The notes beneath the pieces are model-generated. The model was not told the origin of the DNA and made no database searches. It worked only from the letters and a program-made list of their open reading frames with translations. A stretch of 62,429 nucleotides of DNA from Promethearchaeota archaeon. Its GTDB lineage: Archaea; Asgardarchaeota; Lokiarchaeia; Sigyniarchaeales; SOKP01. Each line of letters starts with the position of its first letter. Position 1 is the stretch's first letter. The DNA is taken from contig JAGXNO010000020.1 of assembly GCA_019894975.1 (NCBI GenBank), positions 1 to 62,429 of the forward strand, read 5' to 3'. Positions 1 to 62,429 of this stretch are shown here, piece after piece. The translations under genes and the position numbers were made by a program.

Positions 1-78
1 GAGTAGATTTTATGGTCTCATTTAATACGTCTCTTTAACCCCGAATAGATATAAAGAATCGGAAAATTGACCAAACCT

Positions 79-444
79 TTACATACTAATAAAAATACTC
101 GCGAATATCTTCCCGACTTTAGTCAATCCTATTTTAATAAATTCCTTTTTCGAAATTTCTCCCTTTTTACACCGCTTCCACGAGTTCTTTAGAATTTTCC
201 AATCGGAACCTAAATTCTCTTTCATATAATCCTCGACATCACTAATCTCTTCCATAAGTTTGTTAACGATTTCAGTCACATCCTCGATTCTCAGTCTAAT
301 CTCGCTGGTATCATCCTTTATTTCAGCTAACTGTGTTTCCATCTCCTCCAACTTGCCATAAAGTTTTTTGAACCTCTTTCTTTTGGGATCGTTCTCTTTG
401 AGTTTGTTAATCATTTTATTCCAGGAGTTCTTGAGATTATCCAA
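79..444 (-). CDS. Hypothetical coiled-coil protein, possibly a 5'-truncated remnant
   Basis: 121-aa ORF with a heptad-like charged helix. The frame stays open upstream to about 550 without ATG/GTG, so the start is uncertain. Confidence 0.5.
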   Translation of the reverse strand: MDNLKNSWNKMINKLKENDPKRKRFKKLYGKLEEMETQLAEIKDDTSEIRLRIEDVTEIVNKLMEEISDVEDYMKENLGSDWKILKNSWKRCKKGEISKKEFIKIGLTKVGKIFASIFISM

Positions 445-597
445 ACCATCCTTAAATTCTTTCTTTACACTCAGAAAAAACTGCCCGACCGGATTTTTCT
501 TTTTCTTTTTTGGAATTTCGACTGAATTAAAAAATGCAGTACGTTCAGCTCAGAAAAAACCTCAGCTTGTTGGGCGCTCTAGTATACCTCTGTGATA

Positions 598-857
598 CTA
601 TGACACAATAAAATCGATCTGTTCTACACCTTGAATATTATTAGCGTAAAATTCTATTATATCGTACACAATATACCATTCTTGTTCAAAAAAAACCTGC
701 CGTAATTTACTTACTCTTCTTGATAGGTTAATACTTACTGCATCTATTGGTTCTTTAAACAAATCAATCCACAATCTTATGAAAATTCTTTGGAACTCCT
801 TACGCTTACTGTAATATTGAGCATATCAATGATAAAAGAATTTTTAATTTCGCTCAT
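598..857 (-). pseudogene. Remnant of an AbiJ-NTD4-like domain protein
   Basis: Not in the ORF track. Minus strand 825->598 reads YAQYYSKRKEFQRIFIRLWIDLFKEPIDAVSINLSRRVSKLRQVFFEQEWYIVYDIIEFYANN..., resembling the LWxxFFKxPID...FFxxEWYxVYDxIEF pattern recalled for AbiJ N-terminal domains. It is bounded by stops and lacks the C-terminal part. Confidence 0.5.
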
Positions 858-1060
858 TGTGCTAGAATCACGTTTATAAATTATTAATTAATAGGAGTTG
901 AACAGTAATAATTAAGATTTTCCTATTTAACATATATATGGCGTCCTATCTTCTTTTTTAAAATTTAAATTATTTTTCCCAATATTTATGCAATAATATT
1001 TTAAATATCGATTTCTATTATTCTAATTACACTATATAAAAAATAATTCTACTTAAAGAG

Positions 1061-2548
1061 ATGATGAAACATATGACAAGTAATTTAGAAAATGATTTAT
1101 CGAAAATTCTCAAAAAAGAACGATTTCAAGGTACAATGATAAAATACATATCTAAGGTGGGGAGATTCTTACTTTTTGTGCTTCCAGTTCTACTAGTCGT
1201 AGTAACAATATTCACGTTATTTATTCCACTTAGCTTTACATTGAATGTAATTTTCTATGCAATTTTAGCTATTTACTTATTCAATTCAATTATGTTATTC
1301 TTAGGTGCCAACTCTACTGAATCATCATTAAAGATGCGCCTAAAATTTGAAAGGAAAAGAGGTAGACCGATTGATAGTCTTGATGGTTTTGATTTATTAT
1401 CTAACAATGTGAAAAGAGTAACTAATTTATTGAAAATAATTGCCCTCGTTTGTTTTGTTGCTTTAGCTCTGTTTGTTATAATGCTTTTTATGGGGGATCT
1501 GAATTTAGGATTCGCAGCTGCGGGATTTTCATTGGTAGGTTTTGGTTTAGCTCTATTGATCCGAAGTTTAAACCTAAATATTCATGACGTAAATGGACTC
1601 CAAGACTTTTATAAACCAACAACTCATCAAATATTCTTAGATAACTTTTTCTCAGAAGTTTTGTCTAACCACTTAGATCCAGTAACATTTCTTAAATGGG
1701 ATGAATATCTAGCAGAGTTAAACAAAATTTTAACACCTACGTTTAAACAGAAAATCAAAGAACAAGAAGAGGATGAATTACCCATTACTTTTGCGATAGA
1801 GAAAATCCTATTTCTGTATTATTTAAAATTCCAAGAAGTATTAACTGAAGAACAATTTATTCAAGAATTAAGGGAAGTTATTGATATAGATTCAGATATT
1901 TTTAATGTTGAGAAGGGTATATTCATGGAGGGTGCTTGGTATTTCTCAACAAAAGATATCTATAAGCTTTTCAATTATATTAAAAAATTTAATCCTGGCT
2001 TTTTCAATATAATCGACCGATTACAATTAGAATTAGCAGACAATATTGAAAGAACATCGAAAGATCCAATTTATATGGACTCTTCTGCTCAAGAAGTTGT
2101 ATATCTTAATTCAGAATTAAATATTTTTTGCTTTTTGTTTAACAACTCTCCCGGGGCTAAAAAATATGCAATTAAAATCAATGCTCCTGGATTTGAGCCA
2201 GCTAAATTAAAGCTCGATATTGAAGTGGAAGGTCGCGGCGCTTTTAACATCCCAGATTCATCGATTCCATTAATCTCCTCTGAGGGGAGAGATATTGCAG
2301 GAGTCCTATCTACTATGCTTGAAAATGGGGATACAACATGGTTAACCTTAGAACCAAGAGAAATAGGAGAACAAACAGTCCAAATTTTCCTACTCTCAGA
2401 GGATGGTACAATAATAGAGGGAAAGACTAGAACTGTGAAAGTAACCAAGAATATTAAAGACTACCTTAAAAAATTAGGCTCGATCGGTTCACTACTTGGC
2501 GGACTAGCAGTCCCATTAGCAAGGATACTACCTTCAATGTTAGGTTAA
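1061..2548 (+). CDS. Hypothetical membrane protein (about 4 N-terminal TM helices, soluble helical region, C-terminal beta-rich domain)
   Basis: 495-aa ORF with hydrophobic segments in the first ~170 aa, followed by a T12 tract. Confidence 0.8.
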   Translation: MMKHMTSNLENDLSKILKKERFQGTMIKYISKVGRFLLFVLPVLLVVVTIFTLFIPLSFTLNVIFYAILAIYLFNSIMLFLGANSTESSLKMRLKFERKRGRPIDSLDGFDLLSNNVKRVTNLLKIIALVCFVALALFVIMLFMGDLNLGFAAAGFSLVGFGLALLIRSLNLNIHDVNGLQDFYKPTTHQIFLDNFFSEVLSNHLDPVTFLKWDEYLAELNKILTPTFKQKIKEQEEDELPITFAIEKILFLYYLKFQEVLTEEQFIQELREVIDIDSDIFNVEKGIFMEGAWYFSTKDIYKLFNYIKKFNPGFFNIIDRLQLELADNIERTSKDPIYMDSSAQEVVYLNSELNIFCFLFNNSPGAKKYAIKINAPGFEPAKLKLDIEVEGRGAFNIPDSSIPLISSEGRDIAGVLSTMLENGDTTWLTLEPREIGEQTVQIFLLSEDGTIIEGKTRTVKVTKNIKDYLKKLGSIGSLLGGLAVPLARILPSMLG

Positions 2549-2556
2549 ATTTATTC

Positions 2557-2568
2557 TTTTTTTTTTTT
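2557..2568 (+). terminator. Oligo-T archaeal intrinsic terminator
   Basis: T12 run 8 nt after the stop codon of 1061..2548. Confidence 0.55.
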
Positions 2569-2724
2569 AAGTAAAACTCAACCTCGGAAATTGTTTCAGC
2601 TTTAATATGACCTTTCACAAATATATAATCTTACCCACTATAATATCCCTTTTTTAAAATCTTTAGCAAAACTATTTCAAATCTTAATAATTTTAAAATA
2701 CATCATTACACTGAAGGTTTTTAT

Positions 2725-4164
2725 TTGAACTCAACGATAGTCTTAAGGGAATTAAAGGGGAAGCGTTTATTAGGATACGCACTGGGAAATTTTGGGATGA
2801 CGCTATTAAATGTCTTTACCGGATCTTTTACGTTTCAATTCTATGTCTTTACAGTTAATTTAGATACTGTTTTTGCTTCAATTGGGCTCTCATTTAATAT
2901 TTTTGTTTCAGCATTCTTCTCAGTTGTTTTTGGGGTCATCATGGACAATAAAAAGCCAGGAAAATTAGGTAAACGACGTCCATTTTTACTTTATGGATTA
3001 CCCTTCTGGATTATCTCTAGTATTATTATTTGGTTTCCTCCATGGTATTCTCCAGCAAATAACTCCTTGTATCTTCCTACAGCAATTTATTTCTGGGTGG
3101 TAACTATAATAAGGGCTCTTAGTGGGACATTAATTCTTAATACATATCTTTCAATGTTGCCAGAACAATCTCAAACTCTAAAAAACAGACATTCAGTCGC
3201 TTCTCTCAGAGCTTTTTTTATGATAGTTGCTTCTGTTATATCCCTTTTATTACCATTATTAGTTCAAAGTTTTCTTCCTCACCCGAAAGAAGTAAAATGG
3301 TATGAACCTTCTGGAAAAATTATCTTATTTGCTATACCTTTGATAGGGATTATTTTCACATGTGTTGGCTTAGTTGCTGTACTAACTATATTTTATTCGG
3401 TAGATGAAAGCTTTCACTTGAATAATTCGAATTATACTAAAAAAAAAGTGACTATTAGAGATACAATTAAGCAAATGGCTCAACCCGCTCGGGATAATAA
3501 ATATAGAAATTTAGCATTCGTTGGTTTTTTTATTGGTATATCGGGAAACATTTTCGGTTATTTATTACTCCCATTTCAAATCTATTTACTCGAATTCGAG
3601 CAATCTGAATTCTTAATTTATGTGATAATCTCAATATCTGGAAAATTAGGGTGGTATGTAATTTGGAGAATGGTTATTAAGAAGAAATCTTTAACGAGTT
3701 CCTATTCTTTGTCACTCATATTTGCTGCTACAGTGGCTTTTACAGATATTTTGTTTTTACTAAGCAATATGCCTTATCCACTAAAAATAGTGTTATACGT
3801 CGTTTCCTTTGGTACAATTTTAGGAACAAGTTACTCAGGACCATTATTTGGGATTCCACTAGGCGCAACTTTAATACAAGAAGCGGCAGTGAAAATAGAT
3901 GCTTCTAATGTCGACGAGACTATCTCTAATATTTCAGGATCATATAGTGGTTTTTCTATGTTTATAGGATCGCTTGGTGGTGCAATTTCCTCAATAGTTA
4001 TTGGTTTGCTTCTCACAGGTAATAATAAAAGTGATCCCATAGTAATAACATTATTATTTGCTTCACAAGGCTTTTTTTACCTAATTGCGATATTATTTTT
4101 GAGAAAAATAAAATTAGACAAGCCAATCCCTATTGATAAAACTCTAAATTTGGATAAATTGTAA
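2725..4164 (+). CDS. MFS transporter, GPH/MelB-like family
   Basis: About 12 TM segments; GYALGNFG near the N-terminus and D...GKLGKRRPFLL loop motif. Confidence 0.9.
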   Translation: MNSTIVLRELKGKRLLGYALGNFGMTLLNVFTGSFTFQFYVFTVNLDTVFASIGLSFNIFVSAFFSVVFGVIMDNKKPGKLGKRRPFLLYGLPFWIISSIIIWFPPWYSPANNSLYLPTAIYFWVVTIIRALSGTLILNTYLSMLPEQSQTLKNRHSVASLRAFFMIVASVISLLLPLLVQSFLPHPKEVKWYEPSGKIILFAIPLIGIIFTCVGLVAVLTIFYSVDESFHLNNSNYTKKKVTIRDTIKQMAQPARDNKYRNLAFVGFFIGISGNIFGYLLLPFQIYLLEFEQSEFLIYVIISISGKLGWYVIWRMVIKKKSLTSSYSLSLIFAATVAFTDILFLLSNMPYPLKIVLYVVSFGTILGTSYSGPLFGIPLGATLIQEAAVKIDASNVDETISNISGSYSGFSMFIGSLGGAISSIVIGLLLTGNNKSDPIVITLLFASQGFFYLIAILFLRKIKLDKPIPIDKTLNLDKL

Positions 4165-4416
4165 TTTACTAAGATCCTTTATCTAAATCTTTCAAAAAAA
4201 ACTGTAGGGTTAAGTGATTCCTTCCACTAAACTTATCAAAATTTTAGTGAATAAGTTTAAATATAATTAGTCGACTATTTATGTGGTTTAGCCCTTTTGT
4301 TGATTTTGATCAAAATTGAGAAAAATTTGCGTGTTTAAGAATATTTTAAATCTGTTTATTAATAAAATAGTGAATTGTGACTAAAGCTGTTAGAATCAGA
4401 ACTGTACGAATCTGAA

Positions 4417-6099
4417 GTGATCTTCAAGGAACTTATTGAAAATATAAGTAGTGGTGTAGCCATTTATGAGACACCAGATGGAGGGAAGTCCTTTATAATT
4501 AGACAAATGAATAAAGCAGGATCACGTATATGTGAAGTCACACGGGAGGAGATCATAGGAAAAAATTTATCCGACCTATTCCCAAATGTAGAAGATTTTG
4601 GTTTTTTCAGTGCATTGCGAAGAGTTTGGGAATCTGGTAAGCCGGAGCATTCTCCAACCGCTTTTTATCAGGATGATAGAGTTGATGGTTGGACAGAATT
4701 ATACATTTATAAATTATCTTCTGGAAAAGTGGCTGCAATATTTGATAAGCAATCCGAGCTCATTACAGCTGAAGAAAATTACAAAAAGAAAGTAGAATTT
4801 GAGAAAACTGTATCAACAATTTCTTCCCGATTTGTTAATCCTGTTAATATTGATAAAGCTTTAAAAATATCACTTGAAGAAATAGGACATTTAAGTCAGG
4901 CCAGTCGAAGTTATTTATTCCTATTTAATGATGATAGTAAAACAATGAGTAATACTCACGAATGGTGTACCGAGGACGTTTCCTCGCAAATTGGAGAACT
5001 TCAAAATTTACCAATGGAGACATTCCCATGGTCAATACAAAAGATAAAAAATGGAGAAATTATTAACGTCGATAACACAAATCGTTTACCCCCAGAGGCA
5101 TCTGCTGAAAAAGAAGAATTTTTAAGAGAGAATATAAAATCTTTGATTCTTTTACCTTTAAAAATAGGAGAAAAAATCTCAGGATTTATTGGTCTTGATA
5201 ATGTAAAAGCAGCACAAAAGTGGGGCGAACATGACTTAAACCTTCTTAAAATTGCTTCCGAAATCATAGGAAATGCGATAAGACGTAATGAAACTGAAAA
5301 AGAGCTAGAGGAATTAAATAAAGAATTGAAAAGCAGATTCATTGATAGAACTAAAAAATTAGAAGAGTCAGAAGAAAAATATCGAAAAGCCTATAATCAA
5401 GCTAATCTTTATAGGGATATTTTTGCTCACGATATAAACAACATGCTTCAGAATATTCAATCCTCTGCGGAACTTAGTTCTCTTTATATGAATAACCCCG
5501 AAAAGCTGCATACTTTAAAAGAATTGTATGAGATTATAACGGAGCAAATTGAGAGAGGCAAGAAATTAATTAATAATGTTAGAAAAATTACTAAAATTGA
5601 CGAGTCAGAAGTTAATTTAGAAAAGACAGAAGTTTCTCAATTGCTAAATACAGCAGTTAAATATCTCACAAACAGCTTTCAAGCCAGGAATATTGAAATT
5701 CGTATTGATCCATCAAATAATAAATTCTATGTAATGGGGAATGATCTCTTATTAGATGTATTTGAAAATATATTAATAAACGCCGTAAGACATAATAATA
5801 AATCTACTATAAAAATTAGCGTAGATATTAGTAAAGATCACTTAAACACAAAGGATTATATTAAAATGGAATTTAAAGATAACGCGATAGGAATTTCAGA
5901 TTATCGTAAAAAAAGTATATTTGAGAAAGGAAAGCGTAAGAGTGATAAGAGTAAGGGCATGGGGCTTGGTTTGTCTCTTGTTAAAAAGATAATAGAAAGC
6001 TACAACGGGGAAATCTGGGTCGAAGATAGAGTCAAGGGGGATCACGAACAAGGAAGTAATTTTGTTGTTTTACTTCAAGAGGTTAAGCAACCTTTCTAA
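4417..6099 (+). CDS. PAS-GAF sensor histidine kinase (true start may be slightly upstream)
   Basis: PAS, GAF (MSNTHEWC...GFIGLD), H-box FAHDINN, N-box ENILINAVRH, G boxes DNAIGI/GMGLGLSLV. Confidence 0.93.
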   Translation: MIFKELIENISSGVAIYETPDGGKSFIIRQMNKAGSRICEVTREEIIGKNLSDLFPNVEDFGFFSALRRVWESGKPEHSPTAFYQDDRVDGWTELYIYKLSSGKVAAIFDKQSELITAEENYKKKVEFEKTVSTISSRFVNPVNIDKALKISLEEIGHLSQASRSYLFLFNDDSKTMSNTHEWCTEDVSSQIGELQNLPMETFPWSIQKIKNGEIINVDNTNRLPPEASAEKEEFLRENIKSLILLPLKIGEKISGFIGLDNVKAAQKWGEHDLNLLKIASEIIGNAIRRNETEKELEELNKELKSRFIDRTKKLEESEEKYRKAYNQANLYRDIFAHDINNMLQNIQSSAELSSLYMNNPEKLHTLKELYEIITEQIERGKKLINNVRKITKIDESEVNLEKTEVSQLLNTAVKYLTNSFQARNIEIRIDPSNNKFYVMGNDLLLDVFENILINAVRHNNKSTIKISVDISKDHLNTKDYIKMEFKDNAIGISDYRKKSIFEKGKRKSDKSKGMGLGLSLVKKIIESYNGEIWVEDRVKGDHEQGSNFVVLLQEVKQPF

Positions 6100-6219
6100 G
6101 AATCTGATTTAATTTAAACGGGAATAAATCTCCCGATTATTTTTTTTTTAATCACTCGTTCTATTTTCATTTAAAATATTAGTACAAAATTTAAAAATAA
6201 TAGAGATAAACATGAAATT

Positions 6220-7743
6220 ATGGAAACTTATGACTTAGTTGTTATAGGAAGTGGTGCGGGTTTAAATGTCTTAAACGTAGGTCTTCAAGTAGGAATGAAG
6301 TGTGCACTTATTGAAGATACTAAATTAGGTGCTACTTGTTTAACAAGGGGATGTATTCCTTCAAAAGTATTAGTACATCCTGCTGATCTAATTCGAGAAG
6401 CTCAACATGCCCAAAAAGTTGGAATCCAATTTAATGTTGAGAAAATTGACTGGGAATTAATTTCAAAAAGGATGTGGTCACAGATTGATGAAAGTAAACA
6501 AATTGAAGAAGGGTTATCTCAAGTACCGAATCTTACTTTATACCGAGGTATTGGAGAGTTTATTGGGGAGTATGAGATGCAGGTAAAATCTAGTGAGGGA
6601 AAAAATATATTGGGATCGTTTAAAGGGGAGAAATTTGTCATAGCCTCAGGGGCACGCTCTTTTATCCCTCCAATTGAAGGATTAGAAGAAGTTGGTTATG
6701 TAACTAATAGAAGCTTCTTTGGAGATAAATTTCCAAAACAACCTTGGAAAAGTTTGATAATTATTGGAGGTGGAGTTATAGCTGCTGAGTTTGCTCACAT
6801 ATTTTCTGCAATGGGGACTGAAGTCACCATACTAGAAATGCTTCCACGCTTAGTTACAACAGAAGAACCAGAAATAAGCCAGTTTGTTGAACAAAATTTT
6901 AAGAAGTATATGAAAGTGTATGTCAATCATAAGGCGATCAAGGCAAAAGGAAATAAGAAAATGAAAACAATTATTGCCCAAAATATGAATACTGGTAAAG
7001 AAATTGAAGTATCAGCAGAAGAGATATTAATTGCTACTGGTCGTCGTTCAAATGCAGATATATTGAAAGTTGAAAAGACAGGTGTTGAAACTGATGAAAA
7101 AGGGTGGATAAAAACCAATCACTATTTGGAAACAAATAAAAAGAACATTTGGTGTATAGGAGACGCTAATGGACTTTATCAATTTCGACATAAAGCTAAT
7201 TATGAGGCAGAAATCTGCGTTAATAATATATTTGGGCCAGAAGAACAAAAAAAATCTGTTGATTACTCATCAGTTCCATGGGCAATCTTTACCTATCCTC
7301 AAGTAGGTCATGTAGGAATAACTCAACAAGAAGCAATTGATAAAGGATATGAAATATACGTTGCCATGAAAAATTATTCCACTGTTGCGAAAGGATTTGC
7401 AATGGGTTTTGAAAACGATGATGAGGATAATGGTTTTTTTAAGTTAATCGTTGATAAATCCTATAAAATATTGGGCGCTCATGTCGTTGGCCCCCATGCA
7501 GCCATTTTAGTTCAACCATTTGTGTATCTAATGAATTCTGGATTTACTTGCTCATTACCAGAAACTCATGGTGGTGTTGACATTCCCAAACTAGAACATG
7601 CATGCCCAGAAGCAGGTTCCTTTATGCCTATATACAATTCAATGGTTATTCATCCTTCTCTGAATGAGGTTACTGGATGGGCAATTGGTAATTTAAAACC
7701 AATTAATATTAAAATGGAACCGCATGAGCATCATCATGATTAA
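6220..7743 (+). CDS. Flavoprotein disulfide reductase (dihydrolipoamide dehydrogenase/mycothione reductase-like)
   Basis: GSGAG FAD motif, redox CLTRGC-IPSK, GGGVIAAE NAD motif, C-terminal HPSLNE. Confidence 0.9.
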   Translation: METYDLVVIGSGAGLNVLNVGLQVGMKCALIEDTKLGATCLTRGCIPSKVLVHPADLIREAQHAQKVGIQFNVEKIDWELISKRMWSQIDESKQIEEGLSQVPNLTLYRGIGEFIGEYEMQVKSSEGKNILGSFKGEKFVIASGARSFIPPIEGLEEVGYVTNRSFFGDKFPKQPWKSLIIIGGGVIAAEFAHIFSAMGTEVTILEMLPRLVTTEEPEISQFVEQNFKKYMKVYVNHKAIKAKGNKKMKTIIAQNMNTGKEIEVSAEEILIATGRRSNADILKVEKTGVETDEKGWIKTNHYLETNKKNIWCIGDANGLYQFRHKANYEAEICVNNIFGPEEQKKSVDYSSVPWAIFTYPQVGHVGITQQEAIDKGYEIYVAMKNYSTVAKGFAMGFENDDEDNGFFKLIVDKSYKILGAHVVGPHAAILVQPFVYLMNSGFTCSLPETHGGVDIPKLEHACPEAGSFMPIYNSMVIHPSLNEVTGWAIGNLKPINIKMEPHEHHHD

Positions 7744-7890
7744 GCCATATAAATAGAGAAGCGAGGCTAATTTTTCATTATTTTTTAAATCCTTTTTTAA
7801 ATTTTTGCTAAAAGTCAATTTTAAATATAAAAACCCTATCTTGAAATCAACTAGATTAACTTATTTGTAAAAAAACAAGAAGGTGTAAAG

Positions 7891-9768
7891 ATGGGTTCTG
7901 AAGCAAGAACGAAGATTACACACAATAACACATTAGAAACTTCTCAAAAAAATCTCCAAAATCTCTTTAATTCAATGGAGGATTTTGTTTTTGTGTTAGA
8001 CTTTGAATCAAGAATAATTTCTGTCAATTCTATTGTATTAAAGAGGTTAAAATATTCTAAAGAGGAGTTGATTGGAAATTCGGCTTTAGTGGTTCATCCT
8101 CCTGATCAACGTGAAGCAGCAGCTGCTATTTTGGGAGAAATGGTGAATGGAGATCGTGATATATGTCCAATTCCTTTATTTACTAAAGACGGAGTTCTTA
8201 TCCCGGTAGAAACAAAAGTTACAAAAGGGACATGGGGAAATATAGATGCTCTATTTGGCATCAGTAGAGATATTACTGATCGTCAAAAATATGAAGATCT
8301 TCTTAAAATTTCTGAAGAAAAGTATCGAGAATTATATGAAAATGCCCCTACCGCATTTTTTTCAGTCGGAACTGATAAAAAAGTTAAAAGATGTAATAAT
8401 GCCGCCTTAAATCTTTTAGGGTATACCAAAGAAGAATTATTGAAATTGGAAATTTTTGATTTATATGCTGATACTGATAATGGAATAAAAAAAGCAGAAG
8501 AAATTTTCCAACAATTCTTGAAAGATAAAAAGATACAAGATGAAGAACTTCAAATGAAACGGAAAAATGGAGACATTATTTGGGTCAGTCTTACTGTTAA
8601 TCCAGTTATCAGTGATTCAGGAGAGATAATAGAATCTAGATCAATAATTATAGATATCAGCGAACGCAAAAAAGCTGAACAAAAGTTAAAAGAATCAGAA
8701 GAAAAATATCGTTTCTTAATAAATAATATTTTAGATGAGGTACTTGAAATAGAATTGGACGGGAATATTACTTATGTGAGTCCTCAAGTGTTTGATCTTC
8801 TGGGTTTTACTCAAGACGAGGTAATAGGAACGAATGCAATGTCATATGCTCATCCAGACGATCTAACTTCTGTAGCAGAAGCAATAAAAAGAACAGTAAG
8901 TTCCAATGAAAAAGTTTCAGTAGTGTTTAGATTGCGTCATAAGAATGGACATTACGTATACGTTTCTACTGGAGGTAATTATGTTACTGTAGATGGTAAG
9001 GGAAAAGTCATAGGCGTACTAAGAGATATCACAGAAAGGAAAAAGGTAGAAACAGCATTAAAGCTTCAACGCGACCAAGCTAACTTATATAAAGATATTT
9101 TTGCTCACGATATCAATAATATACTTCAAAATATACAATCTTCATTAGAATTATGCACACTTTATCTAAAAAATCCAGAAAAATCAGTTACAGTCAAGGA
9201 ATTATATGGAATCGTTAAAGAACAAGTATCACGAGGCTCTAAATTAATATCTAATGTGCGTAAATTATCTACACTTCAAGGATCAAATTTTAGATTAAAT
9301 TCCATTAAAGTTAACAATTTCTTAAAACAATCAATAAAATTTCTGCGTCAGAGTTTTCAAACTAGAAAAATCGATATCCAATGTAATTATGATAAAAAGG
9401 ATTACTTTGTCATTGCTAATGAACTGTTATTAGATGTTTTTGAAAATATTTTGTTAAACGCAGTAAGACATAATAGCAACATAAATGTTGTAATAGAAAT
9501 TCAGATTTCGCAAGAAATGGTTGAAAGCAAGAAGCTTCTCAAAATGCAATTTATAGATAACGGTGACGGAATTGAAGATATTAGGAAAGAGCATATTTTT
9601 CAAAGAGGATCAAAAGAAAAGTCATCCAATGGTGGTATGGGTCTTGGATTATCATTAGTGAAAAAAACTATTGATCGTTACAATGGAAAAATATGGGTTG
9701 AAGATAAAGTAAAAGGAGATTGCTCAAAAGGAAGCAATTTTATAATTCTGATCCCCACCATAAATTAA
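7891..9768 (+). CDS. Triple-PAS sensor histidine kinase
   Basis: Three PAS/PAC repeats ending RDITD/DISE/RDITE; FAHDINN H-box; kinase core closely paralogous to 4417..6099. Confidence 0.93.
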   Translation: MGSEARTKITHNNTLETSQKNLQNLFNSMEDFVFVLDFESRIISVNSIVLKRLKYSKEELIGNSALVVHPPDQREAAAAILGEMVNGDRDICPIPLFTKDGVLIPVETKVTKGTWGNIDALFGISRDITDRQKYEDLLKISEEKYRELYENAPTAFFSVGTDKKVKRCNNAALNLLGYTKEELLKLEIFDLYADTDNGIKKAEEIFQQFLKDKKIQDEELQMKRKNGDIIWVSLTVNPVISDSGEIIESRSIIIDISERKKAEQKLKESEEKYRFLINNILDEVLEIELDGNITYVSPQVFDLLGFTQDEVIGTNAMSYAHPDDLTSVAEAIKRTVSSNEKVSVVFRLRHKNGHYVYVSTGGNYVTVDGKGKVIGVLRDITERKKVETALKLQRDQANLYKDIFAHDINNILQNIQSSLELCTLYLKNPEKSVTVKELYGIVKEQVSRGSKLISNVRKLSTLQGSNFRLNSIKVNNFLKQSIKFLRQSFQTRKIDIQCNYDKKDYFVIANELLLDVFENILLNAVRHNSNINVVIEIQISQEMVESKKLLKMQFIDNGDGIEDIRKEHIFQRGSKEKSSNGGMGLGLSLVKKTIDRYNGKIWVEDKVKGDCSKGSNFIILIPTIN

Positions 9769-9857
9769 TCTAATTTTTAATATCTTCTAATGAAAGTTTT
9801 CTTAGAGTTACAAATAACCATCAATTTTATAGATTTTTAAATCAATATTAAGATTAG

Positions 9858-11711
9858 ATGGTTTCAAATAAGAATAATTTTCATAGAAATAATTCAATTG
9901 GACAAATTTTCACCCCAAATTATGTAGCAGAATTCATGGTAAGAAATATCGCTACCTTAGTTTTGGAAAGTAAGATGAATCTGCAAAGGTTAAAGGTTCT
10001 AGAACCATCGGCAGGAGAGGGTATATTTTTGAAACACTTTCTCCAAAACAAGTTTTCTAATATCCATGCTTATGAGATGGATTTATCCCTTAAGGAAAAT
10101 CTATTAGATTTATTTCCAACAGTAAAATTGGAGTTTAAAAATTTTTTAGATTCCAGCATTGCAGATAAATACGATATCATAATCGGTAATCCCCCTTATT
10201 TAGGTCAGAACTATAATGCTGCTGTTTTCCAAGAATATGTAAGGAAATATCCTATTTGTGAAAAGTTTTTCGTTGGAAATATGGATTTATTCTACTATTT
10301 CATTCATATGGGAATAGAGAAGTTAAATCCTGGAGGATTTCTTTCTTTTATTACTACTAATTACTGGATTACGAAATCCCAAAAAACAGGGATAAAATAT
10401 TTGAAACCCCATATACTCAATGAATGTTTTCTTGTTCAATATATAGACTTATCAAATTTAAAGATATTCGAAGATGCCAGAGGACAACATAACTGTATTT
10501 TCGTCTTACAGAAAAAAAGTAGTCAAGAAAAAATTAATAAAACGAATAAGGATATTCAGATAATTCAAACCTTAGGAAAGAATGAGGGGCAACATAAGCA
10601 AGATTCACTAAATAATTTAATTTTTCAGGATCTTATTCATAATAATCATTCAAGCAGCATTCGAAAATATACTTCAGCAACTACAAATGAGGATTTAGAA
10701 CTTGATAGTAGTTGGAATCTACTTTACTCCAAGGATGTTAAAGTCGTTGTAGATAAAATCGAAAATTATTGTAAGGATAACGGAAATATCTCAAAATTGA
10801 ATGACCTCTTTATTATAAGGAATGGTTTAATTTTAATAAATGATAGTGTATTTATTTTAAAGGAAGGAAAAGAATTAAAATTTGAAAATAATCAACTGTA
10901 TATTCAAATTAAAGGAGAGTACTTCAAACTTAATGAATTCGAAAGAAATCGGCTTAAAAAAGCATATAAAAGTAAATCAATCATTCCTTACGGATACCTT
11001 AATGAGGATTACGCAGGTTATATTCTTTATTTCAATAAGAATGAATTCGGAAATCAATCAGAAAATAAACGCAATCATCTACTTGAAAAAAAATATCCCT
11101 CTCTTACTAAATATCTAAAGCAATTTGAAGATGAATTACGTGAGACCTTAATCAATGCTAAGGAGAATCCCCATGATCTTTATTATCCTCGAAGAGGATC
11201 TTTTATTCGAAAAACCGAAAGAGATTCAAAAGAGATATTAGTTGATCTTGAACCTTTATATGAACAGAACCAAAAGATTTTTTTTAAGTACATTTCAACT
11301 AAAAATATCTTCGGATTTACAGCTGATCCTTATTATGCCACTTCAGATACATATTTCCTTTGGCCAAAGTCATGTGAAAAAAGTATTAATTACCCGTTTA
11401 TACTCGCTTACTTGAATTCTAGCATAGTATCTTTTTTGTACAAAGCTAAAAATATCATTATTAAAAGAAGTAAGACCAAGCTAGAGTATGGATTGCCAAT
11501 TCCTAACATTAAAAATTTTATAACTGAAGAAAAGAGTAAAATTATCAATCTCATAGAAAATCTTGTTGTATCTTTAATTGGGGACATAAATTCAAACCCA
11601 AGTAAGAAGGCATATAACGATAAACACAATATTCAAAGAACCATTGATTCGCTTTTCTTTCAGCTTTTTGACTTAGATGTAAAAAATATTTCTAAATTAT
11701 TAGAAAATTAA
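9858..11711 (+). CDS. N6-adenine DNA methyltransferase, Eco57I/TaqI-like gamma class
   Basis: GQIFTP, motif I LEPSAGEG, motif IV IIGNPPY, DLFYYFI, C-terminal target-recognition region (LAYLNS). Confidence 0.9.
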   Translation: MVSNKNNFHRNNSIGQIFTPNYVAEFMVRNIATLVLESKMNLQRLKVLEPSAGEGIFLKHFLQNKFSNIHAYEMDLSLKENLLDLFPTVKLEFKNFLDSSIADKYDIIIGNPPYLGQNYNAAVFQEYVRKYPICEKFFVGNMDLFYYFIHMGIEKLNPGGFLSFITTNYWITKSQKTGIKYLKPHILNECFLVQYIDLSNLKIFEDARGQHNCIFVLQKKSSQEKINKTNKDIQIIQTLGKNEGQHKQDSLNNLIFQDLIHNNHSSSIRKYTSATTNEDLELDSSWNLLYSKDVKVVVDKIENYCKDNGNISKLNDLFIIRNGLILINDSVFILKEGKELKFENNQLYIQIKGEYFKLNEFERNRLKKAYKSKSIIPYGYLNEDYAGYILYFNKNEFGNQSENKRNHLLEKKYPSLTKYLKQFEDELRETLINAKENPHDLYYPRRGSFIRKTERDSKEILVDLEPLYEQNQKIFFKYISTKNIFGFTADPYYATSDTYFLWPKSCEKSINYPFILAYLNSSIVSFLYKAKNIIIKRSKTKLEYGLPIPNIKNFITEEKSKIINLIENLVVSLIGDINSNPSKKAYNDKHNIQRTIDSLFFQLFDLDVKNISKLLEN

Positions 11712-11871
11712 TATAAAAATCCATTAAAGTTGTTTCTAATGGCTCTCTTTCTTATTATTAAGAATCGATAGGTTTTTATAGATCAAATACCATAATTTAT
11801 TTGTCTAAAAAGACGTCAAGAAGGAATTTACATACTAAGTATTGACATTTTAAAAATAAAGGTGGGAAAGA

Positions 11872-12492
11872 ATGAGGGATGATTTTGACGATTTTATTGA
11901 CCAAATAAGAAAGTATTTTAAATTAGATACTGATATGTTTGATATCGATTTTTTATTTGTTCCAGAATCAGATAAAAACTTAAGAAAAGTTCTAAAAGAC
12001 GAGAATATAAAGGGATTTAAGATATCTTACCATTATGAGTCAGGAATGGACAAACCAGAAATAAAAGTTGAGGGAAATATTGATGATAAACGAATTCATG
12101 AATATTTAAAAAATGTAGATGTTTCTAAAATCCCACAATTAAATAATTTATATCAAACACAATCTACTAAAGAAATTGACGCGAGTACGCTTTCATTGGA
12201 TACTTTTCTTAAAAAAGAAGAAAAAGATCAGAGAAATTTAAAAGAACCCTATACCGAAATTTGTGATAATGATGGGTTTACTGAAATAATGGTTGAAATT
12301 CCGGGTATGGGTAAAGATAATGTCACTATTAAGTTTGAAGATAAAGGAAAGAAGATGATATTTATTGCTAAAAATGAAAAGCGAAAATTTATGAAGGCTA
12401 TTCCACTACTTTTCAAATCTTCAGAAGGAGAATGTGAAATAGAAGTAAACAATGGGATTGCTATAATAAAAGTCAGTAAAGCAGTTGCATAA
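11872..12492 (+). CDS. Archaeal small heat-shock protein (Hsp20/alpha-crystallin)
   Basis: GFKISY...KPEI N-region, EPYTEI...VEIPGM, NNGIAIIKV; lies directly upstream of cdc48. Confidence 0.8.
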   Translation: MRDDFDDFIDQIRKYFKLDTDMFDIDFLFVPESDKNLRKVLKDENIKGFKISYHYESGMDKPEIKVEGNIDDKRIHEYLKNVDVSKIPQLNNLYQTQSTKEIDASTLSLDTFLKKEEKDQRNLKEPYTEICDNDGFTEIMVEIPGMGKDNVTIKFEDKGKKMIFIAKNEKRKFMKAIPLLFKSSEGECEIEVNNGIAIIKVSKAVA

Positions 12493-12554
12493 TTTTTTTT
12501 TATAATATTATTTGTAATAGAGATAGAATTAAAATAGGATATGATGATAGAAGT

Positions 12555-14780
12555 ATGAGTGAAATAACTCGGGAATATAAGGGAAATGGGAGAAAAGTAA
12601 GAATTAAGGATGCTTATAAAGGTGATGCTGGAAGAGGTAGGATTAGAATAGATCCTGCGGTAATTCAAGAAATGAATCTCAAAACAGGAGATGTTATTGA
12701 AATTTCACATCCAACAGCAGGAATGAAAACTGCTGCACTTTTATTTCCAGGAAAAGAAGAAGATAAAGGTTCGAATTCAATTCGAATAGATTCTTCACTT
12801 CGAAGGAATTTAGACGCGTCTTTGGATGATATTGTAGAAATACGAAAAATTGAAGCAAGTTTAGCTGATCGAATAACATTTGCGGGATTAGAAGAATCAG
12901 TTATCTTAAGAAGGTCTGAACAATTAGTCCGAATGTTGGAAAATCGTGTGATTACCAAGGGAGATATATTAAGTTTTAATGCAATGGGGAGAAGGATTGA
13001 TTTTATTGTTGTTGATTTCGCTCCTAAATCCACAGCTGTTAGAATTCACTTAGAAACAAAAATTACTATTTCTGAGAAATCTCACAAGGAGTTAGAAGAA
13101 TTAGAAGGTAGAAGAGTTACTTATGAAGATATTGGTGGATTAGAAGAAGAAATTCAAAAAATTCGTGAAATGATTGAATTACCGATTAGACATCCTGAAT
13201 TATTCAAACGAATAGGAATCGATCCACCTAAAGGTGTTTTGCTCCACGGTCCACCTGGTACCGGTAAGACTTTACTCGCAAGAGCGGTTGCATATGAAAC
13301 TGAAGCACATTTTATAACCATAAGTGGACCTGAAATAATGAGTAAGTTTTATGGTCAAAGTGAAGAAAATCTAAGAAAAGTATTTGAAGAAGCAAAAGAC
13401 ATGTCACCATCCATAATTTTTATAGATGAGCTTGATTCAATTGCCCCTAAGAGAGGAGAAGTAACTGGTGAAGTGGAAAGAAGAGTCGTTGCTCAGCTAC
13501 TTTCATTATTAGATGGTTTAGAAGGGAGAGGGGAGACTATCGTGATCGGTGCTACCAATAGAGTGAATGATATAGATCCCGCACTCCGACGCCCAGGTAG
13601 ATTTGACAGAGAAATTGAAATTGGTGTTCCTGATACGGATGGTAGGTATGATATCTTATTAATTCATACTCGCGGGATGCCATTACATGATGATGTTGAT
13701 CTACGTTTTATTGCTCAAAAAACTCACGGTTTTGTGGGAGCAGATGTCGAGGCATTAGCAAAGGAAGCAGCGATGCTAGCAATAAGAGCTATCTTGCCAA
13801 AAATTGATTTAGATAAACCAATCCCCAATGAGATTCTAATGGATATAGAAATTTTTATGAAAAATTTCGAAATTGCTTTAAATGGCATAGAACCTTCAGC
13901 CTTAAGAGAAGTCTTAATTACCCAACCGTCTGAAACTTGGGATGATATTGGTGGTCTGGAAGATGCCAAGCAGCAACTGCAAGAAGTTATTGAATGGCCA
14001 TTAAAATTCCCGCAATTATATACTCATCTAAATTCAAAGCCACCCAATGGGATATTATTATTCGGACCTCCTGGAACCGGGAAAACATTATTAGCAAAAG
14101 CATTAGCTCATGAAAGTGAGTTAAATTTTATATCAGTTAAAGGTCCCGAATTTTTATCAAAATGGGTTGGAGAAAGCGAAAAAGCTGTGAGGGAAACCTT
14201 TAGGAAAGCGAGATCTGCGTCACCGTGTATCATCTTTTTTGATGAAATAGATGCCATCGCTGGAATGAGGGGAAGATTTGCTAGTTCTCAAGTAACTGAG
14301 CAAGTAGTATCACAACTTCTAACAGAAATGGATGGCTTAGAAGGATTGAAAGATGTTATTTTACTGGCTGCAACCAACAGACAAGATATGCTAGATCCTG
14401 CCTTACTCCGTTCAGGGAGATTTGGAAGGCATGTAGAAATTCCGTTACCTGACAAAGATGCTAGAATAGATATATTTAAGATTCATCTAGGAAACAAACC
14501 ACTTGCTTCTGATGTAAATATCAAGCAACTGGCAGAAGCTTTAGAGGGATATACAGGGGCCGATATTCAAGCTATATGTGAGGAAGCAACATTATTAACA
14601 ATTCGGAGAGCTGTATCAGATCCAAACGTCAACACTCAAGATGCAAATTCAGTAAAAACAGTAAAAATTTCACATAAAGAAATCGATCAAGCAATTGTTA
14701 AAATTTTAAAATCTGCAGACAAAGCTCAAAAGTCTCATGAGACCTATTCAAAAGAACCCTCAGAAGATATATATAGATAA
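12555..14780 (+). CDS. cdc48: Cdc48/VCP/p97-family AAA+ ATPase
   Basis: N-domain plus two AAA modules (GPPGTGKT twice, DELD/DEID Walker B, second region of homology); C-terminal HbYX-type tail (DIYR). Confidence 0.97.
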
Positions 14781-14789
14781 CTTTATTGG

Positions 14790-15590
14790 ATGGAGGAAAG
14801 ATTAATGGAAGTAGAAGAACAAGAAAGAGGAAACTTATTCCTTAGTATGGATAATTTACTTGAAATATTAGGTAATCCTACTCGACGGATGATTTTATCG
14901 AAATTAGCGAAAGTACCTCTCGGTGCTTCGGAATTAGCAGCTTCATTTGGAAAAAAGATATCAAGACAAGCAATTCATTCTCAACTTAAAATGCTTTCTG
15001 ACTATGACATACTTGAAAGTTTCGGTGACGATCCAAGGAATATTAAATATCGAATTAAAAGTAATCTATCCCTACGAATTAATGTATCTCCAGATTATTA
15101 TAATATCAAATATAATGTATCGAGAGTGGATGATTATAGCGTAAAATTAGAACTTAGAGATACAGGATGTCATGTTGATTATGAAAAAATTAAAGGTACT
15201 AATGAGAAATTCAGATTTATTGGGGAGAAAATAAGGGAAATAGAAAAGAAGACTAGTATCCTAGAGCAAGAAAGAAATGTATTATTGCATAATAAAGAGT
15301 GCTTCATTATTGAACTAAAAAATATAATGGCTGAGCAATACGAAGAGAATATGAAGACAAAAGAACAGCCTAACCTCGAAAAAGAAATTTTCTATACACT
15401 GTTTTATAATCCCGCCAGATATTTCAAAAGAATTAATATTGATAAGTTATTAGATGATCTTTTTTTCTCAGAGATGGGACCTATTCTTAGAGACACCAAT
15501 AAAGTGACTATTCGTCATTTGCTTAGAGATTTAACCAGCATGATGGATTTCCTAAGGGAAGATGAAGATAAATGGTTTTTTGATATATAG
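14790..15590 (+). CDS. ArsR-family HTH regulator with coiled coil (Phr/HSR1-like heat-shock regulator candidate)
   Basis: LEILGNPTRRMILSKL...ISRQAIHSQLKML winged HTH; 9 nt downstream of cdc48. Confidence 0.8.
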   Translation: MEERLMEVEEQERGNLFLSMDNLLEILGNPTRRMILSKLAKVPLGASELAASFGKKISRQAIHSQLKMLSDYDILESFGDDPRNIKYRIKSNLSLRINVSPDYYNIKYNVSRVDDYSVKLELRDTGCHVDYEKIKGTNEKFRFIGEKIREIEKKTSILEQERNVLLHNKECFIIELKNIMAEQYEENMKTKEQPNLEKEIFYTLFYNPARYFKRINIDKLLDDLFFSEMGPILRDTNKVTIRHLLRDLTSMMDFLREDEDKWFFDI

Positions 15591-15649
15591 GGAGTAATTT
15601 TATATTAAGTGGGGTAATTAAAATAAGTTTTGAAGATCTGAAGAAACAA

Positions 15650-16123
15650 ATGGCAGAGATATTCGAACGAGTAAAAAAAGATGTTCGAAGAGTAACGGGA
15701 CGCCAAAGAGCGGGTCTTACTTTAGGTTTGGTCGAGATGGGGATGTATAGGGGAGGTTTTATAGGGGGTATGCATTTTTCTCCAGGAACAGATATAGTAA
15801 TGAATAAAACACCCTTGAAAATACTCCTTGAACAACAACCTTATGAAATAGTTTGGGCATATACTTACCACATTCTTTTACATGAATATGTTCATTCATT
15901 AGGGATTTTAAATGAGCAACAATGTAGAGATATTACATTGAGAATAAGTGAAGAAATTTTTAATGAAACTGATCATCCTGCTATTATGCTAGCGAAAAAA
16001 GGAATTGGAACTTTTTTTCCGAATGTAAAATTAATATACGCTCCTCCAGATCTTCGACCAGATGGCATCCCGATAGAATATATTTACGATTTTGACAGAG
16101 GAAGTTATGAGTATTATTCCTAA
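15650..16123 (+). CDS. Small zincin-like metalloprotease (HExxH)
   Basis: ILLHEYVHSLG motif; last gene of the hsp20-cdc48 cluster. Confidence 0.75.
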   Translation: MAEIFERVKKDVRRVTGRQRAGLTLGLVEMGMYRGGFIGGMHFSPGTDIVMNKTPLKILLEQQPYEIVWAYTYHILLHEYVHSLGILNEQQCRDITLRISEEIFNETDHPAIMLAKKGIGTFFPNVKLIYAPPDLRPDGIPIEYIYDFDRGSYEYYS

Positions 16124-16178
16124 GAAGAAAAGAAGCTATTTCAAATCTTCCTATTAAGATTTTTTTCTATTATATATT

Positions 16179-16559
16179 TTACATATGAATCGGTTTTGGT
16201 ATATCCAGAATATTTTTCAAGGTGGAGACTAACTTTTTATGGGTAAACGGTTTATCTAAAAATCCCATTGCTCCATTCAAGTAAACAATCTCTTTTATTG
16301 TCCTATCGGCACTCGCGAAAATAACTCTTGTACTTCCGTCAATTTCTAAGATCGCCTTTAGCGCGTCAATTCCATTTTTAATCGGCATTCTATAATCGAG
16401 AATAATAATGTCTGGTTTTTCTTGGAATTTTTTAAACATCTCAATTGCCTCATCACCATTACTTGCAAAGCCTACTACGTGAAATCCCGACATATCTAGA
16501 AGTAACTCATAGAGTCTTTGAAGATCTCTGTCATCCTCTGCAATGAAAATATCTATTAT
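16179..16559 (-). CDS. Single-domain response regulator (receiver); probable ATA start
   Basis: The frame extends upstream of the track's ATG through IIDIFIAEDD (beta1 and acidic pocket) to an in-frame stop. Contains ILDYRMP (phospho-Asp) and KPF. GGAGG lies 8 nt before ATA at 16559. Confidence 0.88.
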   Translation of the reverse strand: MIDIFIAEDDRDLQRLYELLLDMSGFHVVGFASNGDEAIEMFKKFQEKPDIIILDYRMPIKNGIDALKAILEIDGSTRVIFASADRTIKEIVYLNGAMGFLDKPFTHKKLVSTLKNILDIPKPIHM

Positions 16560-16909
16560 TTAGAACGCCTCCTAATCCAAATTACTTCTTTTACAACATT
16601 AAATAAGGATTTAACTACTTCACACTCAACCTAATTTTATTTGCAATATCCCTTTTCAATAAAATTGTTATGCAAATCAAGTACAGTATTTTTCCTATTT
16701 ATTATTAACCATTTACAAAAACGTGGTTTAAATGGTTCTAATATATTAAACTTGCCCAAGAGAGAAGTAGAATCATATTCTAAAAAAAGAATTTAATAAT
16801 TTTTATTATCTACCCTCTTTTTATATACAATAGTTAAGATTAATAGATATGACAAAGTTGAATTAATTAGAATTCAGCTTTTTTAAGAGGTAATCTTACA
16901 ATTTCTGAA

Positions 16910-17962
16910 ATGATCTCTAAAGAAGAAAATAAAGAGGAAATAATAGAAAAAGACCTTGAGATCAATCCAGATAAGCTTATTTTAAAATGGAAATACCAAA
17001 ATGTTGATAAAAAACTAACTTATGACATAAAGAAGTGTATAGGATGTTCATTATGCAAACTAGTTTGTCCAACAGATGCAATCGACCTTGGACCAATACC
17101 TGAGATTGCTCAAGAAATACTAGATGATACCAATCCGAAAATTTTAATCGATCACGAAAAATGCTGCTATTGTATGCTCTGTGCGGTTATTTGCCCAAAT
17201 GATGCATTTCATGAGAATATAGAACCTGAAGGACAAGTCGATTTGAATCAGTATCCAACCATTGATAAGTTTTATAAAATTGATATGAAGAAATGTACCG
17301 AGGATAAAAAAAATGATATCTGCCTCTTGTGCTTAGAGGTAAGAGACAGGAATCATATAGAAAGTTACTTTAGAATCGAAAAAGAATGCCCAACCCACTG
17401 TTTCTCAATTGATTCTCCTTTAAAAGGGGAAGTCATAATTAAGCGAAATATGTTGCATAAGTGTGATCCTCAAGGATGCAAAGCCTGTGTTAATATTTGC
17501 CCAACTGAGTCATTTTTCATCCCAGAAAAAGCAGAAGATGTCAAAAAGTACGGAAAAATTGCGTGTAACGAAGATGAATGTTTTTATTGCGGAGCGTGTG
17601 AAAATTCTTGTCCCGATGACTTAATAATCGTTGAAAGAAAAGAAATTGCTATTAAAGAACCAAAAAGTATCGGTAATTATCCATGGATTAAAGGTTGGGC
17701 AAGAAGTATTAAGGAAATCTTCCGAAAAAGATTAATTTCTGGAAAGGAACAAATCTCAATCCCTTTAATTGAAGAGGAAGTTAAAAAACTAAAGATAAAG
17801 GTCGAAGAAGATGTCCCTCAATTATCCAAAGAAGACCGAGAAAAACTAGCTGAAATGAATGAAAAGATTCAATCTCTTCTGAGGTCATCAAAAATACGCT
17901 ATTGGATAAAGGATAAGAAGACGGAGAATATCAGAAAAGAATTACGGAAAATTTTAAAGTAG
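16910..17962 (+). CDS. Polyferredoxin, FwdF-like 4Fe-4S protein
   Basis: Repeated CxxCxxCxxxCP motifs (CIGCSLCKLVCP, CCYCMLCAVICP, CKACVNICP, CFYCGACENSCP). Confidence 0.88.
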   Translation: MISKEENKEEIIEKDLEINPDKLILKWKYQNVDKKLTYDIKKCIGCSLCKLVCPTDAIDLGPIPEIAQEILDDTNPKILIDHEKCCYCMLCAVICPNDAFHENIEPEGQVDLNQYPTIDKFYKIDMKKCTEDKKNDICLLCLEVRDRNHIESYFRIEKECPTHCFSIDSPLKGEVIIKRNMLHKCDPQGCKACVNICPTESFFIPEKAEDVKKYGKIACNEDECFYCGACENSCPDDLIIVERKEIAIKEPKSIGNYPWIKGWARSIKEIFRKRLISGKEQISIPLIEEEVKKLKIKVEEDVPQLSKEDREKLAEMNEKIQSLLRSSKIRYWIKDKKTENIRKELRKILK

Positions 17963-18065
17963 CCTTTTTTCATAATATTGTATATTAGACCTAAAAACCT
18001 CCTTGTTTAAATAGATTTGACTATAAATAAGTTAAGTTTATTCAATTTTTATTAATGAAAACAAA

Positions 18066-18344
18066 ATGAAATTAAAATTAAAGGTTAAAGAACATAAAAA
18101 GAAAAGATTGGTTGTTTGGATACAAAAAGACAAGGATTTTAATGATAGCATACAAGAATTGTTCCGATTTTTTAAAGATAAAATCAAAATTTCAAAATTA
18201 AGCAAAATTACGAATTATTATATTATTTCTTCAGAAAATCCTGGTATCATATTATCCTTGCATTCCACAATACAGGATTTAATCCCCGAAGTCTATTTTA
18301 ACTCAGAGGATTGCTTCGAAGAAAATGAAATCATGAATACTTAG
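18066..18344 (+). CDS. Hypothetical protein
   Basis: 92-aa ATG-started ORF that fills the gap before the tRNA; no motif recognised. Confidence 0.55.
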   Translation: MKLKLKVKEHKKKRLVVWIQKDKDFNDSIQELFRFFKDKIKISKLSKITNYYIISSENPGIILSLHSTIQDLIPEVYFNSEDCFEENEIMNT

Positions 18345-18356
18345 AACATTTAAAAA

Positions 18357-18430
18357 TGGGAGAGGAGGGATTTGAACCCCCGACCCCTTGGTCCCAAACC
18401 AAGAATCATACCAGTCTAGACCACTCTCCC
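18357..18430 (-). tRNA. tRNA-Pro(TGG), intron-less, CCA not encoded
   Basis: GGGAGAG/CTCTCCC acceptor stem with discriminator A, anticodon arm CTTGG-TTTGGGA-CCAAG, T-loop GGTTCAAATCC. Confidence 0.96.
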
Positions 18431-18606
18431 GTCAGAAGCAGGCTTAATTTTTACACGGGACCCATCAGTTCTTCTCTTTTAACTGAGAAAAATTAAGAAA
18501 AACCAAACTCATCCTATGTATTTGTTAGTATAGATAAGAAAAAATAATATACTAAAAAAGTTTTATCGTTGAAAAATTAAGTTATTACTTTAAAAATTTA
18601 AAGGAA

Positions 18607-18855
18607 TTATTTTTTAGAAATTGGGAGGGAAAAACAAAACTCTGAACCTTTATTTTTTCCTTCAGATTCAGCCCATATTTTTCCACCATGCATCTTTACG
18701 ATTTTTTTCGAAGTGTAGAGTCCCATTCCTGTTCCTTCAATACCGATATCCCACCCTTTGCCATATCGTTCAATTTTCCCAAATTGTTTAAAAATTTTAT
18801 TTTGGTCATCCCTAGAAAACCCTATACCATTATCTCGAATAGAATGTTTAAACAA
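18607..18855 (-). pseudogene. C-terminal HATPase fragment of a histidine kinase
   Basis: Only G1/F/G2 boxes (IRDNGIGF, GTGMGLY, HGGKIWAES). No H- or N-box, and no room upstream before the divergent gene at 18954. Confidence 0.8.
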
Positions 18856-18953
18856 AAATTCTGCTTATGGAAGTAAAATTTTTCGATACGATTAATTTAG
18901 AAGTTACTAATTTATTTAATAGTTAGTATCGACGAATTTGCTTTCAATTCAAA

Positions 18954-19523
18954 ATGCTTAAAACAATATATCTAATAAGGATTGGTAGGTTAGACCAGTC
19001 ATATTTACGTGATTTAAAGACGAATCTCGAGCTCGGGTTTAATGAGTTTAATATGAATGTTGAGATCCTTAAGAAAAAAATTAAATTGAGAAGAAATTAT
19101 TTAGATAAAACTAACAAACAATACAAAGCACAAAAGTTATTAGATCTTTTATACAAGAACGCTAAAGAGAAGAAGTTATTCAGAATTCTTGGGATTTTAG
19201 ACAAAGATATATATTCCAAGAATTTTAATTTCAATTTTGGTGTGGCAAACAGAGGTTCACATGCTGCCTTAATCTCAATATCGCGTCTTAGAGAAAGTTT
19301 TTATATTGAGTCAAGTGATTTATATAGAAAATTAGAATCACAAGAAACACTTAACGAGAGAATATTAAAAGAAGCAAAACACGAGCTTGGGCATACATTT
19401 GGGTTAAAACATTGTCTAAATGATTGTGTAATGCAATCTTCTAATAGTTTAAGAGATACAGATAAAAAACCAGTAGAGTTTTGTCATCCATGTTTAATCA
19501 AAATAAAGAATTTTCTAACATAA
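18954..19523 (+). CDS. amzA: Archaemetzincin (peptidase M54)
   Basis: HELGHTFGLKHC..CVM..SNS....D.K...FC..C signature. Confidence 0.9.
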   Translation: MLKTIYLIRIGRLDQSYLRDLKTNLELGFNEFNMNVEILKKKIKLRRNYLDKTNKQYKAQKLLDLLYKNAKEKKLFRILGILDKDIYSKNFNFNFGVANRGSHAALISISRLRESFYIESSDLYRKLESQETLNERILKEAKHELGHTFGLKHCLNDCVMQSSNSLRDTDKKPVEFCHPCLIKIKNFLT

Positions 19524-19538
19524 TTAAAAATTCTCTTT

Positions 19539-20540
19539 CTAAAATCGTTTAGTGAAAGCATTATAAAGATTTTCACTTAATTTCAAAATCTTCTTATGAT
19601 TTTTCACTAATTTCACTAGATCACTTGGAATATTTTTCATACCAAAATAAGCTCCTGCTAAACTTCCCCCTATTGCTCCCACGGTATCGCTATCCCCCCC
19701 TGCAGTCGCAAGTTCAAAAATACACTCTTTAAATGATGTTAATCTCTTTAAAAAAATAAATAATGAGCATAATACAGTACTGATTGCATAGGGATGTACA
19801 AAAGCTTGTCCTAAATATTCTTCAATAAAGTATGGAGATTTTACTCCTGCTTGAGAGAATTTAATTAATCCTGATTCAATTGGCATGTCTAAATTAGACT
19901 TTAGTTTCTTTAAAAGAACGATAAATTCTTCCCAGATTTTTTCTTGAGATCTTGATATTGAAGAAGTTATAACTTCAAAGAATTCATCAATCGAAAATCC
20001 TGTTATTGGATCTTTATTGAGCAAAAATGATATAGCTCGCGCAATAACTACTGCTCCAGCTGAAGCTGCTGGATGAGAATGAGTGATAATACTTGATTTA
20101 ATTGCTGTAGTTTTTAATCCTTTAAGGTTTGTACAATAAAAAAGTCCTATTGGAGCAATCCTCATTATAGTACCATTTCCCCCCGAATTTGATGCGGCTT
20201 CTTTCCATGGAATCCCATACTTTAATTTTCTAATTGAGGATATACAACCCCATCCTGGACCTATTGGAGGATCGTCTAACCATTTCACATACTCTCTAAT
20301 AAAATTATCAGTGTGAAACCCATTTCCTTGAATGAGTGCTTTTGCGGTATGTATAGTTAATTGTGTATCATCGGTATAAGTTCTGAAAACATCTTTATAG
20401 CCCTCTATAAATTCACCAAAATCTTTAAAATAGGAATAAATATCTTTCCGAAGCTTTCCCTGAAAAGGACAACCGAGAGTGTCACCAATTGCAACTGAAA
20501 TCAACGTACCTTGAAATTTATCTAGCAGATCTAATGACAT
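19539..20540 (-). CDS. ADP-ribosylglycohydrolase (DraG/ARH family)
   Basis: AIGDTLG, YTDDT, GNGTIMRIAP, GGDSDTVGAIGG motifs. Confidence 0.92.
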   Translation of the reverse strand: MSLDLLDKFQGTLISVAIGDTLGCPFQGKLRKDIYSYFKDFGEFIEGYKDVFRTYTDDTQLTIHTAKALIQGNGFHTDNFIREYVKWLDDPPIGPGWGCISSIRKLKYGIPWKEAASNSGGNGTIMRIAPIGLFYCTNLKGLKTTAIKSSIITHSHPAASAGAVVIARAISFLLNKDPITGFSIDEFFEVITSSISRSQEKIWEEFIVLLKKLKSNLDMPIESGLIKFSQAGVKSPYFIEEYLGQAFVHPYAISTVLCSLFIFLKRLTSFKECIFELATAGGDSDTVGAIGGSLAGAYFGMKNIPSDLVKLVKNHKKILKLSENLYNAFTKRF

Positions 20541-20757
20541 TTTAAATCAATATAAATATCTATTCTTTTAACTTTTTGGTATATGTGTAATTCATTGATG
20601 GTTTTTTTCTTTAAATATAGGGCACAATAATACTATTAAAAGTACAAACATATTATTCTACAAGAATTTGACTAAAAGGTTATTAAAAAGGCTTATATAC
20701 GAACTTTACTAATTTTAGTTTTAATTCACAGAATAAAATCAACTAGAGGAGATTCTT

Positions 20758-21657
20758 ATGTCTAAGAGAGATAAAATAAATAATGTTATCACAGCAATGA
20801 TTACTCCATTTAATGAAGATTTTACTATTGACGAAGAAAAATATAGGGAATTCATAAGATTTCAGATAGAAAATGGTTGTCATATTTTAACTATGGGTAC
20901 AACTGGGGAAAGTGCCACTTTATCTCATGAAGAACATCATCAAGCTATGGATATTGCTGTTGATGAAGCGAAAAAAAGCAATAAAGATCCATTTGTTTTA
21001 GCTGGAGCTGGTAGTAACTCTACTCGAGAAGCGATTTCTTTAGCACAATACGCTGAGAAGACTGGGGCAGATGGCGTATTACTAGTGGTGCCTTATTATA
21101 ATAAACCTGTTCAGCATTCATTAATAGACCACTTTTCGGCAATTGCGGATTCTATCTCACTGCCAATAATCTTATATAATGTCCCAAGTAGAACCGGGAG
21201 AAATTTAGAGCCAGAAACGGTCTCAAAATTAGCATATGCAAAAGATAATATTATTGGAATAAAATGTGCTAGTGGTAATATTGACCAAATAACTAAAATC
21301 ATCAAAACAACACCTGAAGATTTTATTGTTTTAAGTGGAGATGACAGTATGACATATCACATCATGGCTTTGGGTGGAAAAGGAGTTGTTAGTGTTGCCT
21401 CAAATATAATTCCTTCAAAACTGGTTGAATTTACCAGAAGCATGTTGAATGATGAATGGGAAAAGGCAAGGGAAATGCAACTCGAGCTGTATGATTTGTT
21501 CAAGGTATTATTCATTGAAACAAACCCCGGACCAGTCAAATACGCAGCAGATGAAATGGGTTTAATGCTCAAGAGGATGAGATTACCCTTAACTCCCCCA
21601 TTAAAAGAAAATCAGAAAAAGATCAGAAATGTTCTTAAAAATATGGATTTAGTATAA
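20758..21657 (+). CDS. dapA: 4-hydroxy-tetrahydrodipicolinate synthase
   Basis: GTTGES, PYYNKP, LYNVPSRTG, Schiff-base Lys in GIKCASG. Confidence 0.96.
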   Translation: MSKRDKINNVITAMITPFNEDFTIDEEKYREFIRFQIENGCHILTMGTTGESATLSHEEHHQAMDIAVDEAKKSNKDPFVLAGAGSNSTREAISLAQYAEKTGADGVLLVVPYYNKPVQHSLIDHFSAIADSISLPIILYNVPSRTGRNLEPETVSKLAYAKDNIIGIKCASGNIDQITKIIKTTPEDFIVLSGDDSMTYHIMALGGKGVVSVASNIIPSKLVEFTRSMLNDEWEKAREMQLELYDLFKVLFIETNPGPVKYAADEMGLMLKRMRLPLTPPLKENQKKIRNVLKNMDLV

Positions 21658-21680
21658 CAAAACTTTTGAAGGCTTGAATA

Positions 21681-22502
21681 ATGATTAGATTATTAATTTT
21701 TGGGCCAACAGGCTCAATGGGTAAATTAATTAGTAAATTAGCATTAGAAGATGAGGAAATCAATATTGTTGCTGCCTGCGATGTAATTAAAATAGGTGAA
21801 GAATTAGCTTATATTACAGGTATAAACGATCCGAACAACATAAAAATAAGTGATGTGAAAAACCTTCAGGAGATTATATCTCAAACGAAGCCTGATGTAG
21901 CAATAGACTTTACAGTTGCTTCTGCAGCTGAAAAGAATTGTGTAATCTGTGCTGAAAATGGGATTAGATGTGTAATTGGAACTACAGCATTATCTCAAGA
22001 CTTTTTCGATAAATTGGGAAGTTTAATTGAAAAAAACCATTCTCCAGCAGTATTTTCGCCTAATATGGCGACTGGAGTAAATGTATTATTTAAGGTGGCC
22101 TCTTTATTAACAAGCTATTTAGCAGAGTGGGATATTGAAGTAATTGAAACACATCATCATAGAAAAGTTGATGCTCCGAGTGGAACAGCATTAAAAATAG
22201 GCCAAAATATAAGCGAAGCGCTAGGTTCAGATTTTGAAAAAATTGCTAAATTTGGAAGGCAACGAGGACCTAACAAACGTAATGTAGGCGCTAAGGAAGA
22301 GATTGGAATTCATTCTATCCGTGGTGGCGATATTGTAGGAGACCATATTATTTTATATGCTGGGCCAGGGGAAAGGATTGAATTAAAACATCAAGCTCAT
22401 AGTCGGGAATGTTTTGCAAGTGGTTCAATTAAAGCAATTAAATTTGTAGCCGATGCCAAAGAAGATAAGATTTATTCGATGAGTGAAGTTCTTTGTCTGT
22501 AA
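21681..22502 (+). CDS. dapB: 4-hydroxy-tetrahydrodipicolinate reductase
   Basis: GPTGSMG, IDFT, ETHHHRKVDAPSGTA, RGGDIVGDH. Confidence 0.96.
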   Translation: MIRLLIFGPTGSMGKLISKLALEDEEINIVAACDVIKIGEELAYITGINDPNNIKISDVKNLQEIISQTKPDVAIDFTVASAAEKNCVICAENGIRCVIGTTALSQDFFDKLGSLIEKNHSPAVFSPNMATGVNVLFKVASLLTSYLAEWDIEVIETHHHRKVDAPSGTALKIGQNISEALGSDFEKIAKFGRQRGPNKRNVGAKEEIGIHSIRGGDIVGDHIILYAGPGERIELKHQAHSRECFASGSIKAIKFVADAKEDKIYSMSEVLCL

Positions 22503-22532
22503 AATATCAGAAAGGAGTTTTATTTAATCCTA

Positions 22533-23525
22533 TTAAATCAACTCTAACCGTTGCAATAGGCCCGTAATCAATATTGGTAGTGCAATGGTTGCATCACACC
22601 ATACACTTACAGATTTTGAATCTAATGTGTATTTTCCCCACGATTTAGATTCTGTAACTGTACAACCTGAAAGACCTCCATCATATTCTATTGCTGTATG
22701 AATCCTAACAGAATAATCATAGCCTATAGTTTCTAATTGTTCTAATTGATCAAGTAGGGGAAAAATCTGTTGAGCCCAATTCCGGGGTACACCTCCGCCG
22801 ATAATCACTGTACCTGTTTTTTTAGCTTTTCTAATACAATCTCCAAAAGTTTCAATTTCCTTTAAGATATCGAATTGAAAATCAAAACCTTCTTGTTTAT
22901 TAAATACGTAAAGGTCTAATGCAAATTCTGAATCAGAAAATGCAGGAACAAATATTGGAATCTTTTTTTTTGCCGCGATGGAAAGTATACATCGATAGTC
23001 CAACTTCTCTCCTAATTTTGCAAATAATTTGGAGGGGGTAATAAATACCTTTTTCTCTGGAAAAAGTTCCTTGATTTTTAGTAATAATTCTTTCTCAGTT
23101 GTAAGATAGTTCTCTTCAGGCAAGAATACATCATAAATCCTATTGATTCGAAACCTAAATAATTCACCGTCATCTACATCAGAACTTCCAAGATAATGTC
23201 CTATATCATTAACACCATCTACTAAATCATGGATAATGTTTGCCCCAGTAGTAACTAAAACATCAATTAAATTATATTCCATTAACACACAAATTAGCTC
23301 TCCCATCCCTGCAGGAACCATGGCTCCACTTAGAGTTAATACTGTTAAACAGTCATCATCTAATACCATTTTCTCGAGGATATCTAATGCCTTACCTAAA
23401 TTTCTCCCTTGAAATCCACAATATTTTAAAGCAGATAATAGATCGTCAACATTTTTCACCTCTCTGGGATCAAAGGGTTTAATCTTTTTTGATAAATATT
23501 TATTTTTTTGGTAGTTATCTGTCAT
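22533..23525 (-). CDS. dys: Deoxyhypusine synthase family protein
   Basis: GFQGRNL, SGAMVPAG, TTGAN, GGGVPRN, GGLSG...ESKSWGK (catalytic Lys), DATIALP. Confidence 0.9.
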   Translation of the reverse strand: MTDNYQKNKYLSKKIKPFDPREVKNVDDLLSALKYCGFQGRNLGKALDILEKMVLDDDCLTVLTLSGAMVPAGMGELICVLMEYNLIDVLVTTGANIIHDLVDGVNDIGHYLGSSDVDDGELFRFRINRIYDVFLPEENYLTTEKELLLKIKELFPEKKVFITPSKLFAKLGEKLDYRCILSIAAKKKIPIFVPAFSDSEFALDLYVFNKQEGFDFQFDILKEIETFGDCIRKAKKTGTVIIGGGVPRNWAQQIFPLLDQLEQLETIGYDYSVRIHTAIEYDGGLSGCTVTESKSWGKYTLDSKSVSVWCDATIALPILITGLLQRLELI

Positions 23526-23870
23526 AATTTAAAGTCATTGTTTTTAATATTGAAAAAGGAAGTCTATTTAAATTTTTTCATAAACTCATTTTTACTGAAA
23601 AAATCTATGAGCTCTTAATAACAGATTATTTATTCGTTCAGATTAGCTGATATAATTATTAAAAAGCCATGATTCTTATTATGCGCCAATTACTATGTTA
23701 ATAACATATGAATAAAGACTTAAGGTGTTTTTATAAAGAATTCGGGTTCTTATGATAAATTTAATGTTTTGTAAATTTAAAATTATTTATGGATTTCATT
23801 AAATTTAAAAAGTTGTGATTCTTTCTAATATCTTAGATAATTATAGCAATAAAAAGGGAGTCTGTATAAA

Positions 23871-24419
23871 ATGTCATTTGTTCCTAAAGCAGTATTTTTT
23901 GTAACTGGCAAAGGATTTCACAAATCTAAACTAGGTTCATTCGAACAAGCCTTACGTGATGCAAATATCCCAATATATAATATTGTTAAAGTAAGTTCAA
24001 TCTTACCCCCCTATTGTTTAGAGATTCCGAAGGAAGATGGCTTTGAGCAATTAAGACCAGGTCAGATTATATATACGGTTTTAAGTCGAGTCAGTAGTAA
24101 TGAATACAACCGTCTAATTTCTGCCTCTGTTGGTGTAGCAAAACCTGCAGATACAAGAACCTATGGTTATTTAAGTGAATATCATGAATTTGGTCTTAAA
24201 CCTGAAAAAGCTGGAGACATCGCTGAAGACTTAGCAGCAGAAATGCTTGCAACGACACTTGGTGTTTCTTTTGATCCCGAAGCCAACTATGATGAAAAAA
24301 GAGAAATTTTTAAAATGGATGGAAAAATCGTTGAAACAAAAAATTTTACAGAATCAGCTACGGTTAGAGAAGAAGGGGAGTGGTTGACGGTTTTAGCAGC
24401 AGCAGTTTTTATAATATAA
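23871..24419 (+). CDS. pdaD: Pyruvoyl-dependent arginine decarboxylase
   Basis: SFEQALRDA, NIVKVSSILPP (Ser-Ser self-cleavage site), GYLSEYH. Confidence 0.93.
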   Translation: MSFVPKAVFFVTGKGFHKSKLGSFEQALRDANIPIYNIVKVSSILPPYCLEIPKEDGFEQLRPGQIIYTVLSRVSSNEYNRLISASVGVAKPADTRTYGYLSEYHEFGLKPEKAGDIAEDLAAEMLATTLGVSFDPEANYDEKREIFKMDGKIVETKNFTESATVREEGEWLTVLAAAVFII

Positions 24420-24529
24420 CACAACTTATTTAGAATCTTTAATTGTAGTCTATTTTTTGATTTTCTTGATGTTCAGCGAGAGAAATTTCTAATTTCGTTA
24501 GAGAAATGAAAGTCTTTTCCAGAAAGTTT

Positions 24530-25015
24530 TCACCAACAATGGAGTGTAGAAAATTTTGTATATTTTTTTAACCATAGACAAGATTTATATGTCGAATAAT
24601 CCTCGGTTATTTCCTCCCCAAGATGAATATCCCGGTCAGCAATTGCACAAAATCCGGGCTCATCTTTAGAAGTTCCAGAGTTAGCATTCGATGAATGATT
24701 AATATATCTTGAATCATCCAAGCAAAATACTAAAGTATCAGTATCCTTCTCATAATAGGAATATGTGAGTATACAATGTATATAATTATTCATTAAGGGT
24801 GATTTATTTGAGGCATCAAGTATTAAAAACTGATCTTTTGTCATAATTAACACATCTTGTGGTCGAGCATGCCAAAAAATCGTCTTTTTTGGAATTAATT
24901 TTTTGGCAAATAATCCTAAACCGTGTATCTGACTTGATTTCACTTCTGCGTATTCTTTTATTGGATTAATGGGAGTATTGTTATAGGTTATTTTATTATA
25001 GCTCTTGAATTGCAT
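24530..25015 (-). CDS. SET-domain protein (putative protein-lysine methyltransferase)
   Basis: SQIHGLGLFA, RYINHSSNAN, RDIHLGEEITEDY signature motifs. Confidence 0.9.
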   Translation of the reverse strand: MQFKSYNKITYNNTPINPIKEYAEVKSSQIHGLGLFAKKLIPKKTIFWHARPQDVLIMTKDQFLILDASNKSPLMNNYIHCILTYSYYEKDTDTLVFCLDDSRYINHSSNANSGTSKDEPGFCAIADRDIHLGEEITEDYSTYKSCLWLKKYTKFSTLHCW

Positions 25016-25507
25016 TATATTTCATCTATTTATTTTATATTTTAAATAAATAACAGAAGATTAAATACATTAACTAAATTTGAAATCATCTTCTATTATC
25101 AAATAAAATCTAAATAGATAATTATAAAACAATTACAAAAACAGCCAAATTCTTTATATATGAAAGATATTTTGAATCTCGAATTATCTTACGTATCGCC
25201 CAATAAATCGTTCGTCTTTAAAATATTAACATCGGTTCATATTTGCTAAAGAGGATAGAAATTATTCAGCCGATGAAACATAAGGGTTTTAGAGTGAGAT
25301 AAAATTATAAAGGGTATCAGTGCAGATCAGTATTATCATCAATCATCTTAGTATTAATAGTAAGCAAGATTTCATAATGCCAACACTTCATCGAGACTAC
25401 TAGAGGGTATCCAGCCCAAATAATCCCAGTTCTTATAATCTTATCTCAATATAATAATGGTAAATTTAAATTTTAATATTTTTCAATTTCAATAATTTTT
25501 TTAATAT

Positions 25508-26821
25508 TTATTTTAGATGTTTAGGAATTTCTTGATTGGCAGTTAAATCTTCAAAAGTCTCTGCCTTACGGATTTTAAATATTTGACCTTGAGCTATTAA
25601 AATTTCGGCAGATCTAGGTCTAGAATTATATGAACTACTCATAGTAAAACCATATGCTCCAGTATCAAGTATAGCAAGAAAATCTCCCTCCTCTAATTTA
25701 GATAATTCCCGTTCTTTACCAATTATATCACCTGATTCACAGATAGGGCCAACAACATCATAAGTTAGTGTCTCATCTTTATCTTTTTTATTACAGGTGA
25801 TTATATGATGATAAGCTCCATACATCGTAGGTCGTATTAAAGTATTAAACCCCGCATCTATTCCCGCAAACAATTTAAAGCCATTATCTTTAATTGTATT
25901 TACTTGGGTTAAAATTATGCTCGCTTCAGCAGATAAATAACGTCCGGGCTCAATAATAAATTTAGTTCCTTCAAAATTCCCTTTCTTAACTAATTCTTTA
26001 AATTTTTTAAGAACTATTGTCTTATAAAATTCTAAATCTAACGGATCTTCTTCTGGTCTATAGGGTATTCCTAATCCTCCACCAAAATCGAGGAACTCAA
26101 ATGCAATATCAAGTGTGTCAGCTAATTTCATGATAATTATTAAATATTTATCTATTGCTTTTTCAAAATCACCGGCATTGATGATTCCAGAACCAATATG
26201 GATATGAGCACCAAACTTTTTAAAACCAACTCCCTTCGCTTTTGAATAAGCTTCGAGGACTTGATTATCTAGAATCCCAAATTTAATTGTCTTTCCTGCC
26301 GTGATTGTATGAGAATGATGACCTGCTCCAAATTCTGGATTAATTCTAAAAGAAATTGTGTTTTTTTCTTTTCCTAAATCATCATATATTTTTGCTAATC
26401 TTTTCAACTGACTAATACTATCTAAATTCACAAGGATATCATTCTTCACAGCAAATTCAAAATCATTATTTGTAAACATATTACCAGTGTAGATGATTTT
26501 ACTTGGGGGAATTCCAACCTTTAAACAAGCATAAATCTCTCCTGTGGACGTACAATCAAAATTTGCTCCTTCTGACTCTAGAATCTTTAAAATAGACAAG
26601 TTAGAATTAGCTTTCATGGCGAAATGTATTGAATTATTCCCATATTCAGAATCTAATATATTCTTCAATTCTTTATAACGTTTTCTTACAATTTCTTCAC
26701 TTATTATATAAATTGGAGTCCCAAAGTTTTCAGCAATTTCTATTGTATTCATGTTCGCAAAATATAAGACCCCATCTCTATATTCTAAACCCTTCTTCTT
26801 TAACCAATCCATATACTTCAA
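25508..26821 (-). CDS. lysA: Diaminopimelate decarboxylase
   Basis: FAMKAN (PLP Lys), HIHIGS, DFGGGLG, EPGRY, GPICESGD, GAYG...YN. Confidence 0.96.
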   Translation of the reverse strand: MKYMDWLKKKGLEYRDGVLYFANMNTIEIAENFGTPIYIISEEIVRKRYKELKNILDSEYGNNSIHFAMKANSNLSILKILESEGANFDCTSTGEIYACLKVGIPPSKIIYTGNMFTNNDFEFAVKNDILVNLDSISQLKRLAKIYDDLGKEKNTISFRINPEFGAGHHSHTITAGKTIKFGILDNQVLEAYSKAKGVGFKKFGAHIHIGSGIINAGDFEKAIDKYLIIIMKLADTLDIAFEFLDFGGGLGIPYRPEEDPLDLEFYKTIVLKKFKELVKKGNFEGTKFIIEPGRYLSAEASIILTQVNTIKDNGFKLFAGIDAGFNTLIRPTMYGAYHHIITCNKKDKDETLTYDVVGPICESGDIIGKERELSKLEEGDFLAILDTGAYGFTMSSSYNSRPRSAEILIAQGQIFKIRKAETFEDLTANQEIPKHLK

Positions 26822-26843
26822 GATAATTACCTAGTTAACTTAA

Positions 26844-27725
26844 TTAAACATCTATTTCTTCTAAAATCCCCGAAAAAACTTTTTCTACCGGACCTTCCAT
26901 TAGAACAGTTTTACTCGTATAAGTGATTATTAAATCACCCCCGTCATTATGTATCATTATCGGAAATTTTTTTTTAAATTTACCTAATATTGAGCCTGCA
27001 ACTACAGAAGCACACGCACCTGTACCACATGATTTAGTAATCCCCACTCCTCTTTCAAACACTCTTACTATACTTTCCTCATTTGATATAACTTTAACAA
27101 ATTCCACATTCGTTTTATTTGGAAACATCTTATGAGATTCCATCGTAGCACCATACATATTTAATTCATCATCATTTAGTTGAGTATCTATAAATATTAC
27201 CGCATGAGGATTCCCCATTGATACAGCTGTAAAATTAAAAACTTTATCTAAAATTGCAATTGGTTCATTCACACATTTGTTTGAAAGGTGTTCTGTAATG
27301 ACTGGGATATCTTCACACTTTAAAATAGGAGGTCCCATGTCAATCTGAACGCTTACAACCTTCTCATCAATAATTTTATTTCGAGCAACCAATATCCCCT
27401 TAAGTGTTTCGATTTTTATTTCTTCTTTGCGGACAATATCGTGTTCATAAACATATTTAGAAAAACATCTTATCCCATTTCCACACATCTCTGCTTCAGT
27501 TCCATCGTTGTTAAATATTCGCATTTTTATATCTGCTCTATCTGAATTTCCGATGAAAATTAAACCATCTGCTCCGATCGAGAAATGGATTTCGCACAGT
27601 TTAATTGCTAATTTTGATTTTTGCTCCTCAGGGATATTCCATTTTATATCATTAATTAAAACATAATCGTTTCCTAATCCATGATATTTCTCAAAATCTA
27701 AACCTTTTAGTGGTATAGTGCCCAT
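26844..27725 (-). CDS. dapF: Diaminopimelate epimerase
   Basis: KYHGLGNDY, EMCGNGIRC, MGNPH, ERGVGITKSCGTGA. Confidence 0.96.
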   Translation of the reverse strand: MGTIPLKGLDFEKYHGLGNDYVLINDIKWNIPEEQKSKLAIKLCEIHFSIGADGLIFIGNSDRADIKMRIFNNDGTEAEMCGNGIRCFSKYVYEHDIVRKEEIKIETLKGILVARNKIIDEKVVSVQIDMGPPILKCEDIPVITEHLSNKCVNEPIAILDKVFNFTAVSMGNPHAVIFIDTQLNDDELNMYGATMESHKMFPNKTNVEFVKVISNEESIVRVFERGVGITKSCGTGACASVVAGSILGKFKKKFPIMIHNDGGDLIITYTSKTVLMEGPVEKVFSGILEEIDV

Positions 27726-27871
27726 AAATGAATCATCTAATTCTTGTACACAATTAGTTTAAAATGTAATTATCTATAAAAAAAATTCTGAAATTAAAAC
27801 AAAAGACAAAATCAAAAATTTTAAAATCAGTTATAAAATATCTATTTTAATAAATTCGAAGTTATCTAATA

Positions 27872-28396
27872 ATGAATCATAAAAAGATCATTTTATTTTG
27901 TTCCTTGTTTTTTCTATTAGTTCCAATTGTGAATGTAGATGCGTTCATCCATTTCGATTATATTAAAGATGGTAACTATCAATTCTTCTTATTTGATTTA
28001 CAAACCGGGAACAATACTCAAATTAGCGTAAATCATGATGAAAGTGGAAATTTTACGCTTTTCCTCTTTAATAAACGTCCTGTAAAATCATATGTGAACG
28101 CTGATAAAACCTTAAGTGAAAATATTTTCCTTAACCCCTCACTTGTAGATTTTAGTTTAGCCGATAATCCTTATATAAATTACACCTCTCCAGAAACTAA
28201 AATTTACTATATTGAAATTATTTTAGTTGGTGGTGGACCAGACGCCTATAACCTGACTATACTCCCCAGTGGGTATACCGTAACGAGGTATTATCTGCCA
28301 ATTATTCCTGGATTTAGATTGGAGTTCATATTAATTTCATTAATTTCTGCCATAGGTATATCCATCCTTCTGTTTAGAAAAAGACTTACCAGATAA
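27872..28396 (+). CDS. Small secreted/surface protein with a Loki-CTERM-like C-terminal anchor
   Basis: N-terminal signal peptide; C-terminal IPGF motif, then a TM helix and basic tail (RKRLTR). Confidence 0.75.
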   Translation: MNHKKIILFCSLFFLLVPIVNVDAFIHFDYIKDGNYQFFLFDLQTGNNTQISVNHDESGNFTLFLFNKRPVKSYVNADKTLSENIFLNPSLVDFSLADNPYINYTSPETKIYYIEIILVGGGPDAYNLTILPSGYTVTRYYLPIIPGFRLEFILISLISAIGISILLFRKRLTR

Positions 28397-28501
28397 AATA
28401 AAAATTTTTATTTATTTTAAAATATCTTCTTTTAACTAACTTATTAGATTTCTTTTCGGTATTTAGAAGTATTGGAATTTAGTAAGAATAGGGTGAATTA
28501 A

Positions 28502-30157
28502 ATGTATGAAAAAAAGCCTTGGTTAAAGTTTTATGATACGCATGTTCCTGAACATATAGATTATCCTAAAACTACTATGTATAATGCTTTAGTAAATTCA
28601 GCAAACCTACATCCTGATTCTATTGCATATGATTTTATGGGAAATGAATCGACTTATCAACAATTAATTAAACAAATTGACCAATGTGCACAAGCTTTAG
28701 CCAGTTTAGGGCTTCAAAAGGGAGATCGAATGACAATAGCTATGCCAACCACACCTCAAGGAGTAATATGTTTTTATGCGATAAATAAAATTGGAGCAAT
28801 TGCAAGCATGATCCATCCTCTAAGTCCTCCAAAACAGATTGAATTCTTCTTGAATCTAAGTAAAAGTTCTTTTGTTCTCACTATTGATAGTGTGTATAAC
28901 AATTTTGAGCATCTTATAGATAAAACAGGATTGAAGGCACTAGTTTTAGTTCATATGAACCCTGATATGAAAATAATCCCTTCCAATCCAAAAGTACACT
29001 GGTGGAAGGATATAATAAATAAAACCTACCCTCAGATACCAACATCCCAGATGAATCCAGATGAAATGGCTGTAATACTATATTCTGGGGGAACAACTGG
29101 AGTTCCAAAGGGTATTATGCTTTCAAACTATAACTTCATAGCCGAAGGAACTCAAGTAGCCACTTGGATGAATCTTTCTGATGGTGATTCAGCATTAGCA
29201 ATACTCCCAATTTTTCATGGTTTTGGATTAGGGGTATGCGTAAATGCTATATTCATGGGTGGTGGAAAAACAATTTTGGTACCATCTTTTACACCTGATC
29301 AGGTTGCAGATCTAATCGATACTAAAAAACCAACACTGATCTTTGGAGTACCCACACTATATGAAGCACTTAGTAGAAATCTAAAATTTCAGAAGACAAA
29401 TCTAAACTTCTTAAAAGCAGCATTCTGTGGAGCGGATACCTTGCCACGTACTACTAAAGAAAAATTCGAAAAAATTTGTAGGGAGAATGGATCCAAGGTC
29501 CAACTAAGAGAAGGTTATGGGTTAACGGAGGCAGTTACTGGAATCTGTGCAATGCCATTAGGAGAGTATCGAGAAGGAAGTATTGGGATACCCTTTCCAG
29601 ACATGATGATGAAAGTTGTTGAAATAAATACTGAAATTGAAACTCCAATTGGCCAAGAAGGAGAATTATGCATTCATGGACCTGCAGTTATGTTAGGCTA
29701 TTTAGATAAGCCAGAAGAAACTACTAAAACTTTAAGAACACATAAAGATGGCAAAATCTGGCTGCACACAGGAGATATTGCCACCATGGATAAAGACGGG
29801 TTCTTTTATTTTAAAATTAGACTTAAAAGAATGATTAAATCCTCTGGCTTCAATGTATATCCAGCTCAAGTTGAAGATGTTCTCTATAAACATCCTGATG
29901 TTCTAGAAGCATGTGTTATTGGTGTTCCAGATGAAAAACAAGTTCAAATGGTAAAAGCATATGTTGTTTTAAAGGATTTAAATAAACAAGGCACTGAAAT
30001 GAAGGAAAATCTTATCAAATTTTGCCAACAAAATTTGTTAAAATGGAGCTGTCCAAGGGAAATCGAATTTAGCACACATTTGCCTAAAACACTAGTTGGG
30101 AAAATTGACTATAAAAAATTAGAAGAACAAGAAGCAGCGAAAATAAAAAAACCTTAA
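28502..30157 (+). CDS. Long-chain acyl-CoA synthetase (AMP-forming, FadD-like)
   Basis: YSGGTTGVPKG, EGYGLTE, WLHTGD, PKTLVGKID. Confidence 0.93.
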   Translation: MYEKKPWLKFYDTHVPEHIDYPKTTMYNALVNSANLHPDSIAYDFMGNESTYQQLIKQIDQCAQALASLGLQKGDRMTIAMPTTPQGVICFYAINKIGAIASMIHPLSPPKQIEFFLNLSKSSFVLTIDSVYNNFEHLIDKTGLKALVLVHMNPDMKIIPSNPKVHWWKDIINKTYPQIPTSQMNPDEMAVILYSGGTTGVPKGIMLSNYNFIAEGTQVATWMNLSDGDSALAILPIFHGFGLGVCVNAIFMGGGKTILVPSFTPDQVADLIDTKKPTLIFGVPTLYEALSRNLKFQKTNLNFLKAAFCGADTLPRTTKEKFEKICRENGSKVQLREGYGLTEAVTGICAMPLGEYREGSIGIPFPDMMMKVVEINTEIETPIGQEGELCIHGPAVMLGYLDKPEETTKTLRTHKDGKIWLHTGDIATMDKDGFFYFKIRLKRMIKSSGFNVYPAQVEDVLYKHPDVLEACVIGVPDEKQVQMVKAYVVLKDLNKQGTEMKENLIKFCQQNLLKWSCPREIEFSTHLPKTLVGKIDYKKLEEQEAAKIKKP

Positions 30158-30319
30158 CCTAACCTCTCTTAATTTTTAGTAAAAATTCCTCTTATAAAAT
30201 TTTTTACCCCCTCATATGGATTTGAAGATTGTCATAAACCTACATGAAATGACTAATTCCGTCGCATACTCCTTTTAAATAAACTTAAATTTAATTCTAC
30301 AATTGACTAAATATTGATT

Positions 30320-30350
30320 AAAAAAAAAAAAAAAAAATAAAAAAAAAAAA
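30320..30350 (+). repeat. A18-T-A12 homopolymer tract just upstream of cdhD
   Basis: Read directly from the sequence; ends 12 nt before the ATG at 30363. Confidence 0.85.
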
Positions 30351-30362
30351 CAATGATGTAAG

Positions 30363-31585
30363 ATGTCATTTGAAGAGTTAAGTAAAAAATTAACCGAATT
30401 TATGAAGGATACTGAAGAAATAGAGTTAACAGATGTCGATCTCTTTGCTGAATATCTCGAACTTCAGATGTTACCTAGTATAGTACAAGCCGCGGCTCAA
30501 GCTACTCTGCCTGGAGTTCCTGGAAAAGCAGAATGGACGCCTGCAAAATTCTCTCTTGATATAAATTATCCTGGTACAATTCAGACGATTGAATTTATAC
30601 GTTCTAACGGGAAAAAGGCTACAATAGGTGGAGAGGTTGTCCCTCCTTTTTACAACTTCCTAGGGCTTGATAAACGGAATCCTAATCCCCCATTGGTAAC
30701 CTATGACGTGTTTGATATGGGCTCTAAAATGATGCTTCCGAAACCTATCAAGCAGGAATACGGTGAAGTATTAGCAGATCCTGCTGAATGGGCCAAATTC
30801 GCAGTTGATAAGTTTGGAGCTGAATGTATAACATTTCATTCGCTTGAAATTGATCCTGCGATGGGTGATGCTCCAGTTTCACAGTCAGTAAAATATCTCG
30901 AAGAAATTCTACAAGCTGTTGACGTTCCTGTCATAATCGGATGCTCTGGTAATAAGAAAAAGGACGTCGAGCTTTTTAAAGAGACAGCGAGTATAACTGA
31001 AAGCGAGGTTTTGATGCTTTCAGCAGCAGATAAAGCCACATGGGAAGAAGTAAGAAATTGAGATCTACTCAATACCTTCAGATTCCCTTGGCTGTCAAAT
31101 ATGACCACAACTGCCTACTCTGGACAAGCCTCGACCTAAATAACCAAATTAAGATGAACAAGGACGCCCTAGAACTCGGTCTTCCACCTAACCGAATAGT
31201 AATGGACCCCACATGCGCCACGCTTGGATATGGCCTTGAATACAGCTTCAGCATTTACCAAAGGATGCGTATCGCGGGACTCCTCGGGGAAACCGATCTA
31301 GCTTACCCCATCAGCGGCGGCACTACCAATGCCTGGGGCGCACGTGAAGCCTGGATGTCAGAAAAACAAGCCCCTGAATGGGGACTGCGTCAATACAGAG
31401 GCCCTATATGGGAAATTCTAAATGCACTAAGCTTAAGTCTTGTTGGTTTAGACTTGGCGATGATGTTCCATCCCGTTGCTGCAAAACACATGAAAGAAAT
31501 CACACAGCAATTTTTCGCAGACATTCCTAAACATTTGGAAGAAAAGGGCTACACAGATTGGGTTAACGCCAATTTAAAACGTTAG
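30363..31585 (+). CDS. cdhD: Corrinoid iron-sulfur protein small subunit (ACDS delta), interrupted by a 29-nt intron; exons 30363..31052 and 31082..31585, 397 aa if spliced
   Basis: Two track ORFs (30363..31061 and 31040..31585) are the N- and C-halves of CdhD (IGGEVVPPFY, DPAEWAK, PVIIGCSGN..KD, RIVMDPT..LGYGLEYS, NAWGAREAW, MMFHP). Removing 31053..31081 joins them in frame. Confidence 0.92.
31053..31081 (+). other. Candidate bulge-helix-bulge (BHB) mRNA intron
   Basis: Outer helix GGGAA/TTCCC (extended by AGCCA/TGGCT), central 4-bp helix GAAG/CTTC, 3-nt bulges TAA and AGA, inner hairpin ATTGAG-atcta-CTCAAT. Cutting after the 2nd nt of each bulge restores the reading frame. Confidence 0.88.
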
Positions 31586-31745
31586 ATTTTCAATCTTTCT
31601 CTTTTTATTTTTTTAGAATATAGTAATAAGAATTATTTATTCCTGCTAAACTTAAAAAAGAATCAAGATCTTTTGTCTTAAATCTTTACATAACCAAAGA
31701 TATTCTGATGACAGATTCATATCAAAAAAAAAAGAAAGATGAATT

Positions 31746-31853
31746 TTATTTAGAATGATATTTTTTCGCATGTTTTTGTAAATCTTTCATCGCTTTCTTT
31801 TCAGTTTTTTCTTCAAAAGTCATACCACATTTCGAACATTCAACTTTTTCCAT
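31746..31853 (-). CDS. 35-aa C2H2-type zinc-binding microprotein (DUF1059-like pattern)
   Basis: Not in the ORF track. Sequence MEKVECSKCGMTFEEKTEKKAMKDLQKHAKKYHSK; GAGGTGA SD 7 nt upstream of the ATG (an alternative in-frame ATG is at 31859). Confidence 0.75.
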   Translation of the reverse strand: MEKVECSKCGMTFEEKTEKKAMKDLQKHAKKYHSK

Positions 31854-32108
31854 ACACATTTCACCTCAAATTTAATATTATCTCTAACTACCTTATAAGA
31901 AAAATTGGGAAATTTAAACCTATTTCTGACAAATTGAATAGAAATATAAAATTAGATGAAATAAATATAAGATTGAACCAGGTTATTATTTCAAAATATA
32001 AATACTTCAATAATCTGATATTTCAGCGAATTAATCAAAATAAATATATCTGATTTTGTAATTACTATTCTATTTATTTTTTTTAAAAAAATGCGATGGT
32101 AAATAATT

Positions 32109-33020
32109 ATGAAGAAAGTTGTTGATAATGTCTATGTGGTGAAACCTTTTGATCCTAAAGCTGTTGATTGTTGTGTTTATCTCATTGACACAAAAAGTGA
32201 TGATGGATTAATTTTGGTGGATGCTGGAATTACTTTCGAACAGATTCAGGATATTGAGAAAGATGGGTTTAATCTGGCCGATATAAAGCATTGTCTTATA
32301 ACTCACGGTCATTTGGATCATTTTGGGGTTTGTTTTAGATTAAAAGAATTTAATAAAGACATTAAATTTTACGCGCACGAGCTAGATGCTGAGAGGATTG
32401 AGCAAAAACTAACAGGACCATTCCCCAATCAGTTTTATGCCAATTATAAATACGAACCTGTTAAAGTTACGCATAGGATTACTATCGATAATGAAATATT
32501 AAAATTTGGGCAGCTAGAAGTAAAGTGTATTCACATTCCAGGGCATACACCCGGATCTATAGCATATATTTCGGAAATTAGTGAAAAAAAAATTCTATTT
32601 GCTGGAGATATTCCCGGAATAGCGATAAATATTGGAGATGGCAATTTGAATCAGTATATTAATTCAATGGAGAAAATTCTAAAGTTCGCTGTAGATATAC
32701 TCTGTGAGGGGCATGAAGAAGTAAGCCAACCTGCAGAAAAAGTTAGAAAGTTTATTAAGGGGTATTTAGAATTTAATAAAAAGCTTAATTCAATAGTTTT
32801 AGAAACCCCAAAGGATACAGAAGTTTTGCTTTCTTTAGCTATATTATCAGATGAACTTGGGTGGTATAGTTCTGTTGTAGACTTTTGTAATTACTTGTTA
32901 GAGATTGATCCTCAGAATTCTGAAGCAAAGCGATTACTTGAGAAGATGAAAGAGTTAAATCCCCCTAAAATAGAATTTGTTAAAAGGCTAATTGAGGAAA
33001 ATTACAAAGGAGATAATTAG
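32109..33020 (+). CDS. MBL-fold metallo-hydrolase with a C-terminal TPR-like helical extension
   Basis: THGHLDH, HIPGHTPGS, FAGD, CEGH; C-terminal LEIDPQNSEA. Confidence 0.88.
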   Translation: MKKVVDNVYVVKPFDPKAVDCCVYLIDTKSDDGLILVDAGITFEQIQDIEKDGFNLADIKHCLITHGHLDHFGVCFRLKEFNKDIKFYAHELDAERIEQKLTGPFPNQFYANYKYEPVKVTHRITIDNEILKFGQLEVKCIHIPGHTPGSIAYISEISEKKILFAGDIPGIAINIGDGNLNQYINSMEKILKFAVDILCEGHEEVSQPAEKVRKFIKGYLEFNKKLNSIVLETPKDTEVLLSLAILSDELGWYSSVVDFCNYLLEIDPQNSEAKRLLEKMKELNPPKIEFVKRLIEENYKGDN

Positions 33021-33038
33021 GATAAAAAATTCAATAAA

Positions 33039-33920
33039 TTAAATTAATTTTTCTTTGAGTTTAGTTGCTTCTTTTTCGAGATCAGCACTTTCTAACCATT
33101 CATTAACACCATCCAAATCTTCAGTTGGATAGCTATAGGAATGGTCTAAATCGGGATACTGACTACCAACAATTTCATCTTTATAACTGTTGAGAGCATC
33201 TCTAATATTTTGACCAATTTGACCAAAGTGCTTGACAAACTTTGGTTTAAATTCTGTAAAAATTCCAAGCATATCATATATAATGATAATTTGGCCATCG
33301 CAATATTGTCCCGCCCCAATTCCAATAGTTGGGATATCCACTGTACTAGTTACTAATTTCGCAATCTGCCATGGAATACCTTCAAGGACGATGGAAAAGA
33401 CACCAGCATCTTGTAAGTTTATAGCATCTATTATTAATTTCTTTGCCGCATCAATAGTTTTTCCTTGAACTAGATGCCCTCCGAACCTATATACTTTTTG
33501 TGGGGTTAAGCCAATATGACCCATGACTTCAATATCTGCATCAAGAATTGCTTTTACAGTGGGTAAAATTTCTGTCCCTCCTTCAACTTTAACAGCTTCT
33601 GCCCCACCCTCTTGAATAAATCTCCCAGCATTATATACTGCATCTCTGATATTAATTTTATAAGAAAGAAATGGCATATCACCTACTAGCAAGGCATTCG
33701 ATACCCCCCTTGAGACCGCTTTAGTATGGTGTATCATCTGATCTAGCGTCACTCCTAGTGTATTTTCATGACCTAAGATTACTTGAGAAAGTGAATCTCC
33801 TACTAGAATTAAATCAAATCCGCACTCATCCACAATTCTGCCAAATGAATAATCGTAAGCAGTAATGGTAACAATTTTTTCCCCATTTTTCTTCTTTTCG
33901 ATTATTTTCTTCGTTGTCAT
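33039..33920 (-). CDS. panB: 3-methyl-2-oxobutanoate hydroxymethyltransferase
   Basis: TAYD, LVGDSL, DMPF, VKVEGG, GHIGLTPQ, GIGAG..CDGQ. Confidence 0.96.
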   Translation of the reverse strand: MTTKKIIEKKKNGEKIVTITAYDYSFGRIVDECGFDLILVGDSLSQVILGHENTLGVTLDQMIHHTKAVSRGVSNALLVGDMPFLSYKINIRDAVYNAGRFIQEGGAEAVKVEGGTEILPTVKAILDADIEVMGHIGLTPQKVYRFGGHLVQGKTIDAAKKLIIDAINLQDAGVFSIVLEGIPWQIAKLVTSTVDIPTIGIGAGQYCDGQIIIIYDMLGIFTEFKPKFVKHFGQIGQNIRDALNSYKDEIVGSQYPDLDHSYSYPTEDLDGVNEWLESADLEKEATKLKEKLI

Positions 33921-34197
33921 TTTACTTAAACTAATTTAAAACACCTTTTTTAATATTTTTTTTAAAAATTTTTTGCAATTAGTTAAACAAATTTTTTGAA
34001 AAGTTTAACATTGTATATTCTTTCTTTTTTAAAATAATATATAGATTTGGTATAAATTATATAAATTTCAATAGACTAAATTTGGATTTAGAAATCTGGT
34101 TCATTTTAAAATTTTACTATAAAGTGAAGAAAAGTGAATGAAAAATATGACTTTAGCTTTCTGAAAAATTTATTTTTGAATATTCCTTCTTTTTTAT

Positions 34198-35280
34198 ATG
34201 AAAACAAAATACGATCCTTTTGCTCGAGGACCATTTCCAGTAGGTGTACGCACCCAAGAGCTAAATGATGAATCTCGAAAGAGAAACTTACCAATAGAAT
34301 TTTGGTATCCCGCCACAGATGACTTTAAGGGTCAAGATTTAGATAGAGAAAATCAAGATAAGTACACTCTTTTTACTCAAATAAGACAAGAAGCGATTAG
34401 AGACGCTACCCTCAGAGATGGTTGTTTTCCATTGATATTATTCTCACATGGATATAGTGGGCACAGACGTCAAACGACGCATTTATGCTGTCATTTTGCT
34501 AGTCATGGGTATATCGTAGCATCACCAGATCATGTAGGTAACACTATGATGGACATAATGGAAGCGACTAGACGAAGCTCCCCTGAGGAAACAACAAAAA
34601 TGGCTATGCAATCTGCAGTCGATAGACCAGCAGATATTTCATTCTTAATTGATAGCATTGTATCTGGAAAAACCTGGGTTCCTCAAAATTCTGTCGATGC
34701 TGAGAGAATAGGTATTTCAGGTCACTCTTTTGGAGGTTGGACAACGGTCCTGGCAACAAGCCGAGATGAGAGGATTAAAGCAGCGTTGCCCCTCGCTCCT
34801 GGGGGTGGTGATTCTACTGAAAATGGAGAAGAACAGAATGAAAATAGACCATTAAATGTTATACGTAAATTTTGGAAGCGTAATGTTGGTATCTTGTATC
34901 TGACCGGGGAAAAGGATACACTAGTAGCTTTAAAAGGTGTAATAGATCTTTATAATCGCACACCAGATCCCAAACGAATGGTGGTATTAAATAATGCTGA
35001 TCATTTCCATTTTAATGATGGTATTGAACAAGTACATGAATATTTCCGGAATCTACAAAAGACTATGGAAGGAAATAATCTAGAACGCCAAATATTATCA
35101 AAAGCGATGCAACCGATATCGGAATTACATCCTTCAAAAGGAACTTATGATTATATTCGTGGGTTAGGACTTGCTAACATGGATGCTTATCTCAAAGATA
35201 ATAAGGAAGCAATGAAATTCCTTGATAGCGACTTAAAAACTCTATTAGCAGGCAGAAATATTGATGTTTCTATATATTAA
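34198..35280 (+). CDS. Alpha/beta hydrolase (PAF-acetylhydrolase/dienelactone hydrolase-like)
   Basis: FSHGYSG, nucleophile elbow GHSFGG, GEKD, DHFHF. Confidence 0.88.
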   Translation: MKTKYDPFARGPFPVGVRTQELNDESRKRNLPIEFWYPATDDFKGQDLDRENQDKYTLFTQIRQEAIRDATLRDGCFPLILFSHGYSGHRRQTTHLCCHFASHGYIVASPDHVGNTMMDIMEATRRSSPEETTKMAMQSAVDRPADISFLIDSIVSGKTWVPQNSVDAERIGISGHSFGGWTTVLATSRDERIKAALPLAPGGGDSTENGEEQNENRPLNVIRKFWKRNVGILYLTGEKDTLVALKGVIDLYNRTPDPKRMVVLNNADHFHFNDGIEQVHEYFRNLQKTMEGNNLERQILSKAMQPISELHPSKGTYDYIRGLGLANMDAYLKDNKEAMKFLDSDLKTLLAGRNIDVSIY

Positions 35281-35304
35281 AAAATCAATTCTATTTTCAA
35301 ATCC

Positions 35305-35631
35305 TTACTTTTCCTTTTCTAAACATTTCCATGAATCAACAATTAACTGATATTCAAAGTATTTATCAGTGATTTTAGATCTTGGATTTTTATGTCTAGC
35401 TTCCGCTTTAATCAACTCTCCCGTTGTTTCGATTTTGTTACTACAAATAAGATCTTCTTTAGTATAAATTACAATCTGATGTCCGTCGTCTATATCGAAA
35501 TAATGCATAAACGGATGAGATTCAACGAACATTGTAATATGTTGCCATATATCCGTTGCAAGATTACCAATAATTTTAACTTTTTTTCCTATATTGCTTT
35601 CAAAATCAAAATAATTTGTAATGTTTGCCAT
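35305..35631 (-). CDS. Hypothetical protein (possible OB fold)
   Basis: 108-aa ORF with IGKKVKIIG start and beta-rich composition; fills the intergenic space. Confidence 0.6.
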   Translation of the reverse strand: MANITNYFDFESNIGKKVKIIGNLATDIWQHITMFVESHPFMHYFDIDDGHQIVIYTKEDLICSNKIETTGELIKAEARHKNPRSKITDKYFEYQLIVDSWKCLEKEK

Positions 35632-35727
35632 AATTACTGGTTATGAAATTCAAATATTAATATTCATTTTTTTTATATCTATTATTCTTTATTATCTTAT
35701 TGAAATAAAATTTAGAGGGATCTTAAG

Positions 35728-36519
35728 TTGGATGATGAAAAAGTTGGAGAATATTGGGATGAAAATGCGGAAAATTGGACAAAACTTGCCAGAATGGGAT
35801 ATGATCGATGTAGAGATCTAATTAATTCTCCTGCTTTCTTTAAATTGTTACCTCAAATTACAGGGTTAAATGGTTTGGATATTGGTTGTGGAGAGGGGTA
35901 TAATACCAGAATCGCAGCAAAAAAAGGAGCAAAAATGACTGCGATAGATATATCCAAGGTGTTTATAAAGTATGCTAAAGAGATGGAACAGCAAGAATCA
36001 CTTGGGATCAAATACGAAGTTGCTAGTGCAACTGAACTTCCATTTCCAGAAAACTATTTTGATTTCGCCATGGCAACTATGAGTCTTATGGATATTGCTG
36101 AAAATGAAAAAGCGATTAAAGAAGCCTTTAGAGTTATTATCCCTGGAGCATTCTTTCAGTTTTCAATTATTCATCCTATTATTGCCAATTCAGAAGGATG
36201 GGTTAGAAATGAGAAAGGTGAAAAAGTTGGATTTGTTGTCAAAGATTATTTTAAGAAATTTAGCGGTGAATTTGAGGAATGGATATTTGGTGCTGCCCCG
36301 AAAGAATTAACTGAAAAGATGAGAAAATTTAAAATTCCAAGATTTACTCGAACTTTATCTGAATGGCTAAATCTGCTCATTGATACAGGTTTCATTTTGG
36401 AAAAGTTTTGTGAACCATATGCTGATGATGAAACAATAAAAAAGTATCCAGAGGAATATGATTCCCGAATTATCCCATGGTTTTTAATTATACGATGTAG
36501 AAAACCAAAATTAGGATAA
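35728..36519 (+). CDS. Class I SAM-dependent methyltransferase
   Basis: LDIGCGEG, AIDIS, LPFPENYFD. Confidence 0.9.
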   Translation: MDDEKVGEYWDENAENWTKLARMGYDRCRDLINSPAFFKLLPQITGLNGLDIGCGEGYNTRIAAKKGAKMTAIDISKVFIKYAKEMEQQESLGIKYEVASATELPFPENYFDFAMATMSLMDIAENEKAIKEAFRVIIPGAFFQFSIIHPIIANSEGWVRNEKGEKVGFVVKDYFKKFSGEFEEWIFGAAPKELTEKMRKFKIPRFTRTLSEWLNLLIDTGFILEKFCEPYADDETIKKYPEEYDSRIIPWFLIIRCRKPKLG

Positions 36520-36534
36520 ATTGAAAAATCTTAT

Positions 36535-37023
36535 TCATTCACTTGAAATTTTCTTTGCAAATTCATAAATTGTTGCCCCAAAGAAATTACCAGTCTTACC
36601 TGTTTTTGTAAATCCATTTTTTCTATAAAAATTTTGAGCTCTTTGCAAGACTTCAGTAGTATCTAATGTTAAAAAAGTGCACCCCTGAGAAAGACCATCG
36701 CTTTCCACTTTTTTCAACAAATCTATTGCGGGACTATCTTTTCCTTGTATTCTAGGATGTACAGCCATCCCTCGTATATGTCCTTCTTTATTATTCACTT
36801 TTTTCCACCCAATAGTTCCTGTTATTTCTTCATTTTTATCAACTGCAATATAGATTGACATATTTTTAATTCGCTCTACCACAGCTTTTTCTGACATTAC
36901 TGTATCAGCAAACCCTTCTGGAGAATAAAAATACCGAAATTCCTCAAAAGCAGCTAAAAAAATTTCATGGATTCCTTTAGCGTCTTTAGGTTTAGCTTTT
37001 CTAATAAGGTATTTCAATATCAT
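36535..37023 (-). CDS. GNAT-family N-acetyltransferase
   Basis: IRKA..D, IRGMAVHPRIQGK, AQNFYRKNGF. Confidence 0.9.
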   Translation of the reverse strand: MILKYLIRKAKPKDAKGIHEIFLAAFEEFRYFYSPEGFADTVMSEKAVVERIKNMSIYIAVDKNEEITGTIGWKKVNNKEGHIRGMAVHPRIQGKDSPAIDLLKKVESDGLSQGCTFLTLDTTEVLQRAQNFYRKNGFTKTGKTGNFFGATIYEFAKKISSE

Positions 37024-37050
37024 CGATATAAAAATATTTATTATTTACTA

Positions 37051-38139
37051 CTAAGATTTTAGAGGGTAAGTGCCCCATTTTTTTATTGCTTTAGGTATTG
37101 CTAATATGTTATTTAGTGAAACACCCCAAGGCAGGCAACAAATTGGACCAACAGCATATCTTCCCCCATAAGCTAAACGTGAAATGTTTTCTTTTACTTT
37201 TTCCTCGACATCTAAAGGTGTACCACTGAATAGTTCACGGCTCACATCAATATTTGCTCCCACTATTGTTACCTCGGGATGCTCTTCTTTAAAACGTACC
37301 CAATAATTAATATCTAGCGGATGTGAACCATTAACAGCTGAAATATCAAGATTTCTACACATTTCATCAAAGTAAGGAGTAGTCCCACAGTTATGAATCA
37401 TCATTCGAGCTTTAGTCTTATCTTGCAATCGTTTAATAAATTGTCCTTCATACTTCATTGCATCCTCGAAACTCATCATGTGTTTGTTAAATGCATACGC
37501 TGTAAAGAAGATCGTTCCACCTTGACCTACTTTTTCATTATAGAAATTGTAAAGATCCATCTGAGATTGATATACTTTTTCACATAATTGAAGTAGTAGA
37601 TCTGGACTCTTCCTCATATCTCTATATGCTTGTACTCCCCTCAATTCCTGAACGACAGACCAAATGCCAAGGGCACAGCTTTGCGGAAATTTCGTTTTTT
37701 CTTGTACAAATTTTACAGCAGAAATACACGTATCCCAAAGTGATATCTTGCTATGATCTGGAATTTCTAATTTTTCAATATCCTCCTCAGTTTTACAGAT
37801 AGCTCCCTGTTTAGCCATGAATACTTTGTAATCATACCAATTAATCATATTATCTTTATTATTAGCTTCTGCAAAAGCTAAGGCTTCAGCAGGACCAGCG
37901 TAAGCTGTAGGTATGGAAAGAGTATCCGCTTTCAGGAATTCATAAGTCTTAATAGCAGCATTTCCATAAATTTTAGGAGAAGATATGAGTTCTCGATACG
38001 TTTTTCCTGACACTCGGCAGATCATTTCTTCACAAGCAAGAGGAAAAAATGGAACACGATCAATATTAGGTGATCCCAAGAAAGTTGCCAACAACCTCCG
38101 TTTCGATGCTTCCCAATCATGTGGCATTTTAATTATCAC
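37051..38139 (-). CDS. URO-D superfamily methylcobamide methyltransferase (MtaA/CmuA-like); start may be the ATG at 38127
   Basis: DRVPFFP, Zn-binding HNCG and distal GPICCLP; adjacent to a corrinoid protein. Confidence 0.8.
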   Translation of the reverse strand: MIIKMPHDWEASKRRLLATFLGSPNIDRVPFFPLACEEMICRVSGKTYRELISSPKIYGNAAIKTYEFLKADTLSIPTAYAGPAEALAFAEANNKDNMINWYDYKVFMAKQGAICKTEEDIEKLEIPDHSKISLWDTCISAVKFVQEKTKFPQSCALGIWSVVQELRGVQAYRDMRKSPDLLLQLCEKVYQSQMDLYNFYNEKVGQGGTIFFTAYAFNKHMMSFEDAMKYEGQFIKRLQDKTKARMMIHNCGTTPYFDEMCRNLDISAVNGSHPLDINYWVRFKEEHPEVTIVGANIDVSRELFSGTPLDVEEKVKENISRLAYGGRYAVGPICCLPWGVSLNNILAIPKAIKKWGTYPLKS

Positions 38140-38770
38140 CCATTAGATTTTTAATTATTTTAACACCCTTCCATCCATCTTTAGTCCACGCATCAGCTCC
38201 AATATATTTACAAGATTCTTCAGAGAGTATACCCCCACCTACTATGATTTTAGCCTTAATTCCCTTTTTCTTAAGCATAGTAACAGTTTCAATCATTTTA
38301 GAGATCGTTACGGTTAATAATCCACTCAATGCAATAATATCTGGATCCTCTTTCAGAGCAACTTCAACAAATTTTTCAGGGGGGACATCGACCCCTAAAT
38401 CAAAGATCTCAAATCCTTGGCCTTGCAAGAGAGCAATAATAATACTTTTACCAATATCATGAATATCTCCTTCAGGAGTACCAATTAATATTTTCCCTTT
38501 GGTATCATGCTTTTCCCATATTAACTTAGGTCTAACAATATTCATGCACTCATTAATAGCATCTGCCGCAAGGAGCATATCAGCTAAAAAGTATTCCCCC
38601 TTCTCATACCTTATACCTACTTCTTCGGCTCCACGAATTATTGCTTCATCTAAAATTTGTTTGGAGTCGATATTTGTATCAATTGCTTTATGAATAAAAC
38701 CCACTGCTTCTTCTGAAATTCCTTCAACAATGCTATTTCTCAAATTATCTAAAATTTCATCCTTCTTCAA
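38129..38770 (-). CDS. Methyltransferase cognate corrinoid protein (MtbC/MttC-like)
   Basis: B12 cap domain, GDIHDIGK (DxHxxG), DLGVDVPPE, SGLL, VGGG. Confidence 0.93.
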   Translation of the reverse strand: MKKDEILDNLRNSIVEGISEEAVGFIHKAIDTNIDSKQILDEAIIRGAEEVGIRYEKGEYFLADMLLAADAINECMNIVRPKLIWEKHDTKGKILIGTPEGDIHDIGKSIIIALLQGQGFEIFDLGVDVPPEKFVEVALKEDPDIIALSGLLTVTISKMIETVTMLKKKGIKAKIIVGGGILSEESCKYIGADAWTKDGWKGVKIIKNLMGDN

Positions 38771-38894
38771 TTTAATCTTCTCACTAATGATGATTTTGGA
38801 AGAATATAGCGTTTAAAATACTCTTATTAAAATTAATTTTCATAAAAACTTTATTAAATAACAAAATAAAAAAAAGACTTATTGAAAGAGCTTT

Positions 38895-39122
38895 TTAAGC
38901 TTTTTCTATCTTTATCTGGTAATTTTCTCCTTCAAGAGTGAATTCTAGAAGGTTGTCGCTATGTTTTTGAATATAGCGTTTAATATTTTCTCCCGCTTCT
39001 GCAAAATCACCAACAACTTCAAGAATATCTCCCTTGTTCATTTCAAGTAGTTTTCTCTTAGTTTTTGCTACGGGCATCGGGCACACTAGTCCCGAACAAT
39101 CTAATTTTTGCGAATTTGTCAT
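38895..39122 (-). CDS. TusA/SirA-family sulfur carrier
   Basis: LDCSGLVCPMPV motif, 75 aa. Confidence 0.9.
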   Translation of the reverse strand: MTNSQKLDCSGLVCPMPVAKTKRKLLEMNKGDILEVVGDFAEAGENIKRYIQKHSDNLLEFTLEGENYQIKIEKA

Positions 39123-39140
39123 GATACCTATTATCCCCCT

Positions 39141-39500
39141 TTAGCTAAAAAGAACTTTATCAGCTTCATCGCACATCTCAACTAATGCATTCATTGTTGT
39201 CTTTTTTATACCATCAATTAACTCGTCCTCTGAAACACCTCTAGCTTTCATACAAACACCACATGCTTTCACATTTCCTCCCTCTGAAAGAACATCTTTC
39301 ATCCATTTACCGATATTATCATATGTTGAGGGATCTTGGTTTTTTTTTCCTACAAAAATACCGTCTTCTACTAAAAATATGTTGATTTTAAAATCCTCCA
39401 ATAGAGCGGTGTAAGCAAATCTCAGCATTGTGAAGGGTCGTTCAGCGGTATAGGGTCCATCGCCTATTATAATTGTGAATGTAGTTTCTTTTTCTGTCAC
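39141..39500 (-). CDS. DsrE/TusD-family sulfur-relay protein
   Basis: GPY, IFLVEDGI, ACGVCMKARG. Confidence 0.9.
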   Translation of the reverse strand: MTEKETTFTIIIGDGPYTAERPFTMLRFAYTALLEDFKINIFLVEDGIFVGKKNQDPSTYDNIGKWMKDVLSEGGNVKACGVCMKARGVSEDELIDGIKKTTMNALVEMCDEADKVLFS

Positions 39501-39670
39501 TTTAAAATTTTCCTCTATATTACATTATAATGTCTTTAAACTTGTATTTTAAAAAAAGGTCAAAGATTTATTAATTTTTTCGTAATGGTTTATTAAAAAA
39601 ATCAATAAATAAAAATAGATTAATTGTCTAGTATTATACAATATAAGATATCGTATTGGCGATCTGAAGC

Positions 39671-40567
39671 TTGAATATTGACTATTTAAGAAATTTTATT
39701 AAATTAACTCATTACAAGAGTTTTTCCAAGTTAGCAAAGGAACTCCCTATTTCTCAAAGTACATTATCGCATCAAATACAACAGTTAGAAAAAGAATTTG
39801 GTGGGGTCGTATTAATTGATAGAAGCACAAAAAAATTCGAATTGACTAAAGCAGGAAAAGTTTTGTATGACCATGCTGAACAGATATTAGATTTATATGA
39901 TAGGTGTAGACGAGAAATATCTAAATTTCAGGATAAAATGATTGAGGATATTATTATCACAGCATCTACAATTCCAGGATCTCATGTTTTACCTAGATAC
40001 ATAGCAGATTTCCGCACTAAAAACATATATGTAAACTTTAAAATAGTAATAAATAATTCCAAGAAATCACTTGAAAATTTGAAGAATGGGATGGCTGATT
40101 TTGCGGGTATTGGTAGTTTTATGGATTATAATAAGGATGATTTTGATTATATTAAAATTGGAGACGATGAATTAAAAATCATATGTTCTCCTACCCATGA
40201 GTTGCTAAAAAATGGTAATTTAATAAGCTTTGAAGATCTTAAAGAATATCCCTTTGTGTGGAGAGAAAAAGGTTCTGGGACGAGGGATTTACTGGAGCAA
40301 CAGTTCCCAGATTTTAAGAAATTAAAGATTGAACTTGAAATTAATGATAATGATTCTATTATATCAACTGTGAGTGATTCTAATTATCTAAGTATAATGA
40401 GTGAAAGTATGGCTACGAAAGCAGAATCAGCAAGACTAATTAAAATAATAGAAATTAAAGAATACCCTCTTATTACCAAGAGACCACTCTATTTTGCTAA
40501 ATTAAAACGAAAGGAATTAAGTAGATTAAAAAAGAAATTCTGGGATGAATTAAAAGTTCAATTTTAA
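39671..40567 (+). CDS. LysR-family transcriptional regulator (CysL/selenium-metabolism-associated type)
   Basis: SFSKLA....SQSTLSHQIQQLE HTH, LTKAG, ASTIPG, REKGSGTR; divergent from dsrE-tusA. Confidence 0.9.
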   Translation: MNIDYLRNFIKLTHYKSFSKLAKELPISQSTLSHQIQQLEKEFGGVVLIDRSTKKFELTKAGKVLYDHAEQILDLYDRCRREISKFQDKMIEDIIITASTIPGSHVLPRYIADFRTKNIYVNFKIVINNSKKSLENLKNGMADFAGIGSFMDYNKDDFDYIKIGDDELKIICSPTHELLKNGNLISFEDLKEYPFVWREKGSGTRDLLEQQFPDFKKLKIELEINDNDSIISTVSDSNYLSIMSESMATKAESARLIKIIEIKEYPLITKRPLYFAKLKRKELSRLKKKFWDELKVQF

Positions 40568-40590
40568 AAAATGAAAAAAATTTAGAAATA

Positions 40591-42015
40591 TTATTTTATA
40601 AGAACCCCTGCTTGATCGAAATTTAGGAAGGCAGAAATCTTCTCCTTAAGTGGATATATTCCCTCCTTTAGTAGTGTATAAAGGAAAATTATAATAAAAA
40701 TAATTGATCCTAAACCAGGAGCAAATCCGCTTAAATAATCCATAAAAGAAGATGATGGGTTAACAGATAAGAACATCCAAATTAGAGAAATTCCGGCGAT
40801 TAAAATTGAAATAAAAGAAATAATTGCAGCGGCTTTTTTACTTAGATTAAAATGTATTGGTCCAAACTCAATTCGGAAAAATTTCGGTTGTACGATTATT
40901 GATAACACCGTATGGCTAATTGTTTTCTCTTCAAATTCTATATACACATTCAAAAATCTTCTCTCACTTTCTTTTTTCTTCCTTTTCTCTTTTTTTGATT
41001 TCGTTGGCATTATAGAAAAAATCATAACTGGGGGATTTACTGCATCCTTTTTCACTTCTACTTTACCGGATATTGGATGAACTTCAAATCCTTCTCCTTT
41101 AATTTTAAGATCTAAAACAGGGGGTTCTTTTTTAGTTGTAACAATTTTAACCGTAGTTTTATATACTGTTTTTCCCTCCTCATCAACGATCCGCAATTCT
41201 TCATGCGAAAAATAGACGTAAAACAGATAACTTCGTTGTTCCATCATAACAGAATAATACTGGAGCCCCATGTTAATCTCATAAACGATTGGTCGAGGTT
41301 CTTCGGGAGCGATTAAAGAAGGTTCGGCTTTTGCAGGAGCACCGGCTCGAGGACCTCCAAGGGATTCAGAGCGTGCTGGTGCTGCTACAGATGCTTTAGG
41401 TGATGGTGGTGCTGCTGCACCCGGAGGTGCGGGGGGTGGCATTGATCTAGCTCTCCTCTTAGCTTTTGGAGCTTCTTCTTTCTCCATCATAGCTTCTTCT
41501 TCTAAATCATCAAATAATATTTCTTCTTCCTCCTTAAATTTAGCCGCACCATAATCAGCATCTTCGGCAACTGTAGCCACTTTTCCGATTTTATCTTCAA
41601 AAGGTTCTGCTTCTTTTTCCATATCATAAAGTTCAATTTCATCTCTTTTCACAGGTTTACGTTTATCCATAACTTTCTTCTGTTTTTTCCCAGTTTTTTC
41701 CTCTTTTTTCTCAACTTTCTCTTCTTTTTTCTGAATTTTCTCTCCTTTTGATATTTTTAAGCGTCTTAATTTTTCATTCTCAGAAATCCTTACTCCGGTA
41801 ACAAAGTCAATGAAGTAAACATTACTTCGTTCTAATTGAACGTCTCCTAAAGATGCATAAAGGTCATCTAAAACTTTACTAATCCTTGCTGATTTGTTAT
41901 AGATACCGACAAACATAAAATCTAAGACTTGTATCGATAATACACTGGTTTTTTTATTATATGATACTTTATTGCTTGGGATCTCAATACTCGAAACGTT
42001 TTTTAACAATTCCAA
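40591..42015 (-). CDS. Hypothetical membrane-anchored protein with charged and Pro/Ala-rich low-complexity region
   Basis: 474 aa; K/E-rich linker, MPPPAPPGAAAPPSP, beta-rich domain, two C-terminal TM helices; GAGG SD before TTG. Confidence 0.8.
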   Translation of the reverse strand: MELLKNVSSIEIPSNKVSYNKKTSVLSIQVLDFMFVGIYNKSARISKVLDDLYASLGDVQLERSNVYFIDFVTGVRISENEKLRRLKISKGEKIQKKEEKVEKKEEKTGKKQKKVMDKRKPVKRDEIELYDMEKEAEPFEDKIGKVATVAEDADYGAAKFKEEEEILFDDLEEEAMMEKEEAPKAKRRARSMPPPAPPGAAAPPSPKASVAAPARSESLGGPRAGAPAKAEPSLIAPEEPRPIVYEINMGLQYYSVMMEQRSYLFYVYFSHEELRIVDEEGKTVYKTTVKIVTTKKEPPVLDLKIKGEGFEVHPISGKVEVKKDAVNPPVMIFSIMPTKSKKEKRKKKESERRFLNVYIEFEEKTISHTVLSIIVQPKFFRIEFGPIHFNLSKKAAAIISFISILIAGISLIWMFLSVNPSSSFMDYLSGFAPGLGSIIFIIIFLYTLLKEGIYPLKEKISAFLNFDQAGVLIK

Positions 42016-42134
42016 ATCTTAACTTACCTCTTTATTGTGAATAATGTATTAAATTTTAAAGTTTAACAATTTATCCTTAATAGATCTTTATATTGAAATT
42101 AACAATAATAAATTTATCTGTCTAATTATATTAG

Positions 42135-43190
42135 CTAATAGTAGGATGTTCCTTCATTAGCATCATGAAGATTAAGAGGTTGGGGGGTACTTATATCTCT
42201 AAAATATGCTTTAATGTCTAAAAGTTTATCCTTAATATCTCGAATTTTTTTTATTTCTTTATCTGTACCAATAATTTTATTAATTACCTCATTAATTATA
42301 GTCTCCTCTCTATAAGCATTAGGATCTTGATAAGTCTGCTGCTCAAAATCTTCTTCCCATGGGTTTAACTTTGGGAAAGGAGAAATATTTCTCATATTCC
42401 AATTAATTTTTTTCTTATAATCTTCTTCCAGTGGTTTTAGGTTGTCCTTATTCCATTTTTGGATTACCCACGGAGCATATTCATGTAATTTATCATAATC
42501 ATAATCAAGATCATCTCTCCATTCAAACTGATGATCCCAATTTGCTGTCGCCATGAAATTATCATTTTCTGCTTTATGGTGAGGGAAGAACTTCCAAGAC
42601 TCTTGATCTATTTTTTCTTCTTTAAAAGTATTGCCTTCTCCATACTGAAAAAAGAAACCAATTTTCTCCTGAAGCTTTTTTCCTCCCGAATCTATTTTCA
42701 CATAAACCTCGACGGGAACAATTTCGATTTTTGTTTTTAAAACTTGCTCTTGATATAATTTGTATATTAGATTTTTAGCCTTATTTGGATGGCTTTTACC
42801 AGAAAAAATAACATAATACTTAAAGCAATAAAATTCTGTATCATTTTCTTTTCTACCTTTGAATATTTCAAGCCAACATTCTAATGGTTTAATGTAAACA
42901 TTAGATTTAATATAATTTACCAGGAGAAGAATTGATACAATGGTATCGATTATTATTATAATAGTAAATAAGAGTAGGTTGAAATAAATTGATGCCAAGA
43001 AATATGTAATAGATATATAAATAAGTAAACCCCCTGTCAGGAAAAAAAATGCAATTAGGGAGTTGTAAGCTTCAGGCTCTTTATCCTTTTTAGAATAAAG
43101 TAGTGTTGGAGCAGTATTAATTAGAAGATCAATATCGTATTCATTTAAAAATTGTTTAAAGCTAATTTTGCTCCAGTCAGAATCAGACAT
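42135..43190 (-). CDS. Hypothetical membrane protein
   Basis: 351 aa; two N-terminal TM helices and an aromatic-rich soluble domain. Confidence 0.75.
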   Translation of the reverse strand: MSDSDWSKISFKQFLNEYDIDLLINTAPTLLYSKKDKEPEAYNSLIAFFFLTGGLLIYISITYFLASIYFNLLLFTIIIIIDTIVSILLLVNYIKSNVYIKPLECWLEIFKGRKENDTEFYCFKYYVIFSGKSHPNKAKNLIYKLYQEQVLKTKIEIVPVEVYVKIDSGGKKLQEKIGFFFQYGEGNTFKEEKIDQESWKFFPHHKAENDNFMATANWDHQFEWRDDLDYDYDKLHEYAPWVIQKWNKDNLKPLEEDYKKKINWNMRNISPFPKLNPWEEDFEQQTYQDPNAYREETIINEVINKIIGTDKEIKKIRDIKDKLLDIKAYFRDISTPQPLNLHDANEGTSYY

Positions 43191-43332
43191 ATGTACTTCT
43201 AATGTTATTTTCTTTATTTAAATTTGATGTCATTCAATTAAAAAAAGGATCATAAAAGCTAAAGATAATCATTAATTTAAAAATTCATCACACGAGCACT
43301 TAACAACTAAATATCAACAAGAGAAATTTCAA

Positions 43333-44808
43333 ATGACTAAAGATAGTATTGATGCATTAGACATTCTATTTAATCCTCGCAACGTAGTCATCTATAAAGC
43401 CAGTGAGAAATTAGATTATTTTTTGATGGGTCTTAAAGAACAAAACTTCAATCCCGATAAGCTATACCTGATTAATTCTTCAAAAGATAGTTTATATGGG
43501 TTTAAATGTTTTAAATCTCTTTCAGAAATACCTGAAGATACAATTGATTTATTAATTTTAGCTGTTGGGAGAGATAAAATAAGCGACAGTCTGAAAAATT
43601 TGATTAATCAGAAAAAAATCAATACCATCCATATCTTTACAGCTGGAATGGGTGAATCTGATGACCAGGGTAAGGGAATTGAAAAAGAAATTATGCAAAT
43701 ATTACAAAATAATGCAATTCGTGCCATTGGTCCGAATTGTATGGGCGTTTATTCACCAAATGGAAATTTAGCATATGAACCTTTTCTTCCAATAGAATCT
43801 GGAAACATAGCTTTTGTATTTCAATCTGGTGATTTACATTCTCAAACAATTAGAATTAGTGCGAGACGTTATAATTTACGTTTCTCCAAAGGTGTTAGTG
43901 TTGGGAACTGTGTAGATTTACAGATTTCAGATTTCCTCAAGTATTATAATCAAGATAAAAATACTGATTTAATTGGTGTGTATTTTGAAGGATTCTCGAA
44001 GCTTCACCCTAATGAAGGAAAACAATTTTTTAAGACCTTAAAGAATATGACCAAACCAGTATTGTTTATGAACGGTGGAAAAACCGAAAGAGCCCAAACG
44101 GCAGTTTTAACCCATACAGGGTCGATAGGCTCCAATAAAAATATTTGGAATGCTATTGTTAAACAAACTCCAATAGTTGAAGTTCCAACTTCGATGGATG
44201 ACATGATTGATTATCTTTACCTATTTAATAATTACCTCAGTAGATTTAAGAGAAAAAACTTAAAACTTGATGAAGTAGTATATCCAGAAGGCAAAAATGT
44301 TTTATTAAGCTTATGGTCTGGGGGATTTGGGATTATTGACACGAACATATTAACAGAAATGGGTTTGAACGTTCCTTATTTCGAAGGTGAAAGTTTAGAA
44401 AAATTAAGAAAAATCTATCCTCTGAAAATAGGTTCCCTAAAAAATCCATTAGATATGCCCTGGATTTCCTCTACTCAAAAATATTACGAGGTCGTAACAA
44501 CTGCAATTTCTCAAAATATAGATTTAGCTATAATTGAAACAGATATATTTGGAGATGAATTTGAATCTGACCATTTTAAAAATTATTATAATAACATCCT
44601 AAAAATTAAGGAGTACACTGAATCTTTAGATAAAGCATTTATGCTGGTCATGCCTCAGTATCCTAGTAAGCACAGGGAAAAATACTTGGTTAAGCTTTTT
44701 AAAGACAATTTTATTGTTTATCCCTCCGTACGAAGAGCAGCGAAATCCTTTCTCGCACTCTATGAGTACGGAAAAAAAATTAGAGTAAAGAATTTAAAAA
44801 AAAAATAG
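43333..44808 (+). CDS. ADP-forming acyl-CoA synthetase alpha-like (CoA-binding) protein
   Basis: LFNPRNV, IGPNCMG, FQSG, SVGN..D, phospho-His motif THTGS, NPLD. Confidence 0.88.
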   Translation: MTKDSIDALDILFNPRNVVIYKASEKLDYFLMGLKEQNFNPDKLYLINSSKDSLYGFKCFKSLSEIPEDTIDLLILAVGRDKISDSLKNLINQKKINTIHIFTAGMGESDDQGKGIEKEIMQILQNNAIRAIGPNCMGVYSPNGNLAYEPFLPIESGNIAFVFQSGDLHSQTIRISARRYNLRFSKGVSVGNCVDLQISDFLKYYNQDKNTDLIGVYFEGFSKLHPNEGKQFFKTLKNMTKPVLFMNGGKTERAQTAVLTHTGSIGSNKNIWNAIVKQTPIVEVPTSMDDMIDYLYLFNNYLSRFKRKNLKLDEVVYPEGKNVLLSLWSGGFGIIDTNILTEMGLNVPYFEGESLEKLRKIYPLKIGSLKNPLDMPWISSTQKYYEVVTTAISQNIDLAIIETDIFGDEFESDHFKNYYNNILKIKEYTESLDKAFMLVMPQYPSKHREKYLVKLFKDNFIVYPSVRRAAKSFLALYEYGKKIRVKNLKKK

Positions 44809-44885
44809 CTGAACTGATAAATAATTAATTCTCTTCCCTTTGAAATTTTTAATTGAGATTATTCATTATACTTTATGAACTATAT

Positions 44886-47204
44886 ATGGTTGATTTCGAA
44901 GAGTTTTTTCGTTTTTTAAAATCTCAAAATTACTATCAAAACCAAATTTACCATGTTGAGCATATTCCTAGCCACGAAGCTCAATTTGGTAATTTAGAGT
45001 ACCCATTACGAAAACGTCTTCAACGATGGTTAGAAGAAAATAATTTGAAATTATGGGGTCATCAAGCAGAAGCAATCAATCTAATAAATAACAAAAATAA
45101 CACAGTAATTGTTACTTCTACTGCTTCTGGAAAATCTCTTTGTTATAATCTACCAATATTGCAATCTATTTTAGAAGAACCAAAAACGACTGCAATGTAT
45201 ATCTTTCCCACAAAAGCTCTGGCCCGAGATCAATTTACGGTGTTATCTAGACTTTTAGCGGCAACGAATATTAAACAAAACAGAATTGGAGTCTATGATG
45301 GGGATGTTGAGCCTAATGATAAAAGATTCATTTTAAATAATGCTAATATAGTAATAACGAATCCTTACGGTCTTCATTTTTATTTGCCATGGTTCAAACA
45401 AAAATGGAGGAGAATTTGTCAAAATCTTAAATATATTGTTTTAGATGAGATTCATACTTATAGAGGAATTTATGGTTCAAACTTTGCTTTTTTGCTTAGA
45501 AGATTAAAGCGAATGTTAGAAACTTACAATATTAAACCCCAATGGATCTTATCCAGCGCAACTATCTATAATCCCAAAAAATTTTGTGAAAGGCTAGTAG
45601 GAGAAAAGTTTAGTGTTGTAGATAGAGATGATTCTCCATCAGGAGCTAAAAAAGTAATACTATGGGATTTACCTTTCGACAAAGTTTCAAAGAAATATCG
45701 TTCACCACATCAAGAAACAAAAAACCTTTTTACCACTCATCTAAAATTTAAGGAAGGAATCCAAACGTTAACTTTCACTTTATCTAGAAAAATGGCAGAA
45801 TTGCAAACAATTTGGGTAAGAGAAGAGCTTCCTCTTTTAAAAAATAAAATCTATAGTTATCGTGCTGGAATTAGTAAATCTAAAAGAAGAGAAATAGAAC
45901 AAAATTTTAAAAATAAAAAAATTTTAGGAATAAGCTCCACTAATGCGCTTGAATTAGGTATAGATATCGGTTCATTAGATGCTACAATAAGTTCTGGGTT
46001 TCCAGGAACAATCTCTAGTTTTAAACAGCAGATTGGACGCTCTGGGAGAGGAACTGATATCTCTATTTCAACACTGATTCCAATGCCCGATCCACTAGAT
46101 TTGTTTTATATCCATAATCCACATCAATTATTTGGGCCAATCCAAGAAGAAATCCTCATAACTCTTAATAACAAATATATTATAAAAAACCATTTATGCT
46201 GTGGGGCAAAAGAAATACCTATAAAAATCGATGACTACGAGAAATTTGGAGTTCAAGAGAAAGAATTATTTGTAGAATGTGTAGAAGAATTAGTATCAGA
46301 AAAATTGCTTATGAAAAGGGGAGAACGGTATTTCTGGAATAGAGATTTCTTTCCAAATGAAAAATTTGGCTTAAATGATTTATCAACGAGGAATTATAAG
46401 GTTATATTAAAATCAGGTTCCAATGAGGAACTCTTAACAGTTGAGGATGAAAGCTTTGTTTTTAGAGACTTACATCCTGGTGCGGTTTACCTTTACGAAG
46501 CTGAATCTTATATAGTAGAAGAGCTCGATCTCAAGGAAAGAATGGTATTTCTTTCTAAATCAAATGTAGATTTTTATACTCAATCTCTAAAACATACAGA
46601 TATAACTCCTCTCAATACAATTTATCAAGGTAAAGGTGGAACCAATGACTCAATAGACACCTATTTTGGGAATGTAAAAGTAGAACATGAATATTATTCC
46701 TATAAAGTTATTGACACTTTATCTCAGGAAATACGATCAAGGCATCCATTGGAGGATATTCCAATCATCTCATTTGAATCAATGGCTCTATGGTTTACAA
46801 TTCCATTTGAATTTCAAAAAGAATTGGAGCTGTCTGGTTTCGACCTTGGAGGTACTATCCATGCTATAGAACATGCGATGATTGCGATTTCACCCGCTTT
46901 AGCTCAAATCTCTCGATGGGATTTAGGAGGATTATCAATTGATTTTGATCCTGTTAAGCAACAACCAATAATCTACATCTATGATGCTTATAGAGGAGGT
47001 ATTGGGATATCAGAAACGTTATTTTTTAATCTAAATGAACTAATGAAAACAGCATATAGATTAATTAAATCTTGTAATTGTACTACTCAAAATGGATGCC
47101 CTGCTTGTATTATGTCCCCAAAATGTGGAAATTCAAATGACCCCTTAGATAAAGCAGGAGCTTTATTTTTGTTAGGTAAGATAATTGAAGGGATTCAAGA
47201 ATAA
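44886..47204 (+). CDS. Hrq1/MrfA-like SF2 helicase with C-terminal DUF1998 zinc domain
   Basis: TASGKS, PTKALARDQ, DEIH, SAT, LELGIDIG, QQIGRSGR, C-terminal CxC...GCPAC....CGN. The ATG at 44886 is preferred over the track's TTG at 44853. Confidence 0.93.
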   Translation: MVDFEEFFRFLKSQNYYQNQIYHVEHIPSHEAQFGNLEYPLRKRLQRWLEENNLKLWGHQAEAINLINNKNNTVIVTSTASGKSLCYNLPILQSILEEPKTTAMYIFPTKALARDQFTVLSRLLAATNIKQNRIGVYDGDVEPNDKRFILNNANIVITNPYGLHFYLPWFKQKWRRICQNLKYIVLDEIHTYRGIYGSNFAFLLRRLKRMLETYNIKPQWILSSATIYNPKKFCERLVGEKFSVVDRDDSPSGAKKVILWDLPFDKVSKKYRSPHQETKNLFTTHLKFKEGIQTLTFTLSRKMAELQTIWVREELPLLKNKIYSYRAGISKSKRREIEQNFKNKKILGISSTNALELGIDIGSLDATISSGFPGTISSFKQQIGRSGRGTDISISTLIPMPDPLDLFYIHNPHQLFGPIQEEILITLNNKYIIKNHLCCGAKEIPIKIDDYEKFGVQEKELFVECVEELVSEKLLMKRGERYFWNRDFFPNEKFGLNDLSTRNYKVILKSGSNEELLTVEDESFVFRDLHPGAVYLYEAESYIVEELDLKERMVFLSKSNVDFYTQSLKHTDITPLNTIYQGKGGTNDSIDTYFGNVKVEHEYYSYKVIDTLSQEIRSRHPLEDIPIISFESMALWFTIPFEFQKELELSGFDLGGTIHAIEHAMIAISPALAQISRWDLGGLSIDFDPVKQQPIIYIYDAYRGGIGISETLFFNLNELMKTAYRLIKSCNCTTQNGCPACIMSPKCGNSNDPLDKAGALFLLGKIIEGIQE

Positions 47205-47378
47205 ATGAAATGTTCCAGTGAAAATTCTCAAGCTCTATTTTTCACAGAAATTATTTTAGAATCTAATGTTAAATTTTTAAGGATTAAAAATAATATTATA
47301 TTTAACATTAGCATAACCCTATTCTATTTGGTAGAGTGCTAATTAAAATTTAAAATCTTTTTAAATCAGGTATTTGGG

Positions 47379-47903
47379 TTGTCAACAACAGATTATACAT
47401 TTAAAATTGTTATTTTCGGAGACTCACAAACAGGAAAAACTACTCTCACTCATAGATATTTAACGAATCTTTTTCAGGAAGGAATTCAGATGACGCTTGG
47501 TGTGGACTTTAAACTTAAGACAATTGAAATGGATAACAAAAAGATAAAGCATCAAATTTGGGACTTTGCTGGTGAAGAAAGGTTTAGATTTCTTTTTCCT
47601 TCTTATATCCGGGGAGCTAATGGTGCCATTTTTATGTTTGATATTACAAATTATGGTTCACTTGCTCACGTAGATGATTGGTTTGAAATTGTTGAAAAAG
47701 AGATTGACCATGATCTACCTTTGATTTTCGTTGGAGGTAAAACTGATTTGATGCACCTTAAGGAAGTTTCAACAAGGAAGGCTATGGAAATAGCAACTTC
47801 AAAGAATGCTGACGGCTTTATCGAGTGTAGCTCGAAAACCGGGGAAAATGTTCACAAAATTTTCGATCTGCTAACAAGACTCATCCTCAAAAAAGGGGAA
47901 TAA
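47379..47903 (+). CDS. Rab-like small GTPase
   Basis: G1 GDSQTGKT, G2 TLGVDF, G3 WDFAGEERF, G4 GGKTD, G5 CSSK; no prenylation Cys. Confidence 0.92.
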   Translation: MSTTDYTFKIVIFGDSQTGKTTLTHRYLTNLFQEGIQMTLGVDFKLKTIEMDNKKIKHQIWDFAGEERFRFLFPSYIRGANGAIFMFDITNYGSLAHVDDWFEIVEKEIDHDLPLIFVGGKTDLMHLKEVSTRKAMEIATSKNADGFIECSSKTGENVHKIFDLLTRLILKKGE

Positions 47904-47983
47904 GCCCCAAATCTTCTTTTTTCTAGAATAAACAAGGATTTACTGATTATATGCATTTTTTGTTCCTCAAGATTAAATAAGGA

Positions 47984-49825
47984 TTAAATGTTTACGTTTA
48001 AGGATCTAAGTTTTTTCTCATTCGGAATTCCAGTAATTGGATCCCATTCGCGATAGTTATAGAATAATTTTCTTAGCTTTTCGAAGTTAGGACTCCTTCC
48101 TGCAGAACCGCCATCTGGAAAAGGTTTTAATAAAATTTGTGGTAATTTATCATCTTTGGGGGATAGACCCATCTTTATATTAAATAACCTTTTCATATTT
48201 AATATCCGTTCTCCATACGATTTAACCTCATTAATTCCAAATTTAATTCCAGTTGCATGCTGGATTAAAGCAGCGACTTGAGATGGCAATGGATTACAAA
48301 AGGAACACATTATGATTGAACTATAAAGAGCCCGATAATCCATCATTATTGAACATGCTTTTGCCATATCTTTATTATCTGAATAGACATCGAGAGTAAC
48401 GGTAGGAGCGTTAATCTCTTCAAATGGTATTCCCATTAAAACATAATACATATCGCATAAATTATGTGAAGGACCTTTGTGAGCACCTCCGATCCCGTAA
48501 GCAATAGCCATACCGTAATTTGATCTTAGATCATGGTAAGTAACTTCTAATCCGTTCACTGTTGCAATTTCATCGTGAGAAATTTCGAATTTAGTTGCAA
48601 GAGCATCAGATCCTTCGGCTAAAACATCTCCGATCCCTCTTCGATAGATTATCCTTTCCAATAATTCTTCTGCTATTTTGATATTTCCCCATTCTGGTTT
48701 TATATCATCAATTTCTTCAGGAGTTATATTTCCTAAATGGAAATGATGCGTTAAACAAGCAATAACTCCTCCAGAGCTAATGGTATCAATCCCATAGTCA
48801 AAACATTTCTTGTTAATATGCACAATTGATTCTAAGTCATCATTCAAAAGTAGGCTTCCATAACTTACAATTGTTTCATATTCAGGTCCTTCGGTCTCAT
48901 CTGTTTTATATTCTCCCTCATTAATTGCTACCCGTCGTCCACACCCTATCACGCAAGAATGACAATATCTATTATTTACTAAAATTTTCTGAGCCATAGT
49001 AATTCCTGAAATCTGTGAGGCTCTATTCCATTTGGATTGACTAAAATACTTGATGTCTAACTCTCCCTTAACATTAAACATATCTAACCCACTCGATGTA
49101 CCAAATAATTTTAGAGTTTTAGTACTAATCGCCGATTTTACATTATCTCTAGCAACATTTATTGCAATCCTTAATTTATCTTCATCAGAAACTTCTACTT
49201 TTGTGTTGCTTCCTTTCACAATAATTCCTTTTAATTTTTTTGCTCCTAATATTGTACCCATTCCGGTTCTACCGGCAGCTCTTTCCTCAGAAACTATATT
49301 AGCATATTTAACAAGATTTTCACCAGCTTGACCGATGCAAGCAACTCTTGCTTTCTTATTCCCAAAAATTTCTTTTAGTTTCTTAGTAGTGTAATATGTC
49401 CCTTTTCCCCATAAGAGTCCTGCATCTTTAATAGTTACAACTTCATCCTTAATTTCTAGATAAACGGGAATATTTGATCTTCCTGAAATTATTATACCAT
49501 CATATCCTGCTTTTTTTATCTCTGCACCAAACCAACTTCCACAGTTAGATTCACCCCATATTCCTGTGTAAGGAGATTTTGAACATACAACCCATCTACC
49601 TGTATTCGGAGCAAAAGTACCCATTAATGGGCCTGTCATTATCATTAGTATATTTTCGGGAGAGAGAGGATCTGTATCCTTATCAATTTTATCGTATAAA
49701 TAACGACATGCATAACCAGCGCCTCCTAAAAATAGTTTTGCTATATTTTCGATTAGTGGTTCAACAGAAATTTGTTTAGTTGTTAGGTTTATTTTTAATA
49801 TTTGGCCTCTGAAAGCACTAGGGAT
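47984..49825 (-). CDS. Tungsten-dependent aldehyde:ferredoxin oxidoreductase family protein; probable ATC start (613 aa)
   Basis: The frame extends 60 codons above the track start (IPSAFRGQILKINL...FLGGAG...DPLSPEN). Contains KSPYTG, AAGRTGMG, CHSCVIGC, EGPEYET, GIDTIS. GGTGA lies 6 nt before ATC. Confidence 0.92.
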   Translation of the reverse strand: MPSAFRGQILKINLTTKQISVEPLIENIAKLFLGGAGYACRYLYDKIDKDTDPLSPENILMIMTGPLMGTFAPNTGRWVVCSKSPYTGIWGESNCGSWFGAEIKKAGYDGIIISGRSNIPVYLEIKDEVVTIKDAGLLWGKGTYYTTKKLKEIFGNKKARVACIGQAGENLVKYANIVSEERAAGRTGMGTILGAKKLKGIIVKGSNTKVEVSDEDKLRIAINVARDNVKSAISTKTLKLFGTSSGLDMFNVKGELDIKYFSQSKWNRASQISGITMAQKILVNNRYCHSCVIGCGRRVAINEGEYKTDETEGPEYETIVSYGSLLLNDDLESIVHINKKCFDYGIDTISSGGVIACLTHHFHLGNITPEEIDDIKPEWGNIKIAEELLERIIYRRGIGDVLAEGSDALATKFEISHDEIATVNGLEVTYHDLRSNYGMAIAYGIGGAHKGPSHNLCDMYYVLMGIPFEEINAPTVTLDVYSDNKDMAKACSIMMDYRALYSSIIMCSFCNPLPSQVAALIQHATGIKFGINEVKSYGERILNMKRLFNIKMGLSPKDDKLPQILLKPFPDGGSAGRSPNFEKLRKLFYNYREWDPITGIPNEKKLRSLNVNI

Positions 49826-49982
49826 TTTTAATCACCATTAATTTTTCATTTTTTATTTCTATTATATGCCTATGTTTTATTTAAAATAATATCTCTTCAT
49901 TTTTATCAATTCAAATAAAACCTACTAGAAATTATGATTCATTAAAGCAATTTTTTTAAAAGAAAGGTATTTCCTAGTACTT

Positions 49983-50489
49983 ATGAATGATAAATCAGTT
50001 TTAAAGTGGAATGATCTCGTATCTCCTACCATGACCCCGGAGGAATACTTAAAAGAATATGGAGATAAAATAGAGTCTAACTACAAAACCTATGAACCTA
50101 ATGAAGATGTAATAAAAAAAATTAAAGAAATTTTGAAGAATAAAAATGAAAAATTAAAGATTGTGTCTTTAGGGGCTGATTGGTGCCCAGATTGTAACAG
50201 GAATGTACCAAGAATGATAAAAATAATAGAGTTCATGGAATCCAACGATGTAGATTTGAAAATACTCTATGGGATCATGGTAGATGCATTACACAAGAAA
50301 AACGAAGCTATATGGCATAAAAAACGTTCACCACCTGAAGCTATTGACCCTAAATTTAATTTAAAGAAGATTCCCACATTTTACTTCTTCAAAGCTGATG
50401 ATGAGCTTATCGGTACTATCGTAGAGAATCCAAAATGGGAATCTACTCTTGAGGAAGATCTCCTTGAAATCTTAAAAAATAAACTATAA
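49983..50489 (+). CDS. Thioredoxin-family protein
   Basis: WCPDC active site, cis-Pro loop IPTF. Confidence 0.88.
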   Translation: MNDKSVLKWNDLVSPTMTPEEYLKEYGDKIESNYKTYEPNEDVIKKIKEILKNKNEKLKIVSLGADWCPDCNRNVPRMIKIIEFMESNDVDLKILYGIMVDALHKKNEAIWHKKRSPPEAIDPKFNLKKIPTFYFFKADDELIGTIVENPKWESTLEEDLLEILKNKL

Positions 50490-50632
50490 TGACGTTCTGA
50501 GAAAAACTTCCAAATTATCTTTTTTTAAATCAATAATTAAGATTTTAAAATATCCAATTTTATATTAGTTCTAATAACTATCTCTTCATTTTTAGAGATT
50601 ACTAAATATACTACTAAATCTCGAGGTAAAAC

Positions 50633-51373
50633 ATGGGAGTAAAAACTGCTCTGTACGGTTTTAAGAGTTTAATGTATCGAAGTGGTTGGCTTTACAATGC
50701 TGTAACAAGGAGACTTTATGATCAAGATAGAAAGTTCTTAACTATTGCAAAACTTATTGGTAATGGACCACAGAAAGTTTTGGACCTTCCGTGTGGCACT
50801 GGTTATCTAATGCGCTTTTTACATCCCTTGATCGAATATGAAGGAGTTGATCTAAATCAACGATTTCTAAAACGTATTAGAAAAAAAGAATTAAAAAAAA
50901 GGAATATAAAACTTGAAAAAATTAGCCTGATACAGAAAGACATTTTTGATTTCCAAGACTATAACGGAGAGAAATTAGACGTCATAGTAATATCTGATAT
51001 TTTACATCATATTTATCCAAAACATAAAGATTTGATAAATATCGCGAAAAATTACACTCAAAAAATAATTATTTGTGAACCCTTTGCTGTAAAACCAAAG
51101 GATATCAATCCACGAGATAAATTATTCAAAGTAATTGTATTTTTTGGTAAATTTTTGCCAATCTCGCTCCATAGAATCATTGATTTTCTTTTTCTAGATA
51201 ATGATGGAATTAATCCCTACCATAAAAGAAGCAAATGGTGTTTTGATTTCAAGGGTATTCAAGAACTTTACAATGCTATGGGTTTTAATCAAGGTTATCG
51301 TTTATTAGACGAATACATTGGTATTTGGGAATCAACAAGTCCACCTTTTGACCAAAAATCTACAAACAATTAA
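50633..51373 (+). CDS. Class I SAM-dependent methyltransferase
   Basis: VLDLPCGTG, GVDLN, DILHH. Confidence 0.85.
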   Translation: MGVKTALYGFKSLMYRSGWLYNAVTRRLYDQDRKFLTIAKLIGNGPQKVLDLPCGTGYLMRFLHPLIEYEGVDLNQRFLKRIRKKELKKRNIKLEKISLIQKDIFDFQDYNGEKLDVIVISDILHHIYPKHKDLINIAKNYTQKIIICEPFAVKPKDINPRDKLFKVIVFFGKFLPISLHRIIDFLFLDNDGINPYHKRSKWCFDFKGIQELYNAMGFNQGYRLLDEYIGIWESTSPPFDQKSTNN

Positions 51374-51417
51374 TATAAAAACCTTGAATTAATTTATATT
51401 ATTATTATTAGAAGTTT

Positions 51418-52089
51418 TTGAGGGATCTTTTGAAATTAACTCTAAGTTTATGGGACATAGCAGGTCAAGAACGGTTTGAGTTCTTTAAGACTGATTTTTT
51501 CAGAGGAGTCGCTGCCGTTGGTTTAGTTTTCGATTTGTCCCGACCTGATACTTTTGATTCAATCAATGAATATTTTGATGATATACGTGATCGTTCTGGA
51601 AATATTCCAATTATTTTAGTAGGAAATAAAAGTGATCTAATAAAAGATATTGGTGAAACCATTCCTCGGGAAAAAATAATACAAATGATAAATCAATACA
51701 ATCTTTTTGAATATATTGAAACATCAGTATTAGAAAACAATAACGTTGAGAACTTGTTTTATCGTTTATCGCTAACGGCATTATTAGACCTCAAACCACG
51801 TTTAGGAGAAATCATTGATTCTGATCACTTTCGGTTTAAAATTTTACTTGTAGGTGCGGCGGCTGTAGGAAAATCCTCTTTAATTGATTTTTTTATTAAA
51901 AAAGAATTTAAGGAATCATATAAATTAACAGTAGGATTAGATTTTTTAGTTACCGATCTTGAAATAAGAGATGAGGATGTCCCTAAAGAAGTACTTGGTC
52001 TAATTAAAGATTCCGTGAGATTTTATAAGAAGAATATTAAAAAAATCCGTAAATTGGAAGATCAGATTCCAGAAATGAATAAATCCTGA
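51418..52089 (+). CDS. Circularly permuted Rab-like small GTPase (G3-G4-G5-G1-G2)
   Basis: WDIAGQERF (aa 12-20), GNKSD (69-73), ETSV (101-104), GAAAVGKS (146-153), YKLTVGLDF (168-176). Confidence 0.88.
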   Translation: MRDLLKLTLSLWDIAGQERFEFFKTDFFRGVAAVGLVFDLSRPDTFDSINEYFDDIRDRSGNIPIILVGNKSDLIKDIGETIPREKIIQMINQYNLFEYIETSVLENNNVENLFYRLSLTALLDLKPRLGEIIDSDHFRFKILLVGAAAVGKSSLIDFFIKKEFKESYKLTVGLDFLVTDLEIRDEDVPKEVLGLIKDSVRFYKKNIKKIRKLEDQIPEMNKS

Positions 52090-52254
52090 AAACTAGAAGG
52101 ATAAAAAAATGTATTACCAAGGTTATTCACTTCATTTATAAAAATATTTATAGAGTGAAGTTAATTTTTAGTAATTTAGGTAATTTAAAATTTTAAAGAA
52201 AAAAGAATTAAATTAGGTTATCATTACATAAATTAAAAAAATATGGTGTGAAAT

Positions 52255-52464
52255 ATGAGTCTAGATGATCTCGAAAACGAAGTTGATGACATATTGCAAA
52301 AAATAGAGGAACTTGAAGAAAAATGCGATACACTTGAAATTTGCGAAAAAGATGATGGGTGTGAGAATTGCGAATCATACAAGAAGATAGAAGAACTTTC
52401 AGCTAAAGTCGCAGAAATAGAAGATAAAATTGAGAAATTAATGGAAGAAGAAGAAGAAGATTAG
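52255..52464 (+). CDS. Small acidic coiled-coil protein with four Cys
   Basis: 69 aa; helical hairpin around C-x5-C-x5-C-x2-C; GGTG SD upstream. Confidence 0.7.
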   Translation: MSLDDLENEVDDILQKIEELEEKCDTLEICEKDDGCENCESYKKIEELSAKVAEIEDKIEKLMEEEEED

Positions 52465-52550
52465 GTTAAGTTAAATATAGAAAATTAATGCATCATTTCT
52501 TTTTTTATTTATTACTTTGATTTTATAAAAAAATAGAATATTTATAATTT

Positions 52551-53852
52551 TTATAAAGCCCGAAACATTTTTCGTAAGGATCTGCTCATAATGAGCTGCT
52601 GCACTTGTTTTGTGCCACCTACCACTTCCAATATACGCGATACACCAATGTAATCATACATTAAAGTATTGTCGCATACACCTGCTCCACCCATCAAATT
52701 TGCAGTTTCAAAGCACACTTCCTTTGCTAAAGAAGCACAGTTATATTTGTACTGACTTGCCGAAGATACCATTGATTGCGAGATATGATCTGGTATTTGG
52801 CCTTTGTATTTTTCATTTTTTTCATCATAGATTTCTGCAAACTTTAAGACTCCATGAGTCATTCCAGTTGTTTTAGCCCATAAATCTGCTAATGAAAATC
52901 CGACTCCTTGAAAAAGTAATATCTCCTTTTCAAATTGTCGTCTCATGTTAGCATAAATAACTGCATGAGCTAATGCACCCCAACAAGCACTAATGCACCT
53001 TACTGCGATTGCTATTCTTTCAGGAATTAACCCCTCAAATAGGTGTTCTCTTCCTTTCCCGACACCTCCCAATACATATTCTTTGGGAACTCTTAAATTC
53101 TCAAGATATTCTTTTCCTATAAAAAGTTTGGGTGTCCATGGTATATTAACCCGTTCTATCGTCCATCCTGGCCATGAAGTATTAATTAGGAATTGAGCCA
53201 TGACATTACCATTGCTTTCCTCCGCTGTAGCATAGGAAACCGCCCATTTCGACTTAGGAGCATTTGTATTAAAAATCTTGGTTCCATTAAGAAGAAAAGA
53301 ACCATCTTCCTGCTCTTCACATGTAGTTTGTTGATGTACCGCATCAGAACCTCTTTCTGGTTCTGTAATTAGTAAACATCCTACTTCTTGGCCTGTAACA
53401 AGCTCTTTTAATGCTTCCAACCTTACAGGTACATTCTCATGATGGGCATAGATAGGATTAATACATATAACCGTTGCTCCAGTGCTCATTGCAAATTGAG
53501 GATCGAAGTTATCCAAAGCAAGAATTCGCATAAATTCTATCGCAATTCCATAATCTTCATAATTTAAATCAATGCACTCATACGGTGTTTGACGGGTTAT
53601 ATATCCTTCCTTTCCAAAATCAGGAACCCAGTCATAAATATCTTCATCTGGTCCATGTGTTATTTTGTTCTTAGATTCATAATTTAAACAAAATGTTTGA
53701 GCTTTTTCTAGGAAGTTGAATTGTTGGTCAGATAAAATTACTCTTAGATTATCTTTTACAAAATTATATCTGTTTTCAAGACTTAACTTTTCTAAAATTT
53801 CGTCATTAATAACTTGAGTTTCAAATCGCTTGTTTTCATTCATTTCAATCAA
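52551..53852 (-). CDS. Acyl-CoA dehydrogenase
   Basis: ITEPERGSDA, LNGTKIFNTN, RRQFEKEI..FQGV, LMGGAG, EVVGGT. Confidence 0.92.
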   Translation of the reverse strand: MIEMNENKRFETQVINDEILEKLSLENRYNFVKDNLRVILSDQQFNFLEKAQTFCLNYESKNKITHGPDEDIYDWVPDFGKEGYITRQTPYECIDLNYEDYGIAIEFMRILALDNFDPQFAMSTGATVICINPIYAHHENVPVRLEALKELVTGQEVGCLLITEPERGSDAVHQQTTCEEQEDGSFLLNGTKIFNTNAPKSKWAVSYATAEESNGNVMAQFLINTSWPGWTIERVNIPWTPKLFIGKEYLENLRVPKEYVLGGVGKGREHLFEGLIPERIAIAVRCISACWGALAHAVIYANMRRQFEKEILLFQGVGFSLADLWAKTTGMTHGVLKFAEIYDEKNEKYKGQIPDHISQSMVSSASQYKYNCASLAKEVCFETANLMGGAGVCDNTLMYDYIGVSRILEVVGGTKQVQQLIMSRSLRKMFRAL

Positions 53853-53900
53853 TTTTTCAGATTTTTAAATTTTTATATTTCAATTAAAAATTACTTATTT

Positions 53901-56141
53901 TTATTGTGGAATTAATTTAAAAGTACCTTCTAAATTCTCTGAGATTGCTTTCCTTGTAAATAATAGAGGAATATATTTTCCTTTTACCCATAATTTCATT
54001 AAATCATTATAATGCTTATGGAAAGGCAATCCTGCTTGACCTCCAGGGATAACTCCTATAGATTTATCCCAATCAGATAAATCGTGGATTTGACGATATG
54101 AAGGGCCTACAATCACTTTGTATTCATCAGTTGGATCGTAACTCCCATTCCATAAAGTATTCCCATCTCCACCTATTTTAAATGGACCGATATTTAACAT
54201 TTTAGCTTCCTCATTAACCTGAGAAAAAGGATGAGTCAGAACCACTTTATGTATATCTCCCCATTTCCATTTAGTAAAATCTGAAGAAAACTTTTCAGTT
54301 AAGAATTTTATTGTATTTTCGAAAGCCCTAAATAGAGTATCCTCTAGTTCATCTTTTTCTTCAAATAGTTTAAAAAGCCTTTCAATTTCGAATGGATTAG
54401 ATGTTAAATAAACTTCGAAAAGTTCTATACCAATTAAAGGAATTAAAATAGCTCTAAGGATTTCCTGATACCAAATTTTATAAACAATACCAGCTACACT
54501 ATTTTTCGTCAAAAAATAATCCCAATTTTCTAATAATTCAATGATTTCTTTCTGAACCTCTGTGTTAGCTTTAACTTTTACATACTTCAACATCTTCGGT
54601 AATAGTTCTTCTGCTTCCATTGTGAAAAGATCGAGTTGGTAATTTATGAAATCTTGAATTGTAAAAACTTCTTTTGATTGTAGTAGACTTTTAATCCTCA
54701 TTTGACGATAAGGTTTTGCGCGATCTTGAGCTATAAAAACACCATTTGGGGCTTTATCCTCGTTATAGTTAGCGGTGTAAACAAATCCGTGCTCAGGGTT
54801 AAATATCGAGAACATTTTTTCAAAAGGTACTAACCCACTCCAATTAAATTTTTCATCTGTTCCAGGGGTTACGGTTGCCCCATCCCCGTACTTTCGTAAA
54901 GGAAGTTTTCCTCCGTGCTGATGGCCAATATTGCCTTCAATGTCACCATAGATAAAATTCTGGGGTGTGACTGTCATCTTACTTAAAGCCTTGCGGAATT
55001 CACTCCAATTAGAAGCAGAATTTATCGTTCTGAACCCTTCAATCGTGTCATCCAAATTCACATCATAACTAGTCCAGTGTAAAGCGTATTTATCAGGAAG
55101 GCTAATTTTAATGACTTCTCTTTGAAGTTCAATATACTCCATAACCGGTCCAAATTTAGAAATCTTTACTTTAAAATCAATAGGTTGATCGCGATTTTGA
55201 ATAGCAATTGGTTCATCCATAACTTCAAAATCAATCCATTCCCCGTTATATTTGTATTGGTTTTCATTTTCCGGATTTAATTCTAATTTAAACAAATCAA
55301 CATTGTCTGAGGTAACAGTTGTAGCACCCCACGCAATCTTTTCATTATGTCCCAAAACTACGCTAGGTACTCCTGGGAATGATGAGCCAATAGTATTTAA
55401 CTCTGGACAGCTTAAATGCATAAGAATCCATATCGCAGGAAGCATAAGTGGTAAATGAGGATCATTAGCAAATAATACAGCTCCTGATTCTGACTTATTG
55501 GGACTTACTACCCAACCATTACTCCCTTTACCAATATCAACATTTGCTCCAGAATAAAGAGGAATAATCTTATCTGCCATTTCAACTCCTAATTTGGTAA
55601 TCAAATTTTCACGTAATAGTTCTAAAGTATAACTCCAACCTCCTAATCCCCACTCTATATAACTCATAATTTTAAGAGAATCTTCTAAACTCCACTTTTC
55701 AGGTTTAATGTTTAAGACTGCAAATTCAACAGGTAAATTTGTACTAGCTTTTTCAATACCCGCATTTACGCCTGCTACATATGATTTTAAGCTTCTCAGT
55801 GTTTCATTGTTTGGATCTTTTCGCAGGTTTGCTACACACTTTTTTGCGATACGATGCAAGCCTATTATTCTATAATGCTTATCTTGATCAACCATCGCAG
55901 CTCCAATAATTTCTGACAATGTTCCTGAAGTAAATCTTCTAAACGTTTCTAATTGCCACAATCTATGGCTCGCATGGATATATCCTTGAGTAAAATATGC
56001 ATCTTCCATAGATCTTGCATAGATATGAGGAACACCCCATTTATCCCATAAAATTTCAACCTCATCTTCAATTCCTTTTATAGTTTCGGTTCCTGATACT
56101 TGAGGAAAAGCATTTTTCGCAATATTAAGTAATTCTTCCAT
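53901..56141 (-). CDS. Penicillin acylase family Ntn hydrolase (peptidase S45)
   Basis: DKWGVPHIYA, RLWQ, G|SNGW autocleavage site, ANDPHL, GPSYR; no signal peptide. Confidence 0.93.
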   Translation of the reverse strand: MEELLNIAKNAFPQVSGTETIKGIEDEVEILWDKWGVPHIYARSMEDAYFTQGYIHASHRLWQLETFRRFTSGTLSEIIGAAMVDQDKHYRIIGLHRIAKKCVANLRKDPNNETLRSLKSYVAGVNAGIEKASTNLPVEFAVLNIKPEKWSLEDSLKIMSYIEWGLGGWSYTLELLRENLITKLGVEMADKIIPLYSGANVDIGKGSNGWVVSPNKSESGAVLFANDPHLPLMLPAIWILMHLSCPELNTIGSSFPGVPSVVLGHNEKIAWGATTVTSDNVDLFKLELNPENENQYKYNGEWIDFEVMDEPIAIQNRDQPIDFKVKISKFGPVMEYIELQREVIKISLPDKYALHWTSYDVNLDDTIEGFRTINSASNWSEFRKALSKMTVTPQNFIYGDIEGNIGHQHGGKLPLRKYGDGATVTPGTDEKFNWSGLVPFEKMFSIFNPEHGFVYTANYNEDKAPNGVFIAQDRAKPYRQMRIKSLLQSKEVFTIQDFINYQLDLFTMEAEELLPKMLKYVKVKANTEVQKEIIELLENWDYFLTKNSVAGIVYKIWYQEILRAILIPLIGIELFEVYLTSNPFEIERLFKLFEEKDELEDTLFRAFENTIKFLTEKFSSDFTKWKWGDIHKVVLTHPFSQVNEEAKMLNIGPFKIGGDGNTLWNGSYDPTDEYKVIVGPSYRQIHDLSDWDKSIGVIPGGQAGLPFHKHYNDLMKLWVKGKYIPLLFTRKAISENLEGTFKLIPQ

Positions 56142-56502
56142 CTTAAATCAATATTTGTAAAAATAATATTAAATTACTTTCTAGAAATATACTATGAATT
56201 AAAAGGAGATTCAAATGAGGATTCTTTTAAAATAAGATTTTTAAGTGTATTTAACATATTAAGTTGAATCTACACAATAAGCGGGAAATTTTTATCTATA
56301 AAGATTTTAGTTATCAATGGTTCAAGAGAAGGGATATCTTTTATTTGAATTTCTTTGTTCAACCGGTAATAATCCCTAAAAGTCTGCCAAGTGTCCTTAT
56401 TCCTCAATAAAATATCTAATGAATTTACTTTCTCTATCTAATAGTTCAAAGTCATTTCATTTTACTGAGTTAAAAAAAAAAAGGGATATAAAAATTTATT
56501 TT

Positions 56503-57786
56503 TTAGAGCATCTTGAACAATCCCCTCAGGGCTAAACTCATAATATATTGTTGTATTTGCCTACTACCTCCAAGAATCTCTTGTATTCTTGAGATGTTTA
56601 GATAATCATGCATCATTGTATTATCACTTAGCCCAGCGCCACCCATTAGATTAGCAGCTTCATAACATACTTCCTTTGAAAGTTTTGTACAATGGTATTT
56701 GAATTGACTAGCTGACGCAACCATAGCTCTGCTAATATTGCCAGGTATTTCTCCACCAAATTTTTCCATCTTTTTATCATATTCTTCACAGAATTTTAAT
56801 ATACCTAGAGTCACGTTGGTAGTTCTAGCCCAAAGATCAGTTAGTAGGAAACCTACCCCTTGGAATTTGAGAATCTCTTGATCAAACTGCTTTCGCATAT
56901 TAGCATAAATAGAAGCATGAGATACAGCACCCCAACATTGGGATATAGCTCCACACGCAATACCAACTCTTTCAAGGACTAAACCTTCGAATAAATGTTC
57001 TCTTCCTTTACCCACTCCACCTAGTACATATTCCTTTGGTACTCTTAAGTTCACAAAATGCTCGTGTCCTAAATATAGTTTAGGTACCCACGGCACATTT
57101 ACTCTCTCACAAACCCAACCATCCCAATTTGTATTAATTAAAAATTGTGCCATAAGATTTCCATTATTTTTTTCAGCAGTGGCATATGCTACAGCCCATT
57201 TAGATTTGGGTGCATTGGTGTTATATACCTTTTCTCCGTTAAGGAGAAAACTTCCATCCGCTTGTTCATCACATAATGTCAATTGATGGACAGCATCTGA
57301 GCCTCTCTCAGGTTCAGTTATACATATGCATCCACAAGCCTCTCCCGTCACTAATTCTTTTAAAGCTTCAAGTCTTGCTGGAATATTTTCATGGTGATCA
57401 ACTATTGGATTTATAGATAAAACTGTAGCACCACTTCCCATCGCGAACTGAGTGTCGAACAGATCGATCGCAAGGTATCTGAGAAAATCAGCCACCGCAC
57501 CATAGTATTCATAATTTACATCAACCATTTCAAAATTATGGGCTCTTGTTATATATCCTTCAGCCCCAAATGCTGGAATCCAATCATATACATCTTCTTC
57601 TGGGCCGTGAGTAATATTATTCTTCTTCTCAAATCTCATGCAAAATTTCTGAACTTTTTTAAAAAAAGAAAACTGTTCTGTTGATAAAATAGCCATTAAA
57701 TTGTTGTTTAAGAAGTTGTATCGATTCTTAAGACTAAGTTTTTCTAATATTTCGTCATTTATAACTTGGTCCATATATTTAGACAT
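56503..57786 (-). CDS. Acyl-CoA dehydrogenase, paralog of 52551..53852
   Basis: ITEPERGSDA, LNGEKVYNTN, RKQFDQEI, EILGGS; collinear and highly similar to 52551..53852. Confidence 0.92.
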   Translation of the reverse strand: MSKYMDQVINDEILEKLSLKNRYNFLNNNLMAILSTEQFSFFKKVQKFCMRFEKKNNITHGPEEDVYDWIPAFGAEGYITRAHNFEMVDVNYEYYGAVADFLRYLAIDLFDTQFAMGSGATVLSINPIVDHHENIPARLEALKELVTGEACGCICITEPERGSDAVHQLTLCDEQADGSFLLNGEKVYNTNAPKSKWAVAYATAEKNNGNLMAQFLINTNWDGWVCERVNVPWVPKLYLGHEHFVNLRVPKEYVLGGVGKGREHLFEGLVLERVGIACGAISQCWGAVSHASIYANMRKQFDQEILKFQGVGFLLTDLWARTTNVTLGILKFCEEYDKKMEKFGGEIPGNISRAMVASASQFKYHCTKLSKEVCYEAANLMGGAGLSDNTMMHDYLNISRIQEILGGSRQIQQYIMSLALRGLFKML

Positions 57787-57960
57787 AATTTAAAACCCTC
57801 CTTAATTAAATTGAGTAATATTAATTTTTATAAACAATAATTTGATTAATGAAATAATCACTTCACTAGTGGAAAAAGTAAAATAACTTTTTAATTTTTG
57901 CAAAAAAATATATGAAATCGTTAATAAATTGAATAAAAAATCCTTTTTGATCCTATTTCT

Positions 57961-58710
57961 TCAACAGATTAACTTCTGTAGTCTATTTGAGAATCGCTTT
58001 GAGATTATGAGTGCTGTTTCGAACGGACAATTTTTCTTAAATAAAATCACAGAGATAAAATTGCTGATTCCATTTAATGATAAAACACCAAATTCCTCTA
58101 AAGATATTAGTTCATTAACTCTATAATTACCAGAAAGAAATCTTCCCTCTAAGAGTCTAATAATTTCTTGAAGTATATCCTGCTCTAAATTGGATACAAT
58201 TACTCTTCCCGTTTGGGTTAACAACGCAGAAGATACGACAAAAGAAGAAAAAGTATGCAGTTCATTAAAAATGTTTAATAAATCGTTCTTAATATCATCC
58301 GAAACTAATTGGTTCCCATTTTCCATTATATCATTGATATTTTTATCGAAATCAAGGAATTTTGAGATTTCACCATTATAATTATCTGTCAATAAGTCAA
58401 GATCAAATTTGTTTAAGAATTGAGTTTTAATTTCTCTTAATTGATTTCTTAGTTCTACCAAATTATCTGTTCTGTCACTAAATAAGGCAAAAAGTAATTC
58501 ATCTTGCTTAATTTTTTCAATTTCAAAAATAAATCGAAAAAGCCCAACCTCGATTTCGGATAATTCTTCAGTTTTCAGAGTTTGTTTTACAAAGGAAAAA
58601 ATAGCACTAAGAAAGCTGCTGGTTAATTTTACATTAAAAACATCTTCATAGGCTTTATAGAAGATTAATTCGCCTGTGTTGCTTTTCATTATGAAGATAT
58701 TCTTGATCAT
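57961..58710 (-). CDS. Longin-like plus roadblock-like two-domain protein (Asgard eukaryotic-signature type)
   Basis: N-half IFIM...G.LIFYK...LTSSFLSAIFSF (longin pattern); C-half VSSALLTQTGRVIVSN (roadblock pattern). Confidence 0.7.
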   Translation of the reverse strand: MIKNIFIMKSNTGELIFYKAYEDVFNVKLTSSFLSAIFSFVKQTLKTEELSEIEVGLFRFIFEIEKIKQDELLFALFSDRTDNLVELRNQLREIKTQFLNKFDLDLLTDNYNGEISKFLDFDKNINDIMENGNQLVSDDIKNDLLNIFNELHTFSSFVVSSALLTQTGRVIVSNLEQDILQEIIRLLEGRFLSGNYRVNELISLEEFGVLSLNGISNFISVILFKKNCPFETALIISKRFSNRLQKLIC

Positions 58711-58868
58711 TTAACTCAATAGATTCAATAATTAATAATTTAAGTACCCTTAATACCTTTGTAATAAAAGTTTAGATATAAAAATCCTCTTATTAATCCG
58801 TTTCTTGAGGTACACGCAACACACATTTGTAAAAAAGTGTAATGAAACTGGTAAAATATATTCAAATA

Positions 58869-59630
58869 CTAAAATCCATCAAATTTAGCCCAGTCATCTT
58901 CTTCTTCATCTTCTGATTCATCATCTGTGTATTCTACCACTTCGTCACTCTTATAACTTTCAGGCGCATCTTCTTCAAAATCTTCAATTCCTTCTTCAAA
59001 AGTAATTGAGGTTTCAATATCTGTAATGATCTCTGCAGAAACCTTTATTTCTTCAGCTCGTTCATCTATGGATTTCTTCTTTTCTACTAATTTCAGATAA
59101 TCTCCATGAATCTTAATTGTGATTGGAGTTTCTTCTTGGAGTAATCTAACAACAACTTCTTCACTGGAACTTGTGTCATGAGGCATCCGCATAACACGTG
59201 CCCTAGATCCTTCAAATACTCCACTTATGATTTCAACTGTATCTCCTTCTTCTAAGTATTCTGTCACGCTTCGTGGTAATAACACATGTTTAAGTTCAGT
59301 TAATTTGATATTCTGCACGATTCTTCCTTTGATATGTGGAATACCTTGAACAGCTATCTGGACGTCACGCTTCTGAGGTGCTTCAAAGAATATGTACCCT
59401 GGTAGTAAAGGAGAAACAAGCATAGCTCTTATGTCCGGAATGACATCTAAGATCTTGAACCGATAAAAGATTTGCTTTAAAATATTACTCTCTTGGTTAA
59501 TAGTCGTTCTGACTGCGAATAATGTAGTTAATTCTTCTTTTTCATCAAATAGTTGCATCAAATAACTTCTATCATCTACTTTGAGATCTTTACTTTCCCC
59601 TTTATTTAGTTCTTCACTTTGGTCTGGCAT
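58869..59630 (-). CDS. spt5: Transcription elongation factor Spt5/NusG family with long acidic extensions
   Basis: NGN domain (FAVRTTINQE, LPGYIFFEA, PHIKG) and KOW (EGDTVEIISGVFEG); acidic C-tail of about 70 aa. Confidence 0.85.
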   Translation of the reverse strand: MPDQSEELNKGESKDLKVDDRSYLMQLFDEKEELTTLFAVRTTINQESNILKQIFYRFKILDVIPDIRAMLVSPLLPGYIFFEAPQKRDVQIAVQGIPHIKGRIVQNIKLTELKHVLLPRSVTEYLEEGDTVEIISGVFEGSRARVMRMPHDTSSSEEVVVRLLQEETPITIKIHGDYLKLVEKKKSIDERAEEIKVSAEIITDIETSITFEEGIEDFEEDAPESYKSDEVVEYTDDESEDEEEDDWAKFDGF

Positions 59631-59924
59631 CTCATTTCACGAATCTCATTTGAATTTAGCTTTTTAATAAATTATAAAGAAAAATAGTACATGCTATTAT
59701 ATGATTACTAAATTATAAAATTTTGCTTTTTAATAAGTGTTCAAATATTAGAGAAGAATCCCCCTAATAGAGGTAAGAATTTTATATATTACTAAGTTTT
59801 TATATGTCGAAATGATATATTATTAATATCCAATATATCAGGAACTTTATTATTACGTTCAAGCCAAGAAATTTCTGCTCTTGTATATCTCCATGAGATC
59901 TCACATTTACTTAATTTATCTTGA

Positions 59925-60221
59925 GCCTCCGTTGCCCATTCCCATGGATCTAGTGGGAAGGAAGGATTAAAAAAATATGGAGATATTGGAGTGTTATTTT
60001 CAGAAGAGGAGCTCATAAGAAAAGGAAAGACTGAGGAAACTTGCTCAGTATTGATAGACATCCTTGAGACATGGATAAATGATTTAAAATTGGAACGATT
60101 AGGTAAATATAGGATTAAAATTGAAAATGTGGAACCGATTATTGAGAGAACTGGCTTAAAAAATAATCCTGTTAAATTAGTCAAAGAAGATATAAAAAAA
60201 ATCGTGCTAAACCGATTATAA
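59925..60221 (+). pseudogene. C-terminal remnant of an iron-containing alcohol dehydrogenase
   Basis: LKKYGDIG...W...LKLERLGKYRI...KNNPVKLVKEDIKKIV..RL resembles the Fe-ADH C-terminus; the N-terminal bulk of the gene is absent. Confidence 0.65.
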
Positions 60222-60237
60222 TTTTACAAATAAATCC

Positions 60238-60747
60238 TTATAGTTTCTTAATAATTTCTTTTGCTAATAGTTTAAAAGCTAAATCAATATTTTGGCCTGT
60301 TTTAGAAGAAATTTTTATGTATTTAAAAAAATCATATTCCTTTGGAAATCCCCGAGCAAATTTATCATCAACAGTAACCGATTCAGTTAAATCTAATTTA
60401 GTACCTAAAAAAATTATTGGTATTCCTGGGTTTTTACCTCGGCAAATTTTAACCCATTGAGCTATGCTTTCTAAACTAGAAGGGCGGGTAAGGTCAAAAA
60501 GTAAAAGAGCTCCTCTAGCGCCTATAGCATAATTTTCAAGTAAAGGTCTAAAATGATCCTGCCCCCCAAAGTCCCAAATTTGTAAACTAATTGATTCTCC
60601 TTTAATGTCTAGCTCTTTAATGAAGAATTCCACACCTAGTGTCATTTTTGTGTCAGCCAGGAAACGTCCCTCCACGTAACGATAAAGGAGCGTTGTCTTG
60701 CCTACACCTCCGTCTCCTGCTGTTATAACTTTGAGAAGCTTGGCCAT
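60238..60747 (-). CDS. Rab-like small GTPase
   Basis: GDGGVGKT, TLGVEF, WDFGGQ, GTKLD, ISSK. Confidence 0.93.
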   Translation of the reverse strand: MAKLLKVITAGDGGVGKTTLLYRYVEGRFLADTKMTLGVEFFIKELDIKGESISLQIWDFGGQDHFRPLLENYAIGARGALLLFDLTRPSSLESIAQWVKICRGKNPGIPIIFLGTKLDLTESVTVDDKFARGFPKEYDFFKYIKISSKTGQNIDLAFKLLAKEIIKKL

Positions 60748-60891
60748 TTTAAATCACTATCGATGCAAAATTTTAATAAATGGATTATTTTAGGATTGTA
60801 ATATTTCAAATTACTTTAATATTATATATGAAATCTAAATTAAAATGTATGTAGTATTTTTTATAAAAAACTAAATTTAGTGTAAGACAAG

Positions 60892-61335
60892 TTAAACTCT
60901 TTCTATTGATAAAAATTTTTTTTGTCGAAGAAAAATTGAACCTAAACCTGTTAATCTTGCTTTCTTGCGTAATTCAGAATCGTTTGTGGCTAGAAAAGTA
61001 TTATATCCTTCATCTTTTAACTCTAAAGATTTCTTTAAGAGAAATTCATCAGTTGATTCATCCCTATCTTTAATTTCTTCCAAGAAGATGATCTCATAGT
61101 TTTTTTTTTTTCTCTCAAGATATAATAATCCTGAATCTAACAACCTAATAAATTTGGTACTCTTTGATTCTCTCCTTCTTTTAGCTTCAAGTTCATCAAG
61201 GATTTGCTTAAATATGATAAATCTCAATTCTCCTTCTAAAGTTAACCTTATTTCATTTAAATAATCAATTTTAAACTGAAAAGGAAGTAAAATGAAATTT
61301 GAATCAATTATTATAAGACTTGTATTAGGCTTCAA
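60892..61335 (-). CDS. PIN-domain ribonuclease, Fcf1/Utp24-like
   Basis: IIDSNFILLPFQFKID, ILDELE, TDEFL, LATNDSELRKKAR..G..IFLRQKK. Confidence 0.88.
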   Translation of the reverse strand: MKPNTSLIIIDSNFILLPFQFKIDYLNEIRLTLEGELRFIIFKQILDELEAKRRRESKSTKFIRLLDSGLLYLERKKKNYEIIFLEEIKDRDESTDEFLLKKSLELKDEGYNTFLATNDSELRKKARLTGLGSIFLRQKKFLSIERV

Positions 61336-61853
61336 TAAGTCTGTCGCTCTAATATTTTTTGGGTTAATATATTGAACGCATCACTCACATGTTTTCCCGT
61401 TTTAGATGAGATTTTAAGAAAGTTAATTAAATTATATTCTTTAAGAAATGATTTTGCGTAATCATCATCAACTTGAATTTCATCTTCTAAATCTAGCTTT
61501 GTCCCCACGAAAAGGACGGGAAGATTAGGGTCTCCCTTTCGGACGATGTTAAGCCATTGCTCCAAGTTTTGAAGACTGGACATCCTAGTAAGGTCAAACA
61601 TGAGCAGTGCTCCTTTAGCACCTAGGACATAGCTTTCAAGTAAAAAACGAAATCGCTCCTGTCCTCCAAAATCCCAGAGTTGAAGGGTGCATTGTTTACT
61701 ATCAATCTCCGTCTCTTTTAGGAAAAACTCAACGCCAATAGTCATCTTCGTTTCTGCTGAGAATCTTCCTTCCACGTATCTGTGTAGGAGCGTTGTTTTT
61801 CCAACTCCACCTTCTCCTGCAGTCAAGATTTTTAGTATGAACTTCTGTGGCAT
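61332..61853 (-). CDS. Rab-like small GTPase, close paralog of 60238..60747
   Basis: GEGGVGKT, TIGVEF, WDFGGQERF, GTKLD, ISSK; its stop overlaps the PIN gene start (TTGA). Confidence 0.93.
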   Translation of the reverse strand: MPQKFILKILTAGEGGVGKTTLLHRYVEGRFSAETKMTIGVEFFLKETEIDSKQCTLQLWDFGGQERFRFLLESYVLGAKGALLMFDLTRMSSLQNLEQWLNIVRKGDPNLPVLFVGTKLDLEDEIQVDDDYAKSFLKEYNLINFLKISSKTGKHVSDAFNILTQKILERQTY

Positions 61854-62138
61854 TCTTACAATCTCTTTTTCCTTATTGGGTGATTTTTTAATATATTAAT
61901 CTTTCGAGGATTTTATTCAGATCAATAATTTTTGATGTTATAAATATAATCTAATTACGAATTAATATTCTTTTTTCAAAAGACAATTTGATTTTAGGTT
62001 TTGTTTTATAATATTATTTTATTTTTGATTTTTATTCTTTTTTCCAAATATAATTCAATAATAGGCATTTTCAAAATAAATTTTATTAATTTAGGAATAA
62101 TAATTTCACCAAGTCTCTTTCAAAAAGGTGATTTAAAA

Positions 62139-62429
62139 ATGAAAATGAAAAAGAAAATACCAACAGATGATGATTTAAAAAGATTGGGAGTAAAATCATG
62201 GGGTACTTGGAGTAAGGAAGTGAGTGAGTTTGATTGGTCTTATGATGACACAGAAACATGTTATATTCTTGATGGAGAAGTAGAGGTAAGAGATCCCTTG
62301 TCAGGAGAAAAAATAGATTTCAAAAAAGGAGACATTGTTCAGTTCGAAAGGGGATTGAAGTGTGTGTGGGATGTAAAAAAACCCGTGAGAAAATATTTTA
62401 GCTTTGATTTGGAATTTGGGGCTATAGAC
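62139..62429 (+). CDS. Cupin-domain protein (DUF861/cupin_3-like), runs off the window end
   Basis: Not in the track because there is no stop in the window. MKMKK...LGVKSWGTWSKEVSEFDWSYDDTETCYILDGEV...GDIVQFERGLKCVWDV..PVRKY; GGTGA SD upstream. Confidence 0.88.
   Translation, partial: MKMKKKIPTDDDLKRLGVKSWGTWSKEVSEFDWSYDDTETCYILDGEVEVRDPLSGEKIDFKKGDIVQFERGLKCVWDVKKPVRKYFSFDLEFGAID

What the first reader, a model, noticed from the sequence alone, without database searches (positions are those of the whole stretch)
31035..31093. Canonical bulge-helix-bulge intron inside the protein-coding gene cdhD: candidate mRNA splicing in an Asgard archaeon
Seen in sequence: cdhD is split into two out-of-frame halves by a short insert carrying an in-frame TGA (31059-61). 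The junction folds as 5'-AGCCA-cat-GGGAA[31042-46]-GAAG[47-50]-TAA bulge[51-53]-G-aa-ATTGAG-atcta-CTCAAT-a-C-CTTC[76-79]-AGA bulge[80-82]-TTCCC[83-87]-t-TGGCT. That is a 4-bp helix between two 3-nt bulges, flanked by helices on both sides. Established: the archaeal splicing endonuclease EndA cuts BHB motifs after the second nucleotide of each bulge and RtcB ligates the ends. Such introns are common in tRNA and rRNA, while the classic mRNA example is crenarchaeal cbf5. Applying the rule removes 31053..31081 (29 nt) and gives GAA GAA GTA|ATT CCC TTG (WEEV-IPLAVKYDH), an unbroken 397-aa CdhD. Structure and frame restoration agree independently. Inference: this is not a pseudogene, and expression of a Wood-Ljungdahl methyl-transfer subunit depends on the tRNA-splicing machinery. 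Unspliced mRNA would give a 232-aa truncated protein, which could act as a post-transcriptional switch. Other 'frameshifted' Asgard genes may hide similar introns.
Basis: partly seen in the sequence, partly recalled or inferred. Interest (0 to 1): 0.97.

Follow-up and report, generated by a model that had tools for sequence, protein, structure and literature searches.

The report
tRNA-type intron splitting Asgard cdhD
The only cdhD gene (a Wood-Ljungdahl methyl-transfer subunit) of this Loki-type Asgard archaeon is broken by a 29-base insert shaped exactly like the introns archaea cut out of tRNAs, and relatives carry such inserts at three sites in the same gene. The mRNA is therefore very probably cut and re-joined by the tRNA-splicing enzymes, which published work shows for only one other archaeal protein gene (cbf5).

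Summary
cdhD (30363-31585, +) is split into two frames by 29 nt (31053-31081). The insert lies in a helix / 3-nt bulge / 4-bp helix / 3-nt bulge / helix motif.

Cutting after the second base of each bulge gives a 397-aa CdhD. It is colinear with 85 orthologs, with no gap or extra residue.

Comparative evidence is strong:
- Four other Promethearchaeota MAGs carry a 30-nt insert at the same codon. Two have an in-frame TAA, and the helices show compensatory changes.
- Other relatives carry BHB inserts at two further cdhD sites (32/33 nt and 36 nt).
- Insert-bearing genes show dN/dS of 0.02-0.09, the same as intact sisters.
- Four independent assemblies of this species hold the identical insert. 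All 14 strain SNPs are synonymous in the spliced frame.
- The genome encodes two EndA paralogues and RtcB.
- EF-1alpha, dnaG and a dehydratase-activator gene carry similar inserts. I parsed the first two as BHB by eye, with two G-U pairs in each central helix; my scan caught the third.

No RNA data could be obtained, so splicing is inferred, not observed. The "regulatory switch" idea has no support. Insert presence is patchy among close relatives.

This scan has already reported the same kind of intron in other genes of this genome and in other Asgard genomes.

The parts
30363..31052 (+). cdhD exon 1 (codons 1-230, ends ...ATWEEV)
   Evidence: ORF list. CdhD profiles: Pfam PF03599 positions 7-135, NF003375 positions 96-275.
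31053..31081 (+). 29-nt BHB intron. It shifts the frame and holds the in-frame TGA at 31059-61.
   Evidence: Absent from 73 of 85 orthologs. A homologous 30-nt insert sits at the same codon in 4 others. Boundaries equal the canonical EndA cut sites.
31082..31585 (+). cdhD exon 2 (codons 231-397 plus TAG stop, starts IPLAVKYDH...)
   Evidence: NF003375 positions 279-440 from residue 4, so residue 1 corresponds to position 276, contiguous with exon 1's 275. dN 0.058-0.078 against saturated dS.
31034..31038 (+). Distal exon-exon helix, 5' strand (AGCCA); pairs with 31089-31093
   Evidence: Pairing probability 0.72-1.0. The C:G pair here is U:A or U:G in the other bearers, a compensatory change at synonymous sites.
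31042..31046 (+). Outer helix h, 5' strand (GGGAA); pairs with 31083-31087 (UUCCC)
   Evidence: Pairing probability above 0.96. Exon-exon helices are perfect in 5/5 bearers against 17/80 non-bearers.
31047..31050 (+). Central 4-bp helix H, exon strand (GAAG); pairs with intron 31076-31079 (CUUC)
   Evidence: 100% paired in 5 homologous introns, with A-U changing to U-G and U-A at the third pair.
31051..31053 (+). 5' bulge UAA; predicted cut between 31052 and 31053
   Evidence: The position follows the rule that reproduces the ortholog sequence.
31054..31075 (+). Intron inner part h': G-C pair, small internal loop, 6-bp hairpin 31057-62/31068-73 with loop AUCUA
   Evidence: The hairpin is kept through 6 pairs with changes on both sides among the 5 introns.
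31076..31079 (+). Central helix H, intron strand (CUUC)
31080..31082 (+). 3' bulge AGA; predicted cut between 31081 and 31082
31083..31093 (+). 3' strands of outer helix h (UUCCC, 31083-87) and of the distal helix (UGGCU, 31089-93), both exon 2

Best explanation
The 29 nt at 31053-31081 are an archaeal bulge-helix-bulge intron inside the cdhD coding sequence.

Proposed mechanism:
1. In the pre-mRNA, exon 1 (GGGAA-GAAG) pairs with the intron's 3' end (CUUC) and with the first bases of exon 2 (UUCCC). The intron's own hairpin closes the other side.
2. The splicing endonuclease EndA cuts after the second base of each 3-nt bulge. This genome has two EndA paralogues, as in the (alpha-beta)2 enzymes reported for Asgard and TACK archaea.
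3. RtcB joins ...GAAGUA to AUUCCC..., giving an mRNA for a normal 397-aa CdhD.

Shown:
- the motif;
- the exact colinear join;
- homologous and covarying introns at this codon, and at two other cdhD codons, in related species;
- purifying selection on both exons while the insert is present;
- presence of the enzymes;
- similar inserts in other genes of this genome, including EF-1alpha, for which a motif search found only one locus (a second DAPGH hit looks like aIF-2gamma).

Inferred:
- that cutting and ligation really take place;
- that they are efficient enough to supply CdhD.

The intron looks dispensable and evolutionarily mobile, present or absent among close relatives, rather than regulatory.
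For: (1) Motif and frame. The structure is as described. Excision gives 397 aa. The two halves abut in CdhD profiles, NF003375 positions 275|276. The junction string AADKATWEEVIPLAVKYDHN is the commonest among 85 orthologs, and none has a gap there.

(2) Same-site homologues. L016, L017, L036 and L114 carry 30 nt at the same codon. L036 and L114 have an in-frame TAA. The four in-frame translations share no conserved peptide.

(3) Covariation at site 1:
- 94.5% of cells are paired.
- 8 pairs change on both sides.
- 0 of 500 shuffles reach the covariation score.
- Slid controls give 20-49% paired.
- The central helix is GAAG/CUUC, GAUG/CGUC, GAUG/CAUU or GAAG/CUUU.

(4) Two further BHB sites in cdhD of relatives:
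- Site 2: 33 nt (two genes, in-frame TAA) or 32 nt (one gene, frameshifting), 3 genes in all; central helix CCCA/UGGG.
- Site 3: 36 nt, 6 genes; central helix CGCA/UGCG; two in-frame TAA.
- At each, the cut rule restores T-C-A-T-L.

(5) Selection. dN/dS is 0.02-0.09 for bearers against intron-less sisters, and 0.035-0.093 for intron-less pairs. This holds in both exons.

(6) Population evidence. Four independent assemblies (3 ENA samples, 1 Logan run) hold the identical 60-nt BHB core. All 14 variable positions are third-codon and synonymous in the spliced frame, 9 of them in exon 2.

(7) Exon synonymous sites keep the exon-exon helices: 5/5 bearers are perfect against 17/80 non-bearers.

(8) Enzymes and gene copy. 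There are two EndA hits and RtcB. Asgard EndA is reported as the (alpha-beta)2 type with the broad-specificity loop (PMC5829648). cdhD is single-copy, and cdhE and cdhC are present.

(9) Same genome. EF-1alpha (30 nt, in-frame TAA, joins DAPGHAD|FVKNMITG), dnaG (37 nt) and a dehydratase activator (30 nt) are interrupted in the same way. For EF-1alpha and dnaG I parsed the BHB by eye, with two G-U pairs in each central helix, which is why my scan missed them; the scan caught the activator.
Against: - No RNA evidence.
- The BHB form is not the predicted minimum-energy fold of the free RNA (2.6 kcal/mol worse, about 6% of the ensemble).
- The inner helix next to the 5' bulge is a single G-C pair before an internal loop.
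- Two relatives (L016, L017) have open in-frame 30-nt versions that could in principle be translated.
- My own genome-wide scan for BHB plus frame restoration showed no excess over decoy cut positions, because gene boundaries swamp it. I therefore cannot give an unbiased count of such introns.
Confidence: 0.88

Rival explanations
1. Pseudogene: cdhD of this organism was inactivated by a 29-nt insertion, or by a 1-nt deletion in an older 30-nt in-frame insertion. The fold would be incidental.
For: The insert shifts the frame and brings a TGA. Relatives have 30 nt, so this copy differs by one base.
Against: - Both exons are intact and conserved (dN 0.06, dS saturated).
- Strains that all carry the insert differ only by synonymous changes in the spliced frame.
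- cdhD is single-copy, beside intact cdhE and cdhC hits.
- Twelve genes in different species carry inserts at three sites, always with a BHB and always with intact exons.
- EF-1alpha carries such an insert too.
Confidence: 0.03
2. Split gene: the two halves are translated separately and assemble without covalent joining. The halves would be the 232-aa N-part and a C-part starting at ATG 31040, which lies in the exon-2 frame.
For: An ATG at 31040 opens a 181-aa ORF in the exon-2 frame. Synonymous-only SNPs in exon 2 fit any model in which that frame is translated.
Against: - The ATG is merely the conserved ACA-TGG (Thr-Trp) codons. It is missing in other bearers, which have ACT-TGG or ACG-TGG.
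- No start signal is evident.
- The model does not explain the BHB, its covariation, or why the insert boundaries coincide with EndA cut sites at three sites.
Confidence: 0.04
3. Recoding during translation: ribosomes bypass or frameshift across the 29 nt, as in the phage T4 gene 60 hop.
For: A stop codon soon after the break and a hairpin in the gap resemble the gene 60 layout (the comparison is from my own knowledge).
Against: - There are no matched take-off and landing codons: GUA before the gap, CAG/AUU at its end.
- Gap sequences differ between species while the exon-intron helix covaries. That is what an RNA-cleavage motif predicts, not a hop.
Confidence: 0.02
4. Assembly or sequencing artefact: the insert is not in the organism's DNA.
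For: The genome is a metagenome-assembled draft of 175 contigs with 8.6% contamination.
Against: The identical 60-nt core is present in four independently assembled contigs from four samples, which are strain variants differing at other positions. Homologous inserts occur in other species' assemblies.
Confidence: 0.01
5. Miniature spliceosomal-type GT-AG intron (GUAAG...CAG, 31050-31081), another first-stage reading of the same bases.
For: The bases GUAAG and CAG are there.
Against: - Removing 31050-31081 would delete the Val (Ile in one ortholog) that all 85 orthologs have at that position.
- The other four introns at this codon end in AA, not AG, and two begin GUAUG.
Confidence: 0.01

Closest known systems
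cbf5 pre-mRNA intron of Crenarchaeota (Desulfurococcales, Sulfolobales; Watanabe 2002, Yoshinari 2006, Yokobori 2009 = PMC2738675)
   Same: A short BHB intron inside a protein-coding sequence. It occurs in archaea with a hetero-oligomeric EndA. It has lineage-specific presence and loss. It misleads gene callers (references seen).
   Different: Different gene (a CODH/ACS subunit, not an RNA-modification enzyme) and different phylum (Promethearchaeota, i.e. Asgard). There are three insertion sites within one gene. Distribution is very patchy among near relatives. In this genome it is one of several interrupted genes rather than a lone case. cbf5 splicing was shown experimentally; this one was not.
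Archaeal tRNA and rRNA BHB introns (Marck and Grosjean 2003; heavily interrupted Asgard tRNA genes, bioRxiv 10.64898/2026.10.13.758758 and PMC11291895)
   Same: The same hBHBh' geometry and cut rule, and presumably the same enzymes. The host lineage is very rich in tRNA introns; ARAGORN recognises only 16 tRNAs in this 95%-complete genome. Repeated gains at sites able to form the motif are reported for Asgard tRNAs.
   Different: The host RNA is an mRNA, so excision must be exact to the base to keep the reading frame. It must also compete with translation of the unspliced message.
HAC1/XBP1 unconventional mRNA splicing in eukaryotes (Ire1 cleavage; ligation by tRNA ligase or RtcB)
   Same: Spliceosome-independent removal of a short intron from an mRNA at paired stem-loop sites. 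Ligation uses the tRNA ligase, and excision changes the reading frame (my own knowledge; RtcB/HAC1 reference seen).
   Different: The nuclease is Ire1, not EndA. The motif is two 7-nt loops, not a BHB. That splicing is a regulated stress switch, for which there is no evidence here.

Membership tests
Archaeal BHB (EndA/RtcB-spliced) intron | Two 3-nt bulges on opposite strands, each 3' of a 4-bp central helix | tested here: met
   GAAG/CUUC with bulges UAA and AGA. The same geometry occurs in 4 homologous introns and at two other cdhD sites.
Archaeal BHB (EndA/RtcB-spliced) intron | Flanking helices h (exon-exon) and h' (intron) | tested here: met
   h is 5 bp, plus a 5-bp distal helix. h' is one G-C pair, an internal loop and a 6-bp hairpin. 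In four relatives the 3' bulge faces an unpaired A, a relaxed form.
Archaeal BHB (EndA/RtcB-spliced) intron | Cutting after the second base of each bulge yields the functional mature RNA | tested here: met
   The 397-aa product is colinear with profiles and with 85 orthologs. No residue is gained or lost.
Archaeal BHB (EndA/RtcB-spliced) intron | Structure rather than sequence is conserved (compensatory changes) | tested here: met
   Site 1 has 8 pairs with changes on both sides, 0/500 shuffles reaching the score, and slid controls well below. Site 3 is 99% paired but has little variation (35/500).
Archaeal BHB (EndA/RtcB-spliced) intron | Host encodes the splicing endonuclease and the RtcB ligase | tested here: met
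   Two PF01974 hits, ORFs of 202 and 200 aa. RtcB gives a full-length hit. The subunit roles of the two EndA paralogues were not tested.
Archaeal BHB (EndA/RtcB-spliced) intron | Spliced RNA (and free or circular intron) exists in cells | not testable with these tools
No identical full-length protein is in the collection.
Archaeal BHB (EndA/RtcB-spliced) intron | The BHB is the stable fold of the free RNA | tested here: inconclusive
   The outer helices and hairpin are predicted with probability above 0.9. The central helix competes with a slid register: -16.8 against -19.4 kcal/mol. The slid register is not available in the homologous introns.
Pseudogene | Relaxed selection or further disabling lesions in the exons | tested here: not met
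   dN/dS is 0.02-0.09. There are no other stops or shifts. All 14 strain SNPs are synonymous.
Translational bypass / programmed frameshift | Matched take-off and landing codons, or a slippery site, at the break | tested here: not met
   None is visible at 31047-31087. The gap sequence varies between species while its pairing to the exon is kept.

The most novel reading that the evidence does not exclude
The cdhD introns belong to an active population of tRNA-type mini-introns that colonise mRNAs in Promethearchaeota and move between species. The supporting observations are:
- three sites in one gene;
- homologous intron sequences in genes that are not each other's closest relatives (monophyly of bearers rejected at every site);
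- bearer-specific exon variants reaching about 37 nt from site 3, as if intron plus flanks were passed on by recombination.

If so, the closest archaeal relatives of eukaryotes would have a working, expanding system of mRNA introns that does not need a spliceosome.
Probability: 0.3. Interest if true: 0.9.

Novelty: new member of a known kind. Interest (0 to 1): 0.8.

Why it matters
Published work documents BHB splicing of an archaeal coding sequence only for cbf5 in Crenarchaeota. My searches of the held library found nothing for Asgard protein genes.

- **A central metabolic enzyme depends on it.** A core carbon-fixation and acetogenesis enzyme of a Loki-type Asgard archaeon cannot be made from its gene as written unless the tRNA-splicing machinery edits the mRNA. 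The same holds for EF-1alpha and dnaG in the same genome.
- **Genome annotation.** Gene callers report truncated CdhD fragments. Metabolic reconstructions could wrongly score the Wood-Ljungdahl pathway as broken.
- **Cell biology.** Splicing has to beat translation of the unspliced message in a cell without a nucleus.
- **Intron evolution.** Introns come and go between close relatives at sites where the exon can form half of the motif, in the lineage closest to eukaryotes.

Tried and rejected
- **Spliced or intron-less form of this species.** I searched the protein collection with exon 1 for a 100%-identical full-length protein. The best identity was 92%.
- **Unbiased genome census.** I scanned G000 for BHB motifs (374,860 hits). 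I kept those whose excision joins two open frames of at least 60 codons each, and compared them with decoy cut positions shifted by 1-2 nt. Counts were equal at every threshold tried (about 2,500 each), because same-strand gene boundaries pass the filter. The scan also missed introns with two G-U pairs in the central helix, such as EF-1alpha and dnaG. The candidate list was too noisy to use, so no count is claimed.
- **Rfam.** No known RNA family matches 30300-31700 at E <= 1.
- **GT-AG reading.** Rejected; see rivals.
- **Foreign origin of the GC-rich tract after the intron.** Its nearest relatives belong to the same clade as those of exon 1, so no donor can be named.
- **gyrB insert.** I confirmed the 53-nt insert, but could not parse it into a canonical BHB by eye and did not pursue it.
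Full report
**1. What is in the sequence**

The window is contig C88 of a 3.9-Mb draft genome. Record titles of close relatives name them Promethearchaeota or Promethearchaeia MAGs, that is, Loki-type Asgard archaea.

An ORF at 30363..31061 (232 aa) matches the N-terminal part of CdhD, the delta subunit of CO dehydrogenase/acetyl-CoA synthase. The stretch from 31082 to 31585, in another frame, matches the rest. In the NCBIfam profile NF003375, the first piece ends at residue V230 = position 275. The second begins I-P-L-A with A = 279, so I = 276. The two pieces abut with nothing missing and nothing extra.

- distal helix AGCCA/UGGCU;
- outer helix GGGAA/UUCCC;
- 4-bp helix GAAG/CUUC;
- 3-nt bulges UAA and AGA on opposite strands, each 3' of the central helix;
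- a G-C pair, then a 6-bp hairpin.

This is the arrangement of a tRNA intron at position 37/38. The central helix joins exon to intron, and the enzyme cuts after the second base of each bulge (established knowledge; described). The rule removes 31053-31081 and yields a 397-aa protein without stops.

The only slip in the finding is that AGCCA starts at 31034, not 31035.

**2. Is it more than chance?**

- The 81-nt region folds better than its shuffles (z = -2.5).
- A BHB of this stringency occurs at about 3.4e-4 per position and intron length in this genome. Here it sits exactly on the insert boundaries given by orthologs.
- One caveat: the nearest-neighbour model prefers a slid register of CUUC by 2.6 kcal/mol, so the central helix is a minority state of the naked RNA. 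That slid register needs the local repeat GAAGUAAG. It is not available in the homologous introns of other species, whereas the BHB register is kept in all of them.

**3. Relatives**

I collected cdhD from 54 genomes of the genus (45 with a match) and from the genome-contig collection. This gave 85 distinct sequences.

Seventy-three are uninterrupted; 39 of the 85, once inserts are removed, are 397 codons like this one. The spliced junction string AADKATWEEVIPLAVKYDHN is the commonest of all (37 of 85), and no ortholog has a gap there.

Twelve genes carry 14 inserts at three sites.

| Site | Position | Bearers | Length | Central helix | Effect on frame |
|---|---|---|---|---|---|
| 1 | V230\|I231 | this genome | 29 nt | GAAG/CUUC | frameshift plus TGA |
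| 1 | V230\|I231 | L016, L017 | 30 nt | GAAG/CUUC, GAUG/CGUC | open |
| 1 | V230\|I231 | L036, L114 | 30 nt | GAAG/CUUU, GAUG/CAUU | in-frame TAA |
| 2 | within P-T\|C-A-T | L035, L037 | 33 nt | CCCA/UGGG | TAA |
| 2 | within P-T\|C-A-T | L038 | 32 nt | CCCA/UGGG | frameshift |
| 3 | 9 nt further, T\|L | L016-L019, L093, L096 | 36 nt | CGCA/UGCG | two TAA |

At every site, cutting after the second base of each bulge restores the ortholog sequence and a stop-free frame, 397 codons in nine of the twelve genes; L038, L093 and L096 are a few codons short, the last two at least because tblastn matched them only to residues 392 and 394.

**4. Covariation**

- **Site 1 (five introns):** 94.5% of cells are paired. 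Eight pairs change on both sides. No shuffle of 500 reaches the covariation score. Slid controls pair only 20-49%.
- **The central helix is the most telling.** Where the exon codon is GAU (Asp) instead of GAA (Glu), the intron partner is G or A instead of U.
- **A synonymous exon pair also covaries:** GCC...UUG here against GCU...UUA elsewhere. Both exon-exon helices are perfect in 5/5 bearers against 17/80 non-bearers (the sequences are related, so this is not an independent sample).
- **The peptide is not conserved.** The in-frame translations of the 30-nt versions share no conserved sequence, and two hold stops. What is conserved is the RNA shape.
- **Site 3:** 99% paired but with little variation.

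**5. Not a pseudogene, not an artefact**

- **Between species.** dN/dS between insert-bearing genes and their closest intact sisters is 0.02-0.09 in both exons. Pairs of intact genes give 0.035-0.093. This includes the two frameshifting cases.
- **Independent assemblies.** The exact 232-aa product of exon 1 is called on four contigs from four samples (three ENA assemblies, one Logan run).
- **Identical core.** All four hold the identical 60-nt BHB core.
- **Strain SNPs.** The contigs differ from the window at 14 positions. Every one is a third-codon, synonymous change in the spliced frame, and nine lie in exon 2. Eight of those nine are clustered and may be one recombination event.
- **What this means.** Selection has therefore acted on exon 2 in that frame while the insert was present.
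- **Limit of this test.** It does not separate splicing from independent translation of exon 2. That rival has only a fortuitous ATG (the ACA-UGG codons) in its favour, and it does not explain the motif.
- **Copy number.** cdhD is single-copy here, and cdhE and cdhC are present.

**6. Machinery and context**

- The genome has two EndA paralogues of about 200 aa and a full-length RtcB. This fits the (alpha-beta)2 EndA with the broad-specificity loop reported for Asgard archaea (PMC5829648).
- ARAGORN recognises only 16 tRNA genes in this 95%-complete genome. This is in line with reports that Asgard tRNA genes are heavily interrupted at non-canonical positions.
- Earlier notes of this scan list many candidate mRNA introns in this genome. 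I checked four on the DNA.

| Gene | Place in G000 | Insert | Join restored |
|---|---|---|---|
| EF-1alpha | C107:21215-21244 | 30 nt, in-frame TAA, GCAG/UUGU | DAPGHAD\|FVKNMITG |
| dnaG | C87:33420-33456 | 37 nt, GGUC/GGCU | AIFGQ\|TEGLL |
| dehydratase activator | C22:42270-42299 | 30 nt, UGAU/GUCA | MND\|KCAAGTG |
| gyrB | C66:7626-7678 | 53 nt, BHB not parsed | GLDGV\|RKRPAMY |

An interrupted EF-1alpha, for which I found only one locus, is hard to reconcile with anything but efficient removal of such inserts from mRNA.

Earlier notes also report RNA-derived contigs with exact excision in two other Asgard genomes. I did not test those.

**7. Evolution**

- Insert presence is patchy on the gene tree. 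At least 4, 3 and 6 changes are needed for sites 1, 2 and 3.
- With the flanks left out, the data reject a single clade of bearers at each site: AU p = 8e-44, 1.6e-4 and 0.009.
- Yet the introns at one site are clearly homologous to each other.
- Exon flanks of +-45 nt are more alike among bearers than in their intact sisters. For sites 2 and 3 this is 0.82-0.90 against 0.71-0.80, while the rest of the gene shows no such effect. Bearer-specific bases reach about 37 nt from site 3.
- Many independent losses, or spread of intron plus flanks by recombination, would both fit. I cannot decide between them.

**8. Comparison with what is known**

The mechanism proposed is that of the cbf5 pre-mRNA intron of Crenarchaeota (PMC2738675), and of tRNA and rRNA BHB introns. 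Every membership feature that sequence can test is met. Excision in vivo or in vitro is untested.

The differences from cbf5 are:
- the gene and the phylum;
- three sites in one gene;
- turnover among close relatives;
- the company of other interrupted genes in the same genome.

In the held literature I found no report of BHB introns in Asgard protein-coding genes.

**9. Verdict**

- It is a new member of a known kind.
- Confidence that the insert is spliced out of the mRNA by the tRNA-splicing enzymes: about 0.88.
- This scan has already found the same kind of intron in other genes of this genome and in other Asgard genomes.

Noticed in passing
window 31082-31400: GC3 is 0.57 over the 270 nt that follow the intron. 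The same columns of 84 orthologs give 0.30-0.38 (2-3 SD lower), and dS to every relative is saturated there. The nearest relatives of the tract are still in the same clade, so no foreign donor is evident. The cause is unknown.
   Followed up: partly
L016:1624-1685, L035:958-1013 and homologues (cdhD of related MAGs): Two more BHB intron sites lie only 9 nt apart in the P-T-C-A-T-L segment of cdhD. Two genes (L016, L017) carry introns at sites 1 and 3 together.
   Followed up: yes
L016-L019, L093, L096, exon flanks of site 3: Intron-bearing genes share synonymous exon variants up to about 37 nt upstream of the intron. Their intact sister genes lack these variants. Either recombination spread the intron with its flanks, or a longer RNA structure constrains them.
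   Followed up: partly
G000 C107:21215-21244; cdhD sites 2 and 3 in relatives: Several mini-introns share one design: a perfect 6-9 bp stem capped by an A/U-rich pentaloop (AAUUC, AUUUC, AUCUC, AUUCA). AAUUC occurs in EF-1alpha and in cdhD sites 2 and 3. This could be composition or a shared origin.
   Followed up: no
G000 whole genome: ARAGORN finds only 16 tRNA genes (6 with introns) in a genome rated 95% complete. Most tRNA genes are probably interrupted in ways this program cannot read.
   Followed up: no
L039:151-522 (G056, about 1.25 kb downstream of its intact cdhD): A decayed partial copy of cdhD begins at residue 273, the position of intron sites 2 and 3. It lies next to a withheld (N) repeat.
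   Followed up: no
proteins P0008, P0023, P0035, P0053, P0075, P0106, P0111: Public collections hold CdhD fragments of 218-281 aa, some with many member sequences. Their ends roughly match the three intron sites. They are probably gene calls truncated by such introns.
   Followed up: no
L137 (ENA ERZ27271186), window 31537-31585: One strain variant has 8 synonymous differences packed into the last 50 nt of cdhD and none elsewhere in exon 2. This looks like a recombination tract.
   Followed up: no
window 30320-30352: A nearly pure A tract of about 33 nt lies directly upstream of the cdhD start region.
   Followed up: no
G000 C66:7626-7678: gyrB is interrupted by a 53-nt insert between GLDGV and RKRPAMY. 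I could not parse it by eye into a canonical 3-4-3 BHB; it may be a relaxed form.
   Followed up: partly

What the first reader, a model, noticed from the sequence alone, without database searches (positions are those of the whole stretch)
51418..52089. Stand-alone circularly permuted Rab-like GTPase (G3-G4-G5-G1-G2)
Seen: the protein starts at strand beta3 (LSLWDIAGQERF) and runs through G4 (NKSD) and G5 (ETSV). After a short linker it supplies beta1/P-loop (FKILLVGAAAVGKSS), switch I (YKLTVGLDF) and beta2, then ends in a charged helix. Each motif occurs exactly once. The upstream gene ends only 44 nt earlier and no second DxxG follows. The new termini fall in the beta2-beta3 hairpin, a structurally tolerable site. 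Established: the common permuted GTPases (RsgA/RbgA/YqeH) have order G4-G5-G1-G2-G3, and the G3-first order is known from the rare eukaryotic cpRAS domain within larger proteins. Inference: either an independent archaeal permutation (tandem duplication then trimming; tandem Rab paralogs exist nearby) or a relative of cpRAS. Unlinking switch I from switch II could change the switching mechanism or allow domain-swapped oligomers.
Basis: partly seen in the sequence, partly recalled or inferred. Interest (0 to 1): 0.8.

Follow-up and report, generated by a model that had tools for sequence, protein, structure and literature searches.

The report
Circularly permuted Rab-like GTPase, Asgard archaea
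This gene encodes a real, conserved small Rab-like GTPase of one order of Asgard archaea whose single domain is rearranged to start at strand 3 and end at strand 2. Only the eukaryotic cpRAS domain is known to share this order, so it is an apparently undescribed, independently evolved variant of a known oddity.

Summary
The ORF encodes one complete Ras-superfamily G domain in the order G3-G4-G5-G1-G2, and Pfam Ras matches it in two swapped pieces.

- **Start codon:** the true start is most likely the TTG at 51430 (219 aa), not 51418.
- **Not a fragment:** 142 same-order relatives were collected, nearly all with intact G motifs. dN/dS is about 0.1. AlphaFold2 gives a confident single domain (pLDDT 84, pTM 0.81).
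- **One origin:** de-permuted sequences form one clade (SH-aLRT 95). It sits beside canonical Asgard Rab-like GTPases and away from eukaryotic Rabs and tandem multi-GTPase proteins.
- **Narrow distribution:** the family was found in 34 of 301 Asgard species genomes, all in two families of one order.
- **Membrane link:** basal and sister members carry C-terminal transmembrane anchors. The window's protein keeps only a conserved polybasic amphipathic helix attached directly to strand 2.

My reading is a GTP-binding switch that probably sits at the membrane, with its anchor leaving the interswitch instead of helix 5.

The closest known case is eukaryotic cpRAS, which has the same topology but is RAS-type, multidomain and eukaryote-only. 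Common descent could not be tested directly and looks unlikely.

This scan found the same family earlier in other genomes and reached the same verdict. I found no paper describing it.

The parts
51430..52089 (+). Coding sequence of the permuted Rab-like GTPase. It has a TTG start, encodes 219 aa and includes the stop codon.
   Evidence: ORF. Pfam Ras in two swapped stretches. The start is supported by orthologs with TTG or ATG at the same position. dN/dS is 0.096-0.137 against close orthologs.
51418..51429 (+). Four in-frame codons from an upstream TTG.
   Evidence: Orthologs begin at the position equivalent to 51430. The 219-aa form is on record as P0003.
51420..51423 (+). GAGG, a Shine-Dalgarno-like motif 6 nt before the TTG at 51430.
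   Evidence: Read from the sequence. Identical in L018 but not conserved in L019 or L015, so the support is weak.
51393..51400 (+). AT-rich TTTATATT, a TATA-box-like element about 30 nt upstream of the start.
   Evidence: Read from the sequence. An AATTTA(TA)T block is shared by the window, L018, L019 and L015. Promoter function is inferred, not tested.
51433..51468 (+). Strand 3 and the G3 motif (residues 2-13, ending W-D-I-A-G-Q). This is the new N-terminus of the domain.
   Evidence: AlphaFold2 strand E2-10. D9, G12 and Q13 are invariant in 34 family members. Model residues 1-122 superpose on RhoA residues 51-181 at 1.6 A, Z about 13.
51625..51636 (+). G4 motif N-K-S-D (residues 66-69).
   Evidence: Read from the sequence. 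K67 and D69 are invariant and N66 nearly so. [NT]KxD is present in 141 of 142 family members.
51721..51729 (+). G5 motif T-S-V (residues 98-100). The family consensus is T-S-A.
   Evidence: S99 is invariant; T98 and A100 are nearly invariant. The window and P0004 have V at position 100.
51787..51825 (+). New connection from helix 5 to strand 1 (residues 120-132, core D-L-K-P-R-L-G-E). It exists only in the permuted form.
   Evidence: G126 is invariant; D120 and R124 are nearly invariant across both clades. The model places a short strand at residues 128-130.
51853..51876 (+). G1 P-loop G-A-A-A-V-G-K-S (residues 142-149).
   Evidence: G142, G147 and K148 are invariant. GxxxxGK[ST] is present in 142 of 142 family members.
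51907..51963 (+). Switch I with G2 threonine T167 (Y-K-L-T-V-G-L-D-F), followed by strand 2 (residues 160-178).
   Evidence: Y164, T167 and D171 are invariant. Residues 160-169 have low pLDDT in the nucleotide-free model, which I attribute from my own knowledge to switch I mobility. Strand E171-178.
51985..52065 (+). C-terminal amphipathic polybasic helix (residues 186-212), attached to the end of strand 2 through the conserved P185.
   Evidence: Helix H186-212 in the model; the 10-residue blocks from 181 to 210 average pLDDT 91, 90 and 81. Hydrophobic moment 0.6-0.73, and net charge +4 to +7 in the 18 of 20 short-form members the script could parse; the G domain has net charge -10. In relatives the same position leads on to a transmembrane anchor.

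Best explanation
The gene encodes a functional, stand-alone small GTPase of the Ras superfamily (Rab-like). Its single G domain is circularly permuted at the strand 2/strand 3 hairpin. The chain runs strand 3, switch II, G4, G5 and helix 5. A conserved 13-residue linker then leads to strand 1 with the P-loop, helix 1, switch I and strand 2. The chain ends in a polybasic amphipathic helix.

**Shown here**
- The order of elements, with each one present once.
- Intact nucleotide-binding and catalytic motifs.
- A confident single-domain model.
- Strong purifying selection.
- A single origin of the permutation inside the Asgard Rab-like GTPases.
- Restriction to one Asgard order.

**Inferred**
- It binds and hydrolyses GTP like a normal Rab-like switch.
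- It works at a membrane. The family's deeper branches are tied to the membrane by a C-terminal transmembrane tail that follows the same helix. The window's lineage lost the tail and kept the basic amphipathic helix.
- The anchor leaves strand 2, directly after switch I, instead of helix 5. Nucleotide-dependent movement of switch I and the interswitch could therefore control exposure of the helix or the orientation of the domain on the membrane, as in Arf proteins.

The confidence of 0.8 applies to the core claim of a real, functional, independently permuted Rab-like GTPase. I put the membrane role at about 0.5 and the Arf-like coupling at about 0.2.
For: **Motif order and identity:** searches show two swapped stretches against Pfam Ras, PDB Rabs and TIGR00231.

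**Not a one-off:** more than 120 homologs of 207-276 aa share 71-94% identity over 85-99% of the query, across many independent assemblies. Deeper representatives at 42-63% identity have the same order.

**Motifs:** among 142 permuted proteins the counts are G1 142, G2 140, G3 140, G4 141 and G5 142.

**Selection:** dN/dS is 0.096 at dS 0.245 and 0.137 at dS 0.69.

**Fold:** AlphaFold2 gives pLDDT 84.4 and pTM 0.81, with six strands and five helices each present once. The only sub-50 segments are in switch I and the last three residues; the switch II block averages pLDDT 57. Residues 1-122 superpose on residues 51-181 of Rho and Rab chains at 1.5-1.6 A, Z 12.5-13.5.

**Single origin:** 23 de-permuted sequences form one clade with SH-aLRT 95. 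Its sister group is canonical Asgard Rab-like GTPases, including the own-genome gene C142:26123-26653. Both halves of the query have that same gene as their best paralog.

**Distribution:** 34 of 301 Asgard species genomes carry it. That is 22/22 in the own genus, 31/68 in the own family, 2/7 in the sister family and 0/226 in 28 other families.

**Membrane link:** tail-anchor transmembrane segments occur in P0242, P0243, P0246, P0056 and P0103. One or two transmembrane helices occur in most long clade B forms. The helix is amphipathic and carries net charge +4 to +7.
Against: - No biochemical, expression or localisation data exist.
- The model's coordinates could not be inspected. The placement of strand 1, helix 1 and strand 2 in the sheet, and the packing of the C-terminal helix, rest only on pTM and pLDDT. 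The structure aligners used are sequential and covered only residues 1-122.
- The window's protein has no transmembrane segment, so membrane association is extrapolated from relatives and from the helix's physical chemistry. A basic amphipathic helix could instead pack on the acidic G domain or bind a partner or nucleic acid.
- G5 reads T-S-V rather than T-S-A in this genome.
- The Arf-like coupling is an analogy, not a result.
Confidence: 0.8

Rival explanations
1. The family shares its permutation by descent with the eukaryotic cpRAS domain, through inheritance from an Asgard ancestor or through transfer.
For: The motif order G3-G4-G5-G1-G2 and the break point between strands 2 and 3 are the same as described for cpRAS (PMC2430557). 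A later paper suggests CPRas may date back to the last eukaryotic common ancestor (PMC13393502). Asgard archaea are the closest prokaryotic relatives of eukaryotes (stated in the abstracts listed).
Against: - cpRAS belongs to the RAS family proper, has the TIE G2 motif and sits inside 840-3900-aa VWA or macroglobulin-like proteins.
- This family's best solved relatives are Rab11, Rab23, Rab4 and Rab7, and its G2 reads T-V-G-L-D-F.
- It nests beside canonical Asgard Rab-like GTPases and apart from the eukaryotic Rabs in the tree.
- It was found in only two families of one Asgard order, and in none of the 226 genomes searched from 28 other families.
- No cpRAS sequence was available here, so the direct tree was not made.
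Confidence: 0.05
2. The ORF is a decayed middle fragment of a tandem two-GTPase gene, or an assembly or gene-calling artefact, and makes no working protein.
For: Proteins with tandem GTPase domains exist, and the query aligns across their domain junctions. The start codon is TTG. The genome is a metagenome-type assembly with 8.55% estimated contamination.
Against: - The same order, termini and length recur in more than 120 proteins from independent assemblies.
- The start position is conserved, and dN/dS is about 0.1.
- All G motifs are intact, and the new helix 5 to strand 1 linker is itself conserved.
- No GTPase remnants flank the gene.
- The two domains of each tandem protein are one another's sisters and are unrelated to this clade.
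Confidence: 0.02
3. The protein works as an obligate domain-swapped dimer or oligomer. Strand 3 of one chain would pair with strand 2 of another because the hairpin is cut.
Against: The AlphaFold2 monomer model is confident as a closed single domain (pTM 0.81). The conserved linker and C-terminal helix point to an intramolecular solution.
Confidence: 0.08
4. It is a soluble Rab-like switch. The basic C-terminal helix binds a protein partner or nucleic acid rather than a membrane. One candidate is the conserved acidic 69-aa Cys4 coiled-coil protein encoded just downstream.
For: The window's protein has no transmembrane segment. A very acidic 68-72-aa coiled-coil protein with four invariant cysteines lies downstream in the window and in five orthologous loci.
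Against: - Those loci come from closely related genomes in which the whole neighbourhood is syntenic, so adjacency carries little weight.
- The more distant tail-anchored ortholog in L017 lacks that neighbour.
- Relatives with transmembrane anchors at the same position favour a membrane role.
Confidence: 0.15

Closest known systems
cpRAS domain of eukaryotic CPRas proteins (Elias & Novotny 2008, Biol Direct 3:21, PMC2430557)
   Same: It has the same motif order G3-G4-G5-G1-G2 and the same cut between strands 2 and 3, with helix 5 joined directly to strand 1. All signature motifs are intact and it belongs to the Ras superfamily.
   Different: - cpRAS is RAS-family proper (TIE switch I) and eukaryote-only.
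- cpRAS is always a domain inside large proteins (840-970 aa with VWA, or 3933 aa with macroglobulin-like repeats).
- This family is Rab-like (T-V-G-L-D-F), archaeal and stand-alone at about 219 aa, or followed only by a membrane anchor.
- This family groups with canonical Asgard Rab-like GTPases, so it most likely arose independently.
YRG / YlqF-YawG circularly permuted GTPases (RbgA, RsgA, YqeH)
   Same: They are P-loop GTPases that tolerate circular permutation and, per PMC2430557, keep the fold and GTPase activity.
   Different: - Their order is G4-G5-G1-G2-G3, cut between strand 3 and helix 2.
- They are not Ras-superfamily proteins, are universal, and act in ribosome biogenesis (the role is from the NCBIfam model names and my own knowledge).
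- The query matches the YqeH model at 30.9 bits against a cut-off of 297.
Canonical Asgard Rab-like small GTPases (for example Thorarchaeota Rab, PDB 7ezb; own-genome gene C142:26123-26653)
   Same: These are the nearest sequence relatives, at 41% identity over strand 3 to helix 5 and 51% over strand 1 to strand 2. They form the sister group in the tree and carry the same motifs.
   Different: They have the normal order G1-G5. About 50 such genes occur in this genome, against one permuted gene.
Arf-family GTPases (interswitch toggle coupled to an amphipathic membrane helix)
   Same: This is a functional analogy only. An amphipathic helix next to the interswitch region could couple the nucleotide state to membrane binding.
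   Different: In Arf proteins the helix is N-terminal and often myristoylated, and the domain is not permuted. Here the helix is C-terminal, polybasic and covalently continuous with strand 2. The query scores lower against the Pfam Arf model (E 9e-08) than against the Ras model (E 4e-36).

Membership tests
Ras superfamily small GTPase (Pfam PF00071 Ras / TIGR00231 small_GTP) | All five G motifs are present and intact (G1 GxxxxGK[ST], G2 Thr, G3 DxxG(Q), G4 NKxD, G5 SA-type). | tested here: met
   Pfam Ras scores 124 bits against a cut-off of 21.6. TIGR00231 scores 66 bits against 42.5. The motifs were read from the sequence and are invariant in the family.
Ras superfamily small GTPase (Pfam PF00071 Ras / TIGR00231 small_GTP) | Canonical linear order G1-G2-G3-G4-G5. 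| tested here: not met
   The profile matches in two swapped stretches. Residues 6-118 match profile positions 47-157, and the P-loop part follows.
Ras superfamily small GTPase (Pfam PF00071 Ras / TIGR00231 small_GTP) | A Ras-like alpha/beta fold with six strands and five helices. | tested here: inconclusive
   The AlphaFold2 model has all elements once, with pTM 0.81. Residues 1-122 superpose on strand 3 to helix 5 of Rho and Rab chains at 1.6 A. The position of strand 1, helix 1 and strand 2 could not be checked with sequential aligners.
Rab family sensu stricto | Closest sequence similarity is to Rabs, and switch I is of the Rab type (T-I-G-V-D-F). | tested here: met
   The top 60 PDB sequence matches are Rab or Ypt proteins: Rab11, Rab23, Rab4, Rab43 and Rab7. 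Switch I reads K-L-T-V-G-L-D-F.
Rab family sensu stricto | C-terminal cysteine prenylation motif after a hypervariable tail (from my own knowledge of the family). | tested here: not met
   The protein ends ...E-M-N-K-S and has no cysteine in its tail. Relatives end in transmembrane helices or basic helices.
Rab family sensu stricto | Placement inside the eukaryotic Rab clade. | tested here: not met
   In the tree the family sits with Asgard Rab-like sequences and apart from Rab35, Rab32 and Rasef. Eukaryote sampling was small.
cpRAS (Elias & Novotny 2008) | Order G3-G4-G5-G1-G2, with the cut between strands 2 and 3. | tested here: met
   compared with the description in PMC2430557.
cpRAS (Elias & Novotny 2008) | RAS-family affinity, including the TIE G2 motif. 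| tested here: not met
   G2 reads T-V-G-L-D-F. The best solved relatives are Rabs.
cpRAS (Elias & Novotny 2008) | Embedded in a large protein with a VWA (Sec23/24 trunk) or macroglobulin-like region. | tested here: not met
   The protein is 219 aa and stand-alone. The longer relatives checked match only GTPase or P-loop models in Pfam, with no VWA or macroglobulin model, and end in transmembrane helices.
cpRAS (Elias & Novotny 2008) | Monophyly with the cpRAS domains in a tree. | not testable with these tools
   No cpRAS sequence could be obtained. None appeared among the hits listed for the longer-protein and representative searches.
YRG / YlqF-type circularly permuted GTPases | Order G4-G5-G1-G2-G3. 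| tested here: not met
   G3 lies at the N-terminus here. The YqeH model scores 30.9 bits against a cut-off of 297.4, and the RsgA Pfam model 14.6 bits against 30.

The most novel reading that the evidence does not exclude
The permutation is adaptive. It moves the chain end, and with it the membrane anchor (a transmembrane tail in the ancestor, a polybasic amphipathic helix here), from helix 5 to strand 2 of the interswitch. Switch I movement on GTP binding would then directly pull or release the anchor. That would give a Rab-like scaffold an Arf-like, nucleotide-gated way of engaging membranes, evolved independently in a prokaryote.
Probability: 0.2. Interest if true: 0.75.

Novelty: new variant of a known kind. 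Interest (0 to 1): 0.6.

Why it matters
A 2008 survey held that the G3-first permutation of a GTPase could not fold. cpRAS then showed that it exists, but only as an uncharacterised domain buried in huge eukaryotic proteins.

This family is a second and most likely independent case. It is small, stand-alone, strongly conserved and easy to express, so it is a practical system for three questions:
- Does a Ras-like switch still work when switch I and switch II are on opposite ends of the chain?
- How is the cut hairpin compensated?
- What does moving the membrane anchor to the interswitch do?

It also adds to the variety of small GTPases and their prenylation-free membrane attachment in Asgard archaea, the group used to reason about the origin of eukaryotic membrane traffic. 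Its restriction to one order means it is a lineage-specific invention, not part of the eukaryotic heritage.

Tried and rejected
- **Homodimer prediction** (complex prediction, two copies with alignment A1). The score was 0.01 against a mark of 0.42, so there is no verdict either way. It is not used as evidence.
- **Structure search of the model**. Foldseek and VIA-align are sequential aligners and covered only residues 1-122. They could not confirm where strand 1, helix 1 and strand 2 sit.
- **AlphaFold2 of the long clade B form P0126** with 10 sequences. pLDDT was 55 and pTM 0.39. Only the secondary structure is usable: a beta-rich region at 272-369 followed by two long helices. No fold search was run on it.
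- **Search for cpRAS sequences.** The longer-protein search and the representative search listed tandem multi-GTPase proteins and Asgard forms but no VWA-containing cpRAS. The direct tree could not be made.
- **The ~682-aa conserved protein upstream of the gene in L013, L016 and L017** as an obligate partner. It was not found in the window's own genome, which is 95% complete. It scores only 16.6 bits on DUF4139.
- **Tandem two-GTPase proteins as surviving intermediates of the permutation.** Their two domains are each other's sisters and lie far from the permuted clade.
- **Literature searches** for an Asgard permuted small GTPase found nothing. The library lacks many subscription papers, so this is weak evidence that the family is undescribed.

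Full report
**1. The observation**

The + strand ORF 51418-52089 is real. An in-frame TAG at 51409 bars any 5' extension, and the upstream methyltransferase-like gene ends at 51373.

Pfam Ras (PF00071) matches at E 4e-36 in two stretches. Residues 6-118 match profile positions 47-157, which is strand 3 to helix 5. The P-loop part comes after residue ~139. PDB Rab chains match the same way: query 137-190 aligns to Rab11 residues 5-58, and query 9-117 to residues 59-165. TIGR00231 also matches in two pieces.

The order G3-G4-G5-G1-G2 is therefore confirmed, with each motif present once. No GTPase remnant lies beside the gene. Other hits in the window are separate canonical genes at 47280-47879 and 60250-61847.

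**2. Start codon**

Most orthologs begin M-K-[LV]-T-L-S-L-W-D. The window has a second TTG at 51430 that gives exactly this start. L018 and L019 have TTG at the aligned position and L015 has ATG there. A GAGG lies 6 nt upstream, and an AT-rich TATA-like block about 30 nt upstream is shared by four of the six loci aligned. I take the gene as 51430-52089, encoding 219 aa. This form is on record as P0003.

**3. It is a family, not a fragment**

- The word-indexed search listed more than 120 proteins of 207-276 aa with 71-94% identity over 85-99% of the query. They come from many independent assemblies, and the sources label them Promethearchaeota, Lokiarchaeota, Thorarchaeota or Hodarchaeota.
- The exhaustive representative search added deeper members at 42-63% identity that match in one colinear stretch from their own residue ~2.
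- Among 142 permuted proteins collected, the G motif counts are 142 (G1), 140 (G2), 140 (G3), 141 (G4) and 142 (G5).
- An alignment of 34 members shows the motif residues invariant. It also shows a conserved new connection between helix 5 and strand 1, with core D-L-K-P-R-L-G-E: G126 invariant, D120 and R124 nearly so.
- Nei-Gojobori dN/dS is 0.096 against L018 (dS 0.245) and 0.137 against L019 (dS 0.69). More distant pairs give about 0.05-0.19 where dS is not saturated.

This rules out a decayed middle piece of a tandem gene or an assembly artefact.

**4. Fold**

AlphaFold2 with the 34-row alignment gives pLDDT 84.4 and pTM 0.81. The elements in order are:
- strand 2-10 and helix 14-24
- strand 27-35 and helices 39-56
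- strand 61-66 and helices 69-89
- strand 94-97 and helix 106-119
- a linker with a short strand at 128-130
- strand 133-142 and helix 148-157
- strand 171-178
- a long helix at 186-212

The only sub-50 segments are residues 160-169 (switch I) and the last three residues. The switch II block (11-20) averages pLDDT 57.

Foldseek and VIA-align place residues 1-122 on residues 51-181 of Rho and Rab chains at 1.5-1.6 A, with Z 12.5-13.5. These aligners are sequential, so the position of the C-terminal third in the sheet rests on the model's global confidence alone.

**5. Origin**

I cut the 34 sequences at the linker and rejoined them in canonical order inside a script. I then aligned them with canonical domains from the own genome (about 50 exist, against one permuted gene), database representatives, the halves of tandem proteins and a few named eukaryotic Rabs.

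- FastTree on 142 rows gave two well-supported permuted clades side by side.
- IQ-TREE (LG+C20 PMSF, quick search) on 67 rows joined all 23 permuted Asgard sequences in one clade with SH-aLRT 95.
- Clade A (support 97) holds the window's protein and the tail-anchored forms. Clade B (support 97) holds the long forms.
- The neighbouring group (support 90) consists of canonical Rab-like sequences, including the own-genome gene C142:26123-26653.
- Both halves of the query have that same gene as their best own-genome match: 41% identity for the strand 3 to helix 5 part and 51% for the strand 1 to strand 2 part. The two halves therefore come from one kind of ancestor.
- The two domains of each tandem protein are sisters of each other and lie elsewhere in the tree. 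No surviving intermediate was found.
- A eukaryote-like 243-aa protein with the same order (P0336) groups with eukaryotic Rabs, not with this family.

**6. Distribution**

In 301 species genomes sampled across the phylum, the family was found in 34. That is 22/22 of the own genus, 31/68 of the own family, 2/7 of the sister family in the same order, and none of the 226 genomes searched from 28 other families. A clade A query and a clade B query recovered the same 34 genomes. Clade B is the version found in the sister family. One genome of the own genus carries both.

**7. Architecture and a likely role**

- Of the 142 proteins, 119 are short and have no hydrophobic segment.
- About ten proteins of 271-284 aa end in a single tail-anchor transmembrane helix. 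These include the basal clade A members P0242, P0243 and P0246.
- The long clade B proteins (316-755 aa) continue from the same post-strand-2 helix. The longest run through a proline-rich linker and a conserved beta-rich region, and most end in one or two transmembrane helices.
- In the window's protein, residues 186-212 form a confidently modelled helix with hydrophobic moment 0.6-0.73 and net charge +5. The G domain has net charge -10. The polybasic character (+4 to +7) holds in the 18 of 20 short forms the script could parse.

From this I infer that the family is membrane-associated. The ancestral C-terminal anchor emerged from strand 2, and the window's lineage replaced the transmembrane tail with peripheral binding through a basic amphipathic helix.

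The helix is continuous with strand 2, which follows switch I. Coupling of nucleotide state to helix exposure, as in Arf proteins, is therefore plausible but untested.

**8. Neighbourhood**

The local gene order is conserved among close relatives: thioredoxin_9, a methyltransferase, the permuted GTPase, a 68-72-aa acidic protein, an acyl-CoA dehydrogenase and a penicillin amidase.
- The small acidic protein has four invariant cysteines.
- A highly conserved ~682-aa protein sits upstream in L013, L014, L016 and L017. It was not found in the window's genome.
- None of this establishes a partner.

**9. Comparison with what is known**

cpRAS (PMC2430557) has the same order and the same cut. It is RAS-type, with the TIE motif, is eukaryote-only and is embedded in VWA or macroglobulin-like giants. 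YRG GTPases have a different order.

The family here is Rab-like by its best matches, archaeal and stand-alone. Together with the tree and the narrow distribution, this makes an independent origin the best reading. The direct test against cpRAS sequences could not be run.

Full-text searches found no description of an Asgard permuted small GTPase.

**10. Earlier findings of this scan**

The scan has met this family before in other genomes. Two earlier follow-up reports reached the same verdict, which I re-derived here from my own tests.

**11. Verdict**

This is a real and well-conserved new variant of a known kind: the second G3-first permuted Ras-superfamily GTPase and the first stand-alone and prokaryotic one. 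Interest is moderate to high for GTPase specialists.

Noticed in passing
window 52255-52464 (+): A 69-aa, very acidic coiled-coil protein with four invariant cysteines (C24, C30, C36, C39) lies just downstream of the GTPase. It is also present in L018, L019, L013, L015 and L016. It has no significant family match: every Pfam hit scores below the model's cut-off. It could be a small zinc-binding partner of the basic C-terminal helix, but this is untested.
   Followed up: partly
L013:3882-5930, L016:2191-4242, L017:1940-4000: A highly conserved ~682-686-aa protein lies immediately upstream of the permuted GTPase, or of its methyltransferase neighbour, in several relatives. It has no significant Pfam match (DUF4139 at 16.6 bits only) and its C-terminal part looks like a coiled coil. 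It was not found in the window's own genome, which is 95% complete.
   Followed up: partly
P0124, P0126, P0128, P0133 (clade B, 419-724 aa; locus L020:5001-6332): These long relatives add four things after the permuted G domain: a helix, a proline-rich linker, a conserved beta-rich region containing an F-P-G-C motif, and two hydrophobic helices predicted as transmembrane at the end. The AlphaFold2 model was too weak (pLDDT 55) to name the fold.
   Followed up: partly
P0336 (243 aa, from the representative library): This eukaryote-like, Rab7-like protein has the same G3-first order and groups with eukaryotic Rabs in the tree. It may be a mis-called piece of a tandem Rab gene or another independent permutation. 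Its source organism is unknown.
   Followed up: partly
P0122 (1634 aa), P0123 (Rotaria socialis, 991 aa), P0130 (Adineta ricciae), P0137 (Stentor coeruleus): These eukaryotic proteins are made of two to eight tandem Ras-like domains. The query aligns across their domain junctions, which mimics a permuted match.
   Followed up: partly
window 60250-61847 (-) and 47280-47879 (+): The same contig carries canonical small GTPase genes, two of them adjacent. The genome holds about 50 canonical Ras-like genes and a single permuted one.
   Followed up: partly
L013:7084-8384 (-): The acyl-CoA dehydrogenase next to the locus is called as two 216-aa genes in L013 and L014. In the window and in L015, L016, L018 and L019 it is one gene of 428-433 aa. 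This may be a split or frameshifted gene in that lineage.
   Followed up: no
window 51430; L018:3001; L019:3001; L013:6001: The TTG start codon of the permuted GTPase gene is shared by the window and three orthologs, while L015 uses ATG at the same position.
   Followed up: yes
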